Assembly: GCA_964570795.1 (NCBI GenBank)
Contig: CAZMYZ010000001.1
Span: 42,722-106,721 of the forward strand
DNA length: 64,000 nucleotides
Direction: 5' to 3'
Origin: an uncultured Candidatus Saccharibacteria bacterium
GTDB taxonomy: Bacteria; Patescibacteriota; Minisyncoccia; Phycocordibacterales; UBA918
In this document: piece after piece, positions 1 to 64,000 of the stretch
How positions within the stretch are numbered: position 1 is the stretch's first letter
Layout: the number at the start of each line of letters is the position of its first letter
The notes under the pieces: model-generated
Told to the model about the DNA's origin: nothing
Seen by the model: the letters and a program-made list of their open reading frames with translations, nothing else
The model's database searches: none
Made by a program: the position numbers and the translations under genes

Positions 1-11
1 GTCCAGACTGG

Positions 12-296
12 GTGAAAAAATCCGTAATGAGTGAGCAGGAACTCTGTCCCGACTGCTTTAAGGTGGTGGGTGTGGAGAGTCGTTATAAACTCGTATGTTT
101 CCTTGGGAAAGCAAAAGGGGGGGAGACGGTAGGGAAACTCACCGAGCGTCTCGGCCTCAAGCAGCCCACCATTACGCACCACCTCAATGTGCTCAAGTCA
201 GTGGATGCAGTTTCTGTACGTGACGAGGGGAGGGAACGTGTCTACACCCTCAACCGCGACGCCCACTGCTTTGAGGAGTGCAAGATCCCGTATTAA
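12..296 (+). CDS. ArsR/SmtB-family HTH transcriptional regulator
   Basis: 94 aa ORF with GTG start; the PTITHHLNVLKSVDAV recognition helix and GETVGKLTERLGL motif are typical of ArsR-family winged HTH. Confidence 0.75.
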   Translation: MKKSVMSEQELCPDCFKVVGVESRYKLVCFLGKAKGGETVGKLTERLGLKQPTITHHLNVLKSVDAVSVRDEGRERVYTLNRDAHCFEECKIPY

Positions 297-299
297 ATT

Positions 300-1050
300 C
301 ATTCAATGTTTGGTTTCGTAAACCCAACATAATTACTCGAGAAGAAGTTTTGATGGTGTGGCAGTTCGTCTGTCTGAAATATTCTGAAGATATTTCTCTG
401 TACTCCTTTGCACATCCCCAAGTTTTTCTTGAAATAGTGTTGTGGTGAGTATAGAAGGGAAGTTTCTTTTGCCAAGGTAATCTTGATAACTGCTCCATCG
501 GTACTGAAGAAGATATTCTTGAAGGTGTGAGAATTCCAATCCTTGAGTTATTGAAGAATCTCGAACTCGCCATTCTTGCGCTCCCTCAAGATAGTCGAGT
601 GGGTTGAGGTGTATGTAGTGGAGGATATATAAAAAGTGAGCGTCTGTTTCGATATGAATTTTCTTTGTACGTCCTTGAAATAGAGTACCTTTTCTTTGAT
701 ATCGTTCATTAAAATAATTTGCGTATCCAACATTAAGTTTTCGCATGAAAAGAGAGATACCACCCTCTCTACGCTCTGAGAGAAGTAGATGATAATGATT
801 GTGCATGAGAACCCATGCATGTATATCAACCAAAATCTCACGTTCTTTAATTGTGTTATCAGTAATATCACCAGGACGCCGATTTGATTGTGGTGCTGGG
901 TTTGTATCGTTGAATTCATACATGTCGTGTATAAAACGAACATAATCGCCAGAGCCTTTAAAAAGAGTCCGGCCGTCAACACCCCTGTTCAAAACATGGA
1001 ATAACTCCATATGATACAAGTATACATGTTGGGTTTACGAAACCCAACAT
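300..1050 (-). mobile_element. IS200/IS605-like (RAYT-type) element: Y1 transposase flanked by 25-bp palindromic hairpins
   Basis: tnpA ORF 333..1019 is bracketed by ATGTTTGGTTTCGTAAACCCAACAT (306-330) and ATGTTGGGTTTACGAAACCCAACAT (1025-1049); each is an 11-bp-stem palindrome and the two are mutual inverted repeats with one mismatch. Confidence 0.7.
333..1019 (-). CDS. tnpA: IS200/IS605-family Y1 (HUH) transposase, REP-associated tyrosine transposase-like
   Basis: 228 aa; motifs HAWVLMHNHYHLLL (HuH) and GRTKKIHIETDAHFLYILHYIHLNP (catalytic Tyr region) match the Y1_Tnp/RAYT fold. Confidence 0.8.
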   Translation of the reverse strand: MYHMELFHVLNRGVDGRTLFKGSGDYVRFIHDMYEFNDTNPAPQSNRRPGDITDNTIKEREILVDIHAWVLMHNHYHLLLSERREGGISLFMRKLNVGYANYFNERYQRKGTLFQGRTKKIHIETDAHFLYILHYIHLNPLDYLEGAQEWRVRDSSITQGLEFSHLQEYLLQYRWSSYQDYLGKRNFPSILTTTLFQEKLGDVQRSTEKYLQNISDRRTATPSKLLLE

Positions 1051-1103
1051 GTATACACCCCCACCCGCGACGCCCACTGCTTTGGGGAATGCAAGATTCC
1101 GTA
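1051..1103 (+). repeat. Diverged duplicate of the arsR 3' end (C-terminal 17 codons of a second ArsR-like gene)
   Basis: 242-296 and 1051-1103 align over 53 bp with about 6 mismatches; in frame the second copy encodes YTPTRDAHCFGECKIPY* versus YTLNRDAHCFEECKIPY* at the end of arsR. Confidence 0.6.
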
Positions 1104-1151
1104 TTAGTAATAAATCCTCTATTCCTCGAGGCTCTGCTCTGTGTGTTTGAA

Positions 1152-1373
1152 TCATATTTCCCCCACGACAATTTTCTTTTGTTGTGCAAGGTATTCTTCT
1201 GGAAAGATTCTTTTAAATTGTTCACTTGTCATTTTAGAGGAAAAGTGATGAAAAATTTCTCTATCTTCTTCACTCTCCGTATCCTTTCGTTCATCCCAAT
1301 TATTACCAAACGGTGATAGTAAATTATGGCGACTTTTAAGATATTTTATTCCTAAAAAATAAGTCTCAGTCAT
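1152..1373 (-). CDS. hypothetical small protein
   Basis: 73 aa ORF whose start overlaps the stop of the adjacent ORF (ATGA); no recognisable domain. Confidence 0.3.
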   Translation of the reverse strand: MTETYFLGIKYLKSRHNLLSPFGNNWDERKDTESEEDREIFHHFSSKMTSEQFKRIFPEEYLAQQKKIVVGEI

Positions 1374-1567
1374 AGATTCGGAAAGTCTTTTTCTCTAAAA
1401 TAGGCTGAAATTGTGGATAGGATGAATGCAATAGCAAACCATAACCAACTCCACGCCTGTTTAGAAAAAATAATCAAGATAATATAAAAACCTAATGGGA
1501 TACTTGACCAAAGAAGTAACTCAATCAAAAATTTTTTCTTGAGAAAGTCACAAGTTTCTTTTTTCAT
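1370..1567 (-). CDS. hypothetical small membrane protein
   Basis: 65 aa ORF with two hydrophobic helices. Confidence 0.35.
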   Translation of the reverse strand: MKKETCDFLKKKFLIELLLWSSIPLGFYIILIIFSKQAWSWLWFAIAFILSTISAYFREKDFPNL

Positions 1568-1785
1568 AGTTTTGTCAATTAATTTTTTAAGAATCTAGAC
1601 TAACTTAGAGTTTTATAAACCCCTATAATTATTCTATTATAGCACCGATGTGTTTGAATCTAATGGTCGACATCACAAATGTCGACCATTTTGTTTTGAA
1701 ATAAAACGAGTGGGTGCGTGTATATATACATGTAGCGCTTTTGCAACATAATCGCATTGTGTGGCTACTATTCTTCTTAAATACT

Positions 1786-2022
1786 ATGAAAAAAGATACC
1801 TATCCCGTACTGCTTACCATGAGTGCTCTTGTACTTATGCTTGGAGTGGGTACGTATACGTACCACACGCAATCAGTACAAAAAACAGAACAGGCGTTAG
1901 TAGAGACCACTCCCGTACAAGAAAAGTCTGGTGTGGTGGTGACTACTGATACACAAAAAGTCGCTACCCCATCAACAGCCCAGGTGAAGACTCCGCCGAG
2001 TCGGCAGTCGCAGGCAAGTTAG
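1786..2022 (+). CDS. hypothetical membrane-anchored protein
   Basis: Internal start MKKDTYPVLLTMSALVLMLGVG with an N-terminal TM helix and a T/P/Q-rich tail; an intrinsic terminator follows. Confidence 0.4.
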   Translation: MKKDTYPVLLTMSALVLMLGVGTYTYHTQSVQKTEQALVETTPVQEKSGVVVTTDTQKVATPSTAQVKTPPSRQSQAS

Positions 2023-2025
2023 GTA

Positions 2026-2059
2026 AAATGCGCGGGCCACTTTTGTGGCCCGCGCATTT
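2026..2059. terminator. bidirectional rho-independent terminator
   Basis: AAATGCGCGGGCCAC-TTTT-GTGGCCCGCGCATTT, a 15-bp perfect stem flanked by A/T runs, between convergent genes. Confidence 0.65.
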
Positions 2060-2947
2060 CTATATTCCCATTCTTTGTTTCAATATTTCACCAATGCGTG
2101 CATAGACACTCATATTGTGTGCCAATTCAAAGCCTGCAACTTGAGGTCCTTTGTTAACTTCGAGTACAATCGGACCTTCTGCGGTATGAATCATGTCTAC
2201 TCCCGCAATGTCGATACCGCACACTTGTGCCGCATTACACGCGACATCTTGCTCAGTTTCTGTGAGTATATACACTGAAGGTGTTGCACCTTGAGCAATG
2301 TTGTTGAGGTATCCTTGTGTGCGTGCACGCTTGATAGTTCCTATTATTTCGCCGTATGCGATGAGTGTGCGTGTATCAAATGTGTTTTCAATAAAGGGTT
2401 GCACGAGTGCACGCTCAAACGGTTTTTTCTCTGCGATGCGCTTTTCAAGGTCGGTCTTGTTGGCAACAAAATGAACATTTTTCCCTCTACTGCCATCGGT
2501 TTTGAAGATGAGAGGGAAGGAAAGTGCTGCTTCAAGATACTGACGGTTTGCGCGATATGCTTCTTCCCGAAAGACTATGGTTTCGGGGACGCGAATGCCT
2601 GCAAGGGTGAGTTTGAGCATCTGTGCTATTTTTTCAGCGCTCTGCTCGTATGAGAGACCGATGGGGTCATTTACAGGAATGTTATGGTGTGCAAAATATT
2701 CGTAGAGCATGCCACAAAAAAGTTGGTCAGTACCACGAAGGCGTGTAAAGACATGACTATTAGTCCAATCGATAGGCTTCCCATGATAGAAGAATGTGGG
2801 TATACCATTTTTGATATGGAGTACCATTCTCTTTGTGTGGTACCACGTGTAGGGAGTGTCACCAATACCTGCACGAAATGCATTGCGGTTTTCGGTACCC
2901 ATATTGAGGAAGGTGATATGTTTTGTGTTCGGCATAATACTATGCAT
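2060..2947 (-). CDS. ATP-grasp ligase, RimK/GshB-like (alpha-L-glutamate ligase family)
   Basis: 295 aa; DGSRGKNVHF...GVDMIHTAEGPIVLEVNKGP are ATP-grasp C-terminal motifs characteristic of RimK-type ligases. Confidence 0.7.
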   Translation of the reverse strand: MHSIMPNTKHITFLNMGTENRNAFRAGIGDTPYTWYHTKRMVLHIKNGIPTFFYHGKPIDWTNSHVFTRLRGTDQLFCGMLYEYFAHHNIPVNDPIGLSYEQSAEKIAQMLKLTLAGIRVPETIVFREEAYRANRQYLEAALSFPLIFKTDGSRGKNVHFVANKTDLEKRIAEKKPFERALVQPFIENTFDTRTLIAYGEIIGTIKRARTQGYLNNIAQGATPSVYILTETEQDVACNAAQVCGIDIAGVDMIHTAEGPIVLEVNKGPQVAGFELAHNMSVYARIGEILKQRMGI

Positions 2948-3081
2948 GATAGTCTATATGAAAGAAAGCACAATAGGATTTCTGTACAGAGCGAGTACTT
3001 CGTGGTACAGTTGCCCGCACATAACGGCAAACTATCTCTATTCAATATCTGTGCGACGACATCTATGTTGCATACCTTCTC

Positions 3082-4359
3082 ATGAAAAAACCAGAACGAA
3101 ACATCATTGTGTATGTTGCGGTGTTGCCACCAGGTGCGGTGGAGAGTATTCGTGCCTATGAGAAAAAAGAGAAGCGTAAGTTTAAAGTTATGCTCATCCG
3201 CGATGCGCATGAAGGAAAACAGAAAGAAAAAGAATCATACAAAGGACTTGATATTCTCGTCGAATGTGACCTCAATACGCCTGCACGCATCGCGGAAGCA
3301 CTTGCACCCTACCAAGATCAACTCTGTGCCATTACCTGTCGCTCTGAATCTCATATGGCGCGTTTCATTGAAGTGATTCCTCATGTACCATACCTCCGCA
3401 CTCCTACGACAGAATCACTTGTATGGGCGACCGACAAACTTGAAATGCGTCGCAGGTTTAAACTTCTTGCACCACGCTTTTCGCCAAAGTATGCAGTAGT
3501 AAAAGGTAATACGGTAGGTGAGCGCAAGCGCATTATTGAAAAAATTGGTTTCCCGATGATTGTAAAGCCTACCAATCTTGCACAGAGTCTTTTGGTATCG
3601 CTTTGCTACCATGAAGATGAACTCAAAAAAGCCCTTACGAATCTCAGCAAGAAAATTGCTCAGACGTATGTCGAAAACAAACGCACCGAAGAGCCACGGA
3701 TGATGGTGGAAGAATTTATGGAGGGTGATATGTACTCCGTGGATGCATATGTGAATTCACGTGGTGTGGTGTACTTCTGTCCTATGGTGCGCGTACTCAC
3801 GGGGCACAATATTGGCCATGAGGATTTCTTTAACTACCTCCACATGAGTCCAACAAATTTGAAACCCACATCCATCGAGCGTGCCCACGTTGCTGCAGAA
3901 GCGGGTATTCATGCGCTCGGCCTCCGCAACACCACTGCCCATGTGGAACTTATGAAAGTAGATGATGAGTGGAAAATAATCGAGATTGGTCCACGCGTGG
4001 GCGGCTTCCGCGATAAACTGCATCGTCTCTCGTGCGGCATCGACCATTCACTTAATGATATTCTCGTGCGCATGCCCAAGAAGCCGCATACTCCCAAGAA
4101 ATGCAAGGGTTTTGCAGCAACGCTCAAGTGGTACTCAAAGAAAGAAGGGAAGATTGTGGGGCTTAAGGGTATCAAAAAATGCCAAGAACTCGCGTCTTTT
4201 AATGAAATCAAACTCATTAAGAAAGTGGGTGATATGTGTACTTTTGCTCGTCATGGTGGCAAGGCAGTGTTCACTATTACCCTTTTTAATACCGAACGTT
4301 CTAAACTCCTTGCTGATATTCGGCGTGTAGAAAAACTCATTGAGGTACAGGTGAGGTAG
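3082..4359 (+). CDS. ATP-grasp domain carboxylate-amine ligase (second, larger paralog)
   Basis: 425 aa; GFPMIVKPTNLAQS...MMVEEFMEGDMYSVDAYV...IEIGPRVGG give the ATP-grasp B/C subdomain pattern; divergently transcribed from the RimK-like gene. Confidence 0.65.
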   Translation: MKKPERNIIVYVAVLPPGAVESIRAYEKKEKRKFKVMLIRDAHEGKQKEKESYKGLDILVECDLNTPARIAEALAPYQDQLCAITCRSESHMARFIEVIPHVPYLRTPTTESLVWATDKLEMRRRFKLLAPRFSPKYAVVKGNTVGERKRIIEKIGFPMIVKPTNLAQSLLVSLCYHEDELKKALTNLSKKIAQTYVENKRTEEPRMMVEEFMEGDMYSVDAYVNSRGVVYFCPMVRVLTGHNIGHEDFFNYLHMSPTNLKPTSIERAHVAAEAGIHALGLRNTTAHVELMKVDDEWKIIEIGPRVGGFRDKLHRLSCGIDHSLNDILVRMPKKPHTPKKCKGFAATLKWYSKKEGKIVGLKGIKKCQELASFNEIKLIKKVGDMCTFARHGGKAVFTITLFNTERSKLLADIRRVEKLIEVQVR

Positions 4360-4429
4360 TGAAATAGTGGTGGAGGTACTCACACCCGTGAGGGCGAAGC
4401 CCTCACGGGTGTTGTACTATAGTGGATAC

Positions 4430-4846
4430 ATGCCACGCACCCGCGATTTGCTCATTGTTGTTGCCTCACTCTTCCTCACGTTTTTGGTGTGGGTGATACA
4501 TGTGCTCGTATCTCCTGTTCCCGAAACTAGTAAATCTACACAAGGTACACAGGCCGTCCTTCTCACTACACCAAAGGATTCATACGAAGTAGTACCCTAT
4601 GAGGAAAATTCACTTCGCGATGAGCGTGATGCTTTTATTGATAAGGTGCGGCAAACCTATGTAGCACCAATACAGTTACCTCCAGAGACTGAGGAAGACC
4701 CTTTTGTGTCTGAGTTTGAAACTCCTCCTGCCGTGATGAATCCGGTACCCACAACTACGACTCCGTATATAGTGCCGGTCATTGTGCCGGTAGCGACGAC
4801 GTCTGTCGCTACTACAACGCCTCCCTATGGCAACACTCATCTTTGA
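4430..4846 (+). CDS. hypothetical membrane protein with Pro/Thr-rich C-terminus
   Basis: Internal start MPRTRDLLIVVASLFLTFLVWVIHVL (TM helix) and a PVPTTTTPYIVPVIVPVATTSVATTTPP low-complexity tail; preceded by hairpin 4383-4411. Confidence 0.4.
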   Translation: MPRTRDLLIVVASLFLTFLVWVIHVLVSPVPETSKSTQGTQAVLLTTPKDSYEVVPYEENSLRDERDAFIDKVRQTYVAPIQLPPETEEDPFVSEFETPPAVMNPVPTTTTPYIVPVIVPVATTSVATTTPPYGNTHL

Positions 4847-5552
4847 TATTGAAACGGTCGGTGAGTCGTGGGATACCCTCGACTCCACGACACAAGAAGT
4901 GCTCACCCGCTGGATAGGGCGTACAAGTAAGGACGAACATGAACATGCAGCACTTTTAAAAGATGTGCAAGATGGACTCGGTTTTTCTCCCCTTACCGGT
5001 GAAGTGGTGGCTATTGGGCTCTATGATCTCGAGCGAAGGCAGGGTGTGGTGTATTACCAAGGAGCGGGTGAGATGGATTCTGAAGAAGGAGATTTTATAC
5101 TTAAGTCGCGCAGTGAAAAGGAGATGCTTCAAGATTTTTGGGATGGAGCACAGTCGTATGATACGTTTGTCACTTTTAATGGACGTTGTTTTGACGTACC
5201 TTTTCTCAATCTCCGTTCAGCGATTCAAGGAATTTGTCCAACACAGGATTTAATGGACGGGCGGTATCTCTATCAACAAAAACAAACGCGGCACGTCGAC
5301 CTACAAGACCAAATGACTTTTTATGGTGCGATGCAGCGGCGACCCTCACTTCATCTTTTTTGCCGAGCATTTGGCATAGAGAGTCCAAAGGCGGAGGGAG
5401 TGGCAGGGGATGATGTCGCAGAACTTTTTCGTATGAAAAAGTTCTGCGACATCGCCCGCTACAACGCCCGCGACGTCATCGCCACCACTGCACTCTACAA
5501 AAAGTGGCTTGAATATCTCGCACCTCATAGTTTTCGTAACACTCTTGAGTAG
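4827..5552 (+). CDS. RNase H-like 3'-5' exonuclease related to the PolB exonuclease domain (DNA_pol_B_exo2-like)
   Basis: 241 aa with N-terminal LIFDIETVG acidic motif and downstream FLNL/YNARD motifs typical of DnaQ/PolB-exo-like predicted exonucleases. Confidence 0.55.
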   Translation: MATLIFDIETVGESWDTLDSTTQEVLTRWIGRTSKDEHEHAALLKDVQDGLGFSPLTGEVVAIGLYDLERRQGVVYYQGAGEMDSEEGDFILKSRSEKEMLQDFWDGAQSYDTFVTFNGRCFDVPFLNLRSAIQGICPTQDLMDGRYLYQQKQTRHVDLQDQMTFYGAMQRRPSLHLFCRAFGIESPKAEGVAGDDVAELFRMKKFCDIARYNARDVIATTALYKKWLEYLAPHSFRNTLE

Positions 5553-5605
5553 ACACTCTTTTTATGTTCTAATGTAGTTCGATTTGTACTCCACAGAAGG
5601 AGAGA

Positions 5606-6052
5606 ATGGAAAACTTTGTAAAGCGTGTCCAAAATTGGGTCGACGCTATTGTGCGATTTTTCAAATGGGAATTTTGGTTTCCTATAGGGAAATTGCCGAT
5701 GCATGATGAGGGTGTGATTATCCCGGGTGATCCGGACGCAATTCCACGCTCTGACCCATTTTGGCGAGACCAATGGAAGTGGATTGTGTTCTCTGCACCA
5801 CATCCGGCAGCATTCAGGGTGTACTTTGAGTCTCCCAAGGACGGTCTCTGTATGTGCTACAGCAGAAAGATACGTACTCCGTACGTCGCGATGCGTGTCG
5901 GGCCACATGCGGTCAAGGTTGTTGCGATGGCAGAAATGAGGTACGGCCTTGATGAAATGCGACTTAATATGTTCCTTCCGCCCGAGTATGGAGACTGTAT
6001 GAGGGATGCACTCGCAGAAAGGTTCCTCTTGCACAAGGTGACATGGATATAG
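5606..6052 (+). CDS. hypothetical protein
   Basis: 148 aa ORF preceded by a strong SD (AAGGAGAG, 6 nt spacer) and followed by a terminator; preferred over the overlapping antisense ORF 5525..6070. Confidence 0.45.
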   Translation: MENFVKRVQNWVDAIVRFFKWEFWFPIGKLPMHDEGVIIPGDPDAIPRSDPFWRDQWKWIVFSAPHPAAFRVYFESPKDGLCMCYSRKIRTPYVAMRVGPHAVKVVAMAEMRYGLDEMRLNMFLPPEYGDCMRDALAERFLLHKVTWI

Positions 6053-6070
6053 AGTCCATCTCAAGAACAA

Positions 6071-6100
6071 ACAGCCCAGAACATCGGGCTGTTTTCTTTT
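6071..6100 (+). terminator. rho-independent terminator
   Basis: ACAGCCC...GGGCTGT stem followed by TTTTCTTTT. Confidence 0.55.
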
Positions 6101-6118
6101 GTGCTATAGTTTCTTTAT

Positions 6119-7348
6119 ATGTCAGAACTAAAAAAGTTTCCGGAAGGGTTTTATTGGGGTGCAGCGACCGCTTCGTATCAGGTGGAGGGAGGTATTGAGA
6201 ATACTGATTGGGCTGAGGCAGCGCGCGCGGGGCGTGTGCCTGTGTGCGGCATTGCGTGCGACCACTACCATCGCTATGAAGAAGATTTTGATATTGCGCA
6301 GTCTTTGGGACACAATGCCCACCGTCTCTCCGTAGAGTGGGCGCGTATCGAGCCCGAGGAAGGTAAGTTTAATGAAAAAGAAATCGAGCATTACCGGAAG
6401 GTCCTTACGGCACTCAGGGAACATGGAATGAAGCCGTACGTTACCTTGTGGCACTTTACGTTGCCGACATGGTTTGCAAAAGAAGGTGGCTTTGAACGCG
6501 CAGATGCGCCGCAGGTGTTTGCACGATACTGCGCCTTTGTGGCATCCCGCCTCGGTGACCTCTGTGGAGATTTTTCTACCATGAATGAGCCGAATGTATT
6601 TGGGTCTAATGGCTGGCTCCGCGGCAGTTGGCCACCCTTTAAACGCTTTACCCTCACCGACCTTATTTCGATTACAAACTCTGGTCGCACCTATGAGTCG
6701 CAGGCACAAAAAGGGTTTTCACCCCTTCGACTCTATTTCCGCGTGATGAAAAATCTTGCGAAAGCACATAATCTCGCCTATGACGCTATTAAGAAAGCAT
6801 CGCCAAAAGCAGATGTGAGTGTGGTGAAGCATGTCATTCTTTTCCATGCGAACTGGAATCCAATCAATAAAATGGTTGCGTGGATTGCAAACTACTATTG
6901 GACATATCTCTTTATGGGACGAGTGCACAAAAAGTGTGACTCAATAGGGGTAAATTATTATTTCCATAAAAAGTTTGGAGACAAGAAGGTGTATGTAAAG
7001 ACGGATATGGATTGGGACATCTATCCTGAAGGGCTTGAGGATTCACTCATGATGCTCGCAAAATATGGAAAGCCACTCTTTGTGGCGGAGTCGGGTCTTG
7101 CAGACGAGGCGGATCTCTATCGTGCCGACTACATTACGCGACAAGTACAGGCGATGTGGCGCGCGATGGAACAGGGAGCGGATGTGCGTGGGCATATGTA
7201 TTGGTCACTCCTCGACAACTATGAATGGGCGCTTGGTTTTGAAAAACGTTTCGGGCTCGTGGCAGTGGATTTTATGACACTGAAGCGTACCATACGTCCT
7301 TCTGCGCAGGTGTATAAAGAAATATGCATCAATAATGCGGTACAATAA
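6119..7348 (+). CDS. glycoside hydrolase family 1 beta-glucosidase
   Basis: 409 aa; N-terminal FYWGAATASYQVEGG GH1 signature, TMNEPN acid/base motif and a VAESG nucleophile-region variant. Confidence 0.85.
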   Translation: MSELKKFPEGFYWGAATASYQVEGGIENTDWAEAARAGRVPVCGIACDHYHRYEEDFDIAQSLGHNAHRLSVEWARIEPEEGKFNEKEIEHYRKVLTALREHGMKPYVTLWHFTLPTWFAKEGGFERADAPQVFARYCAFVASRLGDLCGDFSTMNEPNVFGSNGWLRGSWPPFKRFTLTDLISITNSGRTYESQAQKGFSPLRLYFRVMKNLAKAHNLAYDAIKKASPKADVSVVKHVILFHANWNPINKMVAWIANYYWTYLFMGRVHKKCDSIGVNYYFHKKFGDKKVYVKTDMDWDIYPEGLEDSLMMLAKYGKPLFVAESGLADEADLYRADYITRQVQAMWRAMEQGADVRGHMYWSLLDNYEWALGFEKRFGLVAVDFMTLKRTIRPSAQVYKEICINNAVQ

Positions 7349-7379
7349 GGCGATATATGAGACGGTTAATTTCTAGAGC

Positions 7380-8315
7380 ATGAATTGGATTTTTCTTGCA
7401 GTAGGTGCGCAATTCCTCAATGCGTTTGTCGCGCTTGTTGACAAGCATATTGTGAGCGACGAGAAAACACTCCCACGCCCTTTTGTGTATGCATTTTACA
7501 CCTGCCTTATTTCGGGGGTGTGGATTGTGGTGTACTTCATAGGATTCCTTCCGTTTGTTTCTGATTCGCTCCATATCCCTTCGTTCTCAAATGTGATAAA
7601 GCCGACTCTCGAAGTGGTGGCGCTTTCGTTTCTTTCTGCATACACCTTCTTCACGGCGCTTGTGGCGATGTTTAGTGCTCTTCGCGACCATGATGCGTCA
7701 GATGTGGTGCCGGTGATTGGCTCCGTCTCGGCACTCGCGTCATTTGGTATGGGGTATTATTTTTTCAATACCACACTCAGTCATAATTTTATCCTCGGTA
7801 TCATTCTTCTCTCTATCGGTACTTTTTTGGTGTCACGTCTACGCTTTCCTTTCAAAACCGCAATGGTGGCACTCTACTCAGGTATCTTTTTCGCTCTACA
7901 CTACATCACCATTAAAGGGCTTTTTGAAACAACATCATTTGATAATGGGTTCTTTTGGTCGCGCATAGCATTTGTATTCTTTGCGGGGACACTTCTTATG
8001 ATCCCAAATTACTTTGAGCGTATTAAAGAACAAACAAAAACAACAACAAAAGGCACTGCAGTACTGGTGATTGTAAACAAACTACTTGCTGGTGTTTCCA
8101 CGATTCTTATTTTGAAAGCGACGGACCTCGGCGACGTGGCGGTGGTACAAGCACTCGGTGGACTTCAGTTTGTGTTCATTCTGCTTCTCGGTATTTTCTT
8201 TAGTATTCGCCCAACAAAGCTCAATATTGGTGAGACATACAATCACGACACAATCCTCAAGAAAGTGCTTTTTGTGGCTGTTATTACCATCGGTTTTCTA
8301 GTACTATTTAGGTAA
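7380..8315 (+). CDS. DMT-superfamily (EamA-like) membrane transporter
   Basis: 311 aa polytopic protein with about 10 TM helices in two repeated halves. Confidence 0.55.
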   Translation: MNWIFLAVGAQFLNAFVALVDKHIVSDEKTLPRPFVYAFYTCLISGVWIVVYFIGFLPFVSDSLHIPSFSNVIKPTLEVVALSFLSAYTFFTALVAMFSALRDHDASDVVPVIGSVSALASFGMGYYFFNTTLSHNFILGIILLSIGTFLVSRLRFPFKTAMVALYSGIFFALHYITIKGLFETTSFDNGFFWSRIAFVFFAGTLLMIPNYFERIKEQTKTTTKGTAVLVIVNKLLAGVSTILILKATDLGDVAVVQALGGLQFVFILLLGIFFSIRPTKLNIGETYNHDTILKKVLFVAVITIGFLVLFR

Positions 8316-9319
8316 TGAAAAAATGGCTCCTTCGGGCACTTATCGGTGCCGTTGTTTTGTGTGTATGCATATTGGTGGCGCTTTTTATACTTGCACGAAA
8401 AGAAAAACCTGAGCAGATTACCTATGGTATTTCATATAATGTGCCGTACGTGCTTGAACTCGGACTCGACCCCGACGAAGTCTTTGATGCATTTCTTGAG
8501 GAACTTGGTGTGCGCAACTTTCGCATGAGTGCTCATTGGACACTTATTGAGCCGGAGCGCGATGAGTATGACTTTGCATGGATGGATAGGGATATAGCGA
8601 AAGCGGAAGCTGCCGATGCAAAGGTAATTTTTGGTGTAGGTCGGCGGCTTCCGCGATGGCCCGAATGTCATATTCCGGGATGGGCTCAAGAACTCACCTG
8701 GGAAGAGCAAAAGAGTGAGATTCGTGAATACATCACTACGGTGGTAAACCGATATAAAGATTCACCAGCCATCACACATTGGCAGGTGGAGAATGAGCCA
8801 TACCTTGGCTTGTTTGCGCATGATTATTGCGGTGACCTCGACGAATCATTTCTCGAAGAAGAAATTGCGCTCGTGAAATCGCTTGACCCCACACGCCCTA
8901 TACTTGTAACCGACAGTGGCAACTTGGGTACATGGAACGGTGCGTACTCGCACGGAGATTCTTTTGGTACGAGTGTATACGTCTATTTTTGGAATCCGGA
9001 ACTCGGTCAGTTCAAGACGCTTTTGCCACCGTGGTTTTATCGTGCAAAAGAAAATATCATGGCACTCATCCATGGAGAAAAAGAAACATTCCTCATCGAA
9101 CTCTCGCTTGAGCCGTGGCTCCTTGAGCCGGTTACTGAAGTGCCGGTAGACGTACAATACTCACGGATGGACATTCAGAAGTTTAATGAGATTATTGAAT
9201 ATGCGCGCGATACGCGCTACGAAACGCAGTTTCTCTGGGGCGGGGAGTGGTGGTACTGGCTCCGTGAGCGCGGACATGCCGAAATGTGGGAACGCGGCAC
9301 GCAATTATTTAATGAATAA
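8315..9319 (+). CDS. membrane-anchored glycoside hydrolase, clan GH-A (GH5-like)
   Basis: 334 aa with an N-terminal TM anchor and a HWQVENEPY catalytic-acid motif typical of clan A (cellulase/mannanase-like) hydrolases; start overlaps the upstream stop. Confidence 0.55.
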   Translation: MKKWLLRALIGAVVLCVCILVALFILARKEKPEQITYGISYNVPYVLELGLDPDEVFDAFLEELGVRNFRMSAHWTLIEPERDEYDFAWMDRDIAKAEAADAKVIFGVGRRLPRWPECHIPGWAQELTWEEQKSEIREYITTVVNRYKDSPAITHWQVENEPYLGLFAHDYCGDLDESFLEEEIALVKSLDPTRPILVTDSGNLGTWNGAYSHGDSFGTSVYVYFWNPELGQFKTLLPPWFYRAKENIMALIHGEKETFLIELSLEPWLLEPVTEVPVDVQYSRMDIQKFNEIIEYARDTRYETQFLWGGEWWYWLRERGHAEMWERGTQLFNE

Positions 9320-9594
9320 TGCATATGTATACACAGGTTGATGCGGTTGTAGAGACGGTTGATGGGGCGGTGAAAAGTACCGAAAAACTCATTGAGCCAC
9401 TAAGGAAAACGGGCTTCAAACGATTCCCAACACTTTTTATGCTACTCACCACCTTTGGTGCAACAGCAACTTTTTTTGGGATGGAACGTGTCATTGCCGA
9501 TATTGTATGGCTCGATGCACACCCTATAGCAATTCTTGTATTGGGCATTGCTATATTGGTATTCACGGGACGACTCTATAAAAAACTTGGATAG
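9319..9594 (+). CDS. hypothetical small membrane protein
   Basis: 91 aa ORF with two predicted TM helices. Confidence 0.35.
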   Translation: MHMYTQVDAVVETVDGAVKSTEKLIEPLRKTGFKRFPTLFMLLTTFGATATFFGMERVIADIVWLDAHPIAILVLGIAILVFTGRLYKKLG

Positions 9595-9831
9595 TGCCGT
9601 GCATATCCTACCTGTATGGATATAGGGTACTGAGGTATGATAGATGTACATAGGTATGCGTATTGTTCGATTTATTTTTCCGTTTCTTTTTGTGCGTAAT
9701 TGGTACGATGGTTCGTGGGAGTTTTCGCGTGCGCGACTCATTCTTATTTCTATGGGTTTGTTCTTTATAATTCTCGGTATTATTATTGCAGCACTGCTTC
9801 AAGCACCTATAGTTTATATTTCACCAACGGT

Positions 9832-10245
9832 ATGAAAGTAATAAAAATTTGTCTTGCTATTATTGTGGTACTCCTCACACTCGGTATCGGGTTTGGTGTG
9901 TATGTATGGTATACCATTCAGCACGTGCCTACGGCGGCGGATATCCCTGGACTTCAGCAATCGTCTGAGGCTACTCCATATGAAAATACTACAGCGACAC
10001 CTGATGCATCTGTAGTGAGTACCGAGAGCGTTGCTCCTATAGTAATAGAAACCAATACACTTTCAGAAACGCAGCAAGGAATGCTTGAGACGATGGGATA
10101 CACAAAGGACACAGTCACTATCACACCTGCAATGATTGTATGTGCCGAAGATGCGGTGGGGGATTCGCGTCTCAAGGAAATCACGGGAGGTGCTGCACCG
10201 AGTCCGCTTGAGTCTGTGAAACTGCTCCCATGCTTTAAACAATAG
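9832..10245 (+). CDS. hypothetical membrane-anchored protein
   Basis: Internal start MKVIKICLAIIVVLLTLGIGFGVYVW (TM anchor) followed by a Thr/Ser-rich extracellular region. Confidence 0.4.
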   Translation: MKVIKICLAIIVVLLTLGIGFGVYVWYTIQHVPTAADIPGLQQSSEATPYENTTATPDASVVSTESVAPIVIETNTLSETQQGMLETMGYTKDTVTITPAMIVCAEDAVGDSRLKEITGGAAPSPLESVKLLPCFKQ

Positions 10246-10306
10246 TCTAGGTAAGTGGTTTTAAACACACCCTAGAAAAAAACAAGAAAAGTGGTATAAT
10301 ACACGC

Positions 10307-11419
10307 ATGAATAGAATATTTGTATCTCTAGCGTTTGGTGCGCTTATTTTTATCCCAATCTCTGTATTTGCGGGTCCTATTTTGCGTACCGGTGAAACTA
10401 TCTCAGTAGATGCTGCACAATCGCTCAAGGGAGACTTTTATGGCTTTGGTTCTACGGTTAGTATTTCAGGGCAGGGTGACAATGATGCGTATATTGCTGG
10501 TGGTACGGTGACTATTAATGCACCTATTTTGGAAGATCTTACTGTCCTCGGAGGAGTGGTACAGATTCATGGTGATGTTGGTGATGATGTACGCGTTTTA
10601 GGGGGTGAGGTGGTACTTGCAAAGCCAGTGAAGGGTGATGTGGTCGTGCTTGGCGGTACCCTTACGATTCTTTCTACTGCACGCGTGGAGGGGGATATAC
10701 TTTTTATGGGAAAAACCCTCGTGGTGGAGGGGCCGGTCGTGGGGGGTATTCATGGTGTTGCTGAAACCGCACGTCTCAATACTGAAGTGGGTGGTGATGT
10801 GTCACTTCGGGTAGAGAAATTGTTTACAGTGGGTGATAAAGCAAATTTGCAAGGAAAGATAACCTACGAAAGTGCGCATGAAGTAGTGCGCGCACAGGAT
10901 GCGATAGTGGCAGAAGAAATGCAACAGATTGCAGTACGTGCGGACGAGTATACGATGCCTACCGCGCAAGTTGCACTCTTTGAATTCAGTATTCTGCTTT
11001 TTGCGGCACTCACCCTATATGTGATTGGACGCACCCATGTGGTACGTGTCGTAGAGCGTTCGTTTGGACGGCTTGGCATGTCGGGGCTTCTCGGTTTGGG
11101 TATACTCTTTGCCTTTCCATTTATCGCGGCACTGCTTTTTGTTAGTGTGCTTGGCGTGTTTGCAGGAGTCATTTTCCTCTTTGGATATATACTTATGCTA
11201 CTCACCGCTCTTGCACTTATGCCTATATTTGTAGGGTATGCACTCCAGAAAATAGCGTTGCGTCGTGAGGGTATTACACTCTATACCGTAATCGGTGGTG
11301 TTGCGCTCTGTATCCTCCTTGGTCTTTTGTCGGTAGCAGGTGGACTTATTCTTTTTGCGTGTTTTGTAATTACATTGGGGGCACTCGGTACTACGGTCTA
11401 CTATTCGATACGTGCGTAG
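10307..11419 (+). CDS. secreted/membrane protein with bactofilin-like beta-helical repeats and C-terminal TM bundle
   Basis: 370 aa with a signal peptide, tandem degenerate G-x-V-x-(I/L)-x-G-D-V repeats (GDVGDDVRVLGGEVVL, GDVVVLGGTLTIL, GDILFMG, GGDVSLRV) and four C-terminal TM helices. Confidence 0.45.
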   Translation: MNRIFVSLAFGALIFIPISVFAGPILRTGETISVDAAQSLKGDFYGFGSTVSISGQGDNDAYIAGGTVTINAPILEDLTVLGGVVQIHGDVGDDVRVLGGEVVLAKPVKGDVVVLGGTLTILSTARVEGDILFMGKTLVVEGPVVGGIHGVAETARLNTEVGGDVSLRVEKLFTVGDKANLQGKITYESAHEVVRAQDAIVAEEMQQIAVRADEYTMPTAQVALFEFSILLFAALTLYVIGRTHVVRVVERSFGRLGMSGLLGLGILFAFPFIAALLFVSVLGVFAGVIFLFGYILMLLTALALMPIFVGYALQKIALRREGITLYTVIGGVALCILLGLLSVAGGLILFACFVITLGALGTTVYYSIRA

Positions 11420-11429
11420 TGAAGAGGTA

Positions 11430-11470
11430 AAAAACACCGGTGCCGCGCGAAGCGCGGCACCGGTGTTTTT
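11430..11470 (+). terminator. rho-independent terminator
   Basis: CACCGGTGCCGCGC-GAA-GCGCGGCACCGGTG, a 14-bp stem followed by TTTTT. Confidence 0.75.
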
Positions 11471-11486
11471 GGTATACTGCTCATCC

Positions 11487-12155
11487 ATGACAAAAGCACA
11501 GAAAAAAGTACGCACTCTGCGTGTACAGAAAATGAATGTGGTACTTCGTATGCTCTATCCCAATCCAAAAATTGCGCTCAACCACAGTACTCCGTGGGAA
11601 CTACTCGTAGCGGTGATGCTCTCCGCACAATGCACCGATGCGCGAGTGAATATGGTAACGAAGACACTTTTCGCTTCCTACCCTCATATCGAGGATTATG
11701 CGCGTGCGACACAGCGCGAGATGGAAAAAGCGGTTTTTCAATGTGGCTTTTATCGCAATAAGGCAAAGCATATTCGCGCTGCGGCAGCGATACTTGTGCG
11801 TGATTTTAAAGGAGAAGTGCCACACACCATGAAAGAACTGCTTGTACTTCCGGGGGTGGCAAGGAAGACTGCCAATGTAATGCTTTCAAACGCATTTGGT
11901 GTGCATGAAGGCATTGCGGTCGATACGCATGTACGTCGCTTTGCAATTCGTTTTAATCTCACCGACCATACCGACCCCAAGCGTATTGAGCGGGATTTAA
12001 TGGAAATTATGCCCCAGTCTGAGTGGTGGGGATTTAATCATCGGTTGGTACACTATGGGCGGGATTTTTGTCCTGCACGGAAGCATATATGTAGAGAACA
12101 TCCCTTGACCTTCCTTTATCCTCAGGCAGAAAACGTGTGGCCAAAGGCTCATTAA
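11487..12155 (+). CDS. nth: endonuclease III (DNA-(apurinic or apyrimidinic site) lyase)
   Basis: HhH-GPD fold: LLVAVMLSAQCTD, LPGVARKTANVML and a C-terminal Cys cluster CPARKHICREHP; the N-terminus MTKAQKK aligns with the Nth family start. Confidence 0.85.
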   Translation: MTKAQKKVRTLRVQKMNVVLRMLYPNPKIALNHSTPWELLVAVMLSAQCTDARVNMVTKTLFASYPHIEDYARATQREMEKAVFQCGFYRNKAKHIRAAAAILVRDFKGEVPHTMKELLVLPGVARKTANVMLSNAFGVHEGIAVDTHVRRFAIRFNLTDHTDPKRIERDLMEIMPQSEWWGFNHRLVHYGRDFCPARKHICREHPLTFLYPQAENVWPKAH

Positions 12156-12239
12156 ATGAGTAAAAAATGGAATTTTGCCTATGCAATATATGCTCGTCAA
12201 TAGGCTCATTATGCTTCACAGTGGTATACTATATGCATT

Positions 12240-13217
12240 ATGCAGGGTATGGTTGCAACGATAGATACGGTATATGCGTGGATGATGCGTCTTAGTCTCC
12301 GTGTGGTGAATAGTGTGCTCGAAACATACGCTCCGCGTGAGCGTGCAGCAAAACGTTATGACTCTGTTTTGAGTGATGCTACCACCATGCATGAGAAGGT
12401 GACGTCATCGTTTAAGACCATGAAAGATGTACTTGGTGCATATCCAAAAAAAATACTCGCTGAAAGGGTAACGATGACTGCGGCACCAGTGGACTCTCCG
12501 GTAGTTACTGCACTTAAAAGAGCAGTAGCGCGTGTGGAAGCACCTTCGCTAGATGATGGGGTGCGTATTCAAAAGAATACGGTGATGTATGCAAATAGTG
12601 TACGTGTGCCGGTATTTAAAAACCCGACGATTGAGTTTGATGGACAAATTGGAGAGGTGCCCTTTGGTGATATGGTGATCGTCCTTGAGCCGCGTGGACG
12701 TTTTTATCGCATCATGTGGAATACGATTGAGGGGTGGGTATTGAAAGAGGATATCGCTGACAGAGCACTCCGTGTGTATCCTGTTTTCATTATCGGTGAG
12801 GAAAACGGAGTGGATCATCCCAATACCGCACATGTACGCACTATCCTCGGTGATATTTTTGGTCTTGGTCGCTCTGAGTTTGCACTCCAAGCAGGAGAGT
12901 ACGTGCTGTATCGACTCTGGCGAAAGGGGATCCGTATTGTATGGCCAGAAATTCGCCCCCGTGTGCCGGGACTTTGGCATAGCATATTGCGCGGCTCGCG
13001 ACAGATTCATATTGGCGTGATGCCCAAAGTGGGTGCAGTTATGGAATATATGCTTTCTCCTGAAATGGGTCATGTGGCGTATGTGGAGGCAGTCTTTCCC
13101 GACCACACCATTACCATCTCCGAGGCCAATTTCCCTGATACCGGTATCTATAATGAACGTGTACTCACCAAGGAAGAATGGAAAGAATTGCATCCTGTTT
13201 TTATGACAGTGTCATAA
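12240..13217 (+). CDS. SH3b-domain protein with CHAP/NlpC-like C-terminal domain (putative cell-wall hydrolase; catalytic Cys not evident)
   Basis: 325 aa; central SH3b-like segment (VPVFKNPTIEFDGQIGEVPFGDMVIVLEPRGRFYRIMWNTIEGWVLKEDI) and a C-terminal GHVAYVEAV...ITISEANF resembling the CHAP His region. Confidence 0.4.
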   Translation: MQGMVATIDTVYAWMMRLSLRVVNSVLETYAPRERAAKRYDSVLSDATTMHEKVTSSFKTMKDVLGAYPKKILAERVTMTAAPVDSPVVTALKRAVARVEAPSLDDGVRIQKNTVMYANSVRVPVFKNPTIEFDGQIGEVPFGDMVIVLEPRGRFYRIMWNTIEGWVLKEDIADRALRVYPVFIIGEENGVDHPNTAHVRTILGDIFGLGRSEFALQAGEYVLYRLWRKGIRIVWPEIRPRVPGLWHSILRGSRQIHIGVMPKVGAVMEYMLSPEMGHVAYVEAVFPDHTITISEANFPDTGIYNERVLTKEEWKELHPVFMTVS

Positions 13218-13259
13218 AAACAGGATGCGTTCCGTGTTAATTTTGATACACTAACATAC

Positions 13260-13943
13260 ATGCAAAAAGTCGCTTTTTTTGATATTGACGGCACCGTATT
13301 TCGCTCAAGTCTTTTTATTGAACTCGTGGAAGCCTGTATTAAAGCGGGAGTATTCCCAAAGGATACACAGAAGGCATATATGCGCGAGTATCTCGCATGG
13401 CAAAATCGCGAAGGTACATATGAGGCATATATTAATGCAGTCGTGGCTGCATTCATGGAGCATATTCGTGGTGTGTATTACGGCGATTTCGCTGATGTGG
13501 GACGAGCGGTGGTGGCGAAGCAGGGGAAACAAACGTATCGTTACACCCGTGATTTAATCCAGACACTTCGCGCGCAGGGATATTTTATCGTGGCTATTTC
13601 GCAATCACCAAAGACCATTCTTGATGAATTTTGTGCTGCATACGGCTTTGATAAGGTGTATGGACGACTCTATGAACTCGGGCCTCGTGATCTTTTTACG
13701 GGTGTGGTAAGTGATGTAGATTTTATTGCCGATAAAGCAAAAGTCATTGATAGAGTGCTCGAGAAAGAAGGACTTACCCTTGAAGATTCGATTGGGGTAG
13801 GAGATACCGAGGGTGATATTCCACTTCTTGAATCGGTTGCTACGCCTATTTGTTTTAATCCGAATCAAACCTTGTATCGCCATGCACAGAAGAAGGGGTG
13901 GCAAGTTATTGTTGAGCGCAAGGACGTAATCTACACACTTTAA
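13260..13943 (+). CDS. HAD-superfamily hydrolase (subfamily IB-like phosphatase)
   Basis: N-terminal FFDIDGTVF (DxDxT motif I), IAISQSP (motif II) and GVGDTEGDIP (motif IV). Confidence 0.7.
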   Translation: MQKVAFFDIDGTVFRSSLFIELVEACIKAGVFPKDTQKAYMREYLAWQNREGTYEAYINAVVAAFMEHIRGVYYGDFADVGRAVVAKQGKQTYRYTRDLIQTLRAQGYFIVAISQSPKTILDEFCAAYGFDKVYGRLYELGPRDLFTGVVSDVDFIADKAKVIDRVLEKEGLTLEDSIGVGDTEGDIPLLESVATPICFNPNQTLYRHAQKKGWQVIVERKDVIYTL

Positions 13944-13996
13944 TTTTTTGTGAGTGCATACTTTGTTATGATGCGGTCGACGAAAAATAAAGTAAT

Positions 13997-14818
13997 TTGC
14001 ATTTAGTAATGAATAAAAAGGAAGAAAAATTTGTAGAGGTGGTGTGGGAGTACTATGCGCGCCACGGAAGGCGAAGCCTTCCGTGGCGCAAGACAAAAAA
14101 TGCATACCGTATTCTCGTTTCAGAAATAATGCTCCAGCAAACACAGGTGGATAGGGTATTGCCCAAATACACGGCATTTCTGAAAAAATTTCCTTCGCTC
14201 ACTACGCTCGCGAATGCATCACTTGGCGATGTGCTTCGTGAATGGCAAGGACTTGGGTACAATCGTCGCGCAAAAATGCTCCATCAGTGTGCACAGATAG
14301 TGGTGCGGGAACATAAAGGGAGACTGCCATGTACGCACAGCGAACTTATGAAACTTCCCGGTATAGGGCACTATACTGCCGGAGCAGTGATGGCATTTGC
14401 ATATGGTGAAAGTGTGCCAATAATTGAAACCAATATTCGCACGGTATACATACACCACTTTTTTCATGATGATACCGATGTGCATGATGATGATGTTCAA
14501 AAGTACGTCGCTCACACGCTCCACACCGAAAATCCCCGCGAGTGGTATTATGCGCTTATGGACTATGGGGTGTTTCTGAAGAAGACAGTAGGGAATCAAA
14601 ATAGTCGAAGCAAGCATTATTCAAAGCAGTCTACCTTTAAAAATTCCGATAGACAGATTCGCGGCGCTATTCTGCGTCTCCTTTCAGTACGTATGTATAC
14701 CCGCACAAAAATACACGAGGCCCTTTCTTTTGAGATAGACCGTATCGACGCACAGTGTGAAAAACTTCTCACTGAAGGACTTATTATTCTTGAACAGAAA
14801 CAATTTAAACTTCCGTAG
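13997..14818 (+). CDS. mutY: HhH-GPD DNA glycosylase, MutY/A-G-specific adenine glycosylase-like
   Basis: LPWRKTKNAYRILVSEIMLQQTQV, LPGIGHYTAGAVMAFAYG (HhH-GPD) and a C-terminal NUDIX-like MutY domain; the true start may be the internal MNKKEE at 14009. Confidence 0.65.
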   Translation: MHLVMNKKEEKFVEVVWEYYARHGRRSLPWRKTKNAYRILVSEIMLQQTQVDRVLPKYTAFLKKFPSLTTLANASLGDVLREWQGLGYNRRAKMLHQCAQIVVREHKGRLPCTHSELMKLPGIGHYTAGAVMAFAYGESVPIIETNIRTVYIHHFFHDDTDVHDDDVQKYVAHTLHTENPREWYYALMDYGVFLKKTVGNQNSRSKHYSKQSTFKNSDRQIRGAILRLLSVRMYTRTKIHEALSFEIDRIDAQCEKLLTEGLIILEQKQFKLP

Positions 14819-14830
14819 GGAACCACTAAA

Positions 14831-16048
14831 TTACTTTGTGTCTTTGAGCGCCATGGCAAAGAATAGTCCTGGAATCATAAGAAGCCCGAGTATCACAAAG
14901 AGAAAACTAAAGGAAAAGAAATGAAGGGTGACACCACCGAGTACGGGGCCAACGACATACGAAAGTGGGCGGGTAATACGGAAAAGGCTGATGACATTCG
15001 TATCTTTTCCTTGAGTATGCTTGAAGAAGTAACTCTCGGTAGTGGTTTCGATGAAACTCGCGCCGACACGGGTGAGGAACATTGCCGTCATCCAAAGAGC
15101 AATAGGAGCGTTGTTGAGGAACACAAACCATGAAGTAGCTACTGCGGTTACTGCAAATCCAAAAGCCATCATTTCTTTTTCACCGAGGTAGGTGTCGGCA
15201 ATTTTTCCTATAGCATACTCAAGAAGTACATATGCCATGAGTCCCACAAAAAGTATGGAACCTATTTCTTCCCATGAAAGCCCTATAACATCCGCGAGGT
15301 AGAGTGGGGTGTAGATCACCATCCAAGTAAAAAAGAATTGGAGTAGAAAATGTGCAAAAAATACATTGCGTACATCTTTGTATTGCCAAAAGTCTGCGAG
15401 CCCCTCGCGAAATTTAAAATGTGGATAGACAGGGTCTTTGAATGTTTTGAAGTGTTTGAGTACGACATAGATAAAGGGAATAAGGAAAAAGGCACTAAGA
15501 AGATATACAAGGACAAATTCGGATGCTGTTGCGCTCACATGGTGTGCAACACCAATGAGTTTCCCGAGCGCGAGCGGAGCGAGCGCCGTGGTGAGACTCA
15601 TGATGGTAAGAAGTATGCCGCGCTGTGCACCCGTGGACTCTTCCTTATCACCGATGAGTACCTCCATAATAATATCGAGATTGAAGAGGATAATGGGGAC
15701 AACCGCTTGGTGTACTACAAAGAGTGAAAGGCCAATGTAGGGGTTTACGGTAAGACCCATACCGACGAGTGCACAAAACTCGATAAGTGTCAGAACTTTA
15801 ATAAGAAAGATATTTCCGAAGCGAGTGAGAATATGCGATGCATAGAAGAATCCGCCGATGGTGACAAGAGATCCTCCGATATAGAGCATATCGATAACAC
15901 GGTGTGATGCGAGTTGTGCAAGGTATGATGAATTAATATAAAGCACAAATGCCCAATGGAGGGAAAGCAGCAGGAGAGCAGCGTAGTGTGCAAATTGCGC
16001 ACCGCGGCGTGACTCGGTACGGTATTCAGGGGTTACTGGTGTGGGCAT
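14831..16048 (-). CDS. MFS transporter
   Basis: 405 aa with 12 predicted TM helices and MFS-type loop motifs. Confidence 0.7.
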   Translation of the reverse strand: MPTPVTPEYRTESRRGAQFAHYAALLLLSLHWAFVLYINSSYLAQLASHRVIDMLYIGGSLVTIGGFFYASHILTRFGNIFLIKVLTLIEFCALVGMGLTVNPYIGLSLFVVHQAVVPIILFNLDIIMEVLIGDKEESTGAQRGILLTIMSLTTALAPLALGKLIGVAHHVSATASEFVLVYLLSAFFLIPFIYVVLKHFKTFKDPVYPHFKFREGLADFWQYKDVRNVFFAHFLLQFFFTWMVIYTPLYLADVIGLSWEEIGSILFVGLMAYVLLEYAIGKIADTYLGEKEMMAFGFAVTAVATSWFVFLNNAPIALWMTAMFLTRVGASFIETTTESYFFKHTQGKDTNVISLFRITRPLSYVVGPVLGGVTLHFFSFSFLFVILGLLMIPGLFFAMALKDTK

Positions 16049-16087
16049 ATTCTCTAGTGTACCAGAGTGCGTTGAGTGACTTACGAG

Positions 16088-16123
16088 AAATCCCCGAGAC
16101 GCTTCGCGTCTCGGGGATTTTCT
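16088..16123. terminator. bidirectional rho-independent terminator
   Basis: AAATCCCCGAGACGC-TTCG-GCGTCTCGGGGATTT, a 15-bp stem between convergent genes. Confidence 0.65.
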
Positions 16124-16140
16124 ATGTAGAGTACGTGGTA

Positions 16141-18195
16141 CTAAATACCGATGAGTACGGGGATGACCATTGGGGTTTTATTTGTTTTTTGGAGAAGGAA
16201 TCCAGACACCACTTGGGTGATTTCGTCCTTTACAAAATCAAGGTCGATTGGGTTTGCTTTTTCAGTATTCTTTTCAACGGTCTTCTTAATGAGTACACGC
16301 GCTTCAGAAAGCAACTGTTGGTTTTCACGAAGATACACAAACCCGCGGGAAATAATATCGGGCGACTTTCGGAGTGCGCCGGTTTTGGTGTTGATAGTCG
16401 CAATAATGACAAACATACCATCTTCAGCAAGTGACTGGCGGTCGCGGATAACCACCTCTTGACGAGTACCTACAGTGAAGCCGTCCACCATCATAATCTC
16501 TGACGGCGCTTTTTCTTTGCGTATGACGAGTTCAGTACCGTTCTTAATTTCAATGACAGTTCCGTTATCTGCAAGAATGATATTTTCACGAGGGAAGCCT
16601 GCTTCCATGTTTGCATACGCGTGGCAACGGAGCATTGAGTGGTAGCCGTATGCGGGCATGACGAAGGTTGGTTTTACCTGCTCGCGAATCCATACAAGTT
16701 CGCCTGAGTTACCATGTCCGGTTGAGTGCACATCGGACGCACGGTAGTGAATGATGTGTACTCCGCGGCGGTAGAGGTTGTCTTTGAGTGTCTGTACTGA
16801 AAGTTCATTACCGGGAATAACCGATGATGAAAGCATAATCGTGTCGCGGTCATTGAGGGTAATAAACTTATGGCGCTGGGTAGCGATACGCATAAGCGCA
16901 GCAAACTCCTCACCCTGTGCACCCGTTGCGAGCACTACAATACGGTCAGAAGGGTAGTTGCCAATATCCTGAATAGGAATGATGGTATCTTTTTGTACCT
17001 TCATGAGGCCTGCAAGCTCGGCGATTTCGAGGTTGGTCTTGATAGAGCGACCTTCAAGTACGATTTTCTTGCCGAGTTCCTCGCAAATCATGATGATACG
17101 AATCATACGCTCAAACTGTGATGCAAAGGTACCCACAATAAGTCGTCCGCGCACATTTCGAATGATTTGCTCGATGTTGGTGTGGACGCGTACTTCAGGA
17201 ATAGAGAAACCGTCACGCTCTGCGTTCGTTGAGTCTCCAATGAAGAGAATGTTCTTATCTTTTCCAAGGCCTCCCCACGTTTCTTTTTCTTTTGGTGATG
17301 GCTCGGTGCCGTCATGATCAAGTTTGAGGTCTCCCGAAATAACTACGTTACCGTGTTTTGTTTCCACCGAGATACCCATGGAATCAGGAATTGAGTGTGT
17401 TACGGGGAAGGGTTTGATGTAGGTATTACCAATCTTAAGTCGTTGATTAAGTTCTACCACATTCATGTTTACCTTAGGGAGATGCGGAAACTCTTCCTGA
17501 CGCTTCAGAATCATGAGTGAGGTGAGGTAGCGGGTATAGATTGGTGGATTACCAATGCGCTCGATAAGGAAGGGGATACCACCGATGTGGTCGAGGTGAC
17601 CGTGAGTAATAATGAGTCCTTTAATTTTATGTTTGTTTTCTTCGAGATATTGTGTGTTCGGAAGAATATAATTCACCCCTGGTGCATCGTTTTCTGAAGA
17701 GACAAACTGAAAGCCCGCATCGAAGATGAGAATATCGTCTACAGTCTCTACCGCAATCATGTTCTTTCCCACCTCTTCTACCCCACCCAAGGGAACGATG
17801 CGGACAATGTCGGGGTCGGTAAGTGGTGGTACCGGGATTACTTTTGGATCATGAATCGCCATGCGCTGATTGAGTGCAGGACTCGTCATTTGACGTCCTT
17901 TGCGTGGTCGCTCATGACGCACGGGCTTTCCGCCACCCTGAGCGCGACCTCCGCCATTTTGACGGTCATTTGGTCTACGAGCACCGCTGCCACGGCGGCC
18001 GCGCTGTGCTCCGCGCGTATCTCTTGTAGTGCCAGCAGTTGCTGCACCTTGTGTGGTCACACGTGGCTTTCCTGACGTAGCAGGAGTGCCGGTGTGTCGT
18101 GATACACGAATCTCTGGACGACGTTTTGCGTGTGAGAAATGTGCGGTACGTCGCTTGCGGGGCGCTCCTCCTGTTGTGTTTTGTGTTGGTTCCAT
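16141..18195 (-). CDS. rnj: ribonuclease J (beta-CASP metallo-beta-lactamase RNase) with N-terminal Arg/Gly-rich extension
   Basis: 684 aa; ITHGHLDHIGGIPFL (HxHxDH), beta-CASP and C-terminal domains; the first ~100 aa are a low-complexity R/G/T-rich segment. Confidence 0.85.
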   Translation of the reverse strand: MEPTQNTTGGAPRKRRTAHFSHAKRRPEIRVSRHTGTPATSGKPRVTTQGAATAGTTRDTRGAQRGRRGSGARRPNDRQNGGGRAQGGGKPVRHERPRKGRQMTSPALNQRMAIHDPKVIPVPPLTDPDIVRIVPLGGVEEVGKNMIAVETVDDILIFDAGFQFVSSENDAPGVNYILPNTQYLEENKHKIKGLIITHGHLDHIGGIPFLIERIGNPPIYTRYLTSLMILKRQEEFPHLPKVNMNVVELNQRLKIGNTYIKPFPVTHSIPDSMGISVETKHGNVVISGDLKLDHDGTEPSPKEKETWGGLGKDKNILFIGDSTNAERDGFSIPEVRVHTNIEQIIRNVRGRLIVGTFASQFERMIRIIMICEELGKKIVLEGRSIKTNLEIAELAGLMKVQKDTIIPIQDIGNYPSDRIVVLATGAQGEEFAALMRIATQRHKFITLNDRDTIMLSSSVIPGNELSVQTLKDNLYRRGVHIIHYRASDVHSTGHGNSGELVWIREQVKPTFVMPAYGYHSMLRCHAYANMEAGFPRENIILADNGTVIEIKNGTELVIRKEKAPSEIMMVDGFTVGTRQEVVIRDRQSLAEDGMFVIIATINTKTGALRKSPDIISRGFVYLRENQQLLSEARVLIKKTVEKNTEKANPIDLDFVKDEITQVVSGFLLQKTNKTPMVIPVLIGI

Positions 18196-18223
18196 AATAT
18201 ATGCTTACTAATTTATGTGTTAA

Positions 18224-19975
18224 TTATTTTTTGAAAAATGGCCAGATGGACTCGGTCTGAATATACCAATCGTATACGGTACTAAATCGCTCATACGGTT
18301 CACTCACCCCGGTAAATGTCGCTCCCGTAACTTTATTGGGAACGATGTACAAGAGTTCGGGAGCGTAGAGGAAGATTGCAGGTGTTTCGGTATTGAGTTC
18401 TTCGACAAACTTTTCTATGGCTGCATCACGTCCGGTGTGGTCGGTGCTGCGGCGCATCTCAGAAAGGATGGAGTCAGTGGTGATGTTTGCATAGAGTGCC
18501 ACATTGAGTCCGGGGTCGTTGCGCTGCGATGAATGCCAGAATGAATAGTAGTCGAGTGAGCGTCCCAACTGAGTTCCAAAGAGAAGTGTCTCATAGTCGC
18601 GTGGGCGAATGACGGCTTGGGTAAGGTCGGACTGTTCAAATTGTTTTACCGTTACTTCTGCGCCGAGACTGGTCCATGTGGTGCGTAGAAATTCTGCTGT
18701 TGCTTCAAAGGTACTGTTGTTGGCGGTTGAGATACTAAAGGTGAGTGGTACTACCTCTCCATCAATTGTTTTTTCCCAATGCTGTGTTTCTTCATTTATT
18801 TTCCACCCGCCATTCCTGAGTACCTCACGCGCTTTGTCGATGCTTGCTTCAGTATTTGCCGCACTTGCTACTGCAGTAAATCCAGGTGGTACGGGTGAGG
18901 TGAGTGCATTTCCATATCCACCCAAAGTGCTTTCGATGAGTGTGGTACGGTCGATGGCTATATTGAGTGCATTCCTCGCAGCAAGGTCACGGAGTGCGGG
19001 GGATTTGTTTTGATTGATAAAGAGTGCAAAGGTGCGAGGGAGGGGGATGCGTTCGAGATGATAGGTGAGTGGATCGAGCGCAAAGTGATTGATGTACGCA
19101 GGATCGATACCAACGACACTTTCGATAATTCCTTTTGAAAATGCATCACGCAAGGTGTCTTCGGTAGAGTAGAAATAAAACTGCATGGTTTCAATTTTCG
19201 GTGCGGTGATATGAAATCCCTTATTGGCAGTCAGTGTGTATGATTCAGGAATGCCTGAGGTATTGCGCGTAATAGTCTTTATTTGGTATGGGCCAGAACC
19301 AATCGGTTCGCTATTGTATTGGCTAAAAGGAAATTCGTCGGTACCTGCTTCTTTCCAGATGTGCTCAGGAATAATACCGAAGGTAAGATTTTCAATAAAT
19401 GGTCCATACGCCTCGGGAAGTACAAAGTTGAGTTCGTACTCACCGATTTCCTCAACGACAACACCATCGAAGTTTGCACGGAGCGGACTGTTGAGTGCGG
19501 GGTCCTGAATACGCAATACGGTAAATGCAACATCACGTGCGGTAAGTGGCGCACCATCATGGAAGTAGATATTTTGCTTTACCACTACATTGTACGTGAG
19601 TCCATCTTCGGAGACGGTGACTGATTCCGCAATACTTGGCATGAGTGTGCCGTCAGTACCGAGACGCATAAGCCCATCATATATAAGTGCAGAAAGGTCG
19701 CGGTCGGCACGGGTGACGGCAAGTACAGGATTTACAAAACGCGGTGTACCGATGATACCTTCGCTAAAGGTGCCACCGAATGCGGGAATTTGAACGGTTT
19801 CGCGGAGACTCATCTGTGCAAGAAGAACAAGACCACAGAATGCAGCAATAAGAAGTGTTATCTTGAGAAGAAATGCATCGCTCGCACGGAGGGTATGCAT
19901 TTTTGCAAAATATGCATCAATAATCGATTGCTTTTTTTGAGAAAAAGAATTACGTAAGGACATACGAGATGCCAA
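18224..19975 (-). CDS. ABC transporter substrate-binding protein, family 5 (peptide/nickel type)
   Basis: 583 aa with an N-terminal TM/signal anchor and the SBP_bac_5 architecture. Confidence 0.75.
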   Translation of the reverse strand: MASRMSLRNSFSQKKQSIIDAYFAKMHTLRASDAFLLKITLLIAAFCGLVLLAQMSLRETVQIPAFGGTFSEGIIGTPRFVNPVLAVTRADRDLSALIYDGLMRLGTDGTLMPSIAESVTVSEDGLTYNVVVKQNIYFHDGAPLTARDVAFTVLRIQDPALNSPLRANFDGVVVEEIGEYELNFVLPEAYGPFIENLTFGIIPEHIWKEAGTDEFPFSQYNSEPIGSGPYQIKTITRNTSGIPESYTLTANKGFHITAPKIETMQFYFYSTEDTLRDAFSKGIIESVVGIDPAYINHFALDPLTYHLERIPLPRTFALFINQNKSPALRDLAARNALNIAIDRTTLIESTLGGYGNALTSPVPPGFTAVASAANTEASIDKAREVLRNGGWKINEETQHWEKTIDGEVVPLTFSISTANNSTFEATAEFLRTTWTSLGAEVTVKQFEQSDLTQAVIRPRDYETLLFGTQLGRSLDYYSFWHSSQRNDPGLNVALYANITTDSILSEMRRSTDHTGRDAAIEKFVEELNTETPAIFLYAPELLYIVPNKVTGATFTGVSEPYERFSTVYDWYIQTESIWPFFKK

Positions 19976-20043
19976 ATATGGCTATGTGTTCAGGCAGGAA
20001 CACACTGAAAAAGTACATACACAGTAAAACCGTGTATTTGCTA

Positions 20044-20274
20044 TTAGATAATAAGGCTCAGGAATGTAGATGCTACAAACAAAATAGCAAGTACTATAGA
20101 CAGGCGATATAAGAAGAGTTCTGCTCCTCGTCGTGTATGGTACGTCGCACTGAAATTGTCTCCCCCAAAAGCGCCACCCATGCTTGATCCTCGCTGTTGA
20201 AGCAGAATTGCTGCAATGAGCAGAATGGAGAGAATAATTTGTGCGTACGGAAGTATGGTACGGACTATTTCCAT
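20044..20274 (-). CDS. secG: preprotein translocase subunit SecG
   Basis: 76 aa with two TM helices flanking a Gly-rich loop (LLQQRGSSMGGAFGGDNFSATY) typical of SecG. Confidence 0.7.
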   Translation of the reverse strand: MEIVRTILPYAQIILSILLIAAILLQQRGSSMGGAFGGDNFSATYHTRRGAELFLYRLSIVLAILFVASTFLSLII

Positions 20275-20400
20275 GACAGAGAGATACTAGCATAGAGTCG
20301 CAATATTGGGAAGTGAACCTGTGGACTGTACGACAAACGCTACTTTTTATGCCTTATTAAGTTTGAGGTAGAGTGTCGCTGTTGCAGATATATAGAAAAC

Positions 20401-20429
20401 TGGACAGTGATAGAGTGCGCTCGTATAAT
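20401..20429 (+). promoter_or_regulatory. candidate sigma-70 promoter of groES-groEL
   Basis: TGGACA (-35), 17-bp spacer, TATAAT (-10) about 45 bp upstream of groES; no CIRCE inverted repeat seen. Confidence 0.4.
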
Positions 20430-20472
20430 ATGCGCCTATTAAAAGCAATATAAGGAAAAACAATATTTGAAT

Positions 20473-20799
20473 ATGACTTCAAACACAGGAGAAGGCACCA
20501 GCATTAAGCCGCTTGCGGACCGTGTTGTTGTGCGACGACTCACTGAGGAAGAGGCGGGAACGAAATCAGCCTCAGGTATTATTGTTCCTGATACCGTGAG
20601 TAAGGAGAAGCCAGAACAGGGAATGGTGATTGCTGTTGGTGATGGTAAGTGGGATGAGGATGGTGAAAAGCGCATTCCTATGGACGTGAAAGTTGGAGAT
20701 AGGATTATTTTCTCAAAGTACGGATATGATGAGGTAAAGATTGCCGGTGAGGAACTCTATATCGTATCGGCTTCAAGTATTCTTGGTATTATTCAGTAG
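20473..20799 (+). CDS. groES: co-chaperonin GroES
   Basis: IKPLADRVVVRR...ASGIIVPDT...GMVIAVGDG...GDRIIFSKYG matches Cpn10. Confidence 0.9.
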   Translation: MTSNTGEGTSIKPLADRVVVRRLTEEEAGTKSASGIIVPDTVSKEKPEQGMVIAVGDGKWDEDGEKRIPMDVKVGDRIIFSKYGYDEVKIAGEELYIVSASSILGIIQ

Positions 20800-20852
20800 A
20801 GAGTGAAGTTTTATAAATAGTAACGACGCTAAGCATTGGAGTTGGTTCGTCT

Positions 20853-20884
20853 CAAAATCCATTAGGAATAGGATTTTGAGACGG
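20853..20884 (+). promoter_or_regulatory. 13-bp perfect hairpin in the 128-bp groES-groEL spacer
   Basis: CGTCTCAAAATCC-ATTAGGAATA-GGATTTTGAGACG; no U-tract, so more likely a processing/stability element than a terminator. Confidence 0.4.
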
Positions 20885-20927
20885 CTAAGATTCTCTAATT
20901 CGCTTATGCTCATAACAGAATCTAAGC

Positions 20928-22580
20928 ATGGCTACAAAAGAGGTGATTTATGGTGAAGACGTCAAGAAGCGTCTCAAGAAAGGAGTAGACACGGTAGCAA
21001 ACGCCGTGAAAGTAACGCTTGGTCCTCGTGGACGTAATGTGATTATCGACAAGGGGTATGGTGGTCCAATGATTACCAACGACGGTGTATCGATCGCAAA
21101 GGAAATCACCCTCAAGGACAAGTTTGAAAACATGGGTGCGGAGATTGTGAAGGAGGTTGCCAACAAGACCAATGAACTCGCCGGTGACGGTACCACTACT
21201 GCAACGATTCTCACTCAAGCACTTCTCACGGAAGGACTCAAGCACACCACGATGGGTGTGAACTCTATGGCAGTACGCCATGGTATGGAAAAGGCATCAG
21301 AGGATGTGGTAAAGGCACTCCATGAAATGGCAGTGCAGATTTCTACCACTGAAGAAATAAAGCAAGTAGCGACTATTTCTGCAGAAAGTGAAGAGATTGG
21401 TGCACGTATCGCAGAAACGATCGAGAAAGTGGGGAAGGACGGTGTGGTGACCGTAGAAGAGTCACAGTCATTTGGTATTGAGACCGAATTCACTGAGGGT
21501 ATGGAATTTGACAAGGGGTATATCTCACCCTATATGATTACCAATACCGAGCGCATGGAAGCTGAGTACAAGAATGCACTCATGCTCGTAACGGACGGCA
21601 AGATTAGTTCTGCGCAACAGATTCTTCCACTCCTTGAGAAGGTGGCACAGACAGGAAAGAAGGAGTTGGTGATTATTGCTGAGGATGTTGATGGGGAAGC
21701 ACTTGCAACATTTGTGGTCAACAAACTTCGTGGAGGATTCTCTGTGCTTGCGGTAAAGGCACCAGGCTATGGAGATAGAAAGAAAGAAATCCTTCAGGAT
21801 ATTGCAGTGATGACGGGCGGGCAGGTGATTACTGCAGAAGTAGGGCTTAAACTCGAAAATGCAGAACTTGCAATGCTTGGAAAGGCAGATCGCGTCGTGG
21901 CAACAAAGGACAAGACCACTATCGTGGGCGGTGAAGGAAATAAGGAGGCTATTGCTGCGCGCGTCGATGCCCTCCGCGCACAACTCGCGCAGACTGATTC
22001 AAAGTTTGATAAGGAAAAACTTGAGGAGCGTATTGCAAAACTCTCGGGTGGTGTTGCGGTTCTCAAGGTAGGTGCTGCTACAGAAACCGAGATGAAGTAT
22101 CTCAAACTCAAGATTGAGGACGCTGTGAATGCAACCAAGGCCGCGATTGATGAAGGTATCGTGCCTGGAGGAGGTACTTCGCTCACGCGCGCAGCAGCGG
22201 TGGTGGAAGGACGGGTCAATAAAGAACTTGGTCGTGATGAACTCATTGGCTACCGTATTGTGCTTAAGGCACTTGAAGAGCCACTCCGCCAACTTGCCGA
22301 CAATGTGGGTAAGGATGACGGTGCGGTGATTGTACAAAAAGTAAAGGAGGCGGGAGGTAACGCAGGCTACGATGCTGCAAAGGCAGTGATGGTAGATGAC
22401 ATGATCAAGGCAGGTATCATCGACCCAGTAAAGGTAGAGCGCGCCGGTGTCCAACATGCAGTCTCTGCCGTAGCGATTCTCCTCACGTCAGAAGTGGCGA
22501 TTGCTGATGCTCCTGAGCCAGAAAAGCCCGCAATGCCTGATATGTCAGGGATGAATGGTGGTATGGGCGGAATGTACTAA
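20928..22580 (+). CDS. groEL: chaperonin GroEL
   Basis: 550 aa canonical Cpn60 ([23 protein letters not shown]) with a C-terminal GGM repeat tail. Confidence 0.95.
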
Positions 22581-22611
22581 GTAAAATAAAGAATAGAAAA
22601 TAGGATAAAGA

Positions 22612-22650
22612 TACAGAATCCCCGCGCCGTAGGCGCGGGGATTCTGTATA
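22612..22650 (+). terminator. rho-independent terminator after groEL
   Basis: ACAGAATCCCCGCGCC-GTAG-GGCGCGGGGATTCTGT followed by a T-rich run. Confidence 0.7.
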
Positions 22651-22695
22651 TCACCACTTTTATTCCTATTTCACAATGATATACTGTATATACCT

Positions 22696-23307
22696 TTGAT
22701 TATAAGGAATATTTTAAATTTTATGACACCTACATATATTATTTTGGCAGTTGTTGCAGTGGTGGTCCTGTGGGCTATTGTTGCTTACAACAATTTTGTA
22801 AAACTTATTCAGCGTACGAAAGAGGCGTGGGCAGATATTGATGTGCAGTTGAAGCGTCGCTATGACCTTATTCCTAATCTTGTCGAGACTGTGAAAGGTT
22901 ACGCGACACATGAACGTGAGACATTTGATGCGGTTACCAATGCGCGTGCAGAAGCAACAAAAGTACACGTAGACCCAAGTAATATTACTCCTGAAACTCT
23001 TGCCGCAATGGCAGGAGCAGAAGCAGGGCTCGGGCAAGCACTCGGGAAGCTTCTTGCGGTTGCAGAGGCATATCCAGACCTAAAGGCAAATACCAACTTC
23101 CTTGAATTGCAGCGTGAACTCAGTGATACTGAAAATAAGATTCAAGCCGCTCGTCGTTTCTATAACGGCAACGTGCGTGACCTTGCTATCGCAATCCAAT
23201 CATTTCCTTCGAATGTAATTGCAAAAATGTTTGGCTTTGTTGGACAGTCATTCTTTGAACTCGAAGAGGGAAGTGCAGAAAAAGAGGTGGTAAAGGTAAG
23301 TTTCTAA
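22696..23307 (+). CDS. LemA family protein
   Basis: N-terminal TM helix, then WADIDVQLKRRYDLIPNLVETVKGYATHE, the conserved LemA core. Confidence 0.8.
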   Translation: MIIRNILNFMTPTYIILAVVAVVVLWAIVAYNNFVKLIQRTKEAWADIDVQLKRRYDLIPNLVETVKGYATHERETFDAVTNARAEATKVHVDPSNITPETLAAMAGAEAGLGQALGKLLAVAEAYPDLKANTNFLELQRELSDTENKIQAARRFYNGNVRDLAIAIQSFPSNVIAKMFGFVGQSFFELEEGSAEKEVVKVSF

Positions 23308-23317
23308 TCAATCATAT

Positions 23318-23692
23318 ATGGAGAAGATTTACTACAACAAACTCTGTCGTGACAAGGTGCCTGAAATTATTCGTGGGAAGGGGTTTGAATGTGATGTGCG
23401 CGAGGTAGATCATGATGAATACAAGCGCGAAATTATTCGTAAAGTTTTTGAAGAGGCGAGCGGTGTTTCTAATCATTCAGGTCGCTCGGGACTCCTCAAA
23501 GAGCTTGCTGACCTCATGATTACTATCGATGCGGTTAAGAAAGAATATGGTATTACCGACGAAGAACTCAGTGCTGCAATTGATGCAAGTATTGAGGATA
23601 AAGGAGGATACGAGGAGCGACTCTATCTTTCATGGTCTTCAGACACTGAATATAGTTCGCATGATCAGGGGCGCGGAGGATTTGATGATTAG
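23318..23692 (+). CDS. MazG/HisE-like nucleotide pyrophosphohydrolase-fold protein
   Basis: YNKLCRDKVPEII...LLKELADLMITI resembles the KLVRDKIPEII...EELADLLEV pattern of small all-alpha NTP pyrophosphohydrolases. Confidence 0.45.
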   Translation: MEKIYYNKLCRDKVPEIIRGKGFECDVREVDHDEYKREIIRKVFEEASGVSNHSGRSGLLKELADLMITIDAVKKEYGITDEELSAAIDASIEDKGGYEERLYLSWSSDTEYSSHDQGRGGFDD

Positions 23693-23712
23693 GCAATATA
23701 CGAAATGATAAA

Positions 23713-25452
23713 GTGCATATACAAATGATTCACACATGTGCACAAAAAAGAACAAAGAGCATACTTGCTTTATTAGTGAGTATGCTCTTTGTGTGCATGT
23801 TGCCATTGGTGCTGCATGCACAATCTTCGGAACGTATACAGTCTTTTGTTGTAGATATTGAAGTACAGCAAAATGCCGATGTGTGGGTAACTGAGCATAT
23901 CACCTATGAGTTCCCTAATGCTAAGCACGGCATATATCGATGCATCCCGACACTCCATGCAGAGCAACCAGAATCACCCTTTAAGGAACGATACATAGAT
24001 GTCATCTTTGAATCAGTAACTATGGATGGTACAGATGTGCTATATACACGCGAGCAAAAAGGGAAAGATACCTGTGTGCGTATCGGAGACCCTGATACCA
24101 CTATTGAGGGTAGTCATGTGTATGCTCTCCATTATGTAGTGGAAGGGACATTGTCATATCTTGAGTATGGCGGAGCAGAACTCTACTGGAATGCGACTGG
24201 AAATGAATGGGAAGTGCCTATCGTTTCGGCAGAGGTGCGTGTACGGGGTGCTGAGGGACTTCTTCTTCGTGAGCGTGCATGCTATCGCGGCGCGGTGGGC
24301 GATGAATCTTCGTGTGACATGCGTATCGATACTGATGGCACACCCATTTTTACGGCACGTCTCCTCAATCCCGGTGAAGGGGTAACGGTCGCGCAGGCAC
24401 TTAATCGCTCGAGTCTCCTTATTGATGTGCGTGAGCGGTATGGGATGTTGTGGAAAATACTCGCTTTTGTCGTAACGGTATTGTGCGCTTTTAGCATAGG
24501 ACTCTATCGATATAAGACGAAAGAAAAAACAGAAGCACCGATTATACCTCAATATGAGCCGTATCCAGGAGTGAAGCCAATGTACGCAGGGTACCTTTTT
24601 GATAGTCGTCTCGACCCACGCGATATCACCGCAGGTATTGTGTATCTCGCTGAGCAGGGCTTTCTCAGTATTAAAAAAACTGAAACGAAAGTACTTTTTG
24701 TCTTTGAGGTGAATGATTTCGCACTTACCCTCAAGAAACCTCTTGCCGAAACTCGTGATAATTTTGAATCTCAACTTCTTACATTAATTTTTGGTACTGA
24801 TGCTGTAGTTGGGGCGGTAGTCACCCTGAGCGATTTGCGTAATACTCTTTCGGTGCAGACGCGCAATAGGGCTATTATTCGCAATATGACCGAGGGATTG
24901 CGCAATGATATGAAAGCAGGTGGCTTTTATACTGGATTCAGTTTTGTGTCTATGGGTGGCCGTGTGTGGGTAGTCTCGGGATTTATTTCCTGTATACTCG
25001 CCATCCTTATCTCTCGTGAAATATTTATCGCCACCGCGGTCTTCATGCTTATTGTATTTGTGGTGCTTATTGATGGAAGACGTACCAAAAAAGGGTATGA
25101 AGCACTTGACCACCTCAAAGGTTTTAAGGATTTCTTGCAAGTTACGGACGCACAGCGATTTATTTTTCATAATGCACCCGCAATTAACGCGGAGCATTTC
25201 ATGGAGTATTTACCCTATGCGATTGCATTTGGTGTAGAGAAGGAATGGGCGAAAACGTTTGAAGGAGTCACTATTCCTAATCCATCATGGTATGACGGAG
25301 GAAGTGGAGCGGGGACCTTTAATGCGGTTGCACTTACGCAAAGCCTTGGAGGATTTTCTACAGCATTCGCCAGTGCTTCAGGAGCAAGTGCATCAAGTGG
25401 CGGTGGCTCCTCAGGAGGTGGTAGTGGCGGCGGCGGAGGTGGTAGTTGGTGA
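23713..25452 (+). CDS. DUF2207-family membrane protein with Gly/Ser-rich C-terminal tail
   Basis: 579 aa with a signal peptide, an extracellular domain, internal TM helices and a C-terminal SGGGSSGGGSGGGGGGSW; DUF2207 is recurrently paired with LemA. Confidence 0.7.
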   Translation: MHIQMIHTCAQKRTKSILALLVSMLFVCMLPLVLHAQSSERIQSFVVDIEVQQNADVWVTEHITYEFPNAKHGIYRCIPTLHAEQPESPFKERYIDVIFESVTMDGTDVLYTREQKGKDTCVRIGDPDTTIEGSHVYALHYVVEGTLSYLEYGGAELYWNATGNEWEVPIVSAEVRVRGAEGLLLRERACYRGAVGDESSCDMRIDTDGTPIFTARLLNPGEGVTVAQALNRSSLLIDVRERYGMLWKILAFVVTVLCAFSIGLYRYKTKEKTEAPIIPQYEPYPGVKPMYAGYLFDSRLDPRDITAGIVYLAEQGFLSIKKTETKVLFVFEVNDFALTLKKPLAETRDNFESQLLTLIFGTDAVVGAVVTLSDLRNTLSVQTRNRAIIRNMTEGLRNDMKAGGFYTGFSFVSMGGRVWVVSGFISCILAILISREIFIATAVFMLIVFVVLIDGRRTKKGYEALDHLKGFKDFLQVTDAQRFIFHNAPAINAEHFMEYLPYAIAFGVEKEWAKTFEGVTIPNPSWYDGGSGAGTFNAVALTQSLGGFSTAFASASGASASSGGGSSGGGSGGGGGGSW

Positions 25453-25559
25453 CCGCAAATTAAGGAACGTAGTGACTATAATTTGCGAGTCCGTCTGGAA
25501 TTCTTCCCCCCGGAAGAATTCCAGACGCCTCAAGACCCTGTAGTGAATCTATTTACGAA

Positions 25560-25900
25560 GCCCCTATATTTTAATTCCCTAGGACGGTCCTAGGGAAGGG
25601 GGTTTGGTATCTGTGGACATATATTTTGACTCAAGGGGAGACTGAGGGTACACTACGAGTCCCGTTTTTATAGGAGTAATGGGAAAATGCAAAAACAAAT
25701 CGCAGGTACGGTACCGGTTCAGGGTGAATTGGGTCTTGAACACAAGCCCGAGGATGGTTTGAAACATCCGAGTTCTTTTGAGACGTTGTGTTCGCTCCCC
25801 AATGGTGGGGTAAACAAGGATATCGCCGATGTTGCGATTCCTGGCGGCAACTAATATTGCTGCACATAGGTCGCCCATACAGGCGGCCTTTTTTCATGTC
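25560..25900 (+). ncRNA. candidate structured non-coding RNA or long leader upstream of htpX (identity unknown)
   Basis: About 450 bp without a credible ORF; hairpins CCCTAGGAC-G-GTCCTAGGG and GGATG-GTTTGAAA-CATCC, and a terminator-like GGTCGCC-CATACA-GGCGGCC-TTTTTT at ~25872-25900; matches none of tmRNA, SRP RNA or RNase P. Confidence 0.25.
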
Positions 25901-26007
25901 CGATGCATGAGATGTGCCGGACTCTCGAATATTTACGTACCCCTATTTCTTCGGTACTATAGGAGAGTCCCGCAGTCTCGATATAGGACACTTAATTTTA
26001 TATTGAT

Positions 26008-26898
26008 ATGGCAACACTCTATACACATCAAGGAGAAAACGTACGAAAAACATGGTTCCTTATGGGTTCCTTTCTCGCACTTGTTATCGGTGTGGGTTAT
26101 GGCGTAAGTTGGTACATGGGTTCATCGGTATTTCTTTATGGTGCCATTATTTTTGCGGTACTTATGAATATTGGTAGTTATTGGTTTTCCGATAAACTCG
26201 TCTTGCGTATGACTGGTGCACGTGAGGCAGCACATACAGAGTTTCCTGATTTAATTAACACTGTTGAAAATCTTTCTATTACTGCGGGACTCCCTATGCC
26301 TCGTGTGTATGTCGTTGATGACCCTGCACCAAATGCCTTTGCAACCGGACGTGACCCCGAACATGCGGTAGTAGCAGCCACTACCGGCCTCCTCGCTCTT
26401 CTCGATAAATCAGAACTTGAAGGAGTGATGGCACACGAACTCTCGCATATTGGAAATCGCGACATGCTCGTGATGACGGTGGCGGTGGTGCTTGCAGGCT
26501 TCCTTGCAATGCTTGCTGATTTTCTCACACGTGCAGTGATGTTTGGTGGTGATGATAGACAAAAACATCCAATCGCTATTGTGTTTATGATTGTAGGTAT
26601 TGTGCTTGTACCGATTGCAGCACAACTCATCCAACTCGCCATTTCACGGAAGCGTGAGTACCTTGCTGATGCATCAGGAGCACTTCTTACTCGGTATCCA
26701 GAAGGGCTTGCATCTGCACTTGAAAAAATTTCAGGGTACCCACACCCCATGCAACATGCAAGTAATGCAACTGCGCATCTCTTTATTGCAGATCCATATG
26801 GTACTGGAGAGAAAAGTATTGGCCAGAAACTGAGTGGACTTTTCCAGACACACCCTCCTGCTGAAGATAGAATTCGTATTTTGCGCGAGATGCCCTAG
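26008..26898 (+). CDS. htpX: zinc metalloprotease HtpX (M48 family)
   Basis: N-terminal TM helices and a HELSHIGNRD HExxH motif in the M48/HtpX context. Confidence 0.85.
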   Translation: MATLYTHQGENVRKTWFLMGSFLALVIGVGYGVSWYMGSSVFLYGAIIFAVLMNIGSYWFSDKLVLRMTGAREAAHTEFPDLINTVENLSITAGLPMPRVYVVDDPAPNAFATGRDPEHAVVAATTGLLALLDKSELEGVMAHELSHIGNRDMLVMTVAVVLAGFLAMLADFLTRAVMFGGDDRQKHPIAIVFMIVGIVLVPIAAQLIQLAISRKREYLADASGALLTRYPEGLASALEKISGYPHPMQHASNATAHLFIADPYGTGEKSIGQKLSGLFQTHPPAEDRIRILREMP

Positions 26899-27022
26899 AA
26901 ATTAATAAACGAAGTGCATATAATTTCTGGGCCGTCATTTTTCTCCCTCTCAGAAGAAAAATGACGCACCGCATTAATTGGTTCAATTAACAGTGAATTC
27001 ATACCCTTTTAGATTTTATTCC

Positions 27023-27088
27023 CCAGTGCCTTTCTCTTTTTAAAACCCAGACCTAAACCCAACCGTTTTAAAAAGAGAAAGGCACTGG
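27023..27088 (+). promoter_or_regulatory. 24-bp perfect inverted repeat (long hairpin) immediately upstream of the prmC RBS
   Basis: CCAGTGCCTTTCTCTTTTTAAAAC-(18 nt loop)-GTTTTAAAAAGAGAAAGGCACTGG ending 8 nt before GGAG-ATG of prmC; a second hairpin at 26934-26965 lies just after the htpX stop. Confidence 0.5.
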
Positions 27089-27096
27089 AGTCGTCT

Positions 27097-27846
27097 ATGA
27101 TGTCATACCTCGAAACACAAAAAGAAAAAATACTACAGGAAAAATATGCAGGTGAAGTATCACCTGCATATGAGGCTGATTGTGTACGCCTCGAAAAAGG
27201 TGAACCCTATGAATATGTGCTCGGGCATGTTGATTTCCTTGGTGCTCACATAGACCTCTCATTCCATCCTATGATTCCGCGTCCAGAGACTGCATTCTGG
27301 GTTGCACGCGCTATTGAAGAATTGAAATTAAAAGAAGGAAACGTACGCCTCGCTGATACTTTTTCAGGAGCAGGGAATGTGGGGCTTGCGCTTCTCGTGA
27401 ATCTACCGCATGCGACCGTGGATATTTCGGAACTCGACCCCTCGCTCAAGTCACAGATAGAACTCAGTCTTAAAAAAAATGAAATAGTAGATAATCGCGC
27501 ACGCGTTATTACAGCATCCGCACTCGAGGGACTTTCGGGTACCTACGACGCTATTTTTGCGGTGCCGCCCTATGTGCCGTATAGCGCACTCCCCGACCTC
27601 GACCCCGAGATGAGAGACTATGAGCCACACCTCGCCTTTTTTGCACATGACGACGGCCATGAGTTCCATCACATACTTATTGCTGAAGCTTGGGAGTATC
27701 TCAATCCCGGCGGCACACTCTACATGGAGGCAGATATGGATCATAACGACGCCATTCGTAAAATGGTCGAGGGGACGAAGTGGTCCTCACTCGAATTTTG
27801 GCCCGACCCATACGGCGCAACACCAAATGTAGTTTTGCGTAAATAA
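27097..27846 (+). CDS. prmC: release factor glutamine N5-methyltransferase PrmC/HemK
   Basis: PRPETAFWV, the SAM-binding DTFSGAGNVGLAL and the catalytic (N/V)PPY variant VPPYVP. Confidence 0.8.
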   Translation: MMSYLETQKEKILQEKYAGEVSPAYEADCVRLEKGEPYEYVLGHVDFLGAHIDLSFHPMIPRPETAFWVARAIEELKLKEGNVRLADTFSGAGNVGLALLVNLPHATVDISELDPSLKSQIELSLKKNEIVDNRARVITASALEGLSGTYDAIFAVPPYVPYSALPDLDPEMRDYEPHLAFFAHDDGHEFHHILIAEAWEYLNPGGTLYMEADMDHNDAIRKMVEGTKWSSLEFWPDPYGATPNVVLRK

Positions 27847-27890
27847 CTGTGTACTCAAACATCAACCTGAAAATGTGATACCATTTTGAT

Positions 27891-28085
27891 ATGGAATCAT
27901 ATGAAGAAGCGTTAGCACGCCTTGAAGATAAGATAGATGCAGTGTATGCATCGGTAGAAAAGAGCAGGAAGTATCTCCTTACTATGCTCATCGTGACTTT
28001 GGTTACTATTGCGCTCCCACTTATCATTGCCGCAATAGCAATTCCAATGGTAATGAGTACCGTGGGAAGTATGTATCAGATTTAA
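27891..28085 (+). CDS. hypothetical small membrane protein
   Basis: 64 aa with a coiled N-terminus and one TM helix. Confidence 0.35.
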   Translation: MESYEEALARLEDKIDAVYASVEKSRKYLLTMLIVTLVTIALPLIIAAIAIPMVMSTVGSMYQI

Positions 28086-28094
28086 TCTATAAAT

Positions 28095-28499
28095 ATGAAA
28101 AAAGGATACTATGCTAATATTGAAAGTCTCACCGAAGTGAATACCGATTTTCGTCGTGTATTGTATACCGGCGAATCACTCCAGTTGGTCCTCATGACAC
28201 TTGCGCCGGGGGAGGAGATTGGTATGGAGACACATCCGGAGAATGACCAATTTTTTCGCTTTGAATCGGGAGAGGGAAAGGTGCTCGTGAATGAAACCGA
28301 ACACCTCGTGCATGACGGAGATTGCGTGATTGTTCCTAAGGGTGCCGTACACAACATTATCAATGTTTCACCCGAGCAACCCCTCAAGATGTATACCATC
28401 TACACACCGCCACATCATATGGATGGTACCGTGCACCCCACAAAGGAGTATGCAGAAACTCATGAAGAAGATTTTGAAGGTACGACTACTGAGAAATAA
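28095..28499 (+). CDS. cupin-domain protein
   Basis: GEEIGMETHPENDQFF...GDCVIVPKGAVHNI gives the two-motif cupin signature. Confidence 0.7.
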   Translation: MKKGYYANIESLTEVNTDFRRVLYTGESLQLVLMTLAPGEEIGMETHPENDQFFRFESGEGKVLVNETEHLVHDGDCVIVPKGAVHNIINVSPEQPLKMYTIYTPPHHMDGTVHPTKEYAETHEEDFEGTTTEK

Positions 28500-28502
28500 A
28501 GA

Positions 28503-28530
28503 AAAAGCCACCTACGCGGTGGCTTTTTGG
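28503..28530. terminator. bidirectional rho-independent terminator
   Basis: AAAGCCACC-TACGC-GGTGGCTTTTTGG. Confidence 0.7.
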
Positions 28531-28967
28531 TACTGTTGCATACGCAATGGAATGAACTGAAATTGACGAATGAATTCTTCGTCGTACCCTTCGCGAAGGT
28601 GGTTTTTGTAAAACTCATGCCATACTTCGTCGGCAGGGTTGCATCCTCGCATTAGCACAAAGGTTCGAGTTTCCCCCGGCTGAAAACGTTGGCTCACCAC
28701 TTTCATGGCACTTTGTTCGCCTTCGTGAAAGATGTTGGAGATATACCCCTCATCAATTTGGCGCCCATTGCACCACACCTGCACAGACATCTTTAAGGTA
28801 TAAGGAAAGATGGTGTCGGAGTTTGCATTATGAACAATAATCATTGTTTCTCCTCGATAGGGTAAGAACAGAAAATATGCTGGCGCAACAATACCATGCA
28901 TGTTGCCTTGTGTACAACAATGAGTTTTGGTAAGAAAAAGCCCGCGCCTTTGGCGCGGGCAAGGCAT
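28512..28967 (-). CDS. hypothetical protein (last gene of a NUDIX three-gene operon)
   Basis: 151 aa ORF whose start overlaps the stop of the upstream ORF at 28967; no recognisable domain. Confidence 0.4.
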   Translation of the reverse strand: MPCPRQRRGLFLTKTHCCTQGNMHGIVAPAYFLFLPYRGETMIIVHNANSDTIFPYTLKMSVQVWCNGRQIDEGYISNIFHEGEQSAMKVVSQRFQPGETRTFVLMRGCNPADEVWHEFYKNHLREGYDEEFIRQFQFIPLRMQQYQKATA

Positions 28968-29563
28968 TATGTGTTGTGCGGAAAAATAAAATGATACGGT
29001 GATGGCCAGTGCTGAATGCCATCAAATGGCTGTGCAAACAAAAACCATCGTTTGCAGTGATTTCGCCACCGTGCCCCCACCACATACACACTTCTGTCAC
29101 TACCAACTATATATGCAAGTGTTGGTGTGTGTTCATTCATGGCTAGAACGCTTGTACCGCGTTTGCGTAACGCATAATTTCCAATCAAAAGAACAAAATC
29201 AACCAAACTCATTATCGCAACTGCGTCATGTCCTTGAGGAAGGTGGATATTACCGCTTTTCCGCTCTACACCGCAGGGGAGGTATTCCCCGATGGTTGTG
29301 TCGTTAGCGGTGTGTTCGAGTTGATAGATGCCGTATGTACGTTCGTCAGTGCATCTGCAGATACGACGTTCTGCTTGTAGTAATGCATTAAACAAAATAC
29401 CCACAAATATCCCAGGATCATTGCGTAGTGCGTTAAATAGCGCCTCTTGAGAGTATGCTCGTCCTAATGGGGGGAGTGTTGTTGATGTGATGTACGAGAA
29501 AAGTTCCACTGAATCTCTATTCGTACTCTGAGATAACTTCGTGTCAAAGGGTGTGTACGCCAT
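28967..29563 (-). CDS. hypothetical protein with Cys/His-containing motifs (possible permuted papain-like fold, unverified)
   Basis: 198 aa; RRICRCTDERTYGIYQLEH and NIHLPQGHD segments; co-directional and translationally coupled with the downstream ORF. Confidence 0.4.
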   Translation of the reverse strand: MAYTPFDTKLSQSTNRDSVELFSYITSTTLPPLGRAYSQEALFNALRNDPGIFVGILFNALLQAERRICRCTDERTYGIYQLEHTANDTTIGEYLPCGVERKSGNIHLPQGHDAVAIMSLVDFVLLIGNYALRKRGTSVLAMNEHTPTLAYIVGSDRSVYVVGARWRNHCKRWFLFAQPFDGIQHWPSPYHFIFPHNT

Positions 29564-29660
29564 GAAGCCCTCAATAAAAGATCAATTTAAGTACATTATG
29601 TATTTAATTTTTGAAATGTCAATATCACATAAAATGGCCCTACCACTCTGGGTAGGGCCG

Positions 29661-30128
29661 TTACCATCGTTTGATGGGTTTGCATTTGCACTGCTTTACT
29701 TTTGTACCTTTTTTATTGAAGTACACACTCACTTCAAGTTTCTCATGTGCAAGTACACGAGGCACCCACTCTTTATCCGCAGCCCACATGGTGTCGAAAG
29801 GGAGTTGTGCGATGGGGTACCACTCCGGATGCATCTCTTCAGTTTCGGTGGGTTCTCCCTGCCATTTGCGTACGAGATATACAAAGCAGTCGAACACATG
29901 CACTTCATCGAAATAAAAATGCACAAGCGCTGATTCTTGTAAGTCCAGAGTGTTTACCGATAACCCCGACTCTTCTTTGAATTCGCGCACCATCGCGGTA
30001 CGAGGTGTTTCGCCACGTTGTACTTTGCCGCCAAAGCCATTCCATTTACCAGTACCAAAGCCGCACTTTTTCATTCCCAAAAGAACATCAGGACCTCTGA
30101 TACAAAATCCGAGCGTTACCTGTTGCAT
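29661..30128 (-). CDS. NUDIX hydrolase
   Basis: Nudix box GGKVQRGETPRTAMVREFKEESGL (Gx5Ex7REUxEExGU). Confidence 0.8.
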   Translation of the reverse strand: MQQVTLGFCIRGPDVLLGMKKCGFGTGKWNGFGGKVQRGETPRTAMVREFKEESGLSVNTLDLQESALVHFYFDEVHVFDCFVYLVRKWQGEPTETEEMHPEWYPIAQLPFDTMWAADKEWVPRVLAHEKLEVSVYFNKKGTKVKQCKCKPIKRW

Positions 30129-30246
30129 AGCATACCTCCTTTCACAAACTACCTATAATGGTAGCCTATGCACGAGTATTTGAATAGTGTCACCGCAGAC
30201 GATATCTGCTACTATGCTGGAAGATATTTGTGAAAGGAGGTATGCC

Positions 30247-30534
30247 ATGCACGCACTGCAGGTACAGCAGATTGTTGCGAAATATCGTCGGAAACTTCAT
30301 GAAAAGGGAGTCGTTCCCGCTGAGTATCCTAGCGGCGTTATGTGTAATGCACCGAGTAGGGGCCTTGCACACTGCTATATCATCCTCGATGAAATCGATA
30401 CGTATGTACGTGAAGGGTGTATGGACGATGCTCTTTTGCAACTCGGTTTTGTACAGGGGTGTTTGTGGATGTGCAAGGTCTACACCATTACCGAAATTTC
30501 CGAGCATAATCAATCATCGAGTAGTACCTCGTAG
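30247..30534 (+). CDS. hypothetical small protein
   Basis: ORF with a strong SD (AAGGAGGT) before ATG at 30247 and a terminator at 30545-30575. Confidence 0.4.
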   Translation: MHALQVQQIVAKYRRKLHEKGVVPAEYPSGVMCNAPSRGLAHCYIILDEIDTYVREGCMDDALLQLGFVQGCLWMCKVYTITEISEHNQSSSSTS

Positions 30535-30544
30535 TATCCAAAAA

Positions 30545-30575
30545 ACGCCTGAGCAATTCAGGCGTTTTTATGTCA
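30545..30575 (+). terminator. rho-independent terminator
   Basis: AAAACGCCTGA-GCAAT-TCAGGCGTTTTT. Confidence 0.65.
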
Positions 30576-30594
30576 TGCACAGTGTGCAGAGACA

Positions 30595-30637
30595 ATAAAA
30601 CCCCCTCCATGACAGATGTCGTGGAGGGGGTGTGAAT
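30595..30637 (-). terminator. rho-independent terminator for nadV (minus strand)
   Basis: On the minus strand CCCCCTCCACGAC...GTCATGGAGGGGG followed by TTTTATTG. Confidence 0.5.
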
Positions 30638-30638
30638 G

Positions 30639-32054
30639 TTACATCACCGTAGCACGGGAACGAATGGTTTCGAGAGTGTCGTTTATGAGCACTTCACCAT
30701 TTTTGAAAACAGGACGAAGTAAGTTTTCATATCCGCCTGCCTGTGCTTCTTCTTCTCGCATGGTGCGATATGCTACTGCATCATTTTGAGAAGTTGCAAC
30801 AAGTGCAAGACGTCCTGCCTTCGAACGCTTACCAGGGTCGGTCACCGGATCCTTCATGACGTCTCTCCATTCGTTTTCGATAAGGGCCGCAGAGCATTTG
30901 AATGCAAAACGCTGCGTATCCCTGTCGACTTTCTGGAGAAGGCCGCCGCCAGAACCAAACGCGATATTGTCCGCAGACCATCCGACAGACTTGAGTTGGC
31001 AGAGGATTGTATCAATCATGCTGTAATCAATTCCATCACCCTGGATGACGCGCACCTTCGGGTTGAGCACCCGATAGCCCTTTGCGTTCACTTCATACCC
31101 GAACGCATTTCCAAGCGTTTCAAGTACTCTGCGCACAACATCAGGCGGGTAGCCAGAGTCAGGACGGACGACGAGGGTCCCTTCACGTGCGAGCACGTGT
31201 TCACGGAGTTCTTCACCCCAGAGACGCTTCGTTGCGTGGTAGATGTCGTAACTGTCAGACACCACCGCCACGAGACCGGTTGGGAATTGTTCGAGCATGT
31301 TGCGGTATGCAGCAATTTCACCATCCTTACCCCATGACGTTATCGTGGAGTGTTCAGCCGCCGGGATAGAGAATCCCGCCATCGCTTCGCCGTAGTACTT
31401 CTTGGCTATGCGGACACCTTGGAAGGTGTCGGTCCCCTTGAAGGAGACAAGATGGGACAGTCCACCGATACCCGCTGATTCTACCGACGTCGATCCGCGA
31501 AAACCAAAATCGTGTACCTTGAAGTCGAGGAGTTCGGGGGTGCCCGTATCCTTGAGAAAACGGAGTACGAGTTTCTTCATCTCGCGGCTTTGGGTGGCAA
31601 CCGTTGAGGGGTACCAGAGCATTGAGAGAAGTGTTTCGACGTAGTTCGTCACCCAGGGGAACTCGGGATCGGTATTTTCTACCGTCATGAGCACATTGTG
31701 GGACGGAACAGTGAGTCCCTCAGGCACTGCGCGGATGATGATGGGTAGCCGCCCACCGTGAACAGTGAGAAGTCGTTCCCACCCATCCTTGTTGAAGATA
31801 TCGCTTCCGCCGAAGTGGGCTTCAAAGTCCGCCTCAGCTTCTTCGAGGTCGCTGCGTCCGATGACGACTCCCTCGAGGTAGCGTTTCAGGTAGTACTGGA
31901 GGCCGAAGAAGGTGACACCAGGGAAGCGGCCGCCGCGGCTTTCGAAGAATGAAAAAACCTTCGAAGTATGCGGTGGGTATTGCTTCCAGTGTGAGACCTT
32001 GTAACTGTCGGTTAATTCGATCATGTTTACTTCAGGCATAATACGTGCGTTCAT
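30639..32054 (-). CDS. nadV: nicotinamide phosphoribosyltransferase (NAMPT/NadV)
   Basis: HDFGFRG and VSDSYDIYH motifs with the NAMPT fold; start placed at the internal MNARIMPE (32054), which has a strong SD (AAGGAGAAAGTC); the longer 617-aa ORF N-terminus looks non-coding. Confidence 0.8.
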   Translation of the reverse strand: MNARIMPEVNMIELTDSYKVSHWKQYPPHTSKVFSFFESRGGRFPGVTFFGLQYYLKRYLEGVVIGRSDLEEAEADFEAHFGGSDIFNKDGWERLLTVHGGRLPIIIRAVPEGLTVPSHNVLMTVENTDPEFPWVTNYVETLLSMLWYPSTVATQSREMKKLVLRFLKDTGTPELLDFKVHDFGFRGSTSVESAGIGGLSHLVSFKGTDTFQGVRIAKKYYGEAMAGFSIPAAEHSTITSWGKDGEIAAYRNMLEQFPTGLVAVVSDSYDIYHATKRLWGEELREHVLAREGTLVVRPDSGYPPDVVRRVLETLGNAFGYEVNAKGYRVLNPKVRVIQGDGIDYSMIDTILCQLKSVGWSADNIAFGSGGGLLQKVDRDTQRFAFKCSAALIENEWRDVMKDPVTDPGKRSKAGRLALVATSQNDAVAYRTMREEEAQAGGYENLLRPVFKNGEVLINDTLETIRSRATVM

Positions 32055-32064
32055 GACTTTCTCC

Positions 32065-32961
32065 TTACGTGGTCTGGGTGAGTGTCTGTATGAGCAGTTC
32101 ACCAAGGGGTTTGTGTTCAGGCGTGAGTACTTCGTGTATCTGCTCGTATGGGAACCATCCGAGAGCATCGAGGTCGTCGCCTGCGCGTGGTGCTCCAAAA
32201 ACATATGGAGCGACAAAGAACGAACTGATAATGCAGTCAGCGTCTTTTCGATACCGCCAATCATCGATAACTTTCGAACCGATGTAGACTGGAGTACCGA
32301 TTTCAAGACCAGACGTTTCTTCGAACGTTTCTCTCCGAACCGCTGCTTCAAGTGACGTATCACTTGTGGGGTCAAAAAATCCGCCAACAAATCGCCACTT
32401 TCCCATGTCCCGCTTTTTCTGCCCCAGCAATACCTCACGCGTTTCTGTGCGGATAATTGCAACATCAATGACAGGGTAGGGAATAGGCGCACGTTCTACT
32501 TGTGCGTGAATGAGCCCCTTTCTGAAGTCGACACTGCGCTCAACGTTTTGGCATTGCGTGCGCATCGAGGTGCCGTCGGGTGACGATACTGATTTCAGTT
32601 GCTCGGTAGCATAGTGTCCGGAGTAGTGGGGGAGGAACGAATCCCTCGACCCATACAGAGTCACCGTATGTCCCGGGAAAAGTGCACTGATGGTTGCATC
32701 AAGATTCTTGCTCCACTCATCGTCTGAGGGGTGGTCAAAAATCTGGGCAGCGAGCGCATGAGGGTACTCAGCGAGAAGCATTTCTCTTCGAATTTCGAAC
32801 GAGAGAGGGTTGCGGGGAGTGGGTAAACCCCTCTCCGACCCAAGGAAGATGAGAAAATCATCATTATTGTGTGAAGCGTAGTCGAGGAGGTACCGATGTC
32901 CCTGATGAATTTCAGGAACTTGAAATCTCCCCACCACCACACCAAGAGTTCTCTTTTTCAT
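32065..32961 (-). CDS. nadM: bifunctional NMN adenylyltransferase / Nudix ADP-ribose pyrophosphatase (NadM-Nudix)
   Basis: N-terminal VVGRFQVPEIHQGH (archaeal-type NMNAT (H/T)xGH motif) and C-terminal Nudix box GGFFDPTSDTSLEAAVRRETFEETSG. Confidence 0.8.
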   Translation of the reverse strand: MKKRTLGVVVGRFQVPEIHQGHRYLLDYASHNNDDFLIFLGSERGLPTPRNPLSFEIRREMLLAEYPHALAAQIFDHPSDDEWSKNLDATISALFPGHTVTLYGSRDSFLPHYSGHYATEQLKSVSSPDGTSMRTQCQNVERSVDFRKGLIHAQVERAPIPYPVIDVAIIRTETREVLLGQKKRDMGKWRFVGGFFDPTSDTSLEAAVRRETFEETSGLEIGTPVYIGSKVIDDWRYRKDADCIISSFFVAPYVFGAPRAGDDLDALGWFPYEQIHEVLTPEHKPLGELLIQTLTQTT

Positions 32962-33012
32962 GATTGTTTCCTTTCGCTAGATGATGTCAAAGAACGAATA
33001 ACCGAGTCAGTT

Positions 33013-33094
33013 AGATAGTGTTATAACTACACTATCTAAACCTAAAAAAATATGAACGGGATTATTACTAAGTGTATGATATACACTTAGTAAT
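33013..33094. promoter_or_regulatory. two palindromic NrtR-type operator candidates in the nrtR-nadM intergenic region
   Basis: TAGATAGTGT-TATAACT-ACACTATCTA (33013-33039) and ATTACTAAGTGTAT-GAT-ATACACTTAGTAAT (33064-33094); shared core AGTGT-N7-ACACT. Confidence 0.5.
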
Positions 33095-33131
33095 AAAAAG
33101 TCAAGAGGGGAAGTTGTGAATACCGTATGTA

Positions 33132-33833
33132 CTACAAAACCTCGATTTCTTTTACTACGGAGGAAGAGAAACTATAGAGTTCAGCGGGGCGGAAGGCGCC
33201 TCCGGTACGCTTGCGATTAAGCGCCGTGAGCACATGCATTTTGAGAATCTTTTTTCTGAAGTTTCGTTTATCGAGATTGGTTTTCAGGATACTCTCGTAT
33301 ACCATCTCGAGTTCGGTAAGGGTAAATTCTTTCGGCATGAGTTTTGCCACTATAGTGGTGTAGGTTGCCCTCGCGCGCAGGCGTAGGTGTGCGGTCTTCA
33401 GAATTAAATCATGGTCGTAGGCAAGTCCACGTGCCTCTTCGATAGGAGTCCACCATGCATCATCGGTGTTTTCACGTTCACGCGTACTGAGGTTGTCCCA
33501 GGGAATAAGTGCAGTGTATCCAACAGCAACAACACGTCCACGGGGGTCGCGTGCAAGTTCACTGAAGGTATACAACTGCTCTATATAGGTAGTGCTCTCA
33601 ATGTGTCCTTTTGTTTTCACAATACGGACTGCTGCCTCCTCGGCAGTTTCCTTTGGGTCAATAAGTCCACCGGGGAGACCCATGCTATTGGGGAAGTGTG
33701 GGGGGCGATGTACGGGAGCAAGACGAATAAGAAGTCTGCCGTCACGCACGGTCATGAGTGCAACATCGACTGCGAGCACTGCAAAACGCAAATGTGGTTC
33801 ACCAGTATTTTTTTTCATATGCAAATTGTACAA
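33132..33833 (-). CDS. nrtR: NrtR-type transcriptional regulator (Nudix-like ADP-ribose-binding domain + C-terminal winged HTH)
   Basis: N-terminal Nudix-like fold with a degenerate Nudix box and a C-terminal wHTH-like segment; genomic context next to nadM/nadV with repeated palindromes. Confidence 0.7.
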   Translation of the reverse strand: MYNLHMKKNTGEPHLRFAVLAVDVALMTVRDGRLLIRLAPVHRPPHFPNSMGLPGGLIDPKETAEEAAVRIVKTKGHIESTTYIEQLYTFSELARDPRGRVVAVGYTALIPWDNLSTRERENTDDAWWTPIEEARGLAYDHDLILKTAHLRLRARATYTTIVAKLMPKEFTLTELEMVYESILKTNLDKRNFRKKILKMHVLTALNRKRTGGAFRPAELYSFSSSVVKEIEVL

Positions 33834-33860
33834 CGACGATTATTATTGTCAATGATACAC

Positions 33861-33914
33861 TATCATAACGCTACTTGCATATAGATAGTGTATATGATAC
33901 ACTAAGTTAGTTAT
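33861..33914. promoter_or_regulatory. NrtR-type operator candidates in the divergent nrtR / pnuC promoter region
   Basis: TAGTGTAT-ATG-ATACACTA (33896-33914) and half-site-like ATGATACACTATCAT (33864-33878); same AGTGTAT/ATACACT arms as the boxes upstream of nadM. Confidence 0.45.
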
Positions 33915-33932
33915 TCATTTAATATCACTAGT

Positions 33933-34634
33933 ATGATTTCATTTAAAACAGGGTTGGTACGAATGTTGGGGAATGTACAAGACTATCGCGAGAGCATATT
34001 CGTTGCACTTGCTATGTTTGGTGTGACTGTTGCATATGAACTTGCATCATCGTATGTCTTTCCAGATTTTAGTTTTAATCTCTATGAGTTTATTGGTACA
34101 TGGAGTGGATTGGTGACGGTATGGCTTTGTCGTACTGAGAATGTGTTGTGTTGGCCGTGGGGAATCGTGAGCGCGATTATGTTTGGATTCTTCTTCGGAG
34201 ATATTGGTCTTCCCGGTCAGCAATGGCTCAATTGGGGATATTTTTTCGTTATTCAAATATGGGCATGGCCTCACTGGGCATTTGGAGGAGAGGCTCATTC
34301 AGAACTCAAAGTATCATTTTTGAGTGGATGGGGACGGCTGTGTGCATTTGCGGGAATGGTACTTGGTGCTGTGGGTATCTACGTACTCATTGATGTATTT
34401 GCGCCAGGGTCACAGTATCCTGCACTCGATGCGACAATTGTATCGGCGAGTGTGGTAGCGCAGTTTCTCTTAGGTCGAAAAAATGTAGAGAGTTGGTATC
34501 TATGGCTTGGTCCCGTAAATGCACTTTCGATTATGCTCTTTTACGTGGCGGGTGCGTATACCGTGATGGCACTCTATATAGCATTTTTTATCCACGCACT
34601 CTTTGCTATTAAAAGTTGGCGTGCACAGGTTTAA
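33933..34634 (+). CDS. pnuC: nicotinamide riboside transporter PnuC
   Basis: 233 aa, about 7 TM helices, conserved WLCRTENVLCWPWGI segment typical of PnuC. Confidence 0.8.
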   Translation: MISFKTGLVRMLGNVQDYRESIFVALAMFGVTVAYELASSYVFPDFSFNLYEFIGTWSGLVTVWLCRTENVLCWPWGIVSAIMFGFFFGDIGLPGQQWLNWGYFFVIQIWAWPHWAFGGEAHSELKVSFLSGWGRLCAFAGMVLGAVGIYVLIDVFAPGSQYPALDATIVSASVVAQFLLGRKNVESWYLWLGPVNALSIMLFYVAGAYTVMALYIAFFIHALFAIKSWRAQV

Positions 34635-34656
34635 TTATTCGCATAATACTACGACT

Positions 34657-35619
34657 ATGTTTTCAAGAGGACTCATCATAGGAAAATTTTATCCGCCACA
34701 TCGTGGGCATAAGTACCTCATTGATCGTGCACGCAGCGCATGCAAATCATTGACGGTTATCCTTTGCTACAAACAGACAGAAACCATTCCCGGTATACTT
34801 CGCGCAGCGTGGCTTCAGCGCATACATCCCGATGTACGAGTGCTCGTTGTCGAGGATAATAAACTTGCTGATGATGATTCGGAGGGGTGGGCAAAATTTA
34901 CAATTGAGATTTTGGGGTATGTTCCCGATGCTGTTTTCACATCAGAAGCATATGGTGACCCATATGCTTCATTTATGGGGACGGTGCATGTACTGGTCGA
35001 TAAAGCACGCACACACGTTCCTATTTCTGCGACGATGGTGCGTAGCAATCCTTTGAAGTATGCAGACTTTCTTGAGCCGTGTGTACGTGCATACTTTGCG
35101 AGAAGAGTCTGTGTCTTGGGTGCTGAATCAACTGGTACAACGACGCTTTCGATGGCACTTGCGGAGCACTATCATACCGTCTGGGTTCCTGAAGATGGAC
35201 GTATGTATTCTTTAGGAAAGATTCATGGTGATGCATACGCGGCCTGGAGGACAGATGAGTTTGTTCATATTGCAGAAGCACAAAATGAACTTGAGGATAC
35301 GTTGGCTGAATCCTCAAATGGACTGGTTATATGTGACACCAACGCATTCGCAACCGCAATCTGGCATGAGCGATATATGGGTACACGTTCAAAGGAGGTT
35401 GAGGATATTGGTGATTCTCGAGAGTATGCACTCTATATCGTGACCGGTGATGAAATCCCTTTTGAAGATGACGGATTACGCGATGGGGAACATATACGTC
35501 ACGCTATGCATACACGATTCATTGAGCGGCTTATCGAAGAAAAGAAGCATTTCATTGTCGTGACCGGTTCACGAGAAGAACGACTCCAGAAAGCAATAGA
35601 GGCAATTAATGCGCTTTGA
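34657..35619 (+). CDS. nadR: NadR-like bifunctional NMN adenylyltransferase / ribosylnicotinamide kinase (no HTH domain)
   Basis: GKFYPPHRGHKYLI (NMNAT (H/T)xGH) and a C-terminal P-loop VLGAESTGTTTL (RNK domain); start taken at MFSRGL, alternative upstream start at 34603. Confidence 0.75.
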   Translation: MFSRGLIIGKFYPPHRGHKYLIDRARSACKSLTVILCYKQTETIPGILRAAWLQRIHPDVRVLVVEDNKLADDDSEGWAKFTIEILGYVPDAVFTSEAYGDPYASFMGTVHVLVDKARTHVPISATMVRSNPLKYADFLEPCVRAYFARRVCVLGAESTGTTTLSMALAEHYHTVWVPEDGRMYSLGKIHGDAYAAWRTDEFVHIAEAQNELEDTLAESSNGLVICDTNAFATAIWHERYMGTRSKEVEDIGDSREYALYIVTGDEIPFEDDGLRDGEHIRHAMHTRFIERLIEEKKHFIVVTGSREERLQKAIEAINAL

Positions 35620-35777
35620 GCATATAGGATTCTACGTAGTTACGTTATTGCTGTCAGGGGAGATTCGATTTTTGCTTGACTAGTTCGTCCAGGATGAAAT
35701 TACATTTAAATGACTAAATGATGCAAAGTCAAAGTCTCGACTTTTTAAGAATCTGTTCGAATAAGACGTTTTGTGTG

Positions 35778-35922
35778 TGGAGGCGGAGGGATTCGAACAT
35801 TACATGTTCAGTACCCGTTCAGGATAGTTTTGTTCGCCTTAAGGCTCCAAAACTATCTCTGAATGGCTTCGAATCCTGAACAGTCTCCCAGACTGTTCAT
35901 CTCCGCTTTCGCGGTGCTCAAG
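35778..35922 (-). mobile_element. ~145-bp tRNA-3'-end-associated insertion: 20-bp imperfect tRNA-Ser 3' copy plus 124-bp element with GAACATTACATGTTC palindrome
   Basis: 35778-35798 TGGAGGCGGAGGGATTCGAAC is an 80% copy of the tRNA-Ser 3' end at 35923-35943; the intervening 124 bp starts ATTACATGTTCAGTACCCGTTCAGG and resembles the element at 54358-54484; the minus-strand RNA would fold tRNA-like but is not a canonical tRNA. Confidence 0.45.
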
Positions 35923-36007
35923 CGGAGGCGAGAGGATTTGAACCTCCGAGGGCTTGCACCCTACTCGCTTTCCAAGCGAGCGCACTAGACCACTATGCGA
36001 CGCCTCC
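35923..36007 (-). tRNA. tRNA-Ser (anticodon GGA)
   Basis: 85-nt cloverleaf: acceptor GGAGGCG/CGCCTCC, anticodon arm CTCGC-TTGGAAA-GCGAG, long variable arm, T arm GGAGG-TTCAAAT-CCTCT; CCA not encoded. Confidence 0.85.
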
Positions 36008-36303
36008 GTATGTTATTTGATTATATCTCCTATGAGTGCAAACCTTCTAGTTTTCGTCCTATCATTCTTTGAATGCCTAACAGACGCTGTACACCTTATG
36101 AAGCGCACTATCGTCCTACAGACGCTGTTCATGTTGTATGATAGTTTCTTCCGTTGGTCGAAACTACCAACAACCTCTTGAGGAAGTCTCCCAGACTTCC
36201 TCACACTATGCGACGCCTCCGTGTAAGGTCCTATCTTACAAGATTTTTTTGTATCTATCTAGCATTTGTGGGAAAAATAGAAAGGCGGTATCGTAGTAGT
36301 ACT

Positions 36304-36825
36304 ATGACCAAACATGTCTACACAATTCTTATATCCACGTTTGTCTTTGGCTTCGTAACGGGGGCGATACTGTTTCTCTACAACAATACTGGTGGGGAGG
36401 GGGATGGTGAACCGGTGCATATTGAGGATGCGGCGGCTATTTCAGTGACGGCATATCGGTATGGTGGCTGCGCGCGCGGAGATGGTTGTGCATCATACCG
36501 CATTACCGACGATGGCACCTATGAATACATTGTGCGCAGTCGTGCTGATGGAGAAACACGCTTTGCAGACACTTTGAATAGTGCCGAGAAAAATGCTCTT
36601 TTTAAGGCGTTGAAAGGCACTAATCTTGAATCTCTTTTAGATACTGCTTTTACCGGAACATGTCCTGTGGAATATGATGGTACGGGCTATCGCTACAATA
36701 TTACGTATTATGATACGCAATACTCGTTTGATACCTGTGTGCAGGATTTGGAAAATGAGCCGCTTTTCATAACGCTCGCTGATTATTTTGAGATGTTTAG
36801 TAACACATACACGATATCAGAATAA
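36304..36825 (+). CDS. hypothetical membrane-anchored protein
   Basis: Internal start MTKHVYTILISTFVFGFVTGAILFLY (TM) followed by a Cys/Gly/Tyr-rich soluble domain. Confidence 0.4.
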   Translation: MTKHVYTILISTFVFGFVTGAILFLYNNTGGEGDGEPVHIEDAAAISVTAYRYGGCARGDGCASYRITDDGTYEYIVRSRADGETRFADTLNSAEKNALFKALKGTNLESLLDTAFTGTCPVEYDGTGYRYNITYYDTQYSFDTCVQDLENEPLFITLADYFEMFSNTYTISE

Positions 36826-36832
36826 GTGCGGT

Positions 36833-37483
36833 ATGATAGCAAAGATGCGAATAGGTTTATTACTATTGTTGTACATACTTTTTTCTCCGCACGCAGAGGC
36901 GTATGTGCCTGTTTTGGTGGAACAAGAGTCACTGAGTGACATTACGCAAATTACTGACCCTACACTCGCACAGGGTTTTTTTGGTACGCTTGATGACTTT
37001 CCACAGACATATGAAATTCATGCATCTGAGACCTTCACCCTCTATACACATATACGTACTCCCGACTTACCTACAAATACGAACGCGGTTGCAGGAATAA
37101 TTATAAAGGAACAGCGGCGAGGGGTTACCGAGATAACCCGCATGCATGCTAAAGATGCATCATGGGAAACGACATATGACGCACTTACCGGAAATTCCTA
37201 CCGTGAAGGAGCGACGTTTGAACAGGAACTTGGTCCTGGAGTGTATCGTATTGAAGTACACACGCCCGATAATGCAGAAAAATATATACTCATGGTGGGG
37301 AGACAGAACGACATGACTCTCGGTTACTTTGATCTTTTGGGTCGATTGATGGATGTGCAGCGGTTTAATGAGCGAAGCGCTTTTTGGGTCATTACTTCAC
37401 CATATGTATACGTGCCCCTTTTGATTATTGTGAGTGTAGTAGGTGGACTGTGGTGGTATATGCGCAGACGGGAGGTGGAGTAG
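36833..37483 (+). CDS. hypothetical secreted protein with C-terminal TM anchor
   Basis: Signal peptide MIAKMRIGLLLLLYILFSPHAEA and a C-terminal LLIIVSVVGGLWWYMRRR anchor. Confidence 0.45.
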   Translation: MIAKMRIGLLLLLYILFSPHAEAYVPVLVEQESLSDITQITDPTLAQGFFGTLDDFPQTYEIHASETFTLYTHIRTPDLPTNTNAVAGIIIKEQRRGVTEITRMHAKDASWETTYDALTGNSYREGATFEQELGPGVYRIEVHTPDNAEKYILMVGRQNDMTLGYFDLLGRLMDVQRFNERSAFWVITSPYVYVPLLIIVSVVGGLWWYMRRREVE

Positions 37484-37498
37484 TGATATACTGTAGTT

Positions 37499-37906
37499 AT
37501 GTTTTCATCACTCAATGAAGTTGCAATATTGGTTGCGGCAATCCTCGCAGTGTCTGTGGAGAGCATTTGGTACTCTCCACTTGTATTTGGTTCTGTGTGG
37601 AAAAAGTCCGCGGGTCTAACGCAGTATACAGAAGATGTTTCTACACTCCATATACTACGTATCACCGCGCAGTCGGTGGTTATGTACACACTTTTCTTTA
37701 TATGTGCCATGCAGGTACTCCACATACTCGGCGACGCAGTAACCTTTCTTCAGGGTGTGGGACTGCTCTGTGTACTTATAGTTACTTCTTTGATACTTGT
37801 TGCATGTCGTGAATTTCGCTCATGGATGTATGTAGCAGTTCATACGGGTTTTATTGTTACTACTCTTTTTGGTGGTTTGGGCGTCATTGTGTATTGGCCA
37901 TGGTAA
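37499..37906 (+). CDS. hypothetical integral membrane protein
   Basis: 135 aa with four predicted TM helices. Confidence 0.45.
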   Translation: MFSSLNEVAILVAAILAVSVESIWYSPLVFGSVWKKSAGLTQYTEDVSTLHILRITAQSVVMYTLFFICAMQVLHILGDAVTFLQGVGLLCVLIVTSLILVACREFRSWMYVAVHTGFIVTTLFGGLGVIVYWPW

Positions 37907-37930
37907 TTATTTACTGTATGCAACATATAT

Positions 37931-38407
37931 ATGTTTAATAAAATTCAAATAATACTCATTGTATTTCTTATTCCTCTCGGTGGTTTATATTTGTACGCAG
38001 AAAGTCAAAATACTACTATTAAAGAATTTTTCTTTCCTTCTACCCCTGTGGTGCACTTTGGTGATTTACCGGTACGTGTGGAAATTGTGGATTCAGAGGC
38101 AGAGCGAGCAAAAGGGCTTTCGGGAAGAACAGAAATTGGCGATCACCATTCAGGTATGTTTTTCATCTTCCCAAAGGCTGACTATATTGGTATTTGGATG
38201 AAGGATATGAAATTTCCTATTGATATTGTGTGGATAGATGCGGATTTAAATGTGATCGGCATTGAACGTAATGTGGCGACGGATACGTACCCGCGTATTT
38301 TCCATCCAGAAAAGCCAGTACAATACGTACTTGAGACTGAGGTGGGGTATAGCGATTTGGTGGGAATACATGTTGGACAGAAAGTCCGCATTCCTCTTGA
38401 GTATTAG
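37931..38407 (+). CDS. DUF192-domain protein (COG1430)
   Basis: Signal anchor, then GLSGRTEIGDHHSGMFFIF...IGIWMKDMKFPIDIVWID matching the DUF192 GLM/FWMK/PLDI pattern. Confidence 0.7.
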   Translation: MFNKIQIILIVFLIPLGGLYLYAESQNTTIKEFFFPSTPVVHFGDLPVRVEIVDSEAERAKGLSGRTEIGDHHSGMFFIFPKADYIGIWMKDMKFPIDIVWIDADLNVIGIERNVATDTYPRIFHPEKPVQYVLETEVGYSDLVGIHVGQKVRIPLEY

Positions 38408-38431
38408 TATAAATGTTGTATAATTTGTAAG

Positions 38432-38745
38432 CGTTTGTGATCGCCCTATACGCTTAGGCATATGGGGAGGAAAGTCCGAACACACACCAGGGAAATCCTG
38501 GAAGGGTAGCGGGTAACGCCCGTCGTGGGTGACCATAGCGTTGCGAACAGAAACGACCCGGTTAAGTCCGGCTGAAACGGCTAAATACGTACTTGTGTGC
38601 AAGGCCGTGTCCAGTGAAATAGAGTTGCTTTGCAACTCTTAGTGTTCCGCACATTTCACCAGGAAGTGCCGCATGAGCGCATTGGTAACAATGCGCCTAG
38701 GTAAATGATCACACTGGTTTTCCAGACAGAATTCGGCTTATAGAC
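38432..38745 (+). ncRNA. rnpB: RNase P RNA (reduced bacterial-type)
   Basis: GGAGGAAAGTCCGAACAC (P4 5' strand), GGTAACGCCCG, CTGAAACGG and the 3' ACAGAATTCGGCTTAT (P4 3' strand; consensus ACAGAACCCGGCTTA); 5'/3' ends pair (GCGTTTGT/ACAAAC); about 315 nt. Confidence 0.75.
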
Positions 38746-38772
38746 GTACAAACAGACGCCCCTTCAAGGGGC
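38743..38772 (+). terminator. rho-independent terminator after rnpB
   Basis: ACAGACGCCCC-TTCAA-GGGGCGTCTGT-TTGT. Confidence 0.6.
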
Positions 38773-38778
38773 GTCTGT

Positions 38779-41328
38779 TTGTATGTTAGAATTATCACTA
38801 TTGATAAGAGAAGATTAATCGAGGTTAACGTATTACGTATTTATATGCCCGAAGAACAAGTTCGCCAGAATGATCCTATTGCTGCTGCATTGTCGCGATT
38901 TGCACAAAATGTCCTTGTAGTAATATTTGGATTGCTACCACTCTTTTTTATTCCATCAGTCACTGCACCATTTGAGTATACAAAAGTCTTTTTGGTGGTT
39001 GCTGGACTTCTTGTTGCGCTCGTACTATATAGTCTCTCAGTACTGCGTTCGGGTGTGGTCTCTGTGGGGGTATCTTACACACTTCTCGCGCTATGGGGAG
39101 TAGTAGGTATGTCTTTTGCATCATCGCTACTTTCAGGTGACTTCAAAGATTCACTGGTAGGTGATTTGTTCAGTATTCACTCGACGGTATTCGTCGCGAT
39201 ACTCGCGCTTATTCCTACGGTGTGGGTGCTTTTGAAATCAAATAAAGCATCAGTGATGCGTATGTATGTGCTCTTTGCGGTAAGTACACTTGTGCTCGTA
39301 ATCTTCCATGTATTGCGTCTTATCTTTGGAGCAGAGTTTCTTTCGTTTGGTATTTTCACAAGTAACGTGTCGACACCAGTAGGGAGTTGGAATGATCTCG
39401 CGTTGTTCCTCGGTCTCACGATTATCCTTTCTCTTGTTGCGCTTGAGCAACTCAATCTCACCCGTGCAGGGCAATTGCTTTTTGCAGGAGTTACCCTCGT
39501 GTCGCTCTTTATGCTTGGGGTCATCAACTTCTTTATTGTATGGCTCATCCTTGGTCTTACAAGTTTAGTAATGGTGGTCTATTCCCTTGGGAAAGAACGC
39601 TTTACGGGCAGCCAACTCTCATTCACTCCTTCGGTGCGTACATTCAATAGTACTGCACTCGCCACCACACTCATTGTGTTTGGTGCTTCAGCACTCTTTG
39701 TGGTTGGTGGAGCAACACTTGGCGGCATGATCGCAAAGCATACGGGAGTTTCCTATGTGGAGGTGCGCCCTTCGTTCGAATCCACAGCAAATATCGCACG
39801 AAGTGTGTATAGCGAAAATGCGTTTCTCGGTATCGGCGCAAATAAATTTACTGATGCATGGCGTCTCTACAAAGACAATGCTATCAACATGACCCCATTC
39901 TGGAATACTGAGTTTAATGCAGGTAATGGTTACCTTACTACCTTCTTTGTGACGACCGGTGTTCTTGGAGGTGTTGCATGGATTATATTCTTTGGTGTCT
40001 ATATGGTGACTGGTGTCCGCAGACTGCTTGGTGCTGCAGAGGGGGATAGACTTTGGTATTTCATTGGCGTTTCCTCGTTTGTGAGTGCACTCTATATCTG
40101 GGGAATGTCGATAGTCTATGTGCCGGGGGTGGTCATCCTTCTTCTTGGTGCATTGTGCACAGGTGTTTCACTCACTGCCTTTTCGGTGCTTGATGCCGCG
40201 CATCCACGTTTGATTTCTGTGGGTACCAACCGACGTTCAGGCTTTATTCTCACGATGGTAGTGATTACTCTTATTATTGGTTCGGTGAGTGTGCTCTATG
40301 TTGCAGGACGACACTATTCATCGGTCTATACCTTTAATGAAAGTGTCCGTGCAATGCAAGAAGGAAAAAGTATTGATGAACTCGAACAAAAAGTGGAAAG
40401 CGCTTACAAACTTTCTTCGAGTGATATATTTGCGCGTCGTATTGCTGAATATCAACTTGCTCGTATGAGTGCATTGGTTGCGCTCAAGGAGCCTACTGAT
40501 GAAGATAGAGCACAATTTGAACGTGTGAGTATTATGGGTATCAACGCCGCTCAGCAGGCAGTACTTATGGATAGCCAGGAACCGACAAATTGGTCAGTAC
40601 TTGCAGGAATGTACAGTGTACTGGCGACAGTGGGGATCGAAGGCGCACAAGACCGCGCTCTTGAAGCTCTCCAGAAATCGCGTGCACTCAATCCAAAGAA
40701 TCCACTCCCATACCTTGAGTCAGCATTGGTAGAGGGACGTGCAGGGCGCACAGACCTTTCACGTGAGTACATCAATCAAGCAATTGCACTGAAGCCTAAC
40801 TACACCGAAGCATTTTATTTTCTTTCGCAACTTGAAATAGCAACAGGAAATGTAGAGGGCGCTGTTAAATCAACACAGTCTATTATTACGCTTGAGCCGA
40901 ATAATCCAGCACGGTACTACCAACTTGGTGTGCTTGAAAGTTCTCGCAATAATCTTGATGGTGCAATAGTTGCCTTTGAACAAGCAATAAAACTTGATAC
41001 CAACTACGCAAATGCACGCTACCTCCTCGCCATTGCGTATGACGCAAAGGGTCGTGGTGCAGATGCAAAGGCACAACTCGAAGCAGTGCTTGCACTCAAT
41101 CCTGGTAATACTGAAGTGACCGCACTCATCGATATTCTTTCGAAGGATGGTTCACTCGCACGTCTCCGTGAATCAGCAACGCAAACAACACAGATAGTGA
41201 ACGAGGCGACACCGGTAACCGATGAAAATGGTACAGTAAGTACCACACAGGCGGGTGAGACTGATTTGGTAACACCGGTGAACACCGCACCAAAGATAGA
41301 AGAAGAAACACCCGAAGCAGCACAATAA
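38779..41328 (+). CDS. O-antigen ligase/Wzy-like polytopic membrane protein with C-terminal TPR domain
   Basis: About 12-14 N-terminal TM helices and a C-terminal run of TPR repeats (ALKPNYTEAFYFLSQLEIATGNVEGA, LEPNNPARYYQLGVLE, LDTNYANARYLLAIAYDAKG); the stop abuts the murJ ATG; the true start may be 38845. Confidence 0.55.
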   Translation: MYVRIITIDKRRLIEVNVLRIYMPEEQVRQNDPIAAALSRFAQNVLVVIFGLLPLFFIPSVTAPFEYTKVFLVVAGLLVALVLYSLSVLRSGVVSVGVSYTLLALWGVVGMSFASSLLSGDFKDSLVGDLFSIHSTVFVAILALIPTVWVLLKSNKASVMRMYVLFAVSTLVLVIFHVLRLIFGAEFLSFGIFTSNVSTPVGSWNDLALFLGLTIILSLVALEQLNLTRAGQLLFAGVTLVSLFMLGVINFFIVWLILGLTSLVMVVYSLGKERFTGSQLSFTPSVRTFNSTALATTLIVFGASALFVVGGATLGGMIAKHTGVSYVEVRPSFESTANIARSVYSENAFLGIGANKFTDAWRLYKDNAINMTPFWNTEFNAGNGYLTTFFVTTGVLGGVAWIIFFGVYMVTGVRRLLGAAEGDRLWYFIGVSSFVSALYIWGMSIVYVPGVVILLLGALCTGVSLTAFSVLDAAHPRLISVGTNRRSGFILTMVVITLIIGSVSVLYVAGRHYSSVYTFNESVRAMQEGKSIDELEQKVESAYKLSSSDIFARRIAEYQLARMSALVALKEPTDEDRAQFERVSIMGINAAQQAVLMDSQEPTNWSVLAGMYSVLATVGIEGAQDRALEALQKSRALNPKNPLPYLESALVEGRAGRTDLSREYINQAIALKPNYTEAFYFLSQLEIATGNVEGAVKSTQSIITLEPNNPARYYQLGVLESSRNNLDGAIVAFEQAIKLDTNYANARYLLAIAYDAKGRGADAKAQLEAVLALNPGNTEVTALIDILSKDGSLARLRESATQTTQIVNEATPVTDENGTVSTTQAGETDLVTPVNTAPKIEEETPEAAQ

Positions 41329-43014
41329 ATGGTTCAAAACGTATTTAGAATTATGTATAAGGAGGTACGCGGCTTACATCAAGCCGCGTATGTTCTTGCG
41401 ATTTTTACATTTGGTTCCCAACTACTTGCATTGGTGCGCGATAGACTCCTTGCACACCAATTTGGTGCAAGTATTGAACTCGACCTCTATTACGCAGCAT
41501 TTCGTATTCCCGATGTACTCTATGTGATTTTTGCATCAACGCTTTCGGTGTATGTACTTATTCCATTTCTCGCTAAAAAAACAGAAACTGGTGTTCCTTA
41601 TGCTGCACAAAATTTGTTGTCACAGTTTTTCTCGTTGTTCATTATGCTTTATGGTGCGGTGGCGCTCATTGCGATGCTGTGTGCACCACTCATTGTGGTG
41701 TACGTATTTCCAGGATTTGTAGGAGAAAGTGATATGCTCGTTGCACTCATACGTCTCCTCCTCATTCAGCCGTTCCTTCTTGGCATCTCAAGCCTTTTCA
41801 GTATTGTGACGCAGATGGAACATCGCTTCATTCTCTATGCGCTCAGCCCACTTCTCTATAACCTTGGTATTATCGCAGGGCTCTTGTTCTTATATCCAAG
41901 TATGGGTGTGTATGGACTTGTGTTCGGTGTACTTCTGGGGGCGTTGGGGCATGTGTGTATCCAGATACCATCGGTGGTGAGAAGTCCTCTTGCACCACGC
42001 TTTGTCCGTGCTTTTGTTCTCGCCGATATTCTCATGGTATGCAAAACATCATTTACCCGTGCACTTACACTCTCATTACACCAATTGGTGCTCTTGGGTT
42101 TTGTGAGTGTTGCGAGTCTTATGGCGATAGGTTCGGTGTCGGTGTTTCAATTTGCATATAATTTGCAGTCAGTGCCACTTGCAATTATTGGCGTGAGTTA
42201 TTCGGTTGCTGCCTTTCCACTCCTTGCGCAACTGTATGCTGAAAAGCAGTATGCGCAGTTTGCGCACAACATCACGACAGCCCTTAAGCATATTTTCTTT
42301 TGGTCGCTTCCGGTGATTGCGCTCCTTGTGGTGATTCGTGCACAGTTTGTGCGCGTCGTCCTTGGGTCGGGTGCTTTTGATTGGAGCGACACACGTCTCA
42401 CCGCAGCGGTCCTCGCACTTTTTATTCTTTCACTCACCGCACAGACTGTACATCTCCTTATCGTGCGCGCACTCTATGCGGTAGAAAACAGCAGACTTCC
42501 ATTTTACGTAACGCTTTTTTCTTCTGCTCTTGCACTCTGTGGTGCGTACGCATTTCATACGATACTGCTCGCACAGGGTGATTTTTATACACTCATAGAG
42601 CGCCTCATGCGCCTTGAAGGTGTTTCGGGTATTGAAGTACTTGCACTCCCGCTTGGGTATTCATGTGCACTCATTGTGCATAGTGTCGCGCTGCTCATAC
42701 TCGCACGCACTCATGTATTCATTCAGAGCAGAACACTCATCGCACCATTCATACAGTCTTTCATCTCAGCACTCTTTGCAGGGTATGTTGCCTATACGCT
42801 CTTGAATTATTTCGTTCTCGTATTTACCGTTGATACTCTTCTCACGGTGTTTGCACAAGGATTCTTTGCAGCAGTGGGAGGGTGTGTTGGATACGTTGCT
42901 CTCCAGTACTTGTTCAAAAACGAGGAACTTATTGAAATTTCGAAGACTCTCCATAAACGCTTTTTGCGCCGTGATGTGGTGATACCTCAGGATGAAGACA
43001 CTCTTTCAGTTTAG
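41329..43014 (+). CDS. murJ: lipid II flippase MurJ (MviN)
   Basis: 561 aa with 14 TM helices and an N-terminal QLLALVRDRLLAHQFGAS...YYAAFRIPD MurJ signature. Confidence 0.85.
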   Translation: MVQNVFRIMYKEVRGLHQAAYVLAIFTFGSQLLALVRDRLLAHQFGASIELDLYYAAFRIPDVLYVIFASTLSVYVLIPFLAKKTETGVPYAAQNLLSQFFSLFIMLYGAVALIAMLCAPLIVVYVFPGFVGESDMLVALIRLLLIQPFLLGISSLFSIVTQMEHRFILYALSPLLYNLGIIAGLLFLYPSMGVYGLVFGVLLGALGHVCIQIPSVVRSPLAPRFVRAFVLADILMVCKTSFTRALTLSLHQLVLLGFVSVASLMAIGSVSVFQFAYNLQSVPLAIIGVSYSVAAFPLLAQLYAEKQYAQFAHNITTALKHIFFWSLPVIALLVVIRAQFVRVVLGSGAFDWSDTRLTAAVLALFILSLTAQTVHLLIVRALYAVENSRLPFYVTLFSSALALCGAYAFHTILLAQGDFYTLIERLMRLEGVSGIEVLALPLGYSCALIVHSVALLILARTHVFIQSRTLIAPFIQSFISALFAGYVAYTLLNYFVLVFTVDTLLTVFAQGFFAAVGGCVGYVALQYLFKNEELIEISKTLHKRFLRRDVVIPQDEDTLSV

Positions 43015-43053
43015 TGCAGTTTCGGGAGTCTATGGTAGAGTAGGGAACACAGT

Positions 43054-44838
43054 ATGAAGCAAATACGCAATTTTTCTATTATCGCACACATCGACCATGG
43101 TAAGTCGACCTTGGCTGACCGTATGCTCGAAATTACGCATACGGTAGAGGCGCGCAAGATGAAAGAGCAGGTACTCGACTCCATGGATCTTGAGCGTGAG
43201 CGTGGTATCACCATTAAAATGCAGCCGGTGCGCATGGAACACACTTTTAATGGTGTTGTGTATGAACTCAATCTCATCGACACTCCGGGGCACATCGACT
43301 TTTCATATGAGGTATCACGTGCGCTCAAGGCGGTGGAAGGAGTACTTTTGCTTGTCGATTCAACACAGGGTGTGCAGGCACAGACACTCTCGGTACTCAG
43401 CATGGCGCGCGAGCAGGGACTTACTATTATCCCCGTCCTTACAAAAATTGACGTTCCACATTCACGCCGCGAAGAAGTCATGGGTGAAGTGGTGACACTC
43501 CTTGGGTGTTCTCCTGAGGAAATTCAGTTTGTATCTGGAAAGACGGGGGAGAATGTAAAAGAGTTGCTCGACACCATCTGTGAGCGTATTCCACCACCAA
43601 AAGAAGCTGCAAACGATTCTTTCCGTGGTCTAGTATTTGATTTTCACTACTCCAATCACCGTGGAATTATTGTGTATTTTCGTGTATTCGATGGCAAGGT
43701 GCGGAAAGGTGACACGTTACGCTTTATAGCGGCCGGCCGCACGTTTAATGTGCTTGAGGTAGGTATTCAGTCACCACAGGAGACTCCGGTACAGGAACTT
43801 AATGCAGGCGAAATTGGCTACATTGTGACTGGCATCAAGGAGCCAGGAGTTGCTTCGGTGGGTGATACACTTGCCCTTGAGAAGGGGAGTAGAGAGCCTT
43901 TGGTGGGGTATCAGTCGGTACCGCCTGTGGTGTGGGCGTCAGTATTCCCAGAAAGTCAGGATGATTTTACTATTTTAAAGCAAGCGCTTGATAGATTGAA
44001 GATGTCTGATTCCTCGCTTTCCTACGAAGAAGAGTCCTCGGGGCTTCTCGGCCGTGGGTTCCGCTGTGGTTTTCTCGGTATGCTTCATTTAGAGATTGTG
44101 ACCGAGCGACTACGACGTGAGTTTGATATTGAAATCACGATCACCTCACCATCGATTGTGTATGAAATAACATACCCCGATGGACGTATTGAGGAGATAT
44201 ACGCAGCGTCACGATTTCCTGATTTTGGTTCAAAGGTGCAGATTCGCGAACCATGGATTCTTGCACAGATTATTTTGCCACCAACGTATCTGGGTGCGAT
44301 GATGACCCTGCTCTACGACCATGAGGCGAGCGTACTCGAGACTGAGGTTTTTGGTGACGGACGTAATCTCCTTACCGTAGAAATGCCACTCCGTGAACTC
44401 ATGCGTAATTTCTTTGACCGACTCAAGAATGCCACAAGTGGCTATGCATCACTCTCATACGAAATTGCCGAGATGCGCTCTGCCGATGTGTGCCGTCTGG
44501 ATGTACTTATTGCAGAGGAGGTGGTCCCTGCGTTTTCTCGTGTGGTAGGTATTCGCCGTGCAGAAATAGATGCAAAGGCTATTGTAGAGAAACTCTATAA
44601 TACATTGCCGCGACAACTCTTTGTAACCAAAATCCAAGCAAAAGCGATGGGGCGTATCATTTCCTCCCGCACACTATCAGCAATGAAAAAAGATGTGACT
44701 GGCTATCTCTATGGAGGGGATATTACCCGAAAAATGAAACTCCGTGAGAAACAAAAGCGTGGGAAAAAGCGCATGCTCGAGCATGCAAAGGTGAATATTC
44801 CTCCCGATGTCTTTATGAAGATTATTAAGGCAGAATAA
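43054..44838 (+). CDS. lepA: translation elongation factor 4 (LepA)
   Basis: NFSIIAHIDHGKSTLADR G-domain, DTPGHIDF and the LepA-specific C-terminal domain. Confidence 0.95.
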   Translation: MKQIRNFSIIAHIDHGKSTLADRMLEITHTVEARKMKEQVLDSMDLERERGITIKMQPVRMEHTFNGVVYELNLIDTPGHIDFSYEVSRALKAVEGVLLLVDSTQGVQAQTLSVLSMAREQGLTIIPVLTKIDVPHSRREEVMGEVVTLLGCSPEEIQFVSGKTGENVKELLDTICERIPPPKEAANDSFRGLVFDFHYSNHRGIIVYFRVFDGKVRKGDTLRFIAAGRTFNVLEVGIQSPQETPVQELNAGEIGYIVTGIKEPGVASVGDTLALEKGSREPLVGYQSVPPVVWASVFPESQDDFTILKQALDRLKMSDSSLSYEEESSGLLGRGFRCGFLGMLHLEIVTERLRREFDIEITITSPSIVYEITYPDGRIEEIYAASRFPDFGSKVQIREPWILAQIILPPTYLGAMMTLLYDHEASVLETEVFGDGRNLLTVEMPLRELMRNFFDRLKNATSGYASLSYEIAEMRSADVCRLDVLIAEEVVPAFSRVVGIRRAEIDAKAIVEKLYNTLPRQLFVTKIQAKAMGRIISSRTLSAMKKDVTGYLYGGDITRKMKLREKQKRGKKRMLEHAKVNIPPDVFMKIIKAE

Positions 44839-44875
44839 AAATCCCCCGCGGCCTACGGCCGCGGGGGATTTTTGC
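44839..44875. terminator. bidirectional rho-independent terminator
   Basis: AAAATCCCCCGCGGCC-TAC-GGCCGCGGGGGATTTTT. Confidence 0.75.
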
Positions 44876-44877
44876 TT

Positions 44878-44994
44878 AGAAACCACTGCCGCCCGAATAT
44901 GCAAAAATCATACTGAGGGCAATAATAATCGCGATGATAGACCAAATCCACTTAATCGTGGTCTTTGTCTTTTTATGAAATAAGAAGCTCATAG
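44878..44994 (-). CDS. possible 38-aa membrane micro-protein
   Basis: MSFLFHKKTKTTIKWIWSIIAIIIALSMIFAYSGGSGF*, one TM helix; below the ORF-track threshold, no other support. Confidence 0.2.
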
Positions 44995-45010
44995 GTTACA
45001 ATAGTAACAT

Positions 45011-45412
45011 ATGTTCGATTTTCATGAAAAGCGCAAAATACGGAGTATTGTGTACTCGAAGCCTGTGGTGGCAGTTTTGGTGATTATCACTGTCGTCCTT
45101 TCATTTTCCGTATACCATCGCTATACCGTAGCCGAGGAAATGAAACACAAACTCAATGTACGTGAGGATGAACTGCATGAGTTAGAACAGCGTGCTACGG
45201 TACTTGAATCCAAGGTGCAGTATCTGCGCGATGAGCGCGGGATTGAGGAAGAATTACGTAATCGCTTTGATGTGGTAAAGGAAGGGGAACAGGTGATTAT
45301 TTTGGTGGATGAGCCACAGGGTGGGGAGGGAAAGCGAGAGATACTACCACTCGAAGGCAAAGCACCGCATGCAGAAGATGATTCTTTCCTTGAAACATTT
45401 AAATTTTGGTAA
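45011..45412 (+). CDS. septum formation initiator family protein (FtsB/DivIC-like)
   Basis: N-terminal TM helix then a coiled coil (KLNVREDELHELEQRATVLESKVQYLRDERGIEEELRNRF). Confidence 0.5.
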   Translation: MFDFHEKRKIRSIVYSKPVVAVLVIITVVLSFSVYHRYTVAEEMKHKLNVREDELHELEQRATVLESKVQYLRDERGIEEELRNRFDVVKEGEQVIILVDEPQGGEGKREILPLEGKAPHAEDDSFLETFKFW

Positions 45413-45454
45413 TTTAGTATATACTGCTAGGACTTAATAATTTAGACTATCAAT

Positions 45455-45691
45455 ATGGATAAAAACGTAATGATTTACAGCACACCAACTTGTCATTTTT
45501 GTCATGCAGCAAAAGATTTTTTCACTGCAAATAATGTTGCTTTCAATGAATACAATGTAGCCGCAGATCTTGAAAAGCGAAAAGAAATGGTAGATATGAC
45601 CGGACAAATGGGTGTACCCGTCATTCGTATTGGTGATGATGTTATTGTCGGTTTCGACGAAGCAAAGATTAAAGAATTGCTCGCGGTATAA
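45455..45691 (+). CDS. glutaredoxin-family protein (NrdH/YruB-like)
   Basis: 78 aa with a CHFC active site after beta1 and a thioredoxin fold. Confidence 0.8.
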   Translation: MDKNVMIYSTPTCHFCHAAKDFFTANNVAFNEYNVAADLEKRKEMVDMTGQMGVPVIRIGDDVIVGFDEAKIKELLAV

Positions 45692-45727
45692 GTATTGCAC
45701 TATAAACCCAACGCACAAAACTAAAAG

Positions 45728-45758
45728 GAAAACCATCCCGACGGATGGTTTTCTTTAT
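45728..45758 (+). terminator. rho-independent terminator
   Basis: GAAAACCATCC-CGAC-GGATGGTTTTC-TTT. Confidence 0.65.
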
Positions 45759-45794
45759 GTTTTGTGCCCTAGGCAGGAATCGGACCCACATTGA

Positions 45795-45866
45795 TCCCTT
45801 AGGACGGGACAGTTCTATCCATTGAACTACTAGGGCGGTGCATCGATAGTATCATATCAAGAAGAT
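45795..45866 (-). tRNA. tRNA-Arg (anticodon CCU) with atypical T arm
   Basis: Acceptor GCCCTAG/CTAGGGC, anticodon arm GTCCC-GTCCTAA-GGGAT, T arm GTGGG-TCCGATT-CCTGC (two G-U pairs, loop TCC instead of TTC); discriminator A, no CCA. Confidence 0.65.
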
Positions 45867-45932
45867 AAATCGAACCATAGTGAATATGGTTGTAACCACA
45901 CACACCATTTTCTATATATATCATCTGCTATA

Positions 45933-46241
45933 ATGCTGTATATGAATGAAAAGGAAAATGACACACATAGAGAAATACTTGTACTTCTCAAGGAGAATTC
46001 TCGGTTAGTAAAAGAAAATAACGAGATGCTCCATAAGATGTATCAGTATGACATGATTACTTTTTGGCTCCGCATTGTGTGGTATGCAGCACTCATTGGA
46101 TTGCCATTTGCAGTGTACTTCTATTTCCTCGAACCCTATTTTGATGCGTTTGGTTCAAACTATGAACTTTTTAGGCAGGGAATGGCAGAAATACCAGGAC
46201 TTAAAGGCCTTGAAACACTCATGCCTTCCATAGGTAATTAG
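45933..46241 (+). CDS. hypothetical small membrane protein
   Basis: 102 aa with one central TM helix. Confidence 0.35.
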   Translation: MLYMNEKENDTHREILVLLKENSRLVKENNEMLHKMYQYDMITFWLRIVWYAALIGLPFAVYFYFLEPYFDAFGSNYELFRQGMAEIPGLKGLETLMPSIGN

Positions 46242-46350
46242 TGCGTGTTGTAGCCTTTATAGCCAAATCCCCACACTGTACTGATTTATAAAATATGCTA
46301 CTATCAGTGGGCAGATTTTCTGAGAGTTAAGGAAGCTCTTAGTATTTCTG

Positions 46351-46509
46351 CATTCGCTAAAGCAAGAGAAATCTTTCCGCAGCGGCATTCGGATGAAATG
46401 TATACAAGCATCCACTTCGATCCTCATTTGCTGAGGTAAGAGGAATCTTTCCGCAGCATCATTCGAAACACAAATGCAAAAGTGAACTTTTGCGCTTGGT
46501 TTCTCATTC
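46351..46509 (+). repeat. two tandem degenerate copies (~77-bp period) of the tRNA-Phe 5' end/leader
   Basis: GCATTCGCTAAAGCAAGAGAAATCTTTCCGCAGCGGCATTCGG (46351) and CTCATTTGCTGAGGTAAGAGGAATCTTTCCGCAGCATCATTCGAAAC (46424), compared with the real tRNA start CTCATTCGCTGAGGTAGCTCAG (46503). Confidence 0.5.
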
Positions 46510-46582
46510 GCTGAGGTAGCTCAGTTGGTAGAGCATTTGTCTGAAGAACAAAGGGTCGGCGGTTCGAGCCCGCCCCTCAGCA
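46510..46582 (+). tRNA. tRNA-Phe (anticodon GAA)
   Basis: Acceptor GCTGAGG/CCTCAGC, D arm TAGCTCAGTTGGTAGAGCA, anticodon loop CTGAAGA, T arm GGCGG-TTCGAGC-CCGCC. Confidence 0.9.
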
Positions 46583-46640
46583 CACTGTACACAGAAAGCC
46601 CCGAAAGGGGTCTTTTCTGTGTACAGTGTGCTGAGGGAGC
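46575..46640 (+). terminator. long nested hairpin embedding the tRNA-Phe 3' acceptor end
   Basis: CCTCAGCACACTGTACACAGAAA-GCCCC-GAAA-GGGGT-C-TTTCTGTGTACAGTGTGCTGAGG, a 23-bp outer stem whose 5' arm starts inside the tRNA acceptor 3' strand. Confidence 0.5.
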
Positions 46641-47088
46641 ACGATACATAGGCATCGTGCGTGCGGGCTGAAATAGTTTGGGAAACTATTTCAGGAGGTT
46701 GTCGATATTTTGACGTAAGGAAAAATATCATACAACCTGAACTGAAGCAGTAGGCTTCGAAAGGCGGAATGATGTTGCTTTGCAACGAATGAGCCAGGGC
46801 AGGAGGCACTTAGTATTTTGTGAGGTAACGAAACAAAATACTTAGTGACCTGCGCCGAGCCTGCCACTCACTACCACGCTTCTACCAAATTCTATTTAGC
46901 AACTTGATGCCAGTATACAGAAACACCACCCAATAAAGGGTGGTGTTTCTTGTTCCCATAGGGCTGACCTATGTAATCAGAGTGTCAGCGAATTGCTGGC
47001 GGACGCCGTGCCCTCCTCTCATTCGTCAGCGAACAGATTGTAAGTCATCAAAAAAATAGGCTCCAAAGCGGAGCCTATCATAGAGCGT

Positions 47089-47337
47089 TTAGTCCTCGGC
47101 CATCCCTGCAATTGCTTGCTGTTGGCGCTTTTCCAGTTCCTTTCCTTCCTTGGTGACATAGGTGAGCCCTTGCAGGACTCCATTATGGAAGTGGACTTCC
47201 AGATAGTCATCAGAACCATCCAGATTGAAAAACATGTGTCCGTCTACACCTGAGCCAGTCTGTTTGGTTTGGGATACAGCATCGAATGCAGCGAGGATCC
47301 GTATCCTTGCATCAGCAAAAAGTTGTTCATTAGCCAT
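47089..47337 (-). CDS. hypothetical protein
   Basis: Start at MANEQLF with a strong SD (AAAGGAGATAGCC) and a terminator hairpin (ATAGGCTCC-AAAGC-GGAGCCTAT) downstream. Confidence 0.5.
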   Translation of the reverse strand: MANEQLFADARIRILAAFDAVSQTKQTGSGVDGHMFFNLDGSDDYLEVHFHNGVLQGLTYVTKEGKELEKRQQQAIAGMAED

Positions 47338-47450
47338 GGCTATCTCCTTTTCGTTGGGAACTGCTTTCAAGAGAGTATCACTTTGTGCTATATGATGCAA
47401 AATAAAAATACCGCTGCTAAACAAACGGTATTTTTATAAGAATGTAAATC

Positions 47451-48032
47451 CTATCTCGACTGCTGGACGCTCACGGTCACAGTCGTCTCTCCTTCAGCAC
47501 TTCCAATATAGACAACAACATTCTCCTCTTCGCCCTTTGTTGCGGTAATCATTGAGCCGTCACCGGTTGCCATGGTTGCTTGAATTTCCCAACCCTGTAT
47601 TTCAAGTGTTGATTTGAAATACTCGGTAACTTCTGTTGTTGAGTCTTTTGTAGTATAAACCACTGAAAGTCCTGCAGTGTCTGCGCCACCTGTATTCATT
47701 GAGCCTGCGTAACTGAGACGAGCATCAGAGGGGAGGGGTACTGAACTTGGCCAATTATCAGGAAGTGAAACATTGTTTCCTGCTGACACATTGTATTCTT
47801 CGCCATTGTCACCAGTGACTCGCATACTACCATCGTTGTCGATATCAATGTCGACATCACCCCCGGTCGCTTGCTCGAGAGCACGCTCTACTGCTCGTTC
47901 TGGAGAGAAGAGTGATTGTGCTCCATAAAGAACGATGAGTGCAATAACACCAATAATAATCCATTTTGTATAATCTTGTTTTTTGCTTTCCGTTGGCGCA
48001 CTTAGAGGAGTTTGTTCTGGTATTTCATTCAT
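47451..48032 (-). CDS. hypothetical membrane-anchored secreted protein
   Basis: 193 aa with an N-terminal TM anchor and an acidic Gly/Asp-rich extracellular region. Confidence 0.5.
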   Translation of the reverse strand: MNEIPEQTPLSAPTESKKQDYTKWIIIGVIALIVLYGAQSLFSPERAVERALEQATGGDVDIDIDNDGSMRVTGDNGEEYNVSAGNNVSLPDNWPSSVPLPSDARLSYAGSMNTGGADTAGLSVVYTTKDSTTEVTEYFKSTLEIQGWEIQATMATGDGSMITATKGEEENVVVYIGSAEGETTVTVSVQQSR

Positions 48033-48103
48033 AAGAGTTACCTACTTACGTCTGATAATAAAATTACGACATACTCATTATAATTCAGAATGTATGGGTC
48101 GTA

Positions 48104-48140
48104 TATATACAAAAACTCCCCCGCGGTGTAGCCGCGGGGA
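48104..48140. terminator. bidirectional terminator
   Basis: AAAAACTCCCCCGCGG-TGTA-GCCGCGGGGAAGTTTTTT. Confidence 0.6.
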
Positions 48141-48168
48141 AGTTTTTTGATGTTTATGGATGTATAGA

Positions 48169-48672
48169 CTACTTCACCTGATGGTGGCTCTTTACCGTGA
48201 GGCGTGCACTGCGTCCCTTATCAAGTTTTGGCAGAATAATTTCGAGGAGACCATGCTTTTCACGCGCCTCTGCTTCGTCGATAACAATTTCCTCGGGGAG
48301 GACAATAGAGCGTGAGAATGAACCCCAAAAGAGTTCTCGATGATAGTAGTCCTCATCGGGTGCTTCTTGTACTTCTTCGCGAAGACCTTTTAGAGTCACC
48401 ATGTCGCGTGTGATAGAGATGTTGAGGTCTTCTGGACTCACACCTGCTACGAGGGCACGAATGACGACTGCATCGCGGGTCTGGTACATATCAATAGGAA
48501 GTTCACCATCTTGTTCTTCATCATCCTGTTGGCGCCACGTTTCTTGGTCAATAGTGTCGTCCTCAGGAACAGTGGCAGTTTCAAAATCTTGCACATCTCC
48601 AAACCCATCATCAGACGATGCGTCGAGTTTTATTGAGCCGGTAATGCGTTCGAGAAATGATGGTTTTTTCAT
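48169..48672 (-). CDS. Hsp20/alpha-crystallin family small heat-shock protein
   Basis: Alpha-crystallin domain (PIDMYQTRDAVVIRALVAGVSPEDLNISITRDMVTLKG...GLLEIILPK). Confidence 0.85.
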   Translation of the reverse strand: MKKPSFLERITGSIKLDASSDDGFGDVQDFETATVPEDDTIDQETWRQQDDEEQDGELPIDMYQTRDAVVIRALVAGVSPEDLNISITRDMVTLKGLREEVQEAPDEDYYHRELFWGSFSRSIVLPEEIVIDEAEAREKHGLLEIILPKLDKGRSARLTVKSHHQVK

Positions 48673-49364
48673 AATATGCGACGATGCTGTTTTTCTAGTA
48701 ACTTCACTTTTTCAAAGAGAATAAAGAGGACGACGATACCCATCCAGACAAACATAAAAACGACGAGGACGGTGCCACCGCTTGCATCTATTATAGAGAA
48801 GTTGAAGAGTGCGTGCAATATAACAGCAACGAATAAGCCAAAGGTAGCCACGAGTACTTTTATCCAACTCTTGGCATAGTATGAAAGTGCCATTGCGACA
48901 CCTACGGTGCTTGATGCAAGGACATGAAGGAGTGTCGCTCCGAGGAAACGGAAGTTACCCGTGATGAAAGAATTAGCGACATCACCGTCTTGGAGTGGAT
49001 TGAAAATAAATAGCGCATTTTCGAGCGCAGAAAAGCCGAGTGCGATGGTGAGCATGTATATGATTGCATCGATAGGCTCATCGACAGCTTTGTTCCAAAG
49101 CACCACAATAAGCGCAGCAGAGTATTTGAGCACTTCTTCGATGATGACCCATACAAAAACAAGGTTATCACCTGTGAAGCGCTCCATCGCAAATTGCTGG
49201 AGGGGAAGTACAAGTGGCACAATGAGCATGCCGGCAATGAAGGATGTGGCAAGTAGTGCTTTTGGCTCAGGATGTGCTTTGTCCTCACGGAGCCAAAACC
49301 AAAGCCAAAAAAGTGCAGGAATAAGTCCTGCAAGAAAGGCAATAGCAAAGTTGAGCGAGTCCAT
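48669..49364 (-). CDS. PrsW-family intramembrane metalloprotease
   Basis: Polytopic protein with IIEEVLKYSA (EExxK), FSALENALF (FxxxE) and HALFN motifs of the PrsW/CPBP fold. Confidence 0.75.
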   Translation of the reverse strand: MDSLNFAIAFLAGLIPALFWLWFWLREDKAHPEPKALLATSFIAGMLIVPLVLPLQQFAMERFTGDNLVFVWVIIEEVLKYSAALIVVLWNKAVDEPIDAIIYMLTIALGFSALENALFIFNPLQDGDVANSFITGNFRFLGATLLHVLASSTVGVAMALSYYAKSWIKVLVATFGLFVAVILHALFNFSIIDASGGTVLVVFMFVWMGIVVLFILFEKVKLLEKQHRRIL

Positions 49365-49477
49365 TTAAATATTGTACCATTTTGGAAAAGGAAATCCCCA
49401 GGGAATGCCAATTCTTAGTTGAAAAACTAATATGCACAGGCACCTTCCATTTTTCTTCCGGGGGGAAGAAAAATGGA

Positions 49478-49625
49478 AGGGCTCAGAAAATATAGTTCTT
49501 ACAGAACCTGTCCAATCATTGGGTCTTTTGTCTCATTTCACCTGCCTGCCGGCAGGTTCACAAAAGCCCTCAATGAGTCTTGCGAAGTGATATTAAATCA
49601 CTTCTCACACTAACGCTCTTTATTT
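49478..49625 (-). repeat. ~130-bp structured repeat, copy A (inverted relative to copy B at 61698-61830)
   Basis: The reverse complement aligns with 61698-61830 (GAGCGT(T/C)AG(T/C)GTGAGAAGTGA...TCACTTCGCAAGACTCATTGAGG...CAAAAGACCCAATGA...TGGACAG); the core hairpin shows compensatory changes (GAAGTGAT/ATCACTTC vs GAAGTGAC/GTCACTTC); copy A also carries a CCTGCCGGCAGG palindromic insertion and an adjacent 17-bp-stem hairpin at 49443-49480. Confidence 0.55.
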
Positions 49626-51865
49626 TCTGGCCAGGATGTGACCATAAGCATCTTTCGCTCGTTCCCCCGTACTTCCTCAGGAAGATTTTGCCAGATAGTC
49701 TCGGTGACGTATGGCATGAAAGGATGGAGTACTTTGATGGTGGTAATGAGACATTCGCGAAGCACATATTGGCGTGCAGCACGGGCACCAGCATCCTCGC
49801 CATTCAGAATCGGTTTTGACTCTTCAAGAATCACGTCGGCGAGCTCATGCCAGATATAATGATAGGTTTTCTCTGCAGCGAGGTAGAGATGATATTTTTC
49901 GATATCTGCAGTTATTTCTCTGACTGCGGTATGGAGTCCTGTGAGTATCTCGGTATCGCGCGGTGAGAGGGTGGGGGAGGTGCTGTAATCTGCATCAGCG
50001 ATATTGGTAAGGATGAAACGACTAATATTCCAAACTTTGTTTGCAAAGTGCTTGTATCCGCGTACTTTATCTTCGGCGAGTGGTACATCATTTCCAGGAG
50101 CGGCACCGATGATGAGTGAAAGACGTGTTGCGTCGGCGCCATACTTTTCAATCATATCGAGCGGATCCATCACATTCCCGAGAGACTTCGACATTTTCTT
50201 TCCCTTTGCATCGCGCACAAGGCCGTGGAGGTATACGTGTTTAAAGGGTACTTGCCCAAGGTGGAACGTGCTCATGAGCACCATACGTGCTACCCAGAAG
50301 AAAATAATGTCGTACCCTGTTTCAAGAAGGGTGGTGGGATGATACCGCTTCATATCGGCAGTCTCATTCGGCCAGCCGAGTGTCGAGAAGGTCCAAAGAC
50401 CAGAAGAGAACCAGGTGTCGAGTGTGTCGGGGTCCTGTTCCCAGTCTTCGCCTTCAGGGGCGGCTACATCACAGAAAACCTCATCACCCCTGTACCAAAC
50501 AGGAATACGATGCCCATACCATATCTGGCGAGAGATACACCAGTCGCGGAGGTTATTAATCCAGTTGTCGTATACTCGTTCGAAACGGTCGGGGAAAATA
50601 GTCACACCACCGCCAGTTACTGCAGTATGCATAAGGGTTTTAAGAGTGACGGTATCGCCTTCTTGTATGCCTGGTATTTCAGAATGTCCCATCGTGAATT
50701 CCTTATTCACATCAATCCACCATTGGAGTTTTGGAAGCGGCTCTATGATTGCACCAGTGCGCTCTGCGGTAGAGACATTTTGTGAAATAGCTTCTTCCTT
50801 CTGAAGGAGTCCTTCTTCGCGAAGGAAAGCGACGACAGTCTCGCGCGCTTCGCCGACTTTCATACCGCTGAGGCGGCCGTCCACGGTCATCTTTGCGTAC
50901 TCGTTGATTACCTGTGGGCGCGCGAGATTGTGACGGTCGGCAATCTCCCAGTCTACCTGGCTGTGTGCAGGAGTAACGCCGAGTGCACCCGTACCAAAGT
51001 CTTTTTCCACACTCTCATCTGCTACTACTTTGATATGGAGCGGCACATCACAAAAGACTACATCATATTCTTTTCCTATATATGCTTTGTACCGCTCATC
51101 ATCGGGATGTACGGCCACTGCAGTATCACCCACCTTTGTTTCGGGACGTGTGGTGGAAATAGGAATAGGGAAGTCCTTGCTATAGGTGAAGGTGTACATT
51201 GTCGCCGTGCGCTCTTCATAGATAATCTCATCATCTGAGATAGTGGTTTGCCCCTTGGGGTCCCAGTTTACAATACGTGCACCGCGATAAATAAGTCCTG
51301 CATCATACATGCGCTTAAATGCAGTAGTGACTGCATGGTACCGCGCTTCATCGAGGGTGAATGCGTAGCGACTCCAGTCGAGCGAGGAGCCCATATGCTT
51401 CGTTTGATTGATAATGGTATTTTTGCTTTCTTCAGCAAAGGCGTTTACACGGCGAAGCAGTTCGTCACGACCAAGGTCGTAGCGACTTTTGCCTTCTTCC
51501 TTGTATATTATTTTTTCCACCTTCGACTGCGTCGCAATTGCGGCAGAGTCAGTGCCCGGGAGCCAAAGTGTGGGCTTTCCAAGCATGCGGTTGTATCGCA
51601 CAAGAATGTCTTCAATAGCGAGCATTGCCGCATGTCCCATGTGAAGGGTACCGGTAACATTGGGAGGAGGGAGAACGATAGAAAAAGATTCCTTGGTTTC
51701 ATCAGCAATACCATCTTTGATACAGGTATCAGGATTGAAATAGCCTGAAGATTCCCACATTTCGTAGGTTTTTTCCTCATGCTCTTGTGCATTATAGGGT
51801 TGTAAAAAAATCTCGGGGATGTGTGGCACTGCGCTATTATTTTTTTGTAGTGTTTCTTCGCTCAT
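49610..51865 (-). CDS. valS: valine--tRNA ligase
   Basis: Class I aaRS: PPNVTGTLHMGHA (HIGH), KMSKSLGN, and the ValRS editing and anticodon-binding domains; start taken at MSEETL, the ORF track extends to 51916. Confidence 0.95.
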   Translation of the reverse strand: MSEETLQKNNSAVPHIPEIFLQPYNAQEHEEKTYEMWESSGYFNPDTCIKDGIADETKESFSIVLPPPNVTGTLHMGHAAMLAIEDILVRYNRMLGKPTLWLPGTDSAAIATQSKVEKIIYKEEGKSRYDLGRDELLRRVNAFAEESKNTIINQTKHMGSSLDWSRYAFTLDEARYHAVTTAFKRMYDAGLIYRGARIVNWDPKGQTTISDDEIIYEERTATMYTFTYSKDFPIPISTTRPETKVGDTAVAVHPDDERYKAYIGKEYDVVFCDVPLHIKVVADESVEKDFGTGALGVTPAHSQVDWEIADRHNLARPQVINEYAKMTVDGRLSGMKVGEARETVVAFLREEGLLQKEEAISQNVSTAERTGAIIEPLPKLQWWIDVNKEFTMGHSEIPGIQEGDTVTLKTLMHTAVTGGGVTIFPDRFERVYDNWINNLRDWCISRQIWYGHRIPVWYRGDEVFCDVAAPEGEDWEQDPDTLDTWFSSGLWTFSTLGWPNETADMKRYHPTTLLETGYDIIFFWVARMVLMSTFHLGQVPFKHVYLHGLVRDAKGKKMSKSLGNVMDPLDMIEKYGADATRLSLIIGAAPGNDVPLAEDKVRGYKHFANKVWNISRFILTNIADADYSTSPTLSPRDTEILTGLHTAVREITADIEKYHLYLAAEKTYHYIWHELADVILEESKPILNGEDAGARAARQYVLRECLITTIKVLHPFMPYVTETIWQNLPEEVRGNERKMLMVTSWPENKER

Positions 51866-51958
51866 GATTAGGCGATAGTAGCATGAAAAAGAGCGCTCAT
51901 AAAGCGATTGTGGCATAACAAAAGGCCAGCAGTGCTGGCCTTGTAAGAGGTACCGGTT

Positions 51959-52414
51959 TTATTGGTACCAATCCTTTTCACGAGGAGTGCCCATCCCATA
52001 ATATTCGAGAAGTTGCACATTTGAATTGTTATGACTGAGTGGGCTTAATATAGCCCACGAGTCGTCGAATGTGTTGCATACCCCAGGAGGGAGATACTGT
52101 GCAGTTATTTTGAAAATGAACTCCGGGGGTACTTCTGGATATGGTGGGGGCACATAGAGCAAAACTCCAAAAAAATGCCTATAGCCAATTATGTCTGACT
52201 GAGGTTCGACGACAAAGTTGCATGCAATTTTGCAGAGTGAATCAAGTTCATCTGGCGTAAGTGTGCGTGCAAATTCTCGGTGTGTTGCCTTATAACATTT
52301 CGCCGAAAGATTTGCTCGAGCCAGGCTTACCACCTCGGGAGATATTTCTGAGTAAAGGCTTGTGAGCCATGCAAACATCTCTGCCGAGGAATATTTAGTA
52401 ATACTACTCGTCAT
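51959..52414 (-). CDS. hypothetical protein
   Basis: 151 aa ORF with no recognisable domain. Confidence 0.4.
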   Translation of the reverse strand: MTSSITKYSSAEMFAWLTSLYSEISPEVVSLARANLSAKCYKATHREFARTLTPDELDSLCKIACNFVVEPQSDIIGYRHFFGVLLYVPPPYPEVPPEFIFKITAQYLPPGVCNTFDDSWAILSPLSHNNSNVQLLEYYGMGTPREKDWYQ

Positions 52415-52469
52415 GTCGTTCTCCTAGAACAGTTAAACTATTCAGACAATATCAGAGAATGATATTTTA

Positions 52470-53645
52470 TCAAGTTGAGGCAGTTTCAAGCGAAAGATTT
52501 CCGTCTGCTTTGAGGTCGGCGAGGGCGCTGTAGGTGCGCGCATTCGCCACTTGTGTATGTCCTGCAAGGGCAATCATGACACTGTTGTCGGTGGAGAGAT
52601 TTTGGGGAGGGAAGTAGAGCGTGAGGTCGGGGTATTCATTTTTAAAAAATGTAGTGAAGGTTTCGCGGATGTACGTGTTTGCAGATACACCGCCACCGAC
52701 GATGAGTGTATTGATATTATGCGCATCAATTGCTCGTCGCGCTTTCTTTAGGAGTACTTCAGTGACCGCATCTTCAAAGTCACGCGCTATAGCATCGATA
52801 TCATCAGTACCTAATTCTTTTCCTTCAATAGCATAGCGTACGGCTGTTTTGAGTCCTGAGAATGAGAAATCAAGATTGTCCGTATCTATCATCGGGCGCG
52901 GAAGTAGTGCGAACTCAGGGAGATTGTCCGTGCGCGCTCTGCGCGCACGGACACCAATCTCCGGCCCACCGGGATACTGGAGTCCCAGCATACGTGCAAC
53001 TTTATCAAATGCCTCGCCTACCGCATCATCACGCGTCTCACCAACTTTTTTGAATGAAAGCCATTCTTCCATGAGGACGAGTTCGGTGTGTCCACCCGAG
53101 ATAAGGAGTGCGAGTGCAGGGAAGGAAAGAGCAGGGATGCTATTCGTAGTGAAAATAGATGAGAGTACATGCCCCTCCATATGATTGATAGGTACGACGG
53201 GCACCTGCCACGCGTAGGAAAGTGCACGTGCAAAATTGATACCCACCCAGAGTGCAGGCTCAAGGCCGGGGCCACTCGTGACTGCGATAAGGTCTATTTT
53301 GGGGAGTGCGTATGACTGGAGGAACTCGATAAATGTGTCTCCAAGCCCTGGTTCACGGTAGAGAATGGTTTGGAGGGTCTCAGATTCCTCTGGGGTGAGA
53401 GTATGTGCTCGTGCTTCGAGAAGTCCTGCTTCCTCGAGTGCACGTACGAGCATCGGTACGAGCGTTTTCGCATGCTCACGCTTCGCAAGTGCAGGGAAGA
53501 CACCCCCGTACTCGCGATGCAAGTCTATTTGTGAAAAAAGCGCATTCCCGAGGATGCGGTACGTTGCATTAGGGAAATCACCTATTGCCTCCACGATGCT
53601 TATAGCGGTTTCATCACACGACGTTTCAATGCTGAGGATAATCAT
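52470..53645 (-). CDS. tsaD: tRNA N6-adenosine threonylcarbamoyltransferase TsaD (Kae1/Gcp family)
   Basis: MIILSIETSCDETAISIV N-terminus, HMEGHVLS metal-binding motif and the ASKHF fold; 391 aa. Confidence 0.9.
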   Translation of the reverse strand: MIILSIETSCDETAISIVEAIGDFPNATYRILGNALFSQIDLHREYGGVFPALAKREHAKTLVPMLVRALEEAGLLEARAHTLTPEESETLQTILYREPGLGDTFIEFLQSYALPKIDLIAVTSGPGLEPALWVGINFARALSYAWQVPVVPINHMEGHVLSSIFTTNSIPALSFPALALLISGGHTELVLMEEWLSFKKVGETRDDAVGEAFDKVARMLGLQYPGGPEIGVRARRARTDNLPEFALLPRPMIDTDNLDFSFSGLKTAVRYAIEGKELGTDDIDAIARDFEDAVTEVLLKKARRAIDAHNINTLIVGGGVSANTYIRETFTTFFKNEYPDLTLYFPPQNLSTDNSVMIALAGHTQVANARTYSALADLKADGNLSLETAST

Positions 53646-53751
53646 GATGTGTACTCTACCGCACCTCTATGGGAATTACCATAGAAAACCCCCCGACTTT
53701 TCTTTGAAAAGGTGGGGGGATTCAATGTTATTCTCTAGGAAACTATATTTT

Positions 53752-54006
53752 TCAGAAGGCTTTAGGTAATATCAACAAATCAGCTATTCTATTGTAGTCG
53801 TCAATTTTTTGAAGATCTAAAAGTCTCTTCATTTCGGGTCTATACCTTGCTCTGATTTCTTCGAGAGTTTCTCTGTCTTCATCAGTTAATTCAAAATCTG
53901 GGTTAGATAATTTACTTTCAAGTTCTGTTAAAAAATTATTTTCGGATTTAATTCTTGTGAATAAATCATCTGCAATAATTTGTTCAAATTTATTTCCCAT
54001 TTCCAT
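53752..54006 (-). CDS. hypothetical small acidic protein
   Basis: 84 aa ORF in an AT-rich stretch. Confidence 0.35.
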   Translation of the reverse strand: MEMGNKFEQIIADDLFTRIKSENNFLTELESKLSNPDFELTDEDRETLEEIRARYRPEMKRLLDLQKIDDYNRIADLLILPKAF

Positions 54007-54039
54007 ATACTCTATATTCTAACATATTCACACTCATCT

Positions 54040-54337
54040 GAAATTTCTACGCTGTGGCTCGCATCAGGGTCCGGAAGCAAAGCCTTTTGCTTGGTGGTGT
54101 CAGGTTACTAATTCGCTGCTCCAATAAACTGTTCGTGGTCACGAATCGCTAACTATATTTCTTCGCTACGCTCGAAATCCAGTAAGCGTTCTCGACCCCC
54201 GCCTCGCGGTTTTTCTTTCTGAGAAGAAAGAAAAACATCGCTGTGGCTCGCACTGAGGTACGCAGGCAAAGCAGTTTGCCTGCTAAACCAAAAAACAATC
54301 ATTCCTAAGAATGATTGTTTTTTGGTTTACCTCAGTG
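54040..54337. repeat. tRNA-trailer repeat region: ~85-bp dispersed repeat plus two-hairpin module (copy 1 of 2)
   Basis: 54118-54210 (GTGGTCACGAATCGCTAAC...TTCTCGACCCCCGCCTCGCGG) is homologous to 60845-60925; 54251-54337 is CACTGAGGTA-[GCAGGCAAA-GCAG-TTTGCCTGC]-[TAAACCAAAAAACAATCATTC-CTAAGA-GAATGATTGTTTTTTGGTTTA]-TACCTCAGTG; CGCTGTGGCTCGCA occurs twice. Confidence 0.5.
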
Positions 54338-54485
54338 CGCGATACAGGACTTGAACATTACATGTTCCGTTCAGGTTGTATGACGATTTCTTCCGTTGGT
54401 CGAAATCGTCGACAACCTCTTCAAGTCCAGGGCGACTGTTTACTAAAAAAAGCCAGACACAAGGCCTGACTATTTTTAGTAAAAG
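54335..54485 (-). mobile_element. ~150-bp insertion at the tRNA-Val 3' end: 23-bp perfect direct repeat of the tRNA 3' end flanking a 127-bp element
   Basis: GTGCGCGATACAGGACTTGAAC occurs at 54335-54357 and again as the real tRNA-Val 3' end at 54485-54507; the intervening 127 bp starts ATTACATGTTCCGTTCAGG, resembles the tRNA-Ser(GGA) element and holds a long bulged hairpin (GACGATTTC...GAAATCGTC). Confidence 0.5.
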
Positions 54486-54558
54486 TGCGCGATACAGGAC
54501 TTGAACCTGTGACCCCCACAATGTCAATGTGATGCTCTACCAACTGAGCTAACCGCGC
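54486..54558 (-). tRNA. tRNA-Val (anticodon GAC)
   Basis: Acceptor GCGCGGT/ATCGCGC, D arm TAGCTCAGTTGGTAGAGCA, anticodon arm TCACA-TTGACAT-TGTGG, T arm ACAGG-TTCAAGT-CCTGT; no CCA encoded. Confidence 0.85.
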
Positions 54559-54668
54559 AAGTGAATACCAAATATAGCAGAGTATGTAATTTTACGAAAG
54601 TCGATAGTATGTCGTGTGGTGAAAATTCTTGAGAGAATATTTTTTAACGATACTATATAATAAAATGT

Positions 54669-55523
54669 ATGAATGAAGGTATTCCAATAGCACACAATGA
54701 AAGTGAATCACCGGAGCATGCATTCTTTCGTGAGATTGCAACATTACCGAGCGAGATTGCTCATAAATGGCTAAATGAATATGAAGACATGGATGAGTCA
54801 ACATCGGCATTTTTTGATCGATTTCAGTCTTTTTTAAGGATGAGACATGAGGCACTTAATAAAACTGTTGAAATGGAGGATGGTTTAAGTGATGAGCTGC
54901 GTAAAGAAGTCAACAGTGTCACCGATATTATAAGGAATACCTTCGGTGATATGAATTATTTTTTAGGAAATGGGTATACAGCGGAGGTGTATGAATTTCC
55001 CATTGCTCCACATTTGTGTGTTAAATATATCCACAATCAGGATGCATATAATGAGAATAATCACTTAAGAGTAGAATATGGATTTTTGGAGGAATTACGT
55101 ACGTTTACACATGGCGGTGTTCGTACACCTGTTCCATATTTTATTCGTATTCATCCGAGCGAGGGACATTCATATGGGATGGAGCGAATAATTGGAAAGA
55201 GCCTTTCGCAAATTCTTGAAAAACCTGAAGAAAATTTAGAGTTGGTGCTTATGGTGAAAAATATGAATAGAAAAGATGTAGAGGATAGATTGATTGGATA
55301 TGTCTCGGCGATATATGAACAATTTCATATCACACATGGAGATTTGTTTTTACGAAATATTATGCTTGATGAGAGTGGGGAATTCCGTGTTATAGATTTC
55401 GGGAAAGCAAAATATGAAGAATTGGGAGAGGATAATGAACGGTTTGCACGGGAAGATAAGGGGACCCTTACCTCAGAAATACGCACTTTTTTCGCAAAGA
55501 TTGACAAATTAGAAACAGTCTGA
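54669..55523 (+). CDS. atypical protein-kinase-like (PKL) fold protein (RIO/Bud32/Kdo-kinase-like HGD...DFG)
   Basis: 284 aa; FLGNGYTAEVYEF (Gly-rich loop region), HGDLFLRNIMLDESGEFRVIDFGKA (catalytic loop plus DFG); AT-rich gene next to tRNA-Val and repeat elements. Confidence 0.55.
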   Translation: MNEGIPIAHNESESPEHAFFREIATLPSEIAHKWLNEYEDMDESTSAFFDRFQSFLRMRHEALNKTVEMEDGLSDELRKEVNSVTDIIRNTFGDMNYFLGNGYTAEVYEFPIAPHLCVKYIHNQDAYNENNHLRVEYGFLEELRTFTHGGVRTPVPYFIRIHPSEGHSYGMERIIGKSLSQILEKPEENLELVLMVKNMNRKDVEDRLIGYVSAIYEQFHITHGDLFLRNIMLDESGEFRVIDFGKAKYEELGEDNERFAREDKGTLTSEIRTFFAKIDKLETV

Positions 55524-55559
55524 CATAATCTAAATTAGTTCATAATTATCGAGAGAGAA

Positions 55560-55745
55560 ATGGAAATAGCCCAATACATCATTGATGAAGCAAAAGAGGT
55601 GCTCTTGGAACATATTACGCTGCCGAAGCAACTGCAATCAGCGCCGGAATTTTATTTGGCCAATGCGGAAGATGCTGCGGTAAAAGCGTTTTATGGTTTC
55701 AAAGGAGGTGATGGAAAAGAATACAAAATTGGCGTTCTAAACTAG
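55560..55745 (+). CDS. hypothetical small protein
   Basis: 61 aa ORF directly downstream of the kinase-like gene, followed by a terminator. Confidence 0.35.
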   Translation: MEIAQYIIDEAKEVLLEHITLPKQLQSAPEFYLANAEDAAVKAFYGFKGGDGKEYKIGVLN

Positions 55746-55753
55746 TACGCTTT

Positions 55754-55786
55754 AAACCACCCAAAACACGGGTGGTTTACTTTTTA
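55754..55786 (+). terminator. rho-independent terminator
   Basis: AAACCACCC-AAAACAC-GGGTGGTTT-ACTTTTT. Confidence 0.6.
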
Positions 55787-55848
55787 CATTTGCGTGTTAT
55801 GGTTATTTCAGTCTCTGAATTGGTCAGAGTGTTCCAAGGAGAAAGTAG

Positions 55849-56106
55849 ATGTACAAGCAAGGCTTTGCTGTTTCTGTGGGGCAAGACGTCGTTCCGTCGG
55901 TCGCGGGTCGCATCTCCAATATGCTCCAAAAGCGCGTCGAAGATGCGGTGAACTACCGGCCGCTTACGGAAGGTGAAACACGTGGTATCGAGGGTATGCC
56001 CAACCATCTCATTGGTGCAATGGGGCGTCACAACTACCGCGACCATGTCGCTTCGACCACGGTCGGCCGCCAGGTGATTTTTATTCACGAGGTGCCGCAA
56101 TCCTGA
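55849..56106 (+). CDS. hypothetical small protein
   Basis: 85 aa ORF with a strong SD (AAGGAGAAAGTAG-ATG); preferred over the antisense ORF 55777..56139. Confidence 0.45.
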   Translation: MYKQGFAVSVGQDVVPSVAGRISNMLQKRVEDAVNYRPLTEGETRGIEGMPNHLIGAMGRHNYRDHVASTTVGRQVIFIHEVPQS

Positions 56107-56196
56107 GTTCTTCAATATCCCAAATCCCGGTGGCATCACATGCTGCCGGTTTTTTATTGCAAGAAAAGCGCGTATACTACGTCAGAATATATACAT

Positions 56197-57981
56197 ATGC
56201 ATACTGAAACGAAAGAAAAAGAAATACAACCGGCACTGAGTCGGCCATTTGCTTTTATGCGACATGTCTCGAGTGCTCATTCTGTGTGGTTCTTTTCGGT
56301 ACTTGCAGTGGTTTTTGTGGCACAGCTCGCAGGAACGAGTATTCCATATATTTTCAAGATGTTTATTGATACGGCGGGTATAATTGGGCGCGGCGAAGCC
56401 GCGCCCACGAGTATCTGGTTTGTAGTGATTCTTTTCCCACTTACGACTGCGTTTACATTTATTGCCTGGCGCATGAGTGGCTTTATTGGTATGGAGTGGG
56501 CGAGTCGCTCGAATGCTACGGCATACAAGACACTTTTCGGATACCTTGCGCATCATAGTCATTCATACTTTGCAGACCGCTTTGCAGGCTCGCTCTCGAG
56601 GAAGATAAGTCATGCAAGTGAGGGTGTGCAGTCACTTTTTGAGGCATTTATGTGGAGTTATGTACCTTCGATTCTCTCACTTATTATCACGGTAGGATAT
56701 ATTTGGTCGTCGAGCGTTACTATTGCAGGTATTTTCATTGGACTCATTGTACTTCTCGTGCCGCTCAACATCATGCTTGCGCGTTTTCGCCGCCCGCACG
56801 TGGTGGAGTTTTCCGCACAGGCAACGAAAGCACGTGGCTACGCCGTGGATGCCATTTCCAATATGGCCGCTATCCGCCAGTACGTGCGTATGGATGAGGA
56901 GAAGCGTGCTTTTGAAGCACATATCGACGAGATGCGTCGTCTTAATGTGAAGCAGTGGCGCATTAGCGAATGGGGACTTTTACTCAATAATGCCATCATC
57001 GTACTTTTTGAGGCGGCAATGCTCTATGTGTCGGTACATCTCTGGATGAGTACGCGGCTCACCACGGGTGAACTTATCATGATTGCCACACTCATGATGA
57101 ATGTGCAGAGTACGCTCGTCTTCATTGGTATGAGTATGAATGGCTTTATACGCCGCTATGCAGAAATACAAGAGGGTCTCTCAGACATCATAGTCCCCCA
57201 CGAGATACTTGATACTGAAAGGGCGAAATCTCTCGTTGTGCGCGAGGGAGCGATAGTCTGTGATCATGTACATTTCTCATATGGGAACGAGCCAGTCTTT
57301 AAAGACTTCTCACTCGCGATACGCTCGGGCGAGCGGGTGGGACTCGTGGGTACCAGTGGTGCAGGCAAGACTACACTTGTTTCACTTCTCCTTCGTCAGC
57401 ATGAAGTGCAGGAAGGAAGTATTAGTATCGATGGCCAAAATATCAGCATGATTACTCAAGACTCGCTTCGCGACCATATTGCTATCGTGCCGCAAGAGCC
57501 TCTCCTCTTCCATCGCTCCATACGCGAAAACATCGCCTATGGAAAGCCCGAAGCCACACAGGAGGAAATAGAAAGTGCTGCCGGAAAGGCGCAGGCACAT
57601 TTCTTTATTGAGTCACTCAGTGAAGGGTATAATACGCTCGTCGGCGAGCGAGGGGTGAAACTCTCTGGTGGTCAAAAGCAGCGTATTGCAATTGCACGCG
57701 CAATTTTAAAAAATGCACCGATTCTTATTCTCGATGAGGCTACAAGTGCGCTCGACAGTGAGAGCGAAGTAGCAATTCAAAAGGCATTACAGGAACTCAT
57801 GAAAGGGAAGACGGTGATTGCTATTGCACACCGTCTCTCAACACTGCGCGAGATGGATAGAATTGTGGTGCTTGAGAATGGTGTAATTGTGGAAGATGGT
57901 AATCACGAGTCACTCGCAAATGCAGGAGGTATCTACGCGCGACTCTGGGAACATCAGGCAGGAGGGTTTCTCGAGGAATAA
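56197..57981 (+). CDS. ABC transporter fused permease/ATPase (MsbA/multidrug-exporter type)
   Basis: 6-TM domain then an NBD with Walker A GTSGAGKTT, signature LSGGQKQRIAIARA and Walker B ILILDEATSALD; start taken at MHTETKEK. Confidence 0.85.
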   Translation: MHTETKEKEIQPALSRPFAFMRHVSSAHSVWFFSVLAVVFVAQLAGTSIPYIFKMFIDTAGIIGRGEAAPTSIWFVVILFPLTTAFTFIAWRMSGFIGMEWASRSNATAYKTLFGYLAHHSHSYFADRFAGSLSRKISHASEGVQSLFEAFMWSYVPSILSLIITVGYIWSSSVTIAGIFIGLIVLLVPLNIMLARFRRPHVVEFSAQATKARGYAVDAISNMAAIRQYVRMDEEKRAFEAHIDEMRRLNVKQWRISEWGLLLNNAIIVLFEAAMLYVSVHLWMSTRLTTGELIMIATLMMNVQSTLVFIGMSMNGFIRRYAEIQEGLSDIIVPHEILDTERAKSLVVREGAIVCDHVHFSYGNEPVFKDFSLAIRSGERVGLVGTSGAGKTTLVSLLLRQHEVQEGSISIDGQNISMITQDSLRDHIAIVPQEPLLFHRSIRENIAYGKPEATQEEIESAAGKAQAHFFIESLSEGYNTLVGERGVKLSGGQKQRIAIARAILKNAPILILDEATSALDSESEVAIQKALQELMKGKTVIAIAHRLSTLREMDRIVVLENGVIVEDGNHESLANAGGIYARLWEHQAGGFLEE

Positions 57982-58127
57982 TCATTGGGGATAAAGAAAT
58001 AAAAGCCGGTGCACCCAAAGAGTGCACCGGCTTTTATCACACCAAACTTCATGTATTTGCCATATACCATTTTGTGTGCTATAAAATCAGCTGAAGTTCC
58101 CATACAACCAAAAACAGGAGTATTCAA

Positions 58128-58493
58128 TTGAATCTTGAAAAGCAAAGACAGATTGCGTTAGCAATTATGAACGACGAGTTTGTACAGCACGGACGCAAGC
58201 CAGAGCATTTGCTCAAGGTGCTCGAACTTGCTTGGAAAGCAGGTATTCCGCACTCGGTCGCCGTTGATTTCGTAGAATCGTCGTGCAAACGCGACGATGT
58301 TGCGTTAGCAATCGTTCAGCAAATGTTTATCGAACGGAGCCTTGGGCCCAATCTCATGCAGAGAATCATTGATTCTGCTGAAAGGGCGGGCTTTTCGTAT
58401 CAAGATGCTCGTGACTTTTCGGAGGTGATTATCACCACTAAACTCGCAGAAACACTCGCTGCTGCATCGCCGGTCATCGAAACCTGCAATTAA
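58128..58493 (+). CDS. hypothetical protein
   Basis: 121 aa ORF followed by terminator 58515-58541 (AAACGGCT-GTAACA-AGCCGTTTT). Confidence 0.45.
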   Translation: MNLEKQRQIALAIMNDEFVQHGRKPEHLLKVLELAWKAGIPHSVAVDFVESSCKRDDVALAIVQQMFIERSLGPNLMQRIIDSAERAGFSYQDARDFSEVIITTKLAETLAAASPVIETCN

Positions 58494-58648
58494 AACCAGC
58501 ATCACCGAGTGATGAAAAAACGGCTGTAACAAGCCGTTTTATTATATTTTTACATCAAAATACTTGCATTATTATAAATATGTGCTATAATTTTATTAGT
58601 TAGTCAGATTTCTGACTATTCCCCCAAGTACATCACAGGAGATAAAAA

Positions 58649-58930
58649 ATGTACGCTGCAATTCCTGGAAAGACCAACATGCTTGCTGCCCGTATCGAAA
58701 TTGTTGTTGCACCGGTTGCCAAACCTGTGCAAAGGCCGGTTGTGCTTGCATCAATGCCTGTCCAGAAACTGGTTCGCGGCAATTTGCAGGCATCCAGCAA
58801 GGCTGGTCATGCTGAGTTCAGCCGCAAAGACTGTATCGGCAACTTCCGCAACTACGGCAAAGAACAGCGCGACCGTAAACATTCCAATCTCGGCCGCCGT
58901 GGACGTCGCGCCGTCATCATTTTCCACTGA
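58649..58930 (+). CDS. hypothetical basic small protein (GC-rich ORF)
   Basis: SD CACAGGAGATAAAAA-ATG; stop followed by terminator 58951-58981 (AGCCCTCG-TAAGTATCA-CGAGGGCT-TTTTTT); locally high GC; the alternative frame 58683..58997 reads through the terminator. Confidence 0.4.
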   Translation: MYAAIPGKTNMLAARIEIVVAPVAKPVQRPVVLASMPVQKLVRGNLQASSKAGHAEFSRKDCIGNFRNYGKEQRDRKHSNLGRRGRRAVIIFH

Positions 58931-59117
58931 GCAATCAGCGGAAACCCCAAGAGCCCTCGTAAGTATCACGAGGGCTTTTTTATTGGGTGAAAAGTGAGAA
59001 TGCGTGAGATGTGTCTGGCGCGGCCTTTGTCCGCGCCAGGTGCACCTCAAGTGATTGACATTTTATCCTTCTCACGTACGCTACAAAAAGATACAGTTCT
59101 ATAGGAGGTAATTCATA

Positions 59118-59603
59118 ATGTGTGTAAAAACATCTGCCTACATGCAGGCATTATTTGCAAGTACTGGAGCCGATGCACTCCCACCACCCGTATGGGGAAG
59201 TCGAGAACACCTCGACACACTCTGGGAAAATAGAGGTGATGAAATCATCTCTGTGCAGGGTACTGCAGGTCAGGCAATTGCAACACTCGACGAATGCAAA
59301 AAAACATTTAGCAAAAGGCCGTTGGTGCGAAGTTCTCGTGCAGAAAAGCCTTTTTGCTGCGCACTTGATTGGCTTCATGATGGATTCATGCTTCTGCATC
59401 CTGGGTATGACTTCAGTACTACAACGAGTGGAGTATTTGAGAAGTATGTTATTGAAGTGGCGATACTTTCGGGTATGCAAAAGGAGGTTATTGAGTCATA
59501 TGATCAAAAATTAACTGTCCTGCGCTACCGCGGCGCACTCGTATCGGCATTTATATCAATAAAAGTACATCTTGATTCACGTGAACGCGTTTCACTTCTG
59601 TAA
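59118..59603 (+). CDS. hypothetical protein
   Basis: 161 aa ORF with SD TAGGAGGTAATTCATA-ATG. Confidence 0.45.
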   Translation: MCVKTSAYMQALFASTGADALPPPVWGSREHLDTLWENRGDEIISVQGTAGQAIATLDECKKTFSKRPLVRSSRAEKPFCCALDWLHDGFMLLHPGYDFSTTTSGVFEKYVIEVAILSGMQKEVIESYDQKLTVLRYRGALVSAFISIKVHLDSRERVSLL

Positions 59604-59669
59604 GTTGCGACTCGTGCGTAACACACAAAAACCGCTCTCAGCAATGAGGCGGTTTTATTTTGTGTATGT

Positions 59670-60203
59670 CTACATTAGAGCCGTAAGTGCACGGAGTGTA
59701 TTCACATTACGGGTAGTCATGTGTTTGTATAGGGGTGTCCCCACAAATTTTTGCATACCACTCTTGCTATAGTCGCTCCGTACCACATGCCATACAATGG
59801 CTCCACCTATGTAGAGAAGTGTGTCTACGTCTGGATTGGTCTTTATTAAATCAAGACTCTTTTTAGAATCAAAATCTTCCCAGAGGAAAAGCACGTCTGT
59901 TTTCTCCCCTGTGCCATTTGTCCATTCTGGAGGGACCGCGGAGCAAATCTTTTTAATATCTACGCTCGTGCGTACCACTAAGTCTATTGAAAATCCAAAT
60001 GTGTTTGCAAGGTGTCCTGCAATGGTGGATGTGAGGATTGCAATATCAGTAGTGTTGGAATCAAAAATTACATTCCCCGAATTGATATATGTGGAGACAT
60101 TTTTATATCCCAAAGCCTCAAAGCATTGACGCAACTTCGCCATCTCCACCTTTTTATTTCCCCCCACATTTATTCCTCGTAGAAGCGCAACGTATGTTTG
60201 CAT
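59670..60203 (-). CDS. DUF1697-domain protein
   Basis: N-terminal MQTYVALLRGINVGGNKKVEMAKLRQCFEALG, the conserved DUF1697 motif. Confidence 0.7.
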   Translation of the reverse strand: MQTYVALLRGINVGGNKKVEMAKLRQCFEALGYKNVSTYINSGNVIFDSNTTDIAILTSTIAGHLANTFGFSIDLVVRTSVDIKKICSAVPPEWTNGTGEKTDVLFLWEDFDSKKSLDLIKTNPDVDTLLYIGGAIVWHVVRSDYSKSGMQKFVGTPLYKHMTTRNVNTLRALTALM

Positions 60204-60299
60204 AGGAATATGGTAGCACAGGGAAGACGCGCATGCGGGTAAAGACTTGCGAAGTGTCTAAAAGTGTGCTCTTATATAAATGCATAGTCAATTCAGATT

Positions 60300-60680
60300 A
60301 TGCGTACCCTCCACGTTTATGAGAGAACGAAGATGACTGCTCATTTGAACTGTGACCATCGTATTGCTGGTACCGTAAAGTTCGACGCTTCGGTGCCGAT
60401 AGAAAAACTCGTTGATTTTATCATCGAGATGAAGTCCAAAACCCCCGAACGTTGGGTCGACCTCCACATTCGCGGTGCGGGTAATGATGGGATACATTAT
60501 ATCGCGTTCCATTACATCCTCCCTGATGGTGAGATGAAGACTCACAAGAAAGTGGTGAATAGCCTTCTTCAGTACTTGCGCAACAAACTCGGCACTCGCC
60601 CCAAACAAGGTAAGAAAGCCGATCTTGTTCCTCAGGGAGTGATGGGGTGGAGCATCTCCACTGTGAAGGTCATGATTTGA
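60300..60680 (+). CDS. hypothetical protein
   Basis: 126 aa ORF followed by terminator 60693-60725 (CCCCGACAG-ACGCAAAA-CTGTCGGGG-TTTT); preferred over the antisense ORF 60288..60791. Confidence 0.45.
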   Translation: MRTLHVYERTKMTAHLNCDHRIAGTVKFDASVPIEKLVDFIIEMKSKTPERWVDLHIRGAGNDGIHYIAFHYILPDGEMKTHKKVVNSLLQYLRNKLGTRPKQGKKADLVPQGVMGWSISTVKVMI

Positions 60681-60834
60681 CCAGATGAAGGTACCCCGAC
60701 AGACGCAAAACTGTCGGGGTTTTACTATGTCTAGTTTTGAACTTTCTTTATGACAAATGAATAAATGGGGACAAATTTCCCAATAATACAATAATAGGTG
60801 CCAGGCACCAACATTGTGGAATTTATGTGTTGTA

Positions 60835-61172
60835 ATTTGTGGTCACGAGTTACTAACAATAATGAGTCGCTCCGCTCTCATTCTGGTAAGTACTCTCGAC
60901 CCCGCCTCGACTGTTGCAAAACAACATGTCTTCGTCTGTCATGATGGCATGCAAGCAAAGCAGGATGCTCTGTGGTCACAAGTTGCTAAGTAGAACTTGT
61001 ACTTTGTACAAATTCATACTAAGCACTTTTCGACCTCGGCTCGCGGTTCGTCGCCCTGTGAAGGGGCGACTCACAACGCTCCGCCCTCACAGCAGACCCG
61101 CAAGCAAAATTGTTTGCTTGCTAATACAAAAAACACCATGTTGTAACATGGTGTTTTTTGTATTGTCTGCTG
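60835..61172. repeat. tRNA-trailer repeat region (copy 2): tandem degenerate ~85-bp repeats plus two-hairpin terminator module abutting tRNA-Glu
   Basis: 60845-60925 (GTGGTCACGAGTTACTAAC...CTCTCGACCCCGCCTCGAC), a second partial copy 60965-61070 (GTGGTCACAAGTTGCTAAG...CGACCTCGGCTCGCGGTT); 61095-61172 is CACAGCAGAC-[GCAAGCAAA-ATT-GTTTGCTTGC]-[ACAAAAAACACCATGTT-GTAA-CATGGTGTTTTTTGT]-GTCTGCTGTG. Confidence 0.5.
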
Positions 61173-61244
61173 TGACCCCACGGAGAATCGAACTCCGATT
61201 TCCAGGATGAAAACCTGATGTCCTAACCGTTAGACGATGGGGCC
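61173..61244 (-). tRNA. tRNA-Glu (anticodon UUC)
   Basis: Acceptor GGCCCCA/TGGGGTC, D arm TCGTCTAACGGTTAGGACA, anticodon arm TCAGG-TTTTCAT-CCTGG, T arm CGGAG-TTCGATT-CTCCG; no CCA. Confidence 0.85.
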
Positions 61245-61462
61245 GGACGAAATTCTTTAATTTTGTCCGGCCCCATCGTCGATGACGAGGGGTGAGAAAG
61301 TCTGGGAGACTTTCGCAAGACCTTGCCTGATATTTTTTGAGGCAAAAAGCCGAAGAAAAATATCGACAAGGTGTACAGTCCCTGTAAGGGACAATATACT
61401 CCGAACCTCGCTATACTACCGAAAAATCAAAAAAAATGCTAGTTTTATAATTCATACACTCT

Positions 61463-61549
61463 GGAAGAGTGGCTGAGAGGTTGAAGGCACATGTCTCGAA
61501 AACATGCATGGGGGAAACCCCATCGGGGGTTCAAATCCCCCCTCTTCCG
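61463..61549 (+). tRNA. tRNA-Ser (anticodon CGA)
   Basis: Acceptor GGAAGAG/CTCTTCC, anticodon arm CATGT-CTCGAAA-ACATG, long variable arm, T arm GGGGG-TTCAAAT-CCCCC. Confidence 0.85.
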
Positions 61550-61556
61550 CTCGTAG

Positions 61557-61586
61557 AAAATACCGCCATTACGGCGGTTATTTTCT
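61557..61586 (+). terminator. rho-independent terminator after tRNA-Ser
   Basis: AAAATACCGCC-ATTAC-GGCGGTTATTTTC. Confidence 0.6.
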
Positions 61587-61697
61587 TGAGCGGAAGAGGA
61601 ACAAAGCACCTGCGTGCTTTGTGTGGGGATTTGAAAATGCAAAGTATATTTTCTGCTTTCATAATGCAGAAAATACTTTGCATCGGGCAGGTAATTC

Positions 61698-61830
61698 TTA
61701 TGAGCGTCAGCGTGAGAAGTGACTTGATGTCACTTCGCAAGACTCATTGAGGACTTTTGTGAATGAAATGAAACAAAAGACCCAATGAGTGGACAGTTCC
61801 TGTAAGGAATTAGAATTGGACGCCGAATCC
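61698..61830 (+). repeat. ~130-bp structured repeat, copy B
   Basis: See copy A (49478-49625); contains hairpin GAAGTGAC-TTGAT-GTCACTTC and the conserved CAAAAGACCCAATGAGTGGACAG block; also a palindrome GCAAAGTATATTTTCTGC...GCAGAAAATACTTTGC just upstream (61637-61680). Confidence 0.55.
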
Positions 61831-61903
61831 ACCCCCCCAATAAATAATTTATCAAAAACGCATATTCTCAAATCCCCCTATCACCCCATGCTATGATATA
61901 CGC

Positions 61904-62662
61904 ATGTTACGGAGTACTCGATTGAAAAGGGCAGAGGCACATATTAAGTCTGCGCATAAGCGCTCGCCGCTCTCCTCGTATCTCAAGGAGGTTATCTATG
62001 GTGCTGTTGATGGTATTATCACCACGTTTGCGGTTGTGGCGGGCTTTTCTGGTGCTGCACTTTCAAACGACACCACCACGCAACTTTCTTTTATGATGGT
62101 GCTTCTCTTCGGGCTCGCCAATCTCTTTGGGGATGGTGTTTCTATGGGTTTGGGAAATTTCCTCGCTGTACGCTCGGAGCAGGGACTTTATAAAAATCTT
62201 TGGAAGCGCGAGCAGAGTGAGTCGGTAGAAAACGGAAGTGTAGAAGCGAGAGAAACAAAACTCGCACTCATTGGAAAAGGTTTTTCCGAAGAAGATGCAC
62301 ATGCACTCACTGAAATATTTCGCAAAAACGAAGCATACTGGGTGGACTTTATTGTGAGTAATGAACTTAAGGTGGCAAACCCGATGGAGGAGAGTCCTGT
62401 GTATACGGGTGTTGCTACTTTCACTGCATTTATTTCATTTGGTATGGTGCCACTCGTGCCTTTTATGGTTATGGGCTCTATCGATCCCCATACGGTGTTT
62501 CAATTTTCTGCACTCGGTGCACTTCTTGCACTTATTATTTTAGGAATTGTGAAGTGGAGAGTGGTAGGTACACATCCTGTGTATTCAGTACTTGAGGTAG
62601 TGCTTGTGGGGAGTATGGCTGCATCAGTAGCATTTCTCATCGGTACATTTTTCAGTCTCTAG
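61904..62662 (+). CDS. VIT1/CCC1-family (DUF125) membrane protein, putative iron/manganese transporter
   Basis: VIYGAVDGIITTFAVVAGFSGA...LFGLANLFGDGVSMGLGNFLAV N-terminal block and C-terminal TM helices typical of the VIT family. Confidence 0.75.
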   Translation: MLRSTRLKRAEAHIKSAHKRSPLSSYLKEVIYGAVDGIITTFAVVAGFSGAALSNDTTTQLSFMMVLLFGLANLFGDGVSMGLGNFLAVRSEQGLYKNLWKREQSESVENGSVEARETKLALIGKGFSEEDAHALTEIFRKNEAYWVDFIVSNELKVANPMEESPVYTGVATFTAFISFGMVPLVPFMVMGSIDPHTVFQFSALGALLALIILGIVKWRVVGTHPVYSVLEVVLVGSMAASVAFLIGTFFSL

Positions 62663-62970
62663 ATAACTGCGTTGCACACAGGGTTGTGCATACACCTATA
62701 CACGCAGTTATCCACGTGGATATGCACAGAATGGCTTATATAAAGGCCGCTTTGCGGACTCAATTTTGATATTGACGGAGAGGAGTGAAAGAGAGACACT
62801 AGAAAGGTCTTTTGGATGTGGTGTTTTTCTTCACATATTTAGTGCTCGTCATAGAGTACGCGAAGGTCCAAGAGATAATGCTCTACGTTGTATTAAGAAA
62901 AACCACAGAAGCCGTTCTGTGGTTTTTCTATATCCTAAGTTATCCAATACAAGGCCGGACCTTGTATACA

Positions 62971-63597
62971 CTATGCAGGGAGTTGCACGATGTATCCAAT
63001 CCATTGAGCCTTATAGGGTCCTGCGGCGTGTTTAAACTTTTTTAGTATCTTCCAGCCACGATTTTTCATATACGCAATTTGTTCCTTTTCAGAAAGAAGG
63101 GTGAAGTGTCGAGGGTCATTCTGTGGGGTAATGGAGGGCGGTCTTTGTTCAGGAAGCACAAGGTATCCGTGTGCACCAGGTTTGGTGATTTTCTCAATGT
63201 TGCCACATGCTGTATCCCATTCAGAAAAGGGAAGGTGCATGATAATGGAACGTGCAAGAAATGCATCAAATTTTTTCTTGGGTAATGTGCTGTAGTCTGC
63301 AATATTTCCTTCGGTGAAGGAAAGTTGTGGGTATCGCTGCATCGCTATTTTGATAAATTTCTTCGCAATGTCGATACCATGGTATTTGAGACCTCTTCCT
63401 ATACCAAGAAAGAGCGGCACTAGGGTACCCGAAGCACATCCGATATCGATGACAGACGCTTTTGGTGGTAGGTACTGCATCAGTACACGAAATTCCTTTT
63501 CATCATGAAAAGAATCAGCATGTGTGCGTGCCCAAATGTCCGCATGCTTCTCGTAATATGCTCTCGTGTCGCGTACTTCCTTAGCGAGTTTTGACAT
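62971..63597 (-). CDS. class I SAM-dependent methyltransferase
   Basis: VIDIGCASGTL (motif I, GxGxG-like) and a Rossmann-fold layout; terminator hairpin AAAAACCACAGAA-GCCG-TTCTGTGGTTTTT at ~62898-62930. Confidence 0.7.
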   Translation of the reverse strand: MSKLAKEVRDTRAYYEKHADIWARTHADSFHDEKEFRVLMQYLPPKASVIDIGCASGTLVPLFLGIGRGLKYHGIDIAKKFIKIAMQRYPQLSFTEGNIADYSTLPKKKFDAFLARSIIMHLPFSEWDTACGNIEKITKPGAHGYLVLPEQRPPSITPQNDPRHFTLLSEKEQIAYMKNRGWKILKKFKHAAGPYKAQWIGYIVQLPA

Positions 63598-64000
63598 AGA
63601 CGTAGATGTCTTCGAGTGCCTTTACGGCATCGCCTGCAGAGATGTTGTTTTGATGATAGCGAACGTTGGTGCAGTCACCAGCAGCCCAGATACCTTCTAC
63701 GCTCGTGCGCTGTGTCCATGGGTCGATAGTCACGCGATTGTATTCGTCGAGCGCAACGATGTCTTTTGCAAAGTCGGTGTTGGGGAGCATGCCGATTTCC
63801 ACAAAGATACCCCCTACGGTGAGGGTATGTGATTCGCCTTGTGCATCCTTGTATGTGAGTCCGTTCACAAATCCGTCACCAAGAATTTGTGTAGTTTCTG
63901 CACTCAAGATACCAGTCATATGGGGATGTGCGAGCACCTTTTCTACCGTGACGGGGTCTGCTTTATACATATCGGCACTGTTGAGAAGAGTGACGCTTTT
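63581..64000 (-). CDS. trxB: thioredoxin-disulfide reductase / FAD-dependent pyridine nucleotide-disulfide oxidoreductase (C-terminal part; 5' end beyond window)
   Basis: C-terminal GIWAAGDCT (FAD re-face motif) and a dimerisation region; the ORF runs off the window end. Confidence 0.65.
   Translation of the reverse strand, partial: KSVTLLNSADMYKADPVTVEKVLAHPHMTGILSAETTQILGDGFVNGLTYKDAQGESHTLTVGGIFVEIGMLPNTDFAKDIVALDEYNRVTIDPWTQRTSVEGIWAAGDCTNVRYHQNNISAGDAVKALEDIYVYVKTR

Follow-up and report, generated by a model that had tools for sequence, protein, structure and literature searches.

REP/BIME/REPIN and BOX/ERIC sequences are modular intergenic hairpin repeats that are often located at the 3' ends of genes and overlap terminators, and site-specific recombinases that integrate at tRNA genes leave partial tRNA copies behind as att repeats. 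Integration at tRNA genes reportedly falls into sublocation classes, a scheme that is said to go back to work by Williams in 2002, and cis-mobilisable elements (CIME) and tycheposon remnants are further cases of it. Saccharibacteria live on other bacteria and have small genomes of about 1 Mb with little spare DNA. Here we analyze a tRNA-Phe locus in a window of 64,000 nt (the whole stretch of DNA under study) from a Candidatus Saccharibacteria (Patescibacteria) bacterium. In our best reading the terminator with its outer arm, an element downstream and repeated units upstream of the gene belong to one modular repeat family at tRNA-gene ends. Taken together, the feature would be a set of tRNA-anchored, insertion-derived, RNA-structured modular repeats combined with an ordinary terminator, a reading to which we assign a probability of roughly 0.55 and in which both the function and the spread of the modules are presumed. 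The family has so far been found only in a clade of the Saccharibacteria, occasionally directly after protein-coding genes, and it seems to be an undescribed family of structured non-coding modules beside tRNA genes; no description of tRNA-end-mimicking repeats was found in the literature that we searched.

With intrinsic (Rho-independent, often bidirectional) terminators the locus shares a GC-rich stem-loop and a T tract straight after the tRNA, a lower stem built from an A-tract and a T-tract, and a position that is conserved in all orthologues. Here, however, the stem goes on for another 10 (+11) nt, which read as the reverse complement of the 3' end of the tRNA itself; this prolongation comes after the T tract and so falls outside the termination hairpin. 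Concerted evolution of the arms and variable copy number are traits in common with REP/BIME/REPIN and BOX/ERIC repeats, the dispersal of a three-hairpin cassette (seven copies in 64 kb) resembles that of REP/REPIN sequences, and the window contains a RAYT-like gene with inverted flanking palindromes. The arms at our locus are nevertheless local tRNA ends and not a genome-wide consensus, there is neither a GTAG head nor another common head, the modules are larger (95-260 nt) and multi-hairpin with the conserved loops UGUAA and UGGGA, and the RAYT-like gene is not flanked by dispersed repeats, its palindrome being unrelated to the modules. As in tRNA-gene integration, the T loop is where direct repeats of the 3' end begin, element-borne sequence restores the intact gene, tandem arrays occur at one tRNA, and presence differs between related genomes; here the inserts are only 75-350 nt long and protein-less with no integrase nearby, a promoter-like segment accompanies the versions at the 5' end, the core has an extra inverted copy beside the rebuilt end, and the modules are RNA-structured and covarying.

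The attP site of CTX phage (XerCD) and the attC sites of integrons are likewise imperfect palindromes that reproduce a target duplex, with the site repeated at the other junction, but the resemblance is architectural only, with no recombinase, single-stranded replicon or cassette ORFs at our locus. The mascRNA of MALAT1, organellar tRNA punctuation, the 3'ETS-leuZ sponge and YrlA are comparable as co-transcribed or acceptor-helix-shaped non-coding RNAs, and tRNA-like processing signals are approached by a minihelix that carries the tRNA's own acceptor sequence and discriminator (GCTGAGG..CC(G/T)CAGC-A). What differs from these is that the copy mimics one specific neighbouring tRNA, along with its reverse complement, and has neither T loop nor elbow; ARAGORN and the Rfam model RF00005 call only the true tRNA between 46200 and 47100. 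Group I introns within tRNA genes of the same phylum also associate extra structured RNA with tRNA genes, and a tRNA-Arg 5' fragment at one relative's locus (L025) ends at position 35, but here the tRNA is uninterrupted, nothing matches Intron_gpI, and the modules lie outside the mature tRNA.

For comparison we collected orthologues from 35 genome loci and 9 metagenome loci. The gene for tRNA-Phe(GAA) lies at 46510-46583 on the + strand (ARAGORN; RF00005, 72.7 bits) and does not encode CCA. It runs into a composite hairpin at 46574-46637 (+), identified as an inverted repeat that folds and composed of tRNA positions 64-74, the trailer, the terminator, the reverse complement of the trailer and a downstream arm. 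The earlier note had described a 23-bp stem starting in the acceptor 3' strand; the hairpin and its inclusion of that strand were borne out, but the arms are 24 nt long (46574-46597 and 46614-46637, 100% complementary, 16 nt apart) and the upstream arm begins at C64 in the T stem, from where it spans the entire acceptor 3' strand, A73 and C74. Folding of 46510-46645 (136 nt) gave -75.4 kcal/mol (z = -8.9; equalled by 0 of 200 shuffles), a structure in which the hairpin displaces the acceptor stem of the tRNA, as had been suggested. Because the competing arm is downstream of the T tract, this competition matters only in transcripts that read through the terminator. An identical hairpin at tRNA-Phe is present on an independent contig from another sample (L001), so it is not an assembly artefact. 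Although the trailers differ, pairing of the tRNA's last 21-23 nt with the downstream arm is retained at 10 of the 18 distinct orthologous tRNA-Phe loci, and equivalent hairpins with other trailer sequences were seen in L007, L009, L017, L021, L025, L028, L041 and L047.

The core of the inner hairpin, GCCCC GAAA GGGGT followed by the T tract CTTTTCTG, lies at 46598-46619 (+) and has a terminator-like score; its stem-loop at 46598-46611 and the following CTTTTCTGTG form the GC-rich stem-loop and T/U tract by which intrinsic terminators are recognized in sequence. A hairpin with a T tract is found directly 3' of tRNA-Phe in all orthologues. These observations support the inner hairpin as the predicted intrinsic terminator of tRNA-Phe, which was among the possibilities raised earlier (processing site, terminator or recombination scar). 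In the loci L042 and L045, which are free of units, the terminator stem still starts at GCAC.

Downstream of the terminator, at 46628-46669 (+), conservation and covariation delimit an inverted copy of the tRNA 3' end that is split by a small hairpin. Its first part, IRLa (GTGCTGAGGG, 46628-46637), pairs with tRNA-Phe positions 65-74 and is identical in 10 species, where neighbouring coding DNA is just 70-82% identical. The small hairpin hpA (46639-46660) separates IRLa from IRLb, has compensatory changes in five pairs and a conserved AUAG/AUGG loop, and is found at one and the same junction in both tRNA-Phe and tRNA-Ser(cga). The pairing partners of IRLb (GCGGGCT, 46663-46669) are 3' T-stem and T-loop positions, and IRLb is shortened here by a cassette insertion; it fits the local T-loop variant in 13 of 13 loci, and four different T-loop variants are followed both by IRLb in these loci and by all direct copies seen. 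In L016, where the acceptor stem is a different one, the unit ends in that locus' own tRNA 3' end. Judged by sequence, the outer arm (IRLa, hpA and IRLb) is an inverted copy of the last 21 nt of tRNA-Phe and the 5' boundary of a structured non-coding element that extends over 46628-46874 in the window. The suggestion of a recombination scar was therefore right in spirit but too weak, as the outer arm is not random: it is invariant, it tracks the T loop and it marks the boundary of an element.

The downstream element is about 160-260 nt long in the loci compared and about 250 nt in the window, owing to the insertion of the 95-nt cassette. It folds to -89.2 kcal/mol (z = -10.6), and 17 of 53 pairs show compensatory changes (RNAalifold and pair counts; 0 of 500 shuffles), all covariation counts being based on only 5-10 related sequences. 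Its 3' core at 46757-46864 (+; nhmmer E = 3.9e-23) consists of a G-box (TCGAAAGGCGGA segment), hpB, GAGCC, P3 (GGGCAGG/CCTGCGCC) and hpC (CACTTAGTATTTTG..CAAAATACTTAGTG), and the same core follows tRNA-Val in L039 and L044 and tRNA-Glu in the window (60847-60940, - strand). U-G wobbles are present in hpB, and the + strand folds better than the - strand in 11 of 14 regions. By comparison with relatives, the element ends in IRR, a decayed direct copy of the tRNA 3' end (ACCTGCGCCGAGCCTGCCACTCACTAC, 46848-46874, +) that differs at 4 of 17 positions in the window; L007, L009, L017 and L046 hold an exact 19-nt copy (CGAGCCCGCCCCTCAGCAC or the local variant) at this position. In L007 there are two exact direct copies and a decayed third, each unit of the array ending in the same site. 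The helix P1 formed by GTGCTGAGGG and CCCTCAGCAC is an acceptor-type closing helix with the tRNA's sequence, and the second unit of L017 has covarying ends of its own, GGTGCAAGGG...CCCTTGCACC. A second terminator-like palindrome detected by self-BLAST (46919-46950) closes the downstream element, and a terminator hairpin likewise lies 3' of the direct copy in L009, L017 and L046. Further on, at 46980-47025 (+), a probable remnant of another unit end (GAGTGTCAGCGAA..GGACGCCGTGCCCTCCTCTCATTCG) resembles, by eye, TATGAGCGTCAGCGAATTACTAGCGGACGCCAAGCCCGCCCC of L025, L040 and L043 and the unit after tRNA-Ser(cga) in the window. The predicted fold of a read-through RNA from the tRNA-Phe locus has a z-score of -13.6. 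At the gathering score, Rfam families matched only the tRNAs and RNase P RNA in the window, and searches of three flanking regions at E <= 1-10 returned just spurious miRNA-type hairpin matches.

The inserted cassette (46667-46760, +; covariance model R1, 95.6 bits, E = 4.9e-21) consists of hpX (46668-46694, loop UGGGA), the central two-tier hairpin M1 (46696-46742) and a third hairpin, and covaries with 97% of cells paired, nine double-change pairs and 0 of 500 shuffles. At this place in the tRNA-Phe element it is absent from L007, L009, L017 and L021 and present in L028. Six of the seven copies in the window lie beside tRNAs, and of 20 matches to the model at E < 0.01, 17 are within 410 nt of a tRNA and mostly co-oriented with it; the non-Saccharibacteria loci of the candidate phyla radiation (CPR) gave no match. 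Cassettes also follow LeuRS and an ABC-type gene, in both cases immediately 3' of the stop codon. In all, about 5% of the window is made up of conserved, covarying hairpin modules that cluster at five of the six tRNA genes, and more than 20 long near-perfect palindromes lie at gene ends in the window (self-BLAST).

The tRNA-Val gene of the window shares the M1 hairpin and carries a direct copy of its own 3' end (23 nt, 54334-54356). On the kinship with tRNA-Val that had been proposed before, a related module indeed exists by virtue of these two features, but the motif that was to link the trailers does not hold up: the recurrence of GCTGAGGTA in the tRNA-Val trailer (CACTGAGGTA) is due to chance, the sequence being the outer strand of a trailer hairpin that L005 has as CACCGAGGCA...GTGCCTCGGTG, with yet other versions in L039 and L044. 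In these last two loci tRNA-Val is directly followed by the native downstream context, which in the window and in L005 comes after the distal 3' copy.

Upstream of tRNA-Phe, an extended -10 element (TG-c-TACTAT) at 46296-46304 (+) corresponds to the motif AAAATATGnTACTATC, which is present in all orthologous loci and is situated 15-45 nt from tRNA-Phe in unit-free loci. It may be taken as a promoter-like element of the tRNA-Phe transcription unit, although a consensus promoter scan did not call it. It is followed by a leader hairpin with a terminator-like stem score, GCAGA..CTGAGAG-loop(AAGGAAG)-CTCTTAG..TCTGC (46311-46351, +), whose stem covaries with L007 (CTGGGGG/CTCCCAG) and L028; in L047 and L028, which have no upstream units, the leader hairpin abuts tRNA-Phe directly. 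In the window two units lie in between. Unit A (46356-46429, +; 74 nt), recognized through repeat families, starts with a degenerate tRNA 5' end (GCTAAAGCAAG), is decayed and has no stable fold (z = 0.2). It is orthologous to the single upstream unit of L005, L021 and L044. In L001 the single upstream unit is a hybrid of units A and B, so that a 74-nt unit deletion is the difference between two near-identical strains.

Unit B (46430-46509, +; 80 nt) is defined by folding (-28.1 kcal/mol, z = -4.5) and conservation. Its parts are the leader TCATTC and two hairpins, of which the first (GCTGAGG-T-AAGA-GGAA-TCTT-T-CCGCAGC-A, 46430-46458) is an acceptor-stem minihelix and the second spans 46465-46503. 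Nine units from six genomes conserve the minihelix; in L005 and L041 its acceptor strands pair perfectly (CCTCAGC), and its extension shows a compensatory change from AAGA/TCTT to AAGC/GCTT. The second hairpin covaries with unit A of L007 in both the outer (GGAAT/ATTCC) and the inner stem (GCAGGA/TCCTGC). As modelled, the upstream units are tandem leader modules: each opens with a copied tRNA 5' end, and its pairing with a likewise copied acceptor 3' strand makes the minihelix. The earlier note had seen two partial copies with a period of about 77 bp; both copies stand, with spacings of 74 and 80 nt, and they align to the tRNA 5' end beyond chance and are kept in other species, the first copy being decayed. 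The repeats are 41 nt (46351-46391 vs 46425-46465; 83% identity) and 24 nt long (46415-46438 vs 46495-46518; 83% identity), and self-BLAST gave E = 5e-4. By itself the 14-mer CATTCGCTGAGGTA is not significant, with seven matches at <=3 mismatches against 4.8 expected, and the first upstream copy matches it at 11 of 14 positions, but this copy is real because of the longer repeat and the orthologous units in L005, L007, L021, L041 and L044. Tandem Repeats Finder reported no array among the upstream repeats since the units are too divergent. We also considered the upstream units as decayed copies of a whole tRNA, a view that we dropped as the alignment is convincing only at the two acceptor strands.

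Units are present in some species and missing in others; they carry tRNA-end copies in direct or inverted orientation, and L044 shows plain spacers at places occupied by units in the window. At tRNA-Phe, tRNA-Ser, tRNA-Val and tRNA-Arg the native promoter is adjoined by displaced 5' fragments, which measure 10, 17, 24 and 35 nt, and direct repeats of a tRNA segment flank the inserts while the gene is rebuilt, as with a tRNA-targeting integrative element. Terminal inverted repeats, as in MITEs, are present in that IRLa and IRLb pair with the direct copy in L007, L009 and L017, the second L017 unit having its own pair of ends; the tRNA segments that are duplicated range in length from 10 to 35 nt, no parent insertion sequence was seen, and a possible TGATAT repeat flanks the second unit of L017 only.

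Since unit 1, the first downstream unit, is found in all syntenic relatives, it may be an old unit passed on vertically and not one that moved recently, which speaks against an insertion-derived family, as does the search for enzymes and free forms. Pfam scans of ORFs near the tRNAs and of larger ORFs in the window gave no recombinase or transposase adjoining any unit; none revealed an integrase inside or beside the inserts, which have no ORF; and the viral and phage contigs scanned had no match to the tRNA core or the cassette. At 75-260 nt the units are moreover too small for the double-stranded DNA circles of a classical integrase. The only mobile-element enzyme in the window is a RAYT-like Y1 (HUH) tyrosine transposase at 333-1019, which is conserved and widespread in Patescibacteria. 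It is flanked by the palindrome TGTTGGGTTT-NNN-AAACCCAACA, which was found nowhere else in the window or in 55 loci, and neither homologues nor one syntenic relative gave a link between the transposase and the tRNA modules.

In the insertion-derived reading that we prefer, modules would have entered by recombination within the tRNA gene, in the T loop on the 3' side and in the D/anticodon region on the 5' side, each module bringing a new tRNA end to replace the old one, plus a terminator on the 3' side or a promoter-like segment on the 5' side. Such a supplied end would leave the tRNA intact and the displaced end behind as a repeat, and the repeats could then permit gain, loss and tandem arrays. 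In read-through transcripts, assuming that read-through occurs, the inverted arm could pair with the tRNA 3' end or with the terminal copy of the element to give a long closing or processing helix around the conserved hairpin modules, which might be kept by RNA-level selection on the tRNA-sense strand. Against this last step, the concerted evolution of the arms could stem from DNA template switching instead of selection on RNA. A bolder reading, which we think unlikely, is that the complementarity to the tRNA end (10 + 11 nt, split by a hairpin and co-evolving with the T loop) guides the insertion of small hairpin elements at tRNA genes, perhaps by a hairpin-recognizing Y1-type enzyme acting on single strands, or that the units are giant tRNA-end-closed RNAs which would be cut out and handled by the tRNA-processing machinery, or would bind tRNA.

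Unlikely, in our judgement, is a purely host-encoded and non-mobile RNA device in which the tRNA-end copies would form long processing stems of the RNase III type and acceptor-like minihelices of the RNase P/Z type. Stems and minihelices would serve to separate, trim or stabilize the tRNA and a structured small RNA transcribed along with it, comparable to the role that rRNA operons and organelles give to processing stalks and tRNA punctuation. Such a device would be consistent with unit 1 occurring in every syntenic orthologue and holding the conserved unpaired blocks CGAAAGGCGGA, GAGCCAGGGCAGGAGG and ACCTGCGCC beside its covarying stems, with an IRLa that is perfect even where the distal copy has decayed (in the window, L021, L028 and L047), with the co-orientation of cassettes and tRNAs and their occurrence after the LeuRS and ABC-type stop codons, and with the stability of the read-through RNA. 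It does not account for a unit number (0-3) and content that vary between species, for the same modules at different tRNAs and on either side of them, or for copies in decay such as unit A and the direct copy of the window. Moreover, with the discriminator and C74 paired and no T loop, the closing helix imitates an RNase P/Z substrate poorly, and it goes undetected by tRNA models. It is quite unlikely that the structures are a neutral by-product with no function, in which intrastrand template switching (quasipalindrome correction) would have grown long terminator palindromes and kept them perfect, copying the constrained tRNA arm into the downstream arm, while the upstream units would be decaying tandem duplications. 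The many palindromes at gene ends in the window point in that direction, as do perfect arms beside fast-diverging trailers, the GCAC start of the terminator stem in the two unit-free loci, and the downstream arms of L025 and L041, which are uninterrupted 22-23 nt inverted copies right after the terminator. Template switching leaves unexplained, however, the presence of hpA at the same junction in two tRNA genes, the way IRLb tracks the T loop across hpA, the direct 3' and 5' copies, the conserved unpaired blocks and the modules common to several tRNA loci.

A folded single-stranded DNA attachment site, a reading by analogy that we consider very improbable, would have the tRNA 3' end, the loop and its inverted copy mimic the duplex target of a hairpin-recognizing recombinase, one like those of Xer/CTX-phage, integron attC or HUH Y1/RAYT systems, which would insert small single-stranded elements at tRNA ends. 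The order of parts (site copy, loop, inverted copy, body and direct copy) is indeed that of an integrated CTX-type element, L007 has arrays of units with the same terminal site, a palindrome-flanked Y1 transposase is present in the window, and the units are too small for double-stranded DNA circles. On the other hand no enzyme is linked to the units, the transposase palindrome occurs only at its own flanks, the inverted arm of the second L017 unit matches its own distal copy and not the preceding site, there is no sign of circles or recent insertion, and U-G wobbles in the stems favour RNA. Chance similarity or an assembly artefact, for which one could cite the lack of significance of the 14-mer, is as good as dismissed by the independent contig, by equivalents in at least 10 species and by shuffle z-scores of -8.9 to -13.6. 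Several further candidates were rejected: a TnpB/IscB-type guide-RNA scaffold (no such gene, no Rfam match, and the "guide" is a duplicated gene end); a retroelement primer-binding site (the complement omits CCA unless the trailer encodes it, a hairpin divides the complement in two, and there is no reverse transcriptase in the vicinity); an H/ACA-like or C/D-like guide (the target would be fully paired, with no unpaired junction nucleotides); and a hammerhead-like CUGAUGA in L016 (the core is not conserved).

If the modules are functional RNAs they would represent an unannotated layer of tRNA gene expression or processing in CPR, and if they are mobile, tiny protein-less elements could occupy essential single-copy tRNA genes and leave these genes working, since each would bring along the gene end and, with it, a terminator or promoter. 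Partial tRNA copies can also confuse annotation and the prediction of attachment sites, and the modules break short-read assemblies: contigs of other samples break off at 46711-46713, 46797, 46863 and 61734-61739. Strain-level contigs for the genes flanking the units are identical to the window and stop at the repeats.

The tRNA-Phe(GAA) gene was placed at 46510-46583 on the + strand by ARAGORN and Rfam and contains no CCA in its sequence. A perfect 24-nt inverted repeat (arms 46574-46597 and 46614-46637) begins at C64 of this tRNA, its arm spanning the acceptor 3' strand, A73, C74 and the 14-nt trailer. Enclosed by the repeat is GCCCC-GAAA-GGGGT followed by CTTTTCTG, which scored as terminator-like in a consensus scan, so that the terminator proposed in an earlier note is borne out for the inner hairpin. 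When 46510-46645 was folded in isolation (-75.4 kcal/mol, z = -8.9), the acceptor stem was displaced by the hairpin. A contig from a different sample, L001, carries the identical hairpin and equals the window over 46200-46724 save for a 74-nt deletion that leaves one hybrid upstream unit. This shows that the feature is real and that the number of units differs between close strains. The 10-mer CACACTGTAC occurs exactly both in the promoter region (46272-46281) and in the tRNA-Phe trailer (46581-46590), probably by chance, since in relatives the promoter region retains CTGTACTGATT and the trailers are different.

A search with a 31-nt stretch of the tRNA returned 35 loci from species-representative genomes, all Patescibacteria, and a metagenome scan added nine. 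Loci with the GCTGAGG acceptor stem were labelled Candidatus Saccharibacteria or other Patescibacteria names by their submitters. Most loci share an upstream 102-aa gene whose 3' part is 70-82% identical to the window at the DNA level, showing that they are orthologous and belong to different species. The tRNA 3' end, from the T loop to C74, pairs with a downstream arm over 21-23 nt in 10 of 18 distinct loci with the same tRNA, and among these ten the trailer and terminator sequences are almost wholly different. A partial arm (GCAC/GTGC plus GAGCCC/GGGCTC) is found in four more loci and the terminator alone in five, in some of which the stem still begins at GCAC. Of the two segments that make up the arm, IRLa, GTGCTGAGGG, does not vary among the ten species, and IRLb, GCGGGCTCGAA, which has the T-stem 3' strand and T loop as its partner, is complementary to the local T-loop variant in 13 of 13 loci, following the tRNA through TTCGAGC, TTCAAGC, TTCGAAC and TTCGATC. 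Between them lies the 22-nt hairpin hpA, with a covarying stem and the loop AUAG or AUGG; in two loci (L025 and L041) hpA is missing and the inverted copy is unbroken.

In four loci (L007, L009, L017 and L046) the last 19 nt of tRNA-Phe recur 140-180 nt downstream as an exact direct copy (IRR), preceded by ACCTGCGC and again carrying the local T-loop variant. From IRLa to this copy the element folds into a closing helix, composed of P1 (IRLa with the acceptor part) and P2 (IRLb with the T part), the hairpins hpA, hpB and hpC, and a helix GGGCAGG/CCTGCGCC; the L007 unit reaches -89.2 kcal/mol (z = -10.6). In a comparison of five orthologues, compensatory changes affect 17 of the 53 pairs and 95.5% of cells are paired, which was matched by 0 of 500 shuffles, and the signal was lost when the pairing partners were slid. 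The conserved unpaired blocks include CGAAAGGCGGA and GAGCCAGGGCAGGAGG. In the window (46848-46874), as in L021, L028 and L047, the direct copy has decayed and IRLa is still perfect against the tRNA, from which it follows that selection or concerted evolution maintains the pairing with the tRNA end itself. In L017 a second unit bears ends that differ from those of the first but complement each other (GGTGCAAGGGTTCG ... CGAACCCGCCCTTGCACC), showing that inverted ends are a property of the unit. In L016, where tRNA-Phe has another acceptor stem, the unit ends in that locus's own tRNA 3' end. The conserved 3' core is also present downstream of tRNA-Val (L039, L044) and of tRNA-Glu (60847-60940 of the window, - strand). 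At 5573-6580 (- strand) of L017, a 305-aa DKNYY-family ORF has tRNA-Phe and its two units on one side and a 66-nt partial copy of tRNA-Phe (positions 8-73) on the other, which gives the region the appearance of a small island that entered at this tRNA.

Upstream of tRNA-Phe, a repeat search and self-BLAST delimited two tandem units on the + strand, A (46356-46429, 74-nt spacing) and B (46430-46509, 80-nt spacing), each starting with a copy of the leader (CATTY) and the first 9-10 nt of the tRNA. The degenerate 5'-end copies reported here by the earlier note hold for the 41-nt and 24-nt repeats, which exceed chance, but not for the 14-mer alone. Unit B folds (-28.1 kcal/mol, z = -4.5) into a minihelix of 7 + 4 bp, which combines the tRNA's acceptor 5' strand with a slightly altered 3' strand and A73, and a second hairpin; in unit A the fold is lost (z = 0.2). 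The minihelix is kept in nine units from six genomes, with perfect pairing in L005 and L041 and a compensatory change in its extension (AAGA/TCTT to AAGC/GCTT). In many modules A(N)GGA motifs abound in the hairpin loops (AAGGAA, GAGGAA, ACGGAA; for example 46327-46335, 46441-46446 and 46711-46720), and the module pentaloops UGUAA and UGGGA fit UGNRA; both could be candidate protein-binding or T-loop-like motifs.

Relative to L007, L009, L017 and L021, the element in the window and in L028 carries a 95-nt insertion (46667-46760). This cassette is made up of a first hairpin hpX (loop UGGGA), a central two-tier hairpin M1 (AGGUUGU-C-GAnnnUUU ... AAAnnnUC-AU-ACAACCU-GAAC) and a third hairpin hpU, usually with the pentaloop UGUAA. 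In an alignment of ten distinct copies 97% of cells are paired and nine pairs show double changes, a result equalled by 0 of 500 shuffles. A covariance model, run on the window, the comparison loci and CPR loci outside Saccharibacteria, found none in the last group and seven copies in the window, at 46667-46760, 61291-61394 and 61713-61812 on the + strand and at 35793-35890, 36109-36205, 49492-49607 and 54351-54445 on the - strand. With E < 0.01, 17 of 20 matches lie within 410 nt of a tRNA, mostly in the same orientation. Two cassettes directly follow stop codons, those of LeuRS (window 49492-49607, -) and of an ABC-type gene (L044 5134-5228, -), so the modules are not strictly tRNA-bound and could serve as structures in 3' UTRs. 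In other samples, short-read contigs of this species break off inside modules, at 46711-46713, 46797, 46863 and 61734-61739, and the repeated modules evidently disrupt such assemblies.

Other tRNA genes in the window are flanked in comparable ways. The region of tRNA-Ser(cga), 61541-61840, has the architecture of tRNA-Phe: CCTCTTCCGCTC-terminator-GAGCGGAAGAGG, in which the hairpin takes in 12 nt of the tRNA 3' end, is followed by a small hairpin and the complement of the tRNA's own T loop, and the unit of about 250 nt terminates in CGAATCCACCCCCCCA, which resembles a tRNA 3' end without matching tRNA-Ser(cga). The first 16 nt of tRNA-Glu have a perfect inverted copy just upstream (region 61233-61280); after it comes the cassette at 61291-61394, which points toward tRNA-Ser(cga). 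A cassette also separates the 3' end of tRNA-Val (54484-54506, -) from an exact 23-nt direct copy 150 nt downstream (54334-54356, -), and the 5' end of tRNA-Ser(gga) from a 17-nt direct copy 215 nt upstream (36206-36222, -).

We infer that the units arose by insertion, through recombination within tRNA loops. The trailer context found right after tRNA-Val in L039 and L044 comes, in the window and L005, after the distal 3' copy, which marks out the proximal 3' end with its terminator, plus the cassette, as the inserted DNA. Displaced 5' fragments adjoin the native promoter at tRNA-Val (24 nt; L035, L039, L044), tRNA-Arg (35 nt; L025/L040), tRNA-Ser (17 nt) and tRNA-Phe (10 nt). After the fragment comes a cassette or unit, then an A/T-rich promoter-like segment, then the intact tRNA. 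The native leader hairpin of tRNA-Phe abuts the tRNA in L028 and L047; in the window and L007 its neighbour is the displaced fragment. In L044 a plain 73-nt spacer separates tRNA-Glu from tRNA-Ser(cga), and tRNA-Ser(cga) is directly followed by a gene; units occupy both sites in the window.

Folding was better on the tRNA-sense strand in 11 of 14 downstream regions, and hpB contains U-G wobbles, for which the opposite strand would have A-C, modest evidence favouring an RNA on the + strand. Since the arm is located past the T tract, it would meet the tRNA in read-through transcripts only, and we infer that transcription does read through into the arm. For such an RNA (the L007 tRNA plus unit; -159.9 kcal/mol, z = -13.6) the predicted fold pairs the arm with the proximal 3' end and completes the cloverleaf with the distal copy; the copies being identical, either topology can take the place of the other. 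The repeats may work at the RNA level, providing a closing or processing helix.

The feature is non-random: its outer arm, together with the upstream copies, bounds modular, RNA-structured repeats that mimic tRNA ends and are confined to this Saccharibacteria clade. The comparisons above establish their anatomy, their conservation and covariation, their co-variation with the tRNA, their link to tRNA genes and their presence in some species but not in others. They come nearest to REP/BIME-type mosaic repeats and to tRNA-targeted integrative elements, and lack defining properties of both. Group I introns reported for Patescibacteria tRNAs (PMC13011429) are a different thing from these tRNA-adjacent modules. 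No Rfam family matched the modules in the window and flanking regions, no viral contig with the tRNA core or cassette and no integrase near any unit was found, and a literature search gave no published description. The window does encode a REP-associated-like Y1 (HUH) transposase of 228 aa (333-1019, -; Pfam Y1_Tnp E = 2.3e-6; NCBIfam REP_Tyr_transpos E = 6.8e-10, below the NCBIfam cut-off), flanked by one palindrome in inverted copies (306-330 and 1020-1056). It is inserted between 61-nt direct repeats (235-295 and 1046-1106, 88% identical) that correspond to the 3' end of an ArsR-family gene; a relative whose Y1 protein is 88% identical has the gene at the same place without the 61-nt duplicate. 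Patescibacteria contain more than 3,400 relatives of this family, and the nearest among the matches listed are 57-67% identical. The palindrome that flanks the transposase gene was not found at the tRNA units, and a link between transposase and modules is possible but unsupported.

Long near-perfect palindromes (31-74 nt) occur more than 20 times across the window at gene ends, for example at 5396-5469, 13190-13228, 27023-27088, 38744-38786 and 61123-61164, and terminator stems of unusual length seem to be typical of this genome. The bacterial class A RNase P RNA at 38424-38756 (+) scored just 122.9 bits against a gathering score of 100.

Follow-up and report, generated by a model that had tools for sequence, protein, structure and literature searches.

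A three-hairpin non-coding repeat family of Patescibacteria that may be a mobile element structured as a single strand

Several kinds of short structured repeat and small transposon provide a background for the element described here. REP and REPIN sequences are imperfect palindromes of 20–40 nt with a conserved 5′ tetranucleotide, often arranged as inverted doublets. IS200/IS605-type transposition normally generates no target duplication and uses a strict 4–5-nt target, and at IS608-type ends a guide pairs with the cleavage site. The RPE, ERIC/IRU and Neisseria Correia repeats are confined to genera or families and are essentially single long imperfect palindromes, the Correia repeat having inverted-repeat ends and a TA duplication. 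Patescibacteria genomes are among the smallest and most streamlined known. Here we describe, from a stretch of such a genome, two copies of an element that belongs to an apparently undescribed family of interspersed elements in Paceibacteria/Parcubacteria lineages. With somewhat better than even confidence, we favour the view that these two copies are members of a large non-coding, non-autonomous, insertional family, that is, of a mobile repeat structured as a single strand.

The window (the whole stretch of 64,000 nucleotides that was analysed) had previously been read from its sequence only, and that reading had reported a structured repeat of ~130 bp present as an inverted pair 12 kb apart. 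The repeat is real. Copy A (49495–49608, minus strand; 87.9 bits, E = 8.7e-19 with our covariance model R1) starts 1 nt past the valS stop codon, and copy B lies at 61712–61809 on the plus strand (115.3 bits, E = 3.4e-25); both are of the main type, GTGAG...CTGTAAGAAC. In a pairwise alignment the two are ~90% identical over about 105 nt in opposite orientation, with one pair of inverted arms of 62 nt (49557–49618 and 61702–61763, 90% complementary) and a second of 43 nt (49498–49540 and 61764–61806, 91% complementary). The only gap in this alignment is a 16-nt insertion in copy A (49541–49556, minus strand) at the tip of helix P2, which reads CCTGCCGGCAGGCAGG on the element strand, contains the palindrome CCTGCCGGCAGG that had been noticed earlier and is predicted to fold into an extra 7-bp hairpin capping the long helix; a copy in locus L049 has a similar insertion at its helix tip. 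The 20-nt core CTTCGCAAGACTCATTGAGG matched only A and B with up to three mismatches, where none was expected.

Hairpin 1 has a compensatory change (GTGAT/ATCAC in A and GTGAC/GTCAC in B), as previously described, hairpin 3 has two further ones (GTTC/GAAC versus TTCC/GGAA), and one pair of the long helix is disrupted in A (CAATGATT versus CAATGAGT). Both copies folded far more stably than shuffled sequences (z = −5.1 for A and −6.8 for B), the opposite strands being about equally stable. The segment between them contains, as had been listed, valS, tsaD, tRNA-Val, a kinase-like gene, an ABC exporter, tRNA-Glu and tRNA-Ser. A common 5′ leader or riboswitch was rejected because the genes 3′ of the two copies are unrelated, encoding a PrsW protease (A) and a VIT1 transporter (B).

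The flanks of both copies hold further sequence. An extra insert 3′ of copy A (49385–49494, minus strand) consists of the 17-bp-stem hairpin already noticed at 49443–49480 and ~50 nt more, and it is missing from the empty site of relatives. A 5′ extension, GAGCGTYAGY (61698–61711, plus strand, at copy B), is common to A, B and similar copies in L100, L110 and L083, and is probably the end of an older element that hosted the insertion of the A/B subfamily. Upstream of copy B, GGGGATTTGAA (61625–61635, plus strand) is the reverse complement of the T-loop/T-stem (TTCAAATCCCC) of the adjacent tRNA-Ser(CGA), and immediately 3′ of the copy lies a fragment resembling a tRNA 3′ end, GGACGCCGAATCCACCCCCCCA (61818–61839, plus strand); duplicated tRNA 3′ ends likewise trail copies in L038 and L100. 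Copy B sits in the debris of an older tRNA-Ser-linked element.

The sequence-only reading was right that A and B are inverted copies and mistaken in treating them as an isolated pair, since six more divergent copies in the window had been overlooked. Model R1 identified eight copies in total, seven of which adjoin tRNA genes, and a sequence pattern gave four matches in the window against none expected. Copy C (61292–61391, plus strand; 70.2 bits) is of the main type, and a 12-nt inverted copy of the tRNA-Glu 5′ end lies 5′ of it at 61269–61280. Copy D (36112–36204, minus strand; 44.8 bits), also of the main type, lies within the D-loop of a decayed copy of tRNA-Ser(GGA), whose 18-nt 5′ fragment (36205–36222) recurs where the intact tRNA begins, 102 nt downstream. 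Copy E (35796–35889, minus strand; 46.3 bits), of a variant type, is located 3′ of tRNA-Ser(GGA), and its junction stretch AGGATTCGAA is complementary to the tRNA-3′-end fragment that follows it. The variant copy F (54354–54443, minus strand; 26.2 bits, E = 2.4e-4) is joined by 22 nt (54335–54356) that repeat the 3′ end of tRNA-Val exactly, so that the whole unit spans 54335–54443, and its internal GGACTTGAA (54420–54428) is complementary to the duplicated T-loop. Copies G (46668–46757, plus strand; 26.0 bits, E = 2.7e-4) and H (46774–46868, plus strand; 19.7 bits, E = 8e-3) both lie 3′ of tRNA-Phe.

Because the window holds eight copies in both orientations, the A/B pair has no special status, which bears on the earlier suggestion that it might serve to invert the 12-kb segment. 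Two inverted copies of ~90% identity at this spacing speak for such inversion; however, the homology is short and broken by the 16-nt insertion, no recombinase gene was found at A or B, and the order and orientation of PrsW-valS-tsaD-(tRNA-Val)-kinase-ABC are identical in relatives that lack copy A, so the segment between A and B is in its ancestral orientation. We therefore consider inversion, whether programmed or recurrent, extremely unlikely.

Comparison with relatives also revealed how the copies are distributed. Copy A was missing from the valS-PrsW spacer of six syntenic relatives (ValRS 78–89% identical) and was found solely on contigs with identical ValRS (L117 and L118). In the empty-site alignment A5, which includes five of the six relatives (L124 was covered by the scan only), window columns of about 100–318 are unmatched, their place being taken in the relatives by only a short GC-rich terminator. 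Judged by this alignment, copy A is a lineage-specific insertion of ~225 nt in the valS terminator, comprising the element and the extra sequence 3′ of it. Copy B was absent in L126 (VIT1 92% identical) and present in L125 (VIT1 97% identical), a Logan contig that begins inside the element. From this comparative presence and absence we infer that the element is mobile. Orthologous copies persist upstream of tRNA-Asn in three metagenome-assembled genomes (MAGs).

The wider family was surveyed by pattern and by model. Copies number in the hundreds over Patescibacteria genomes as a whole. Pattern matches occurred in at least 116 genomic stretches, nearly all from Patescibacteria MAGs with several copies per MAG, and none occurred among 2.9 million viral contigs, on which ground a phage or plasmid origin was rejected. 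A covariance-model search of related genomes, which the sequence-only reading had proposed as a check, found 127 copies in 789 kb of retrieved loci; copy density and tRNA enrichment in these loci are ascertainment-biased because the loci were retrieved through the element itself. The element is ~90–115 nt long and consists of three distinct hairpins in direct order, which on the GTGAG strand read GUGA-P1-GCAAG-P2 (long)-G.N.ACAG-P3 with the P3 loop C-UGUAA-G, and the single-stranded motifs joining the hairpins are nearly invariant. Clustering of the open reading frames of at least 80 aa within 1.5 kb of the element revealed no protein family at more than 6 of the 116 loci.

Once the relatives were added, the earlier proposal of a selected, covarying structure was borne out: all 28 base pairs showed compensatory changes among the 127 copies. 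Of the pair cells, 96.0% were paired, compared with 68% in shuffles and 37–52% when partners were slid, and none of 500 shuffles matched any measure of pairing or covariation. The two strands are equal in thermodynamic terms, so that the asymmetry of G-U and A-C pairs alone discriminates between them; G-U outnumbered A-C by 72 to 18, with one conserved C.A position left out, and the GTGAG strand is therefore the structured one. Since the variable loops misalign in a MAFFT alignment, RNAalifold applied to it found no more than P3 and the base of P2, and a structure specified by hand on a gap-free seed was needed. What is conserved is the fold rather than the sequence of the stems.

This conservation is compatible with more than one history. 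B is 83–86% identical to copies in distant MAGs, and the median identity of copies was 0.55 within a genome and 0.53 between genomes. Such near-equal values, like the orthologous copies upstream of tRNA-Asn, would be expected under lasting purifying selection for a host function no less than under constraints on mobility, and so count against the mobile reading. Copies from distant genomes being as similar as those from the same genome is one of the observations that favour host-beneficial small structured RNAs or modules, linked to tRNA genes, co-transcribed with tRNAs and perhaps acting in their processing, stability or quality control, with the apparent insertions as by-products of recombination around tRNA genes. 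Also in favour of this explanation are the phylum-wide conservation of some 20 unpaired nucleotides and of discrete hairpin types, the orthologous copies upstream of tRNA-Asn, and the orientation of 36 of the 43 copies near a tRNA, which agrees with that of the tRNA. However, no conserved promoter or terminator was found, orientation relative to protein genes is random, A and B are non-syntenic in close relatives, interrupted gene copies decay, elements nest in each other, and copy number is high and variable. Taken together, these observations make a host RNA rather unlikely in our view. The sRNA family proposed by the sequence-only reading, taken as free-standing genes, finds no support, there being no promoter-like site upstream of A or B, a 5′ flank that is unconserved right up to position −1, and neither a fixed orientation relative to protein genes nor a syntenic position in relatives.

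The boundaries and surroundings of the copies are those of an insertion. Exact flank duplications of at least 9 nt abutting the 5′ end were found in 16 of 123 copies, where 0.56 would be expected, and local alignment detected flank duplications in 30 of 127 copies, ranging from 10 to 96 nt and abutting the precise 5′ end; the share of copies with a duplication is thus 13–24% depending on the method, and ~85% have none. The clearest cases are 65-nt repeats flanking both sides of the element in L099 and L056. Exact flank repeats of 5–8 nt showed no excess over permuted controls, the excess being confined to long repeats (10–40+ nt). Together with the lack of terminal inverted repeats (the ends GTGAGAA... 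and ...ACAGnnnCTGTAAGnnn are non-complementary in all aligned copies), this disposes of the classical MITE that had been suggested. Eleven cases were informative about the target, and in 10 of them the uninterrupted sequence goes on with G, GT or GTG past the insertion point, which places that point just 5′ of a G; the 5′ flank is purine-rich with G at −1 in the majority consensus, and no fixed target word was found in it. Frequent targets are the loops of tRNA and 5S genes, the first and last codons of protein genes, terminators and other copies of the element. Of the 127 copies, 40 have a tRNA gene no more than 300 nt away, compared with 6.6% of positions, in loci subject to the bias noted above. 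Nested or tandem copies share the junction CTGTAAG|GTGAG, and one msrA codon holds elements of different subfamilies in L047, L099, L012 and L089. In all cases looked at in detail, interrupted copies of tRNA, 5S, msrA and rnhB are partial or decayed, with an intact copy 0–170 nt away; in these gene-dense genomes, the elements that survive within genes are those whose target end, from the insertion point to the end of the gene, has been duplicated, so that an intact gene stands beside the decaying one.

Insertion into the D-, anticodon-, variable- and T-loops of tRNAs raises the question of an intron or self-cleaving ribozyme that is removed or cut from interrupted tRNA and mRNA transcripts. 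The compact, junction-rich, conserved fold and its sharp 5′ boundary would suit this explanation, and in variant copies an internal stretch pairs with sequence just 3′ of the element in a manner that may recall a P10-type guide. Patescibacteria are described as rich in group I introns in tRNAs (PMC13011429). Our search of the literature on Patescibacteria/CPR surfaced only papers on such tRNA introns and no matching element; those introns are of 200 nt or more and sit at anticodon position 35/36, and thereby differ from the element, which at 95 nt is much smaller than group I or II introns. Interrupted copies that decay beside an intact gene would not be expected under splicing, and the element does not lie within long open reading frames: an open frame runs through only 4 of the 127 copies, for which reason an intron of protein genes was rejected. 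When the element was spliced from tRNA fragments in silico, ARAGORN found only the neighbouring intact tRNA. At the gathering threshold, Rfam 15 reported only RNase P RNA and six tRNAs in the window, and with permissive limits (E up to 10 for B, 5 for A) the only hits were miRNA-type noise on hairpins nearby; among the families left unmatched are group I/II introns, hammerhead, HDV-like, twister, pistol, hatchet, HEARO and IS605-orfB RNAs. Readings of the conserved motifs as HDV-like, hammerhead or C/D-box were dropped after inspection by eye because the required pairings are absent. An intron or ribozyme is therefore very unlikely.

Another explanation is a retroposon-like (SINE-like) element, whose read-through RNA would be reverse-transcribed at a target nick and joined at its 5′ end through 1–3 nt of microhomology, staggered nicks giving rise to the duplications. 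The variable length of the latter, their position against a precise 5′ end, the G/GT/GTG microhomology at that junction, the strand-specific structure tolerant of G-U pairs and the co-orientation with tRNA genes all fit this mechanism. So do the unrelated extra sequence 3′ of copy A, the Y spacers and the 10-nt 5′ flank common to A and B, which resemble 3′ and 5′ transduction, and the make-up of the variant copies, which retain the 3′ part (P2–P3) and have the 5′ part swapped for antisense pieces of the target, as template switching would be expected to produce. However, no reverse transcriptase was found near any copy in the 8-kb loci, group II introns are reported to be absent from Patescibacteria (PMC13011429), most copies lack a duplication and there is no 3′ tail. 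Moreover, half of the copies face away from neighbouring protein genes, so that many could not be transcribed by read-through, and a Y1-transposase element in the window has the same duplication signature with no need of a reverse transcriptase. A SINE-like origin thus appears unlikely.

That Y1-transposase element leads to the mechanism that we favour. A RAYT-like Y1 (HUH) transposase gene (333–1019) with terminal hairpins occupies 306–1056 on the minus strand of the window and is flanked by a 61-nt duplication of the 3′ end of an arsR-like gene (235–295 and 1046–1106). Its product matches Pfam Y1_Tnp at 28 bits, above the 23-bit cut-off, and the NCBIfam REP-associated tyrosine transposase at 39 bits, below the 80-bit cut-off, and homologues are encoded in L027, L003, L047 and L107. 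Under the mobile-repeat reading, the fold of the element would identify a single-stranded intermediate through which it moves; among mobilisers, an HUH (Y1) transposase of the RAYT/IS200 kind that acts in trans, such as these genomes encode, would be the most plausible, and recombination or template switching at the conserved junctions may reshuffle modules among copies. Against this, the candidate enzyme has no demonstrated link to the element, target duplications occur although IS200/IS605-type transposition normally produces none, and the 5′ flank is only purine-biased where that type of transposition needs a strict target. The hairpins flanking RAYT-like genes are unrelated to the three-hairpin element, those of the gene at 333–1019 recur neither in the window nor in the loci, save for a single weak motif match in L009, and a model scan of L027, L003 and L047 found no copies beside their RAYT-like genes. 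An IS200 TnpA gene lies between tsaD and valS in one relative only (L123), with end hairpins unrelated to the element; the open reading frame between tsaD and valS in the window was considered as a transposase and is not one.

The variant copies suggest a further, more tentative possibility. They contain a stretch of 8–14 nt that is complementary to the T-loop of the adjacent tRNA and covaries with the identity of that tRNA; this stretch lies just 5′ of a hairpin foot and its target just outside the 3′ end. Such ‘anti-T-loop’ stretches also occur 3′ of at least 10 other tRNA genes. This complementarity also speaks for a host RNA. The element may instead be a mobile nucleic acid of the CPR that depends on its fold and bears a guide, and would then make up a new class, either a SINE-like retroposon or one that chooses its target by base pairing, a reading that we hold to be doubtful. 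The T-loop-complementary stretch would then be the guide, the three-helix core could also serve as a new ribozyme or as the module by which an enzyme recognises the element, and the target gene would be regenerated on insertion through duplication of its end.

Eight copies of a ~100-nt element in 64 kb are found here despite the streamlining of the genome, and the fold is kept across a radiation of phylum scale. If the element is selfish DNA, it shows how a parasite can persist in a gene-dense genome, by using short RNA genes and gene ends, and the surviving copies would be those with a duplicated target end. If, on the other hand, the fold serves the host or is catalytic, it represents a widespread class of structured RNA absent from Rfam. 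The tRNA pseudo-fragments that the element creates can mislead annotation; it also appears to have broken an assembly, that of L125, and probably drives local rearrangement. Under either reading, covariance model R1 enables its systematic annotation.

Compared with known systems, the element shares with SINEs and non-LTR elements its shortness, non-autonomy, variable target duplications, 5′ microhomology, transduction-like flanks and affinity for tRNA genes, but it resides in bacteria, has no internal promoter or 3′ tail, and most of its copies lack duplications. It resembles the IS200/IS605-derived PATEs in having end hairpins and a strand-specific structure in place of terminal inverted repeats and a short fixed duplication, and the complementarity of variant copies to their flank may be likened to the guide pairing of IS608; in contrast to these, it lacks the strict 4–5-nt target, its 8–14-nt complementarity is locus-specific, and long target duplications occur. 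Like REP, BIME and REPIN-RAYT sequences, it is short, non-coding and highly repeated, forms hairpins on one strand, carries no gene, is presumed to be mobilised in trans, is common at gene ends and occurs in genomes that encode RAYT-like Y1 genes. It is, however, three to four times longer than a REP, it consists of three different hairpins with invariant single-stranded motifs rather than a palindrome or inverted doublet, it inserts in genes, with gene ends duplicated around it, and the hairpins that flank the RAYT-like genes are unrelated to it. RPE, ERIC/IRU and Correia repeats are likewise interspersed, structured, non-coding sequences of 100–150 nt that lie in or at genes and are co-transcribed with them, and their mechanism of spread is at best partly understood. 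Unlike these, the element spans a radiation at the level of a phylum, with covariation in every base pair and conserved nucleotides at its junctions.

A repeat finder recovered the inverted repeat that the sequence-only reading had reported between copies A and B as two adjoining blocks, 49557-49618 with 61702-61763 (62 nt, 90% complementary) and 49498-49540 with 61764-61806 (43 nt, 91% complementary). The sole break between them in the alignment was a 16-nt insertion in copy A, which folding predicts to be a small hairpin capping the long helix. Searching the window with a 20-nt core of the pair, with up to three mismatches permitted, returned these two sites only (0 expected). The compensatory change in hairpin 1 (GTGAT/ATCAC versus GTGAC/GTCAC) and the 17-bp hairpin at 49443-49480 were both confirmed, and comparison of A with B revealed two further compensatory changes in hairpin 3 (GTTC/GAAC versus TTCC/GGAA). 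Folding of A and B was well above that of shuffled sequence (z = -5.1 and -6.8, respectively), and the 10 nt preceding GTGAG (GAGCGTYAGY) were common to both copies and to similar copies on three contigs from other genomes (L100, L110 and L083).

The structured repeat therefore exists, but not as the isolated pair that had been described, as the window contains eight copies and many Patescibacteria MAGs contain matches. The shared architecture consists of GTGAG, hairpin 1, (T)CGCAAGA, a long hairpin 2, TG-N-ACAG and hairpin 3, in which a 4-bp stem carries the loop TGTAA/G; it was also found, with quite different stem sequences, in other repeats of the window and in the surroundings of six tRNA genes. 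A search pattern made from the unpaired motifs matched the window four times (0 expected) and at least 116 stretches in a collection with one genome per species, and gave no matches in 2.9 million viral contigs. Among the matches listed, nearly all were Patescibacteria MAGs (Kaiserbacteria, Paceibacterota/Parcubacteria, Zambryskii-, Nomura- and Vogelbacteria, and many bulk-labelled 'Saccharibacteria'), several of them with multiple loci. The window itself was placed among Paceibacterota-like organisms by its ValRS homologues, and several MAG labels are unreliable. Copies were also observed on four contigs from MAGs labelled Patiriisocius (Flavobacteriaceae), Azotimanducaceae and Omnitrophica (L026, L066, L058 and L069); the tRNA-Asn locus of L069 has orthologues on the CPR contigs L013 and L042, which suggests that these are mis-binned CPR contigs rather than true occurrences beyond the phylum.

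A covariance model was built on 13 copies aligned without gaps and a structure drawn by hand; run on the window with filters off, it detected all eight copies at E < 0.01: B (61712-61809, +, 115 bits), A (49495-49608, -, 88 bits), C (61292-61391, +, 70 bits), E (35796-35889, -, 46 bits), D (36112-36204, -, 45 bits), F (54354-54443, -, 26 bits), G (46668-46757, +, 26 bits) and H (46774-46868, +, 20 bits). A tRNA gene adjoins every one but A. Across the window and 99 loci, the model found 127 copies at E < 1e-4. In their model-guided alignment, standard pairs occupied 96.0% of pair cells, compared with 68% when partners were shuffled and 37-52% when partners were displaced by 1-3 columns; changes on both sides were seen at all 28 pairs, and double changes filled 940 cells versus 261 in shuffles, figures that are somewhat inflated because the structure guided the fitting of this alignment. 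RNAalifold, applied independently to an ordinary MAFFT alignment, already indicated extensive covariation in hairpin 3 and at the foot of hairpin 2. Approximately 20 unpaired nucleotides (GUGA, GCAAG, G.ACAG, UGUAA) were conserved at 91-100%. Wobble pairs outnumbered A-C mismatches by 72 to 18 (one conserved C.A position excluded), indicating that structural selection acts on the GTGAG strand, as RNA or single-stranded DNA. The element is thus a phylum-wide, multi-copy and strand-specifically structured repeat. No Rfam 15 family matched it, either at the gathering threshold or at E values up to 5-10.

The locus of copy A was compared with those of six relatives (ValRS 78-89% identical), all of which keep the order tsaD, small ORF, valS, PrsW and Hsp20, save that L124 lacks the small ORF. 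Their valS-PrsW spacer contains no element detectable by the covariance model; it is 74-82 nt long with a plain terminator in five and 325 nt in the sixth, L124. Alignment with the five revealed approximately 225 extra nt in the window, comprising element A, the 17-bp hairpin and approximately 50 more nt, and the old valS terminator is reduced to its tail (GGGGATTT). Copy A was present on contigs with identical ValRS. The window valS also differs by 1 nt just before the ancestral TAA stop (49610-49640, alignment A5), so that three more codons are read before a TAG stop, which lies 1 nt ahead of the inserted element. In L123 (ValRS 81% identical), an IS200-type TnpA with CCGGC...GCCGG end hairpins fills the tsaD-valS spacer (1600-2210; Pfam 112 bits, NCBIfam 124 bits), and the corresponding window spacer has a 151-aa ORF without a family match. 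Because the order and orientation of PrsW, valS, tsaD, the kinase and the ABC genes are the same in relatives without A, we found no sign of the proposed inversion of the 12-kb segment. Copy B lies downstream of tRNA-Ser(CGA), after a stretch complementary to a T-loop (61625-61635) and a long hairpin, and is followed by a fragment resembling a tRNA 3' end; given these surroundings, it appears to lie within an older element linked to the tRNA. A Logan contig with a 97% identical VIT1 starts inside B, as if the assembly had broken at the repeat, and a relative with 92% identical VIT1 has no element and a different gene 53 nt upstream.

The element has neither coding capacity nor a fixed address. 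Its orientation was random relative to the upstream (58 same, 55 opposite) and downstream (58 same, 49 opposite) protein genes, and no protein family accompanied it, the best being present in 6 of 116 loci. Forty of the 127 copies lay within 300 nt of a tRNA gene, compared with 6.6% of positions, although densities and enrichments outside the window are biased because all those loci were found through the element itself; 36 of 43 tRNA-proximal copies were oriented like the tRNA. The 5' flank often corresponded to the beginning of a tRNA as far as the D-loop (...GGTAGA|GTGAG, seven loci) or to the initial 10-15 codons of a protein-coding gene, and this flank recurred shortly downstream as the start of the intact gene. 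Exact duplications of at least 9 nt ending precisely at the element 5' end occurred in 16 of 123 copies (0.56 expected), and local alignment gave flank duplications in 30 of 127 (control maximum below threshold). In the cleanest cases, the starts of msrA (L099) and rnhB (L056) form 65-nt repeats immediately on either side, with three repeat-element units in tandem in L056. The element inserts into genes and into itself, preferring purines and then G, and is often bordered by duplicated target ends. G, GT or GTG follows in the uninterrupted target in 10 of 11 known cases, and in four MAGs elements belonging to different subfamilies occupy one and the same msrA codon (GCFW|G), which argues for a site preference. 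Antisense insertions were found in a tRNA (L039) and in 5S rRNA (L041, L103 and L029). Past the element, interrupted copies remain recognisable for a few to approximately 40 nt before decaying (L045, L006, L108, L038 and window copy D). Since this decay takes place beside intact genes, the element is unlikely to be an intron.

In the literature searched we found no published description of the element. The sole related work concerns Patescibacteria tRNAs with group I introns at anticodon position 35/36, reported among others for tRNA-Asn/Asp (PMC13011429). Apparent group I introns, recognised by eye, lie in the anticodon loops of intact tRNAs beside elements on L006 (~7290-7560) and L042 (-, downstream of the element at 2830-2927), and the partial tRNA copy on L006 includes the first bases of its apparent intron.

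From comparison, we infer that the element spreads, or has spread, via a single-stranded intermediate that would be recognised by its fold. A single-stranded DNA route with an HUH/Y1 transposase fits an element that has terminal hairpins and neither inverted repeats nor short duplications. In further support, the window encodes a RAYT-like Y1 protein (333-1019, -; 235-1106 with its flanking repeats) of 228 aa, which matched Pfam Y1_Tnp at 28 bits (cut-off 23) and, as its best NCBIfam match, REP-associated tyrosine transposase at 39 bits, under the curated cut-off. Its terminal hairpins (306-330 and 1019-1056), like those flanking related Y1 genes, are unrelated to the three-hairpin element, and classical IS200/IS605 transposition yields no duplication; yet on both sides of this Y1 element lies a 61-nt direct repeat (89% identical) of the 3' end and stop codon of an ArsR-family gene (12-296), the same gene-end duplication signature as that of the three-hairpin elements. 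The stem of the right hairpin is extended by pairing with the duplicated target. An RNA route also fits, as suggested by variable duplications, junction microhomology, flanks resembling transduction and variant copies with chimeric 5' parts, but no reverse transcriptase was seen in the loci around copies, and half of the copies point away from neighbouring genes. A host RNA function is a serious alternative to mobility: identity within one genome is no higher than between genomes (median 0.55 versus 0.53), copies in distant MAGs reach 83-86% identity to copy B, discrete types of hairpin recur in every combination, and orthologous copies persist upstream of tRNA-Asn in three MAGs with one module swapped.

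Among the loci analysed, 24 of 89 tRNA genes had their 3' end duplicated 25-295 nt downstream, and in at least 10 cases the intervening variant element carried 8-14 nt complementary to the duplicated T-loop. This stretch differs according to the tRNA (Val GGACTTGAA, Arg GTAAGAATCGAAC, Thr CCAGGATCGAA, Gly GGTGAGAAGAATCG) and could be a guide or a snap-back product. Long perfect or near-perfect palindromes occur at tRNA ends (46576-46640, 61541-61599 and 61233-61280; L042 ~3590-3650, -). Their stems include the last nucleotides of tRNA-Phe and tRNA-Ser-CGA and the first 12 nt of tRNA-Glu, so that an inverted self-copy follows those ends, which may reflect terminator design or snap-back scars. 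Upstream of tRNA-Phe, two tandem 41-nt repeats (46351-46391 and 46425-46465) each begin with a copy of the tRNA 5' end (CATTyGCTGAGGTA...) followed by AGAGGAATCTTTCCGCAGC. A second conserved structured module (…GCGAGGyGGGGyCGAGAACrCTTAGTAGATTTGGAG…AAATATACTTAGTGATTCGTG…), often directly 3' of the three-hairpin element, was observed on L100 (~1260-1400) and in the 3' flanks of L044, L050, L063, L076 and L111; in the window it stands alone (54050-54282, -) beside direct repeats (54050-54093 and 54239-54282). The window also contains a bacterial type A RNase P RNA (38424-38756, 122.9 bits).

In kind, the element is akin to the small structured interspersed repeats of bacteria, namely REP/REPIN, IS200/605-derived miniature elements, RPE, ERIC and Correia, and it failed most of the defining tests run for these families. 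A modest chance remains that it is of a less usual nature, such as an element with guided targeting, a bacterial retroposon or a ribozyme. Unlike those families, it has an asymmetric three-helix core with invariant junctions that is conserved phylum-wide through covariation, shows an affinity for tRNA and 5S loops, and is accompanied by gene-end duplications.

What the first reader, a model, noticed from the sequence alone, without database searches (positions are those of the whole stretch)
53750..55790. AT-rich islet next to tRNA-Val encoding an atypical HGD/DFG kinase-like protein, ~1 kb from tsaD
The 284-aa protein carries HGDLFLRNIMLDESGEFRVIDFGKA, the catalytic-loop/DFG arrangement of small atypical kinases (RIO, Bud32, Kdo kinase, APH). 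Its lower-GC composition and position beside a tRNA gene with integration scars suggest horizontal acquisition. A Bud32-like kinase is the partner of Kae1 (the TsaD orthologue) in archaeal/eukaryotic KEOPS, so a kinase of this class encoded 1 kb from tsaD in a bacterium would be notable if the relationship is real. It may equally be a lipid/sugar/antibiotic kinase. Two small ORFs (55560-55745, 55849-56106) follow.
Basis: inference. Interest (0 to 1): 0.55.

Follow-up and report, generated by a model that had tools for sequence, protein, structure and literature searches.

The report
CPR minimal kinase plus small partner
A stripped-down kinase-like enzyme and a tiny partner protein form a two-gene unit inherited across many ultra-small (CPR/Patescibacteria) bacteria; it was not recently acquired, it resembles the archaeal tRNA-modification kinase Bud32 only generically, and a working link to the neighbouring tsaD gene is possible but unproven.

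Summary
A 284-aa ORF (54669-55523, +) carries an intact kinase catalytic core. It lies beside tRNA-Val, 1 kb from a bacterial-type tsaD, in an AT-rich stretch.

The protein is a minimal eukaryotic-like kinase of the loose Rio/Bud32/KdoK group. It has a family-specific N-terminal four-helix domain and only one helix after the DFG motif. It belongs to a large family (at least 515 clusters at 50% identity). All six genome hits are Patescibacteria MAGs.

In all 17 loci examined, a conserved orphan ORF of about 60-90 aa follows directly on the same strand. In the window a terminator closes this two-gene operon.

Low GC is a trait of the gene in 16 of 16 loci, so it does not indicate recent transfer. 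The tRNA-derived "scars" lie on the other side of the tRNA.

Linkage to tsaD is confined to one synteny class. The basal arrangement is pth-kinase-partner. Still, tsaD, tsaC or tsaE lie near the kinase in two to three contexts, so a t6A or translation role is not excluded (about 0.12).

The parts
54669..55523 (+). Gene for a 284-aa minimal atypical kinase, the first gene of the two-gene operon.
   Evidence: ORF. Pfam: Pkinase 30.5 bits, RIO1 25.1, APH 24.6. It has 80 close homologues and 515 representative clusters at E<=1e-10. The AF2 model has pLDDT 84.
54669..54953 (+). N-terminal helical domain specific to the family (residues 1-95; four helices at 15-23, 28-39, 46-64 and 75-91). R59 is nearly invariant across the wide family.
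   Evidence: AF2 secondary structure and alignments A1 and A3. No Pfam or NCBIfam match covers this part.
54954..55520 (+). Kinase core, residues 96-284. Gly-rich loop G100-N-G-x-T-A-E-V-Y108 (54966-54992). Beta3 Lys119 (55023-55025). AlphaC Glu136. Catalytic loop H223-G-D-L-F-L-R-N230 (55335-55358). D243-F-G (55395-55403). A single helix (257-279) follows the DFG motif.
55560..55745 (+). Gene for a 61-aa orphan partner protein: a helix, then P-x-F-Y-L-A, then Y-K-I-G. It starts 36 nt after the kinase stop codon.
   Evidence: An ORF lies directly downstream on the same strand in all 17 loci examined, at spacings of -14 to +56 nt. Clear sequence homology is seen in the 10 closer loci plus L036 and L037. 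In L015-L018 and L038 there is only a weak HMM hit or a shared pattern. There is no Pfam, NCBIfam, PADLOC or PDB relative.
55753..55789 (+). Terminator-like hairpin (10 pairs) followed by a T-run, closing the kinase-partner operon.
54629..54660 (+). Promoter-like sequence. A TATAAT-like box lies only about 9 nt upstream of the kinase ATG, so the transcript may be nearly leaderless.
   Evidence: One search gives a weak consensus match (9 of 12). A similar box is present in L001. This is an inference.
54485..54558 (-). tRNA-Val(gac), divergent from the kinase gene. It is a neighbour, not part of the operon.
   Evidence: The same tRNA is in the same position in L001-3 and L011. In class B a tRNA-Pro(tgg) takes its place.
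53646..54484 (.). Variable spacer on the 3' side of tRNA-Val. It holds the AT-rich orf84 (53752-54006, -), 44-nt repeats (54050 and 54239), a perfect 21-nt hairpin (54284-54329) and an exact 23-nt copy of the tRNA 3' end (54334-54356). It looks like the remnant of an integration site and is separate from the kinase module.
   Evidence: L001-3 carry two extra partial copies of the tRNA-Val 3' end, and their spacer content is otherwise unrelated. orf84 has no homologue in any related locus.
52470..53645 (-). tsaD, bacterial type, 391 aa, with an insertion of about 60 aa. It is a neighbour in synteny class A only.
   Evidence: TIGR03723 343 bits (cut-off 296). The Kae1 model scores 157 bits (cut-off 375). 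Synteny is shown.

Best explanation
The ORF encodes a catalytically competent minimal kinase or ATPase of the eukaryotic-like kinase superfamily, closest to the loose Rio/Bud32/KdoK group. It forms a vertically inherited two-gene operon with a 61-aa orphan protein. The family is found, as far as sampled, in Parcubacteria-type CPR bacteria.

Shown:
- The ATP-binding and phosphotransfer residues are invariant: the Gly-rich loop, the K119-E136 pair, H223/D225/N230 and D243.
- The fold is a kinase fold with no activation segment and no substrate-binding C-lobe.
- A family-specific four-helix domain precedes the core.
- The small ORF always follows on the same strand, and in the window a terminator comes after it.

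Inferred: like RIO, Bud32 and OspG/NleH, which share this truncated architecture, the enzyme cannot hold a substrate by itself. It would use ATP binding, hydrolysis or phosphotransfer as a switch that depends on a bound partner. The co-expressed small protein would be the obligate activator, adaptor or first substrate.

The cellular target is unknown. Neighbouring genes (pth in the basal arrangement; tRNA genes, tsaD, tsaC, tsaE, S1, HisRS and ValRS elsewhere) point loosely to translation or tRNA housekeeping. On this reading the 1-kb distance to tsaD in the window is lineage-specific synteny, not evidence of a KEOPS-like complex. The low GC is a property of the gene family, not a mark of recent transfer.
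For: Catalytic motifs are invariant in 35 close and 131 distant members.

Structure:
- The AF2 model has pLDDT 84.2. It shows an N-terminal four-helix bundle, a kinase core, and one helix after the DFG motif.
- The best Foldseek match is Rio2.

Family scans:
- NCBIfam top hits are Bud32 and Kdo kinase, all far below their cut-offs.
- In Pfam, RIO1 and APH are just above threshold over the catalytic loop only.

Family size and range:
- 515 clusters at 50% identity have E<=1e-10. Most listed full-length hits are about 280-350 aa.
- All genome hits are Patescibacteria MAGs.

Partner gene and operon:
- An ORF lies directly downstream in all 17 loci examined.
- Its sequence is conserved.
- A terminator follows it in the window.

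Vertical inheritance:
- The locus is the same at 68% and 40% kinase identity.
- GC and GC3 are below the neighbour median in 16 of 16 loci.
- There is no phage match and no specific defence-system match.

The pth-kinase-partner arrangement, with gaps of 3-6 nt, occurs in L009, L036 and L037 and in rearranged form in L038. It is basal in the kinase tree.
Against: - No biochemical data exist and no partner contact was modelled. The partner's own AF2 model failed (pLDDT 54), so its proposed role is pure inference.
- t6A genes occur near family members more often than a rough chance estimate allows: tsaD in class A, tsaD plus tsaC in L010, and tsaE in L017. That is 2-3 of about 7 independent contexts, with p of roughly 0.005-0.02 under a crude model.
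- Class A is not monophyletic in the kinase tree. The position beside tRNA-Val and tsaD may therefore have arisen twice, which would argue for selection and against mere synteny.
- Whether the window's own genome has tsaB and tsaE could not be determined.
Confidence: 0.6

Rival explanations
1. A bacterial counterpart of Bud32. The kinase, perhaps with its small partner acting like Cgi121, would bind TsaD and use ATP hydrolysis to drive or regulate t6A37 formation on tRNA in these CPR bacteria, replacing or supplementing TsaE and TsaB.
For: - Bud32 models are the most frequent NCBIfam match: 124 of 131 members, best E 3.5e-16.
- The truncated architecture resembles Bud32.
- tsaD lies 1-3 kb away in the window, L001-3, L010 and L011.
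- tsaC lies two genes upstream in L010, and tsaE is adjacent in L017.
- Class A is not monophyletic in the kinase tree.
- No tsaB or tsaE was found in the 64-kb window.
Against: - The score is 32.7 bits against a cut-off of 125. PDB profile scores do not discriminate: Bud32 28 bits, Rio1 27 bits, ordinary protein kinases 30-32 bits.
- There is no conserved basic C-terminal tail or invariant Arg. That tail is required for t6A in KEOPS (PMC11621456).
- The pI is about 5.
- The extra N-terminal domain is absent from Bud32.
- The neighbouring TsaD is bacterial type.
- The kinase is never in one operon with a t6A gene; the orientations are divergent or convergent.
- Classes B and C, L016 and L018 have no t6A gene within 8-10 kb.
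- A canonical TsaE coexists with the kinase in L017, and TsaE is common in Patescibacteria.
Confidence: 0.12
2. A small-molecule kinase of the APH, choline, Kdo or fructosamine type that phosphorylates an antibiotic, sugar or lipid.
For: - Pfam APH scores 24.6 bits, just above its cut-off of 23.2.
- The H-G-D-L-x-x-x-N catalytic loop is shared with these families.
- Kdo-kinase models match many members weakly.
Against: - The APH match covers only residues 217-254, which is the catalytic loop and DFG motif.
- Only one helix follows the DFG motif, so there is no helical substrate-binding subdomain.
- Kdo-kinase scores are below cut-off: 17.9 against 21.3, and 22.6 against 142.
- Conserved coupling to a small protein and the housekeeping neighbourhoods do not fit a resistance gene.
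Confidence: 0.08
3. A toxin-antitoxin or defence-type module, or cargo of a tRNA-targeted mobile island. In this view the kinase is the toxin or effector and the small ORF is the antidote.
For: - The two genes are tightly coupled, with a small acidic second gene.
- The gene is AT-richer than its surroundings.
- Att-like tRNA repeats lie close by.
- There are weak matches to defence kinase models PD-T4-6 and mad6.
- The module occupies at least four different genomic contexts, and the tree suggests relocation.
Against: - The position is stable across deep divergence.
- The gene is AT-rich in every lineage, so the bias does not reflect recent transfer.
- The repeats are on the opposite side of the tRNA.
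- No integrase or transposase lies beside the module.
- There is no phage or plasmid-like context.
- The PADLOC matches are generic kinase-domain similarity of 28 bits or less.
- It forms an operon with pth in several lineages.
Confidence: 0.06
4. An RNA or tRNA kinase like archaeal ArkI, or a ribosome-maturation ATPase like RIO, acting directly on tRNA or rRNA.
For: - A tRNA gene lies directly upstream in classes A and B.
- Neighbours include pth, S1, YbeY, HisRS and the CCA-adding enzyme.
Against: - The ArkI signature motifs (HGQ, DFE, a C-terminal YKR and a positive patch; PMC9095486) are absent. This family has HGD and DFG and an acidic pI of about 5.
- The RIO signature loop (STGKEA) and the ID-x-x-Q motif are replaced by GNGxTAEVY and IDFGK.
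- Translation-related genes are so common in CPR genomes that these neighbourhoods are not statistically distinctive (my own estimate).
Confidence: 0.1

Closest known systems
RIO kinases (Rio1/Rio2; Pfam PF01163)
   Different: The STGKEA loop and the ID-x-x-Q metal loop are not present; this family has GNGxTAEVY and IDFGK. The Pfam match covers only 56 residues. The protein is acidic. It has an obligate small partner gene. It is restricted to CPR bacteria.
Bud32/PRPK, the KEOPS kinase/ATPase (TIGR03724, COG3642)
   Same: Both are truncated kinases with an H-G-D-L and I-D-F-G core. Bud32 is the most frequent weak NCBIfam match, and IMG auto-names family members 'Bud32'. In some lineages the gene lies near tsaD, tsaC or tsaE.
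OspG/NleH minimal effector kinases
   Different: They are secreted virulence effectors of proteobacteria with no dedicated partner gene. There is no sequence orthology.
Kdo kinase / LPS kinase family (PF06293, PRK01723)
   Same: It belongs to the same loose Rio-Bud32-KdoK cluster of eukaryotic-like kinases (PMC1821047). 116 of 131 members match weakly.
   Different: Scores are below cut-off.
ArkI (AQ578 family), tRNA 2'-kinase
   Different: ArkI has HGQ and DFE motifs, a YKR C-terminal motif and a positive RNA-binding patch (PMC9095486). This family has HGD and DFG, no YKR motif, and an acidic surface charge overall.

Membership tests
Bud32 (KEOPS kinase/ATPase; TIGR03724, PRK14879, COG3642) | Scores above the curated family cut-off. 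| tested here: not met
   TIGR03724 scores 32.7 bits against a cut-off of 125. The PRK14879 variants score 16-28 bits against cut-offs of 174-372. The best E-value among 131 relatives is 3.5e-16, which by my estimate is about 60 bits.
Bud32 (KEOPS kinase/ATPase; TIGR03724, PRK14879, COG3642) | Truncated kinase fold without an activation segment. | tested here: met
   The AF2 model shows one helix after the DFG motif and no APE segment. RIO, OspG and ArkI share this feature, so it does not discriminate.
Bud32 (KEOPS kinase/ATPase; TIGR03724, PRK14879, COG3642) | Conserved basic C-terminal tail with an invariant Arg, required for t6A (PMC11621456). | tested here: not met
   In alignment A1 the sequence after F274/F275 is variable and mostly acidic or neutral, with no invariant Arg. 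The whole protein has pI 4.9 and the family median is 5.1.
Bud32 (KEOPS kinase/ATPase; TIGR03724, PRK14879, COG3642) | Bud32 is the closest solved structure or sequence. | tested here: not met
Bud32 (KEOPS kinase/ATPase; TIGR03724, PRK14879, COG3642) | Partner enzyme is Kae1 (archaeal/eukaryotic type), often fused or adjacent. | tested here: not met
   The neighbour is a bacterial TsaD: TIGR03723 343 bits (cut-off 296), and the Kae1 model 157 bits (cut-off 375). Adjacency occurs only in class A and is absent in classes B and C, L016 and L018.
Bud32 (KEOPS kinase/ATPase; TIGR03724, PRK14879, COG3642) | Genome lacks the bacterial auxiliaries TsaB and TsaE (replacement scenario). | tested here: inconclusive
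   Neither gene is in the 64-kb window. The rest of the genome could not be read. In L017 a canonical TsaE (115.8 bits, cut-off 60.1) lies next to a family member. TsaE is widespread in Patescibacteria.
Bud32 (KEOPS kinase/ATPase; TIGR03724, PRK14879, COG3642) | Physical binding to Kae1/TsaD and ATPase activity needed for t6A. | not testable with these tools
   This needs multimer modelling or biochemistry.
RIO kinases (PF01163) | Pfam RIO1 score above the gathering threshold. | tested here: met
   The score is 25.1 bits against 22, but only residues 196-251 match. 74 of 131 relatives match at E<=1e-3.
RIO kinases (PF01163) | RIO signature motifs: the STGKEA nucleotide loop and the ID-x-x-Q metal loop (established knowledge of the family). 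| tested here: not met
   The family consensus is LGNGxTAEVY and VIDFGKA.
RIO kinases (PF01163) | Structural similarity to the RIO domain. | tested here: inconclusive
APH / choline kinase type small-molecule kinases (PF01636, PF01633) | Family score above cut-off across the domain. | tested here: inconclusive
   APH scores 24.6 against 23.2, but only residues 217-254 match. Choline_kinase scores 17.4 against 29. APH(3') scores 17.8 against 205.
APH / choline kinase type small-molecule kinases (PF01636, PF01633) | Helical C-terminal substrate-binding subdomain after the metal-binding loop. | tested here: not met
Hanks-type Ser/Thr protein kinases (PF00069) | Pfam score above gathering, plus an activation segment (APE) and the alphaF-alphaI lobe. 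| tested here: not met
   The score is 30.5 bits against 31.7, and the match stops at profile position 153 of 263. The model lacks these elements.
ArkI / AQ578 RNA kinases | HGQ catalytic loop, DFE metal loop, C-terminal YKR motif and a positive patch (PMC9095486). | tested here: not met
   This family has HGD and DFG, no YKR motif, and a pI of about 5.
tRNA-targeted genomic island | Cargo lies on the 3' side of the tRNA, between direct repeats of the tRNA 3' end, with an integrase. | tested here: not met
   The repeats exist (54334-54356 and 54484-54506) but enclose only 127 bp on the 3' side. The kinase is on the 5' side. No integrase was seen nearby.

The most novel reading that the evidence does not exclude
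The kinase and its small partner are a CPR-specific auxiliary of tRNA t6A synthesis: a bacterial functional counterpart of Bud32-Cgi121 that acts on a bacterial-type TsaD, with or without TsaE. More broadly, they could be a translation-linked ATP switch tied to pth and tRNA turnover. The recurrent proximity to tsaD, tsaC and tsaE, and the apparently repeated placement beside tRNA-Val and tsaD, would then reflect function.
Probability: 0.12. Interest if true: 0.85.

Novelty: new variant of a known kind. Interest (0 to 1): 0.4.

Why it matters
CPR/Patescibacteria have very small genomes, so a two-gene unit kept across hundreds of lineages probably does something basic, yet no function is assigned to it. 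NCBI calls it hypothetical, and IMG auto-labels it "Bud32".

This work shows that the label rests on generic kinase similarity, which prevents a false KEOPS-in-bacteria inference from spreading. It also defines the real unit (kinase, orphan partner, terminator) and its ancestral pth-linked context, and so gives a concrete target for experiments.

If the weak t6A association proved real, it would show a third way of assisting TsaD/Kae1 and would bear on how the auxiliary subunits of this universal tRNA modification evolved.

Tried and rejected
- **Horizontal-acquisition reading.** Rejected after comparing GC and GC3 in 16 loci and synteny.
- **Integrase check.** The 298-aa gene between tsaD and tRNA-Val in L011 is a DHH/DHHA1 phosphoesterase, not an integrase.
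- **Broader locus sampling.**
  - My own degenerate DNA pattern found 16 metagenome loci, none a true family member.
  - The viral-contig scan gave one irrelevant partial hit.
- **Placing TsaE in the same genomes by matching contig lengths.** No length matched, and the cluster look-up returned truncated names without organisms.
- **Flank look-ups for the window.** They returned only short Logan contigs and no tsaB or tsaE.
- **Structure of the partner protein.** The 3-sequence job gave pLDDT 54, which is unusable, so no fold search was run on it.
- **AFDB Foldseek library.** Unavailable.
- **Relatives of the partner.** Pfam and PDB profile searches found nothing.
- **PADLOC and phage searches.** Only generic matches or none.
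- **Literature searches.** Searches for Bud32, COG3642, TsaE or t6A together with CPR bacteria found nothing relevant.
- **Rfam scan.** Only the tRNA was found in 53500-56300.
Full report
**1. The observation**

The ORF at 54669-55523 (+) encodes 284 aa and contains HGDLFLRNIMLDESGEFRVIDFGKA. tRNA-Val(gac) lies at 54485-54558 (-). tsaD lies at 52470-53645 (-) and passes the curated TsaD model, with 343 bits against a cut-off of 296. GC falls to 0.34-0.40 between about 53600 and 55800, against 0.45-0.54 on either side. An exact 23-nt copy of the tRNA 3' end sits 150 bp downstream of the tRNA, and shuffled sequence gave no such match.

**2. What the protein is**

Family scans give only generic kinase matches.
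- Pfam: Pkinase scores 30.5 bits (cut-off 31.7), RIO1 25.1 (cut-off 22) and APH 24.6 (cut-off 23.2). The RIO1 and APH matches cover only the catalytic loop and DFG region.
- NCBIfam: the top hit is archaeal Bud32, but at 32.7 bits against a cut-off of 125. Kdo kinase, lanthionine-synthetase kinase domains and others follow closely.
- A family profile searched against PDB sequences scores ordinary protein kinases at 30-32 bits, Bud32 at 28 bits and Rio1 at 27 bits.

An AlphaFold2 model built on 35 sequences is confident (pLDDT 84.2). It shows four N-terminal helices (residues 15-91), a normal kinase N-lobe and hinge, helices alphaD and alphaE, the catalytic loop, the DFG motif, an 11-residue loop, and then a single C-terminal helix. 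There is no activation segment and no substrate-binding lobe.

Structural searches agree on a generic kinase fold.
- The minimal kinases OspG (13.5), Ark1 (13.2) and NleH1 (13.1) also appear.
- No Bud32, APH or choline kinase is in the top 60.
- The best Foldseek match is Rio2.

The nucleotide loop LGNGxTAEVY, the H-G-D-L-x-x-R-N catalytic loop and the I-D-F-G-K motif place the family in the loose Rio/Bud32/KdoK cluster described by Kannan et al. (PMC1821047). It lacks the signature motifs of each named family in that cluster.

**3. The family and its constant partner**

The word-indexed search found 80 homologues of 36-100% identity, most of them 280-310 aa. IMG names many of them "Bud32", which is an automatic label. 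The exhaustive profile search found 515 representative clusters at E<=1e-10, and most listed full-length hits are about 280-350 aa and match the profile from about position 10 to beyond 250. All six genome hits are Patescibacteria MAGs: Kaiserbacteria, Parcubacteria OLB19, 'Elulimicrobium', an unclassified Patescibacteria-group bacterium and one labelled Saccharibacteria. A further member comes from a Nomurabacteria MAG.

K119, E136, H223, N230 and D243 are invariant in 131 diverse members, and R59 of the N-terminal domain is nearly so. The enzyme is therefore under selection to bind and use ATP.

In all 17 loci I could read, a small ORF of about 60-90 aa follows the kinase on the same strand at -14 to +56 nt. 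Its sequence pattern is a helix, then P-x-F-[YF]-[LV]-A, then Y-K-I-G. It is clearly conserved in the 10 closer loci and in L036 and L037. In L015-L018 and L038 it is recognisable only as a weak HMM hit or a shared pattern. In the window this is ORF 55560-55745, and a terminator-like hairpin follows at 55753-55779.

The partner has no relative in Pfam, NCBIfam, PADLOC or PDB sequences. Its own structure prediction failed (pLDDT 54).

**4. Was the gene recently acquired?**

The evidence says no.
- The same arrangement (ValRS, tsaD, tRNA-Val, kinase, partner, ABC transporter) is present around a kinase that is 68% identical (L001-3).
- The core of that arrangement (tsaD, tRNA-Val, kinase, partner) is present at 40% identity (L011).
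- The kinase gene has lower GC and GC3 than the median neighbouring gene in 16 of 16 loci. These span the whole family and genome GC from 0.34 to 0.54. AT-richness is therefore a standing property of this gene. I have no explanation for it.
- No phage match, no specific defence-system match, and no integrase or flanking repeats were found.

The tRNA-derived repeats are real, but they lie on the 3' side of the tRNA, in the spacer toward tsaD (53646-54484). That spacer also holds the very AT-rich orf84 and other repeats, and it is unrelated in sequence to the spacer of L001-3. L001-3 have two extra partial copies of the tRNA-Val 3' end of their own. The spacer thus looks like a recurrent integration site. 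The kinase, on the 5' side, is not part of it.

**5. The link to tsaD**

Four kinds of context were found.
- **Class A** (window, L001-3, L011): tsaD, then tRNA-Val (-), then kinase (+) and partner.
- **L010**: tsaD (-), ABC transporter, tRNA-Val, tsaC (185.9 bits against a cut-off of 123.2), one ORF, then kinase and partner.
- **Class B** (L004, L005, L007, L008, L012): tRNA-Arg, tRNA-Gly, tRNA-Pro (-), sometimes NUDIX, then kinase, partner and CorA. No t6A gene lies within 10 kb.
- **Class C** (L009, L036, L037, and L038 rearranged): pth directly upstream with a gap of 3-6 nt, then kinase and partner, then a convergent S1 gene. HisRS, signal peptidase, YbeY and FtsA/FtsZ are nearby.

Three other loci stand alone. 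L017 has lsp, kinase and partner, followed by a convergent canonical tsaE (115.8 bits against a cut-off of 60.1). L016 and L018 have no translation gene adjacent.

In a neighbour-joining tree, class C is basal and paraphyletic, so the pth-linked operon is probably the ancestral arrangement. Class A is not monophyletic. The window and L001 group with class B members at 100% bootstrap, while L010 and L011 lie outside that group.

Two things follow.

First, the constant feature of the family is the partner gene, not tsaD. The kinase is never in one operon with a t6A gene. A canonical TsaE coexists with the kinase in at least one lineage, and TsaE is abundant in Patescibacteria. Simple replacement of TsaE by a Bud32-like protein is therefore not general.

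Second, t6A genes (tsaD, tsaC, tsaE) do turn up near the kinase in two to three of about seven independent contexts. Under a crude model (four t6A genes per roughly 1,000 genes, four to six flanking positions) this has a probability of about 0.005-0.02. The tree also hints that the position beside tRNA-Val and tsaD may have arisen twice. Allele exchange by recombination is an alternative explanation for the tree, because gene flow is visible here: L001 and L003 share an identical kinase with L002, yet their ValRS is 46% identical to the window's while L002's is 83% identical. I could not enlarge the sample or read whole genomes, so this remains a lead.

**6. Bud32 membership**

Tested and not met:
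- the family score;
- Bud32 as the nearest structure;
- the basic C-terminal tail with its invariant Arg, which is required for t6A in KEOPS (PMC11621456; alignment);
- a Kae1-type partner enzyme.

The family is acidic, with a median pI of 5.1, whereas ArkI, a minimal kinase that acts directly on tRNA, presents a positive binding patch. The ArkI motifs HGQ, DFE and YKR are likewise absent. Absence of tsaB and tsaE was inconclusive: neither is in the window, but the rest of the genome was out of reach.

**7. Most likely mechanism**

Shown: the ATP site is intact and conserved, the C-lobe is truncated, and a small protein is always co-encoded.

Inferred: the enzyme works as RIO, Bud32 and OspG/NleH do, as an ATP-driven switch or kinase whose activity and target depend on a bound partner. 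The 61-aa protein would be that partner or the first substrate. The target process is unknown. The neighbourhoods lean toward translation and tRNA housekeeping, but such genes are so frequent in CPR genomes that this is weak evidence.

I give 0.6 to this account, with tsaD proximity treated as synteny. I give 0.12 to a genuine t6A role. Smaller shares go to an RNA or ribosome-directed role, a small-molecule kinase, and a toxin or defence module.

**8. Novelty and score**

This is an uncharacterised variant of a known kind of enzyme. What distinguishes it is its N-terminal domain, its obligate orphan partner, and its occurrence so far only in Patescibacteria. Searches of the literature found no description of it. 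It is of moderate interest as it stands (0.4) and would be of high interest if the t6A link were confirmed.

Noticed in passing
window 53646-54484: The spacer between tsaD and tRNA-Val looks like a remnant of an integration site. It holds a very AT-rich 84-aa ORF (53752-54006, GC 0.30) with no homologue in related loci, a 44-nt repeat pair (54050 and 54239), a perfect 21-nt hairpin (54284-54329), and an exact 23-nt copy of the tRNA-Val 3' end (54334-54356). L001-3 carry two further partial copies of the same tRNA end and otherwise unrelated spacer sequence.
   Followed up: partly
window 54669-55523 and 15 related loci: The kinase gene has lower GC and GC3 than the median neighbouring gene in 16 of 16 loci, whatever the genome GC (0.34-0.54). 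In the window it has the lowest GC3 of 49 genes. The cause is unknown.
   Followed up: partly
window 51959-52414 (-): A 151-aa ORF lies between tsaD and valS on the same strand. It has no Pfam or NCBIfam match. It is present in L002 (39% identity) but absent from L001 and L003.
   Followed up: partly
window 52470-53645 (-); L010 5415-6611; L011 3235-4404: The TsaD of this clade is 389-416 aa. It matches the TsaD model in two stretches, which implies an insertion of about 60 aa after roughly residue 45.
   Followed up: no
window 55849-56106 (+), overlapping 55777-56139 (-): A GC-rich ORF (GC 0.56, GC3 0.63) lies between two terminator-like hairpins (55753-55779 and 56127-56149). It is not found in any related locus. 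The second hairpin overlaps the first ATG of the ABC transporter ORF, whose true start is probably further downstream, since homology begins at residue 31.
   Followed up: partly
L001/L003 5309-7522 versus L002 4813-7068: Contigs that encode the identical kinase protein (P0005) carry ValRS genes that are 46% and 83% identical to the window's ValRS. This suggests replacement of valS by a distant version within one population.
   Followed up: no
L009 9327-10780; L036 7461-8861; L037 7470-8870: The peptidyl-tRNA hydrolase gene (pth) ends 3-6 nt before the kinase start in three lineages, and the same neighbours (pth, S1) surround the kinase in rearranged order in L038. This is the most widely kept neighbourhood of the family.
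   Followed up: partly
L004 9064-9160 (-): ARAGORN calls a 97-nt tRNA-Pro(ggg) directly beside tRNA-Pro(tgg). It could be an intron-bearing tRNA or a false call.
   Followed up: no
window 333-1019 (-): A 228-aa ORF corresponds to a gene that has a weak Pfam Y1 transposase (IS200/REP-associated type) hit in the matching Logan contig L014.
   Followed up: no
window 54650-54668; L001 about 9980-10000: A TATAAT-like box lies only about 9 nt upstream of the kinase start codon in both the window and L001. This suggests a nearly leaderless transcript.
   Followed up: no
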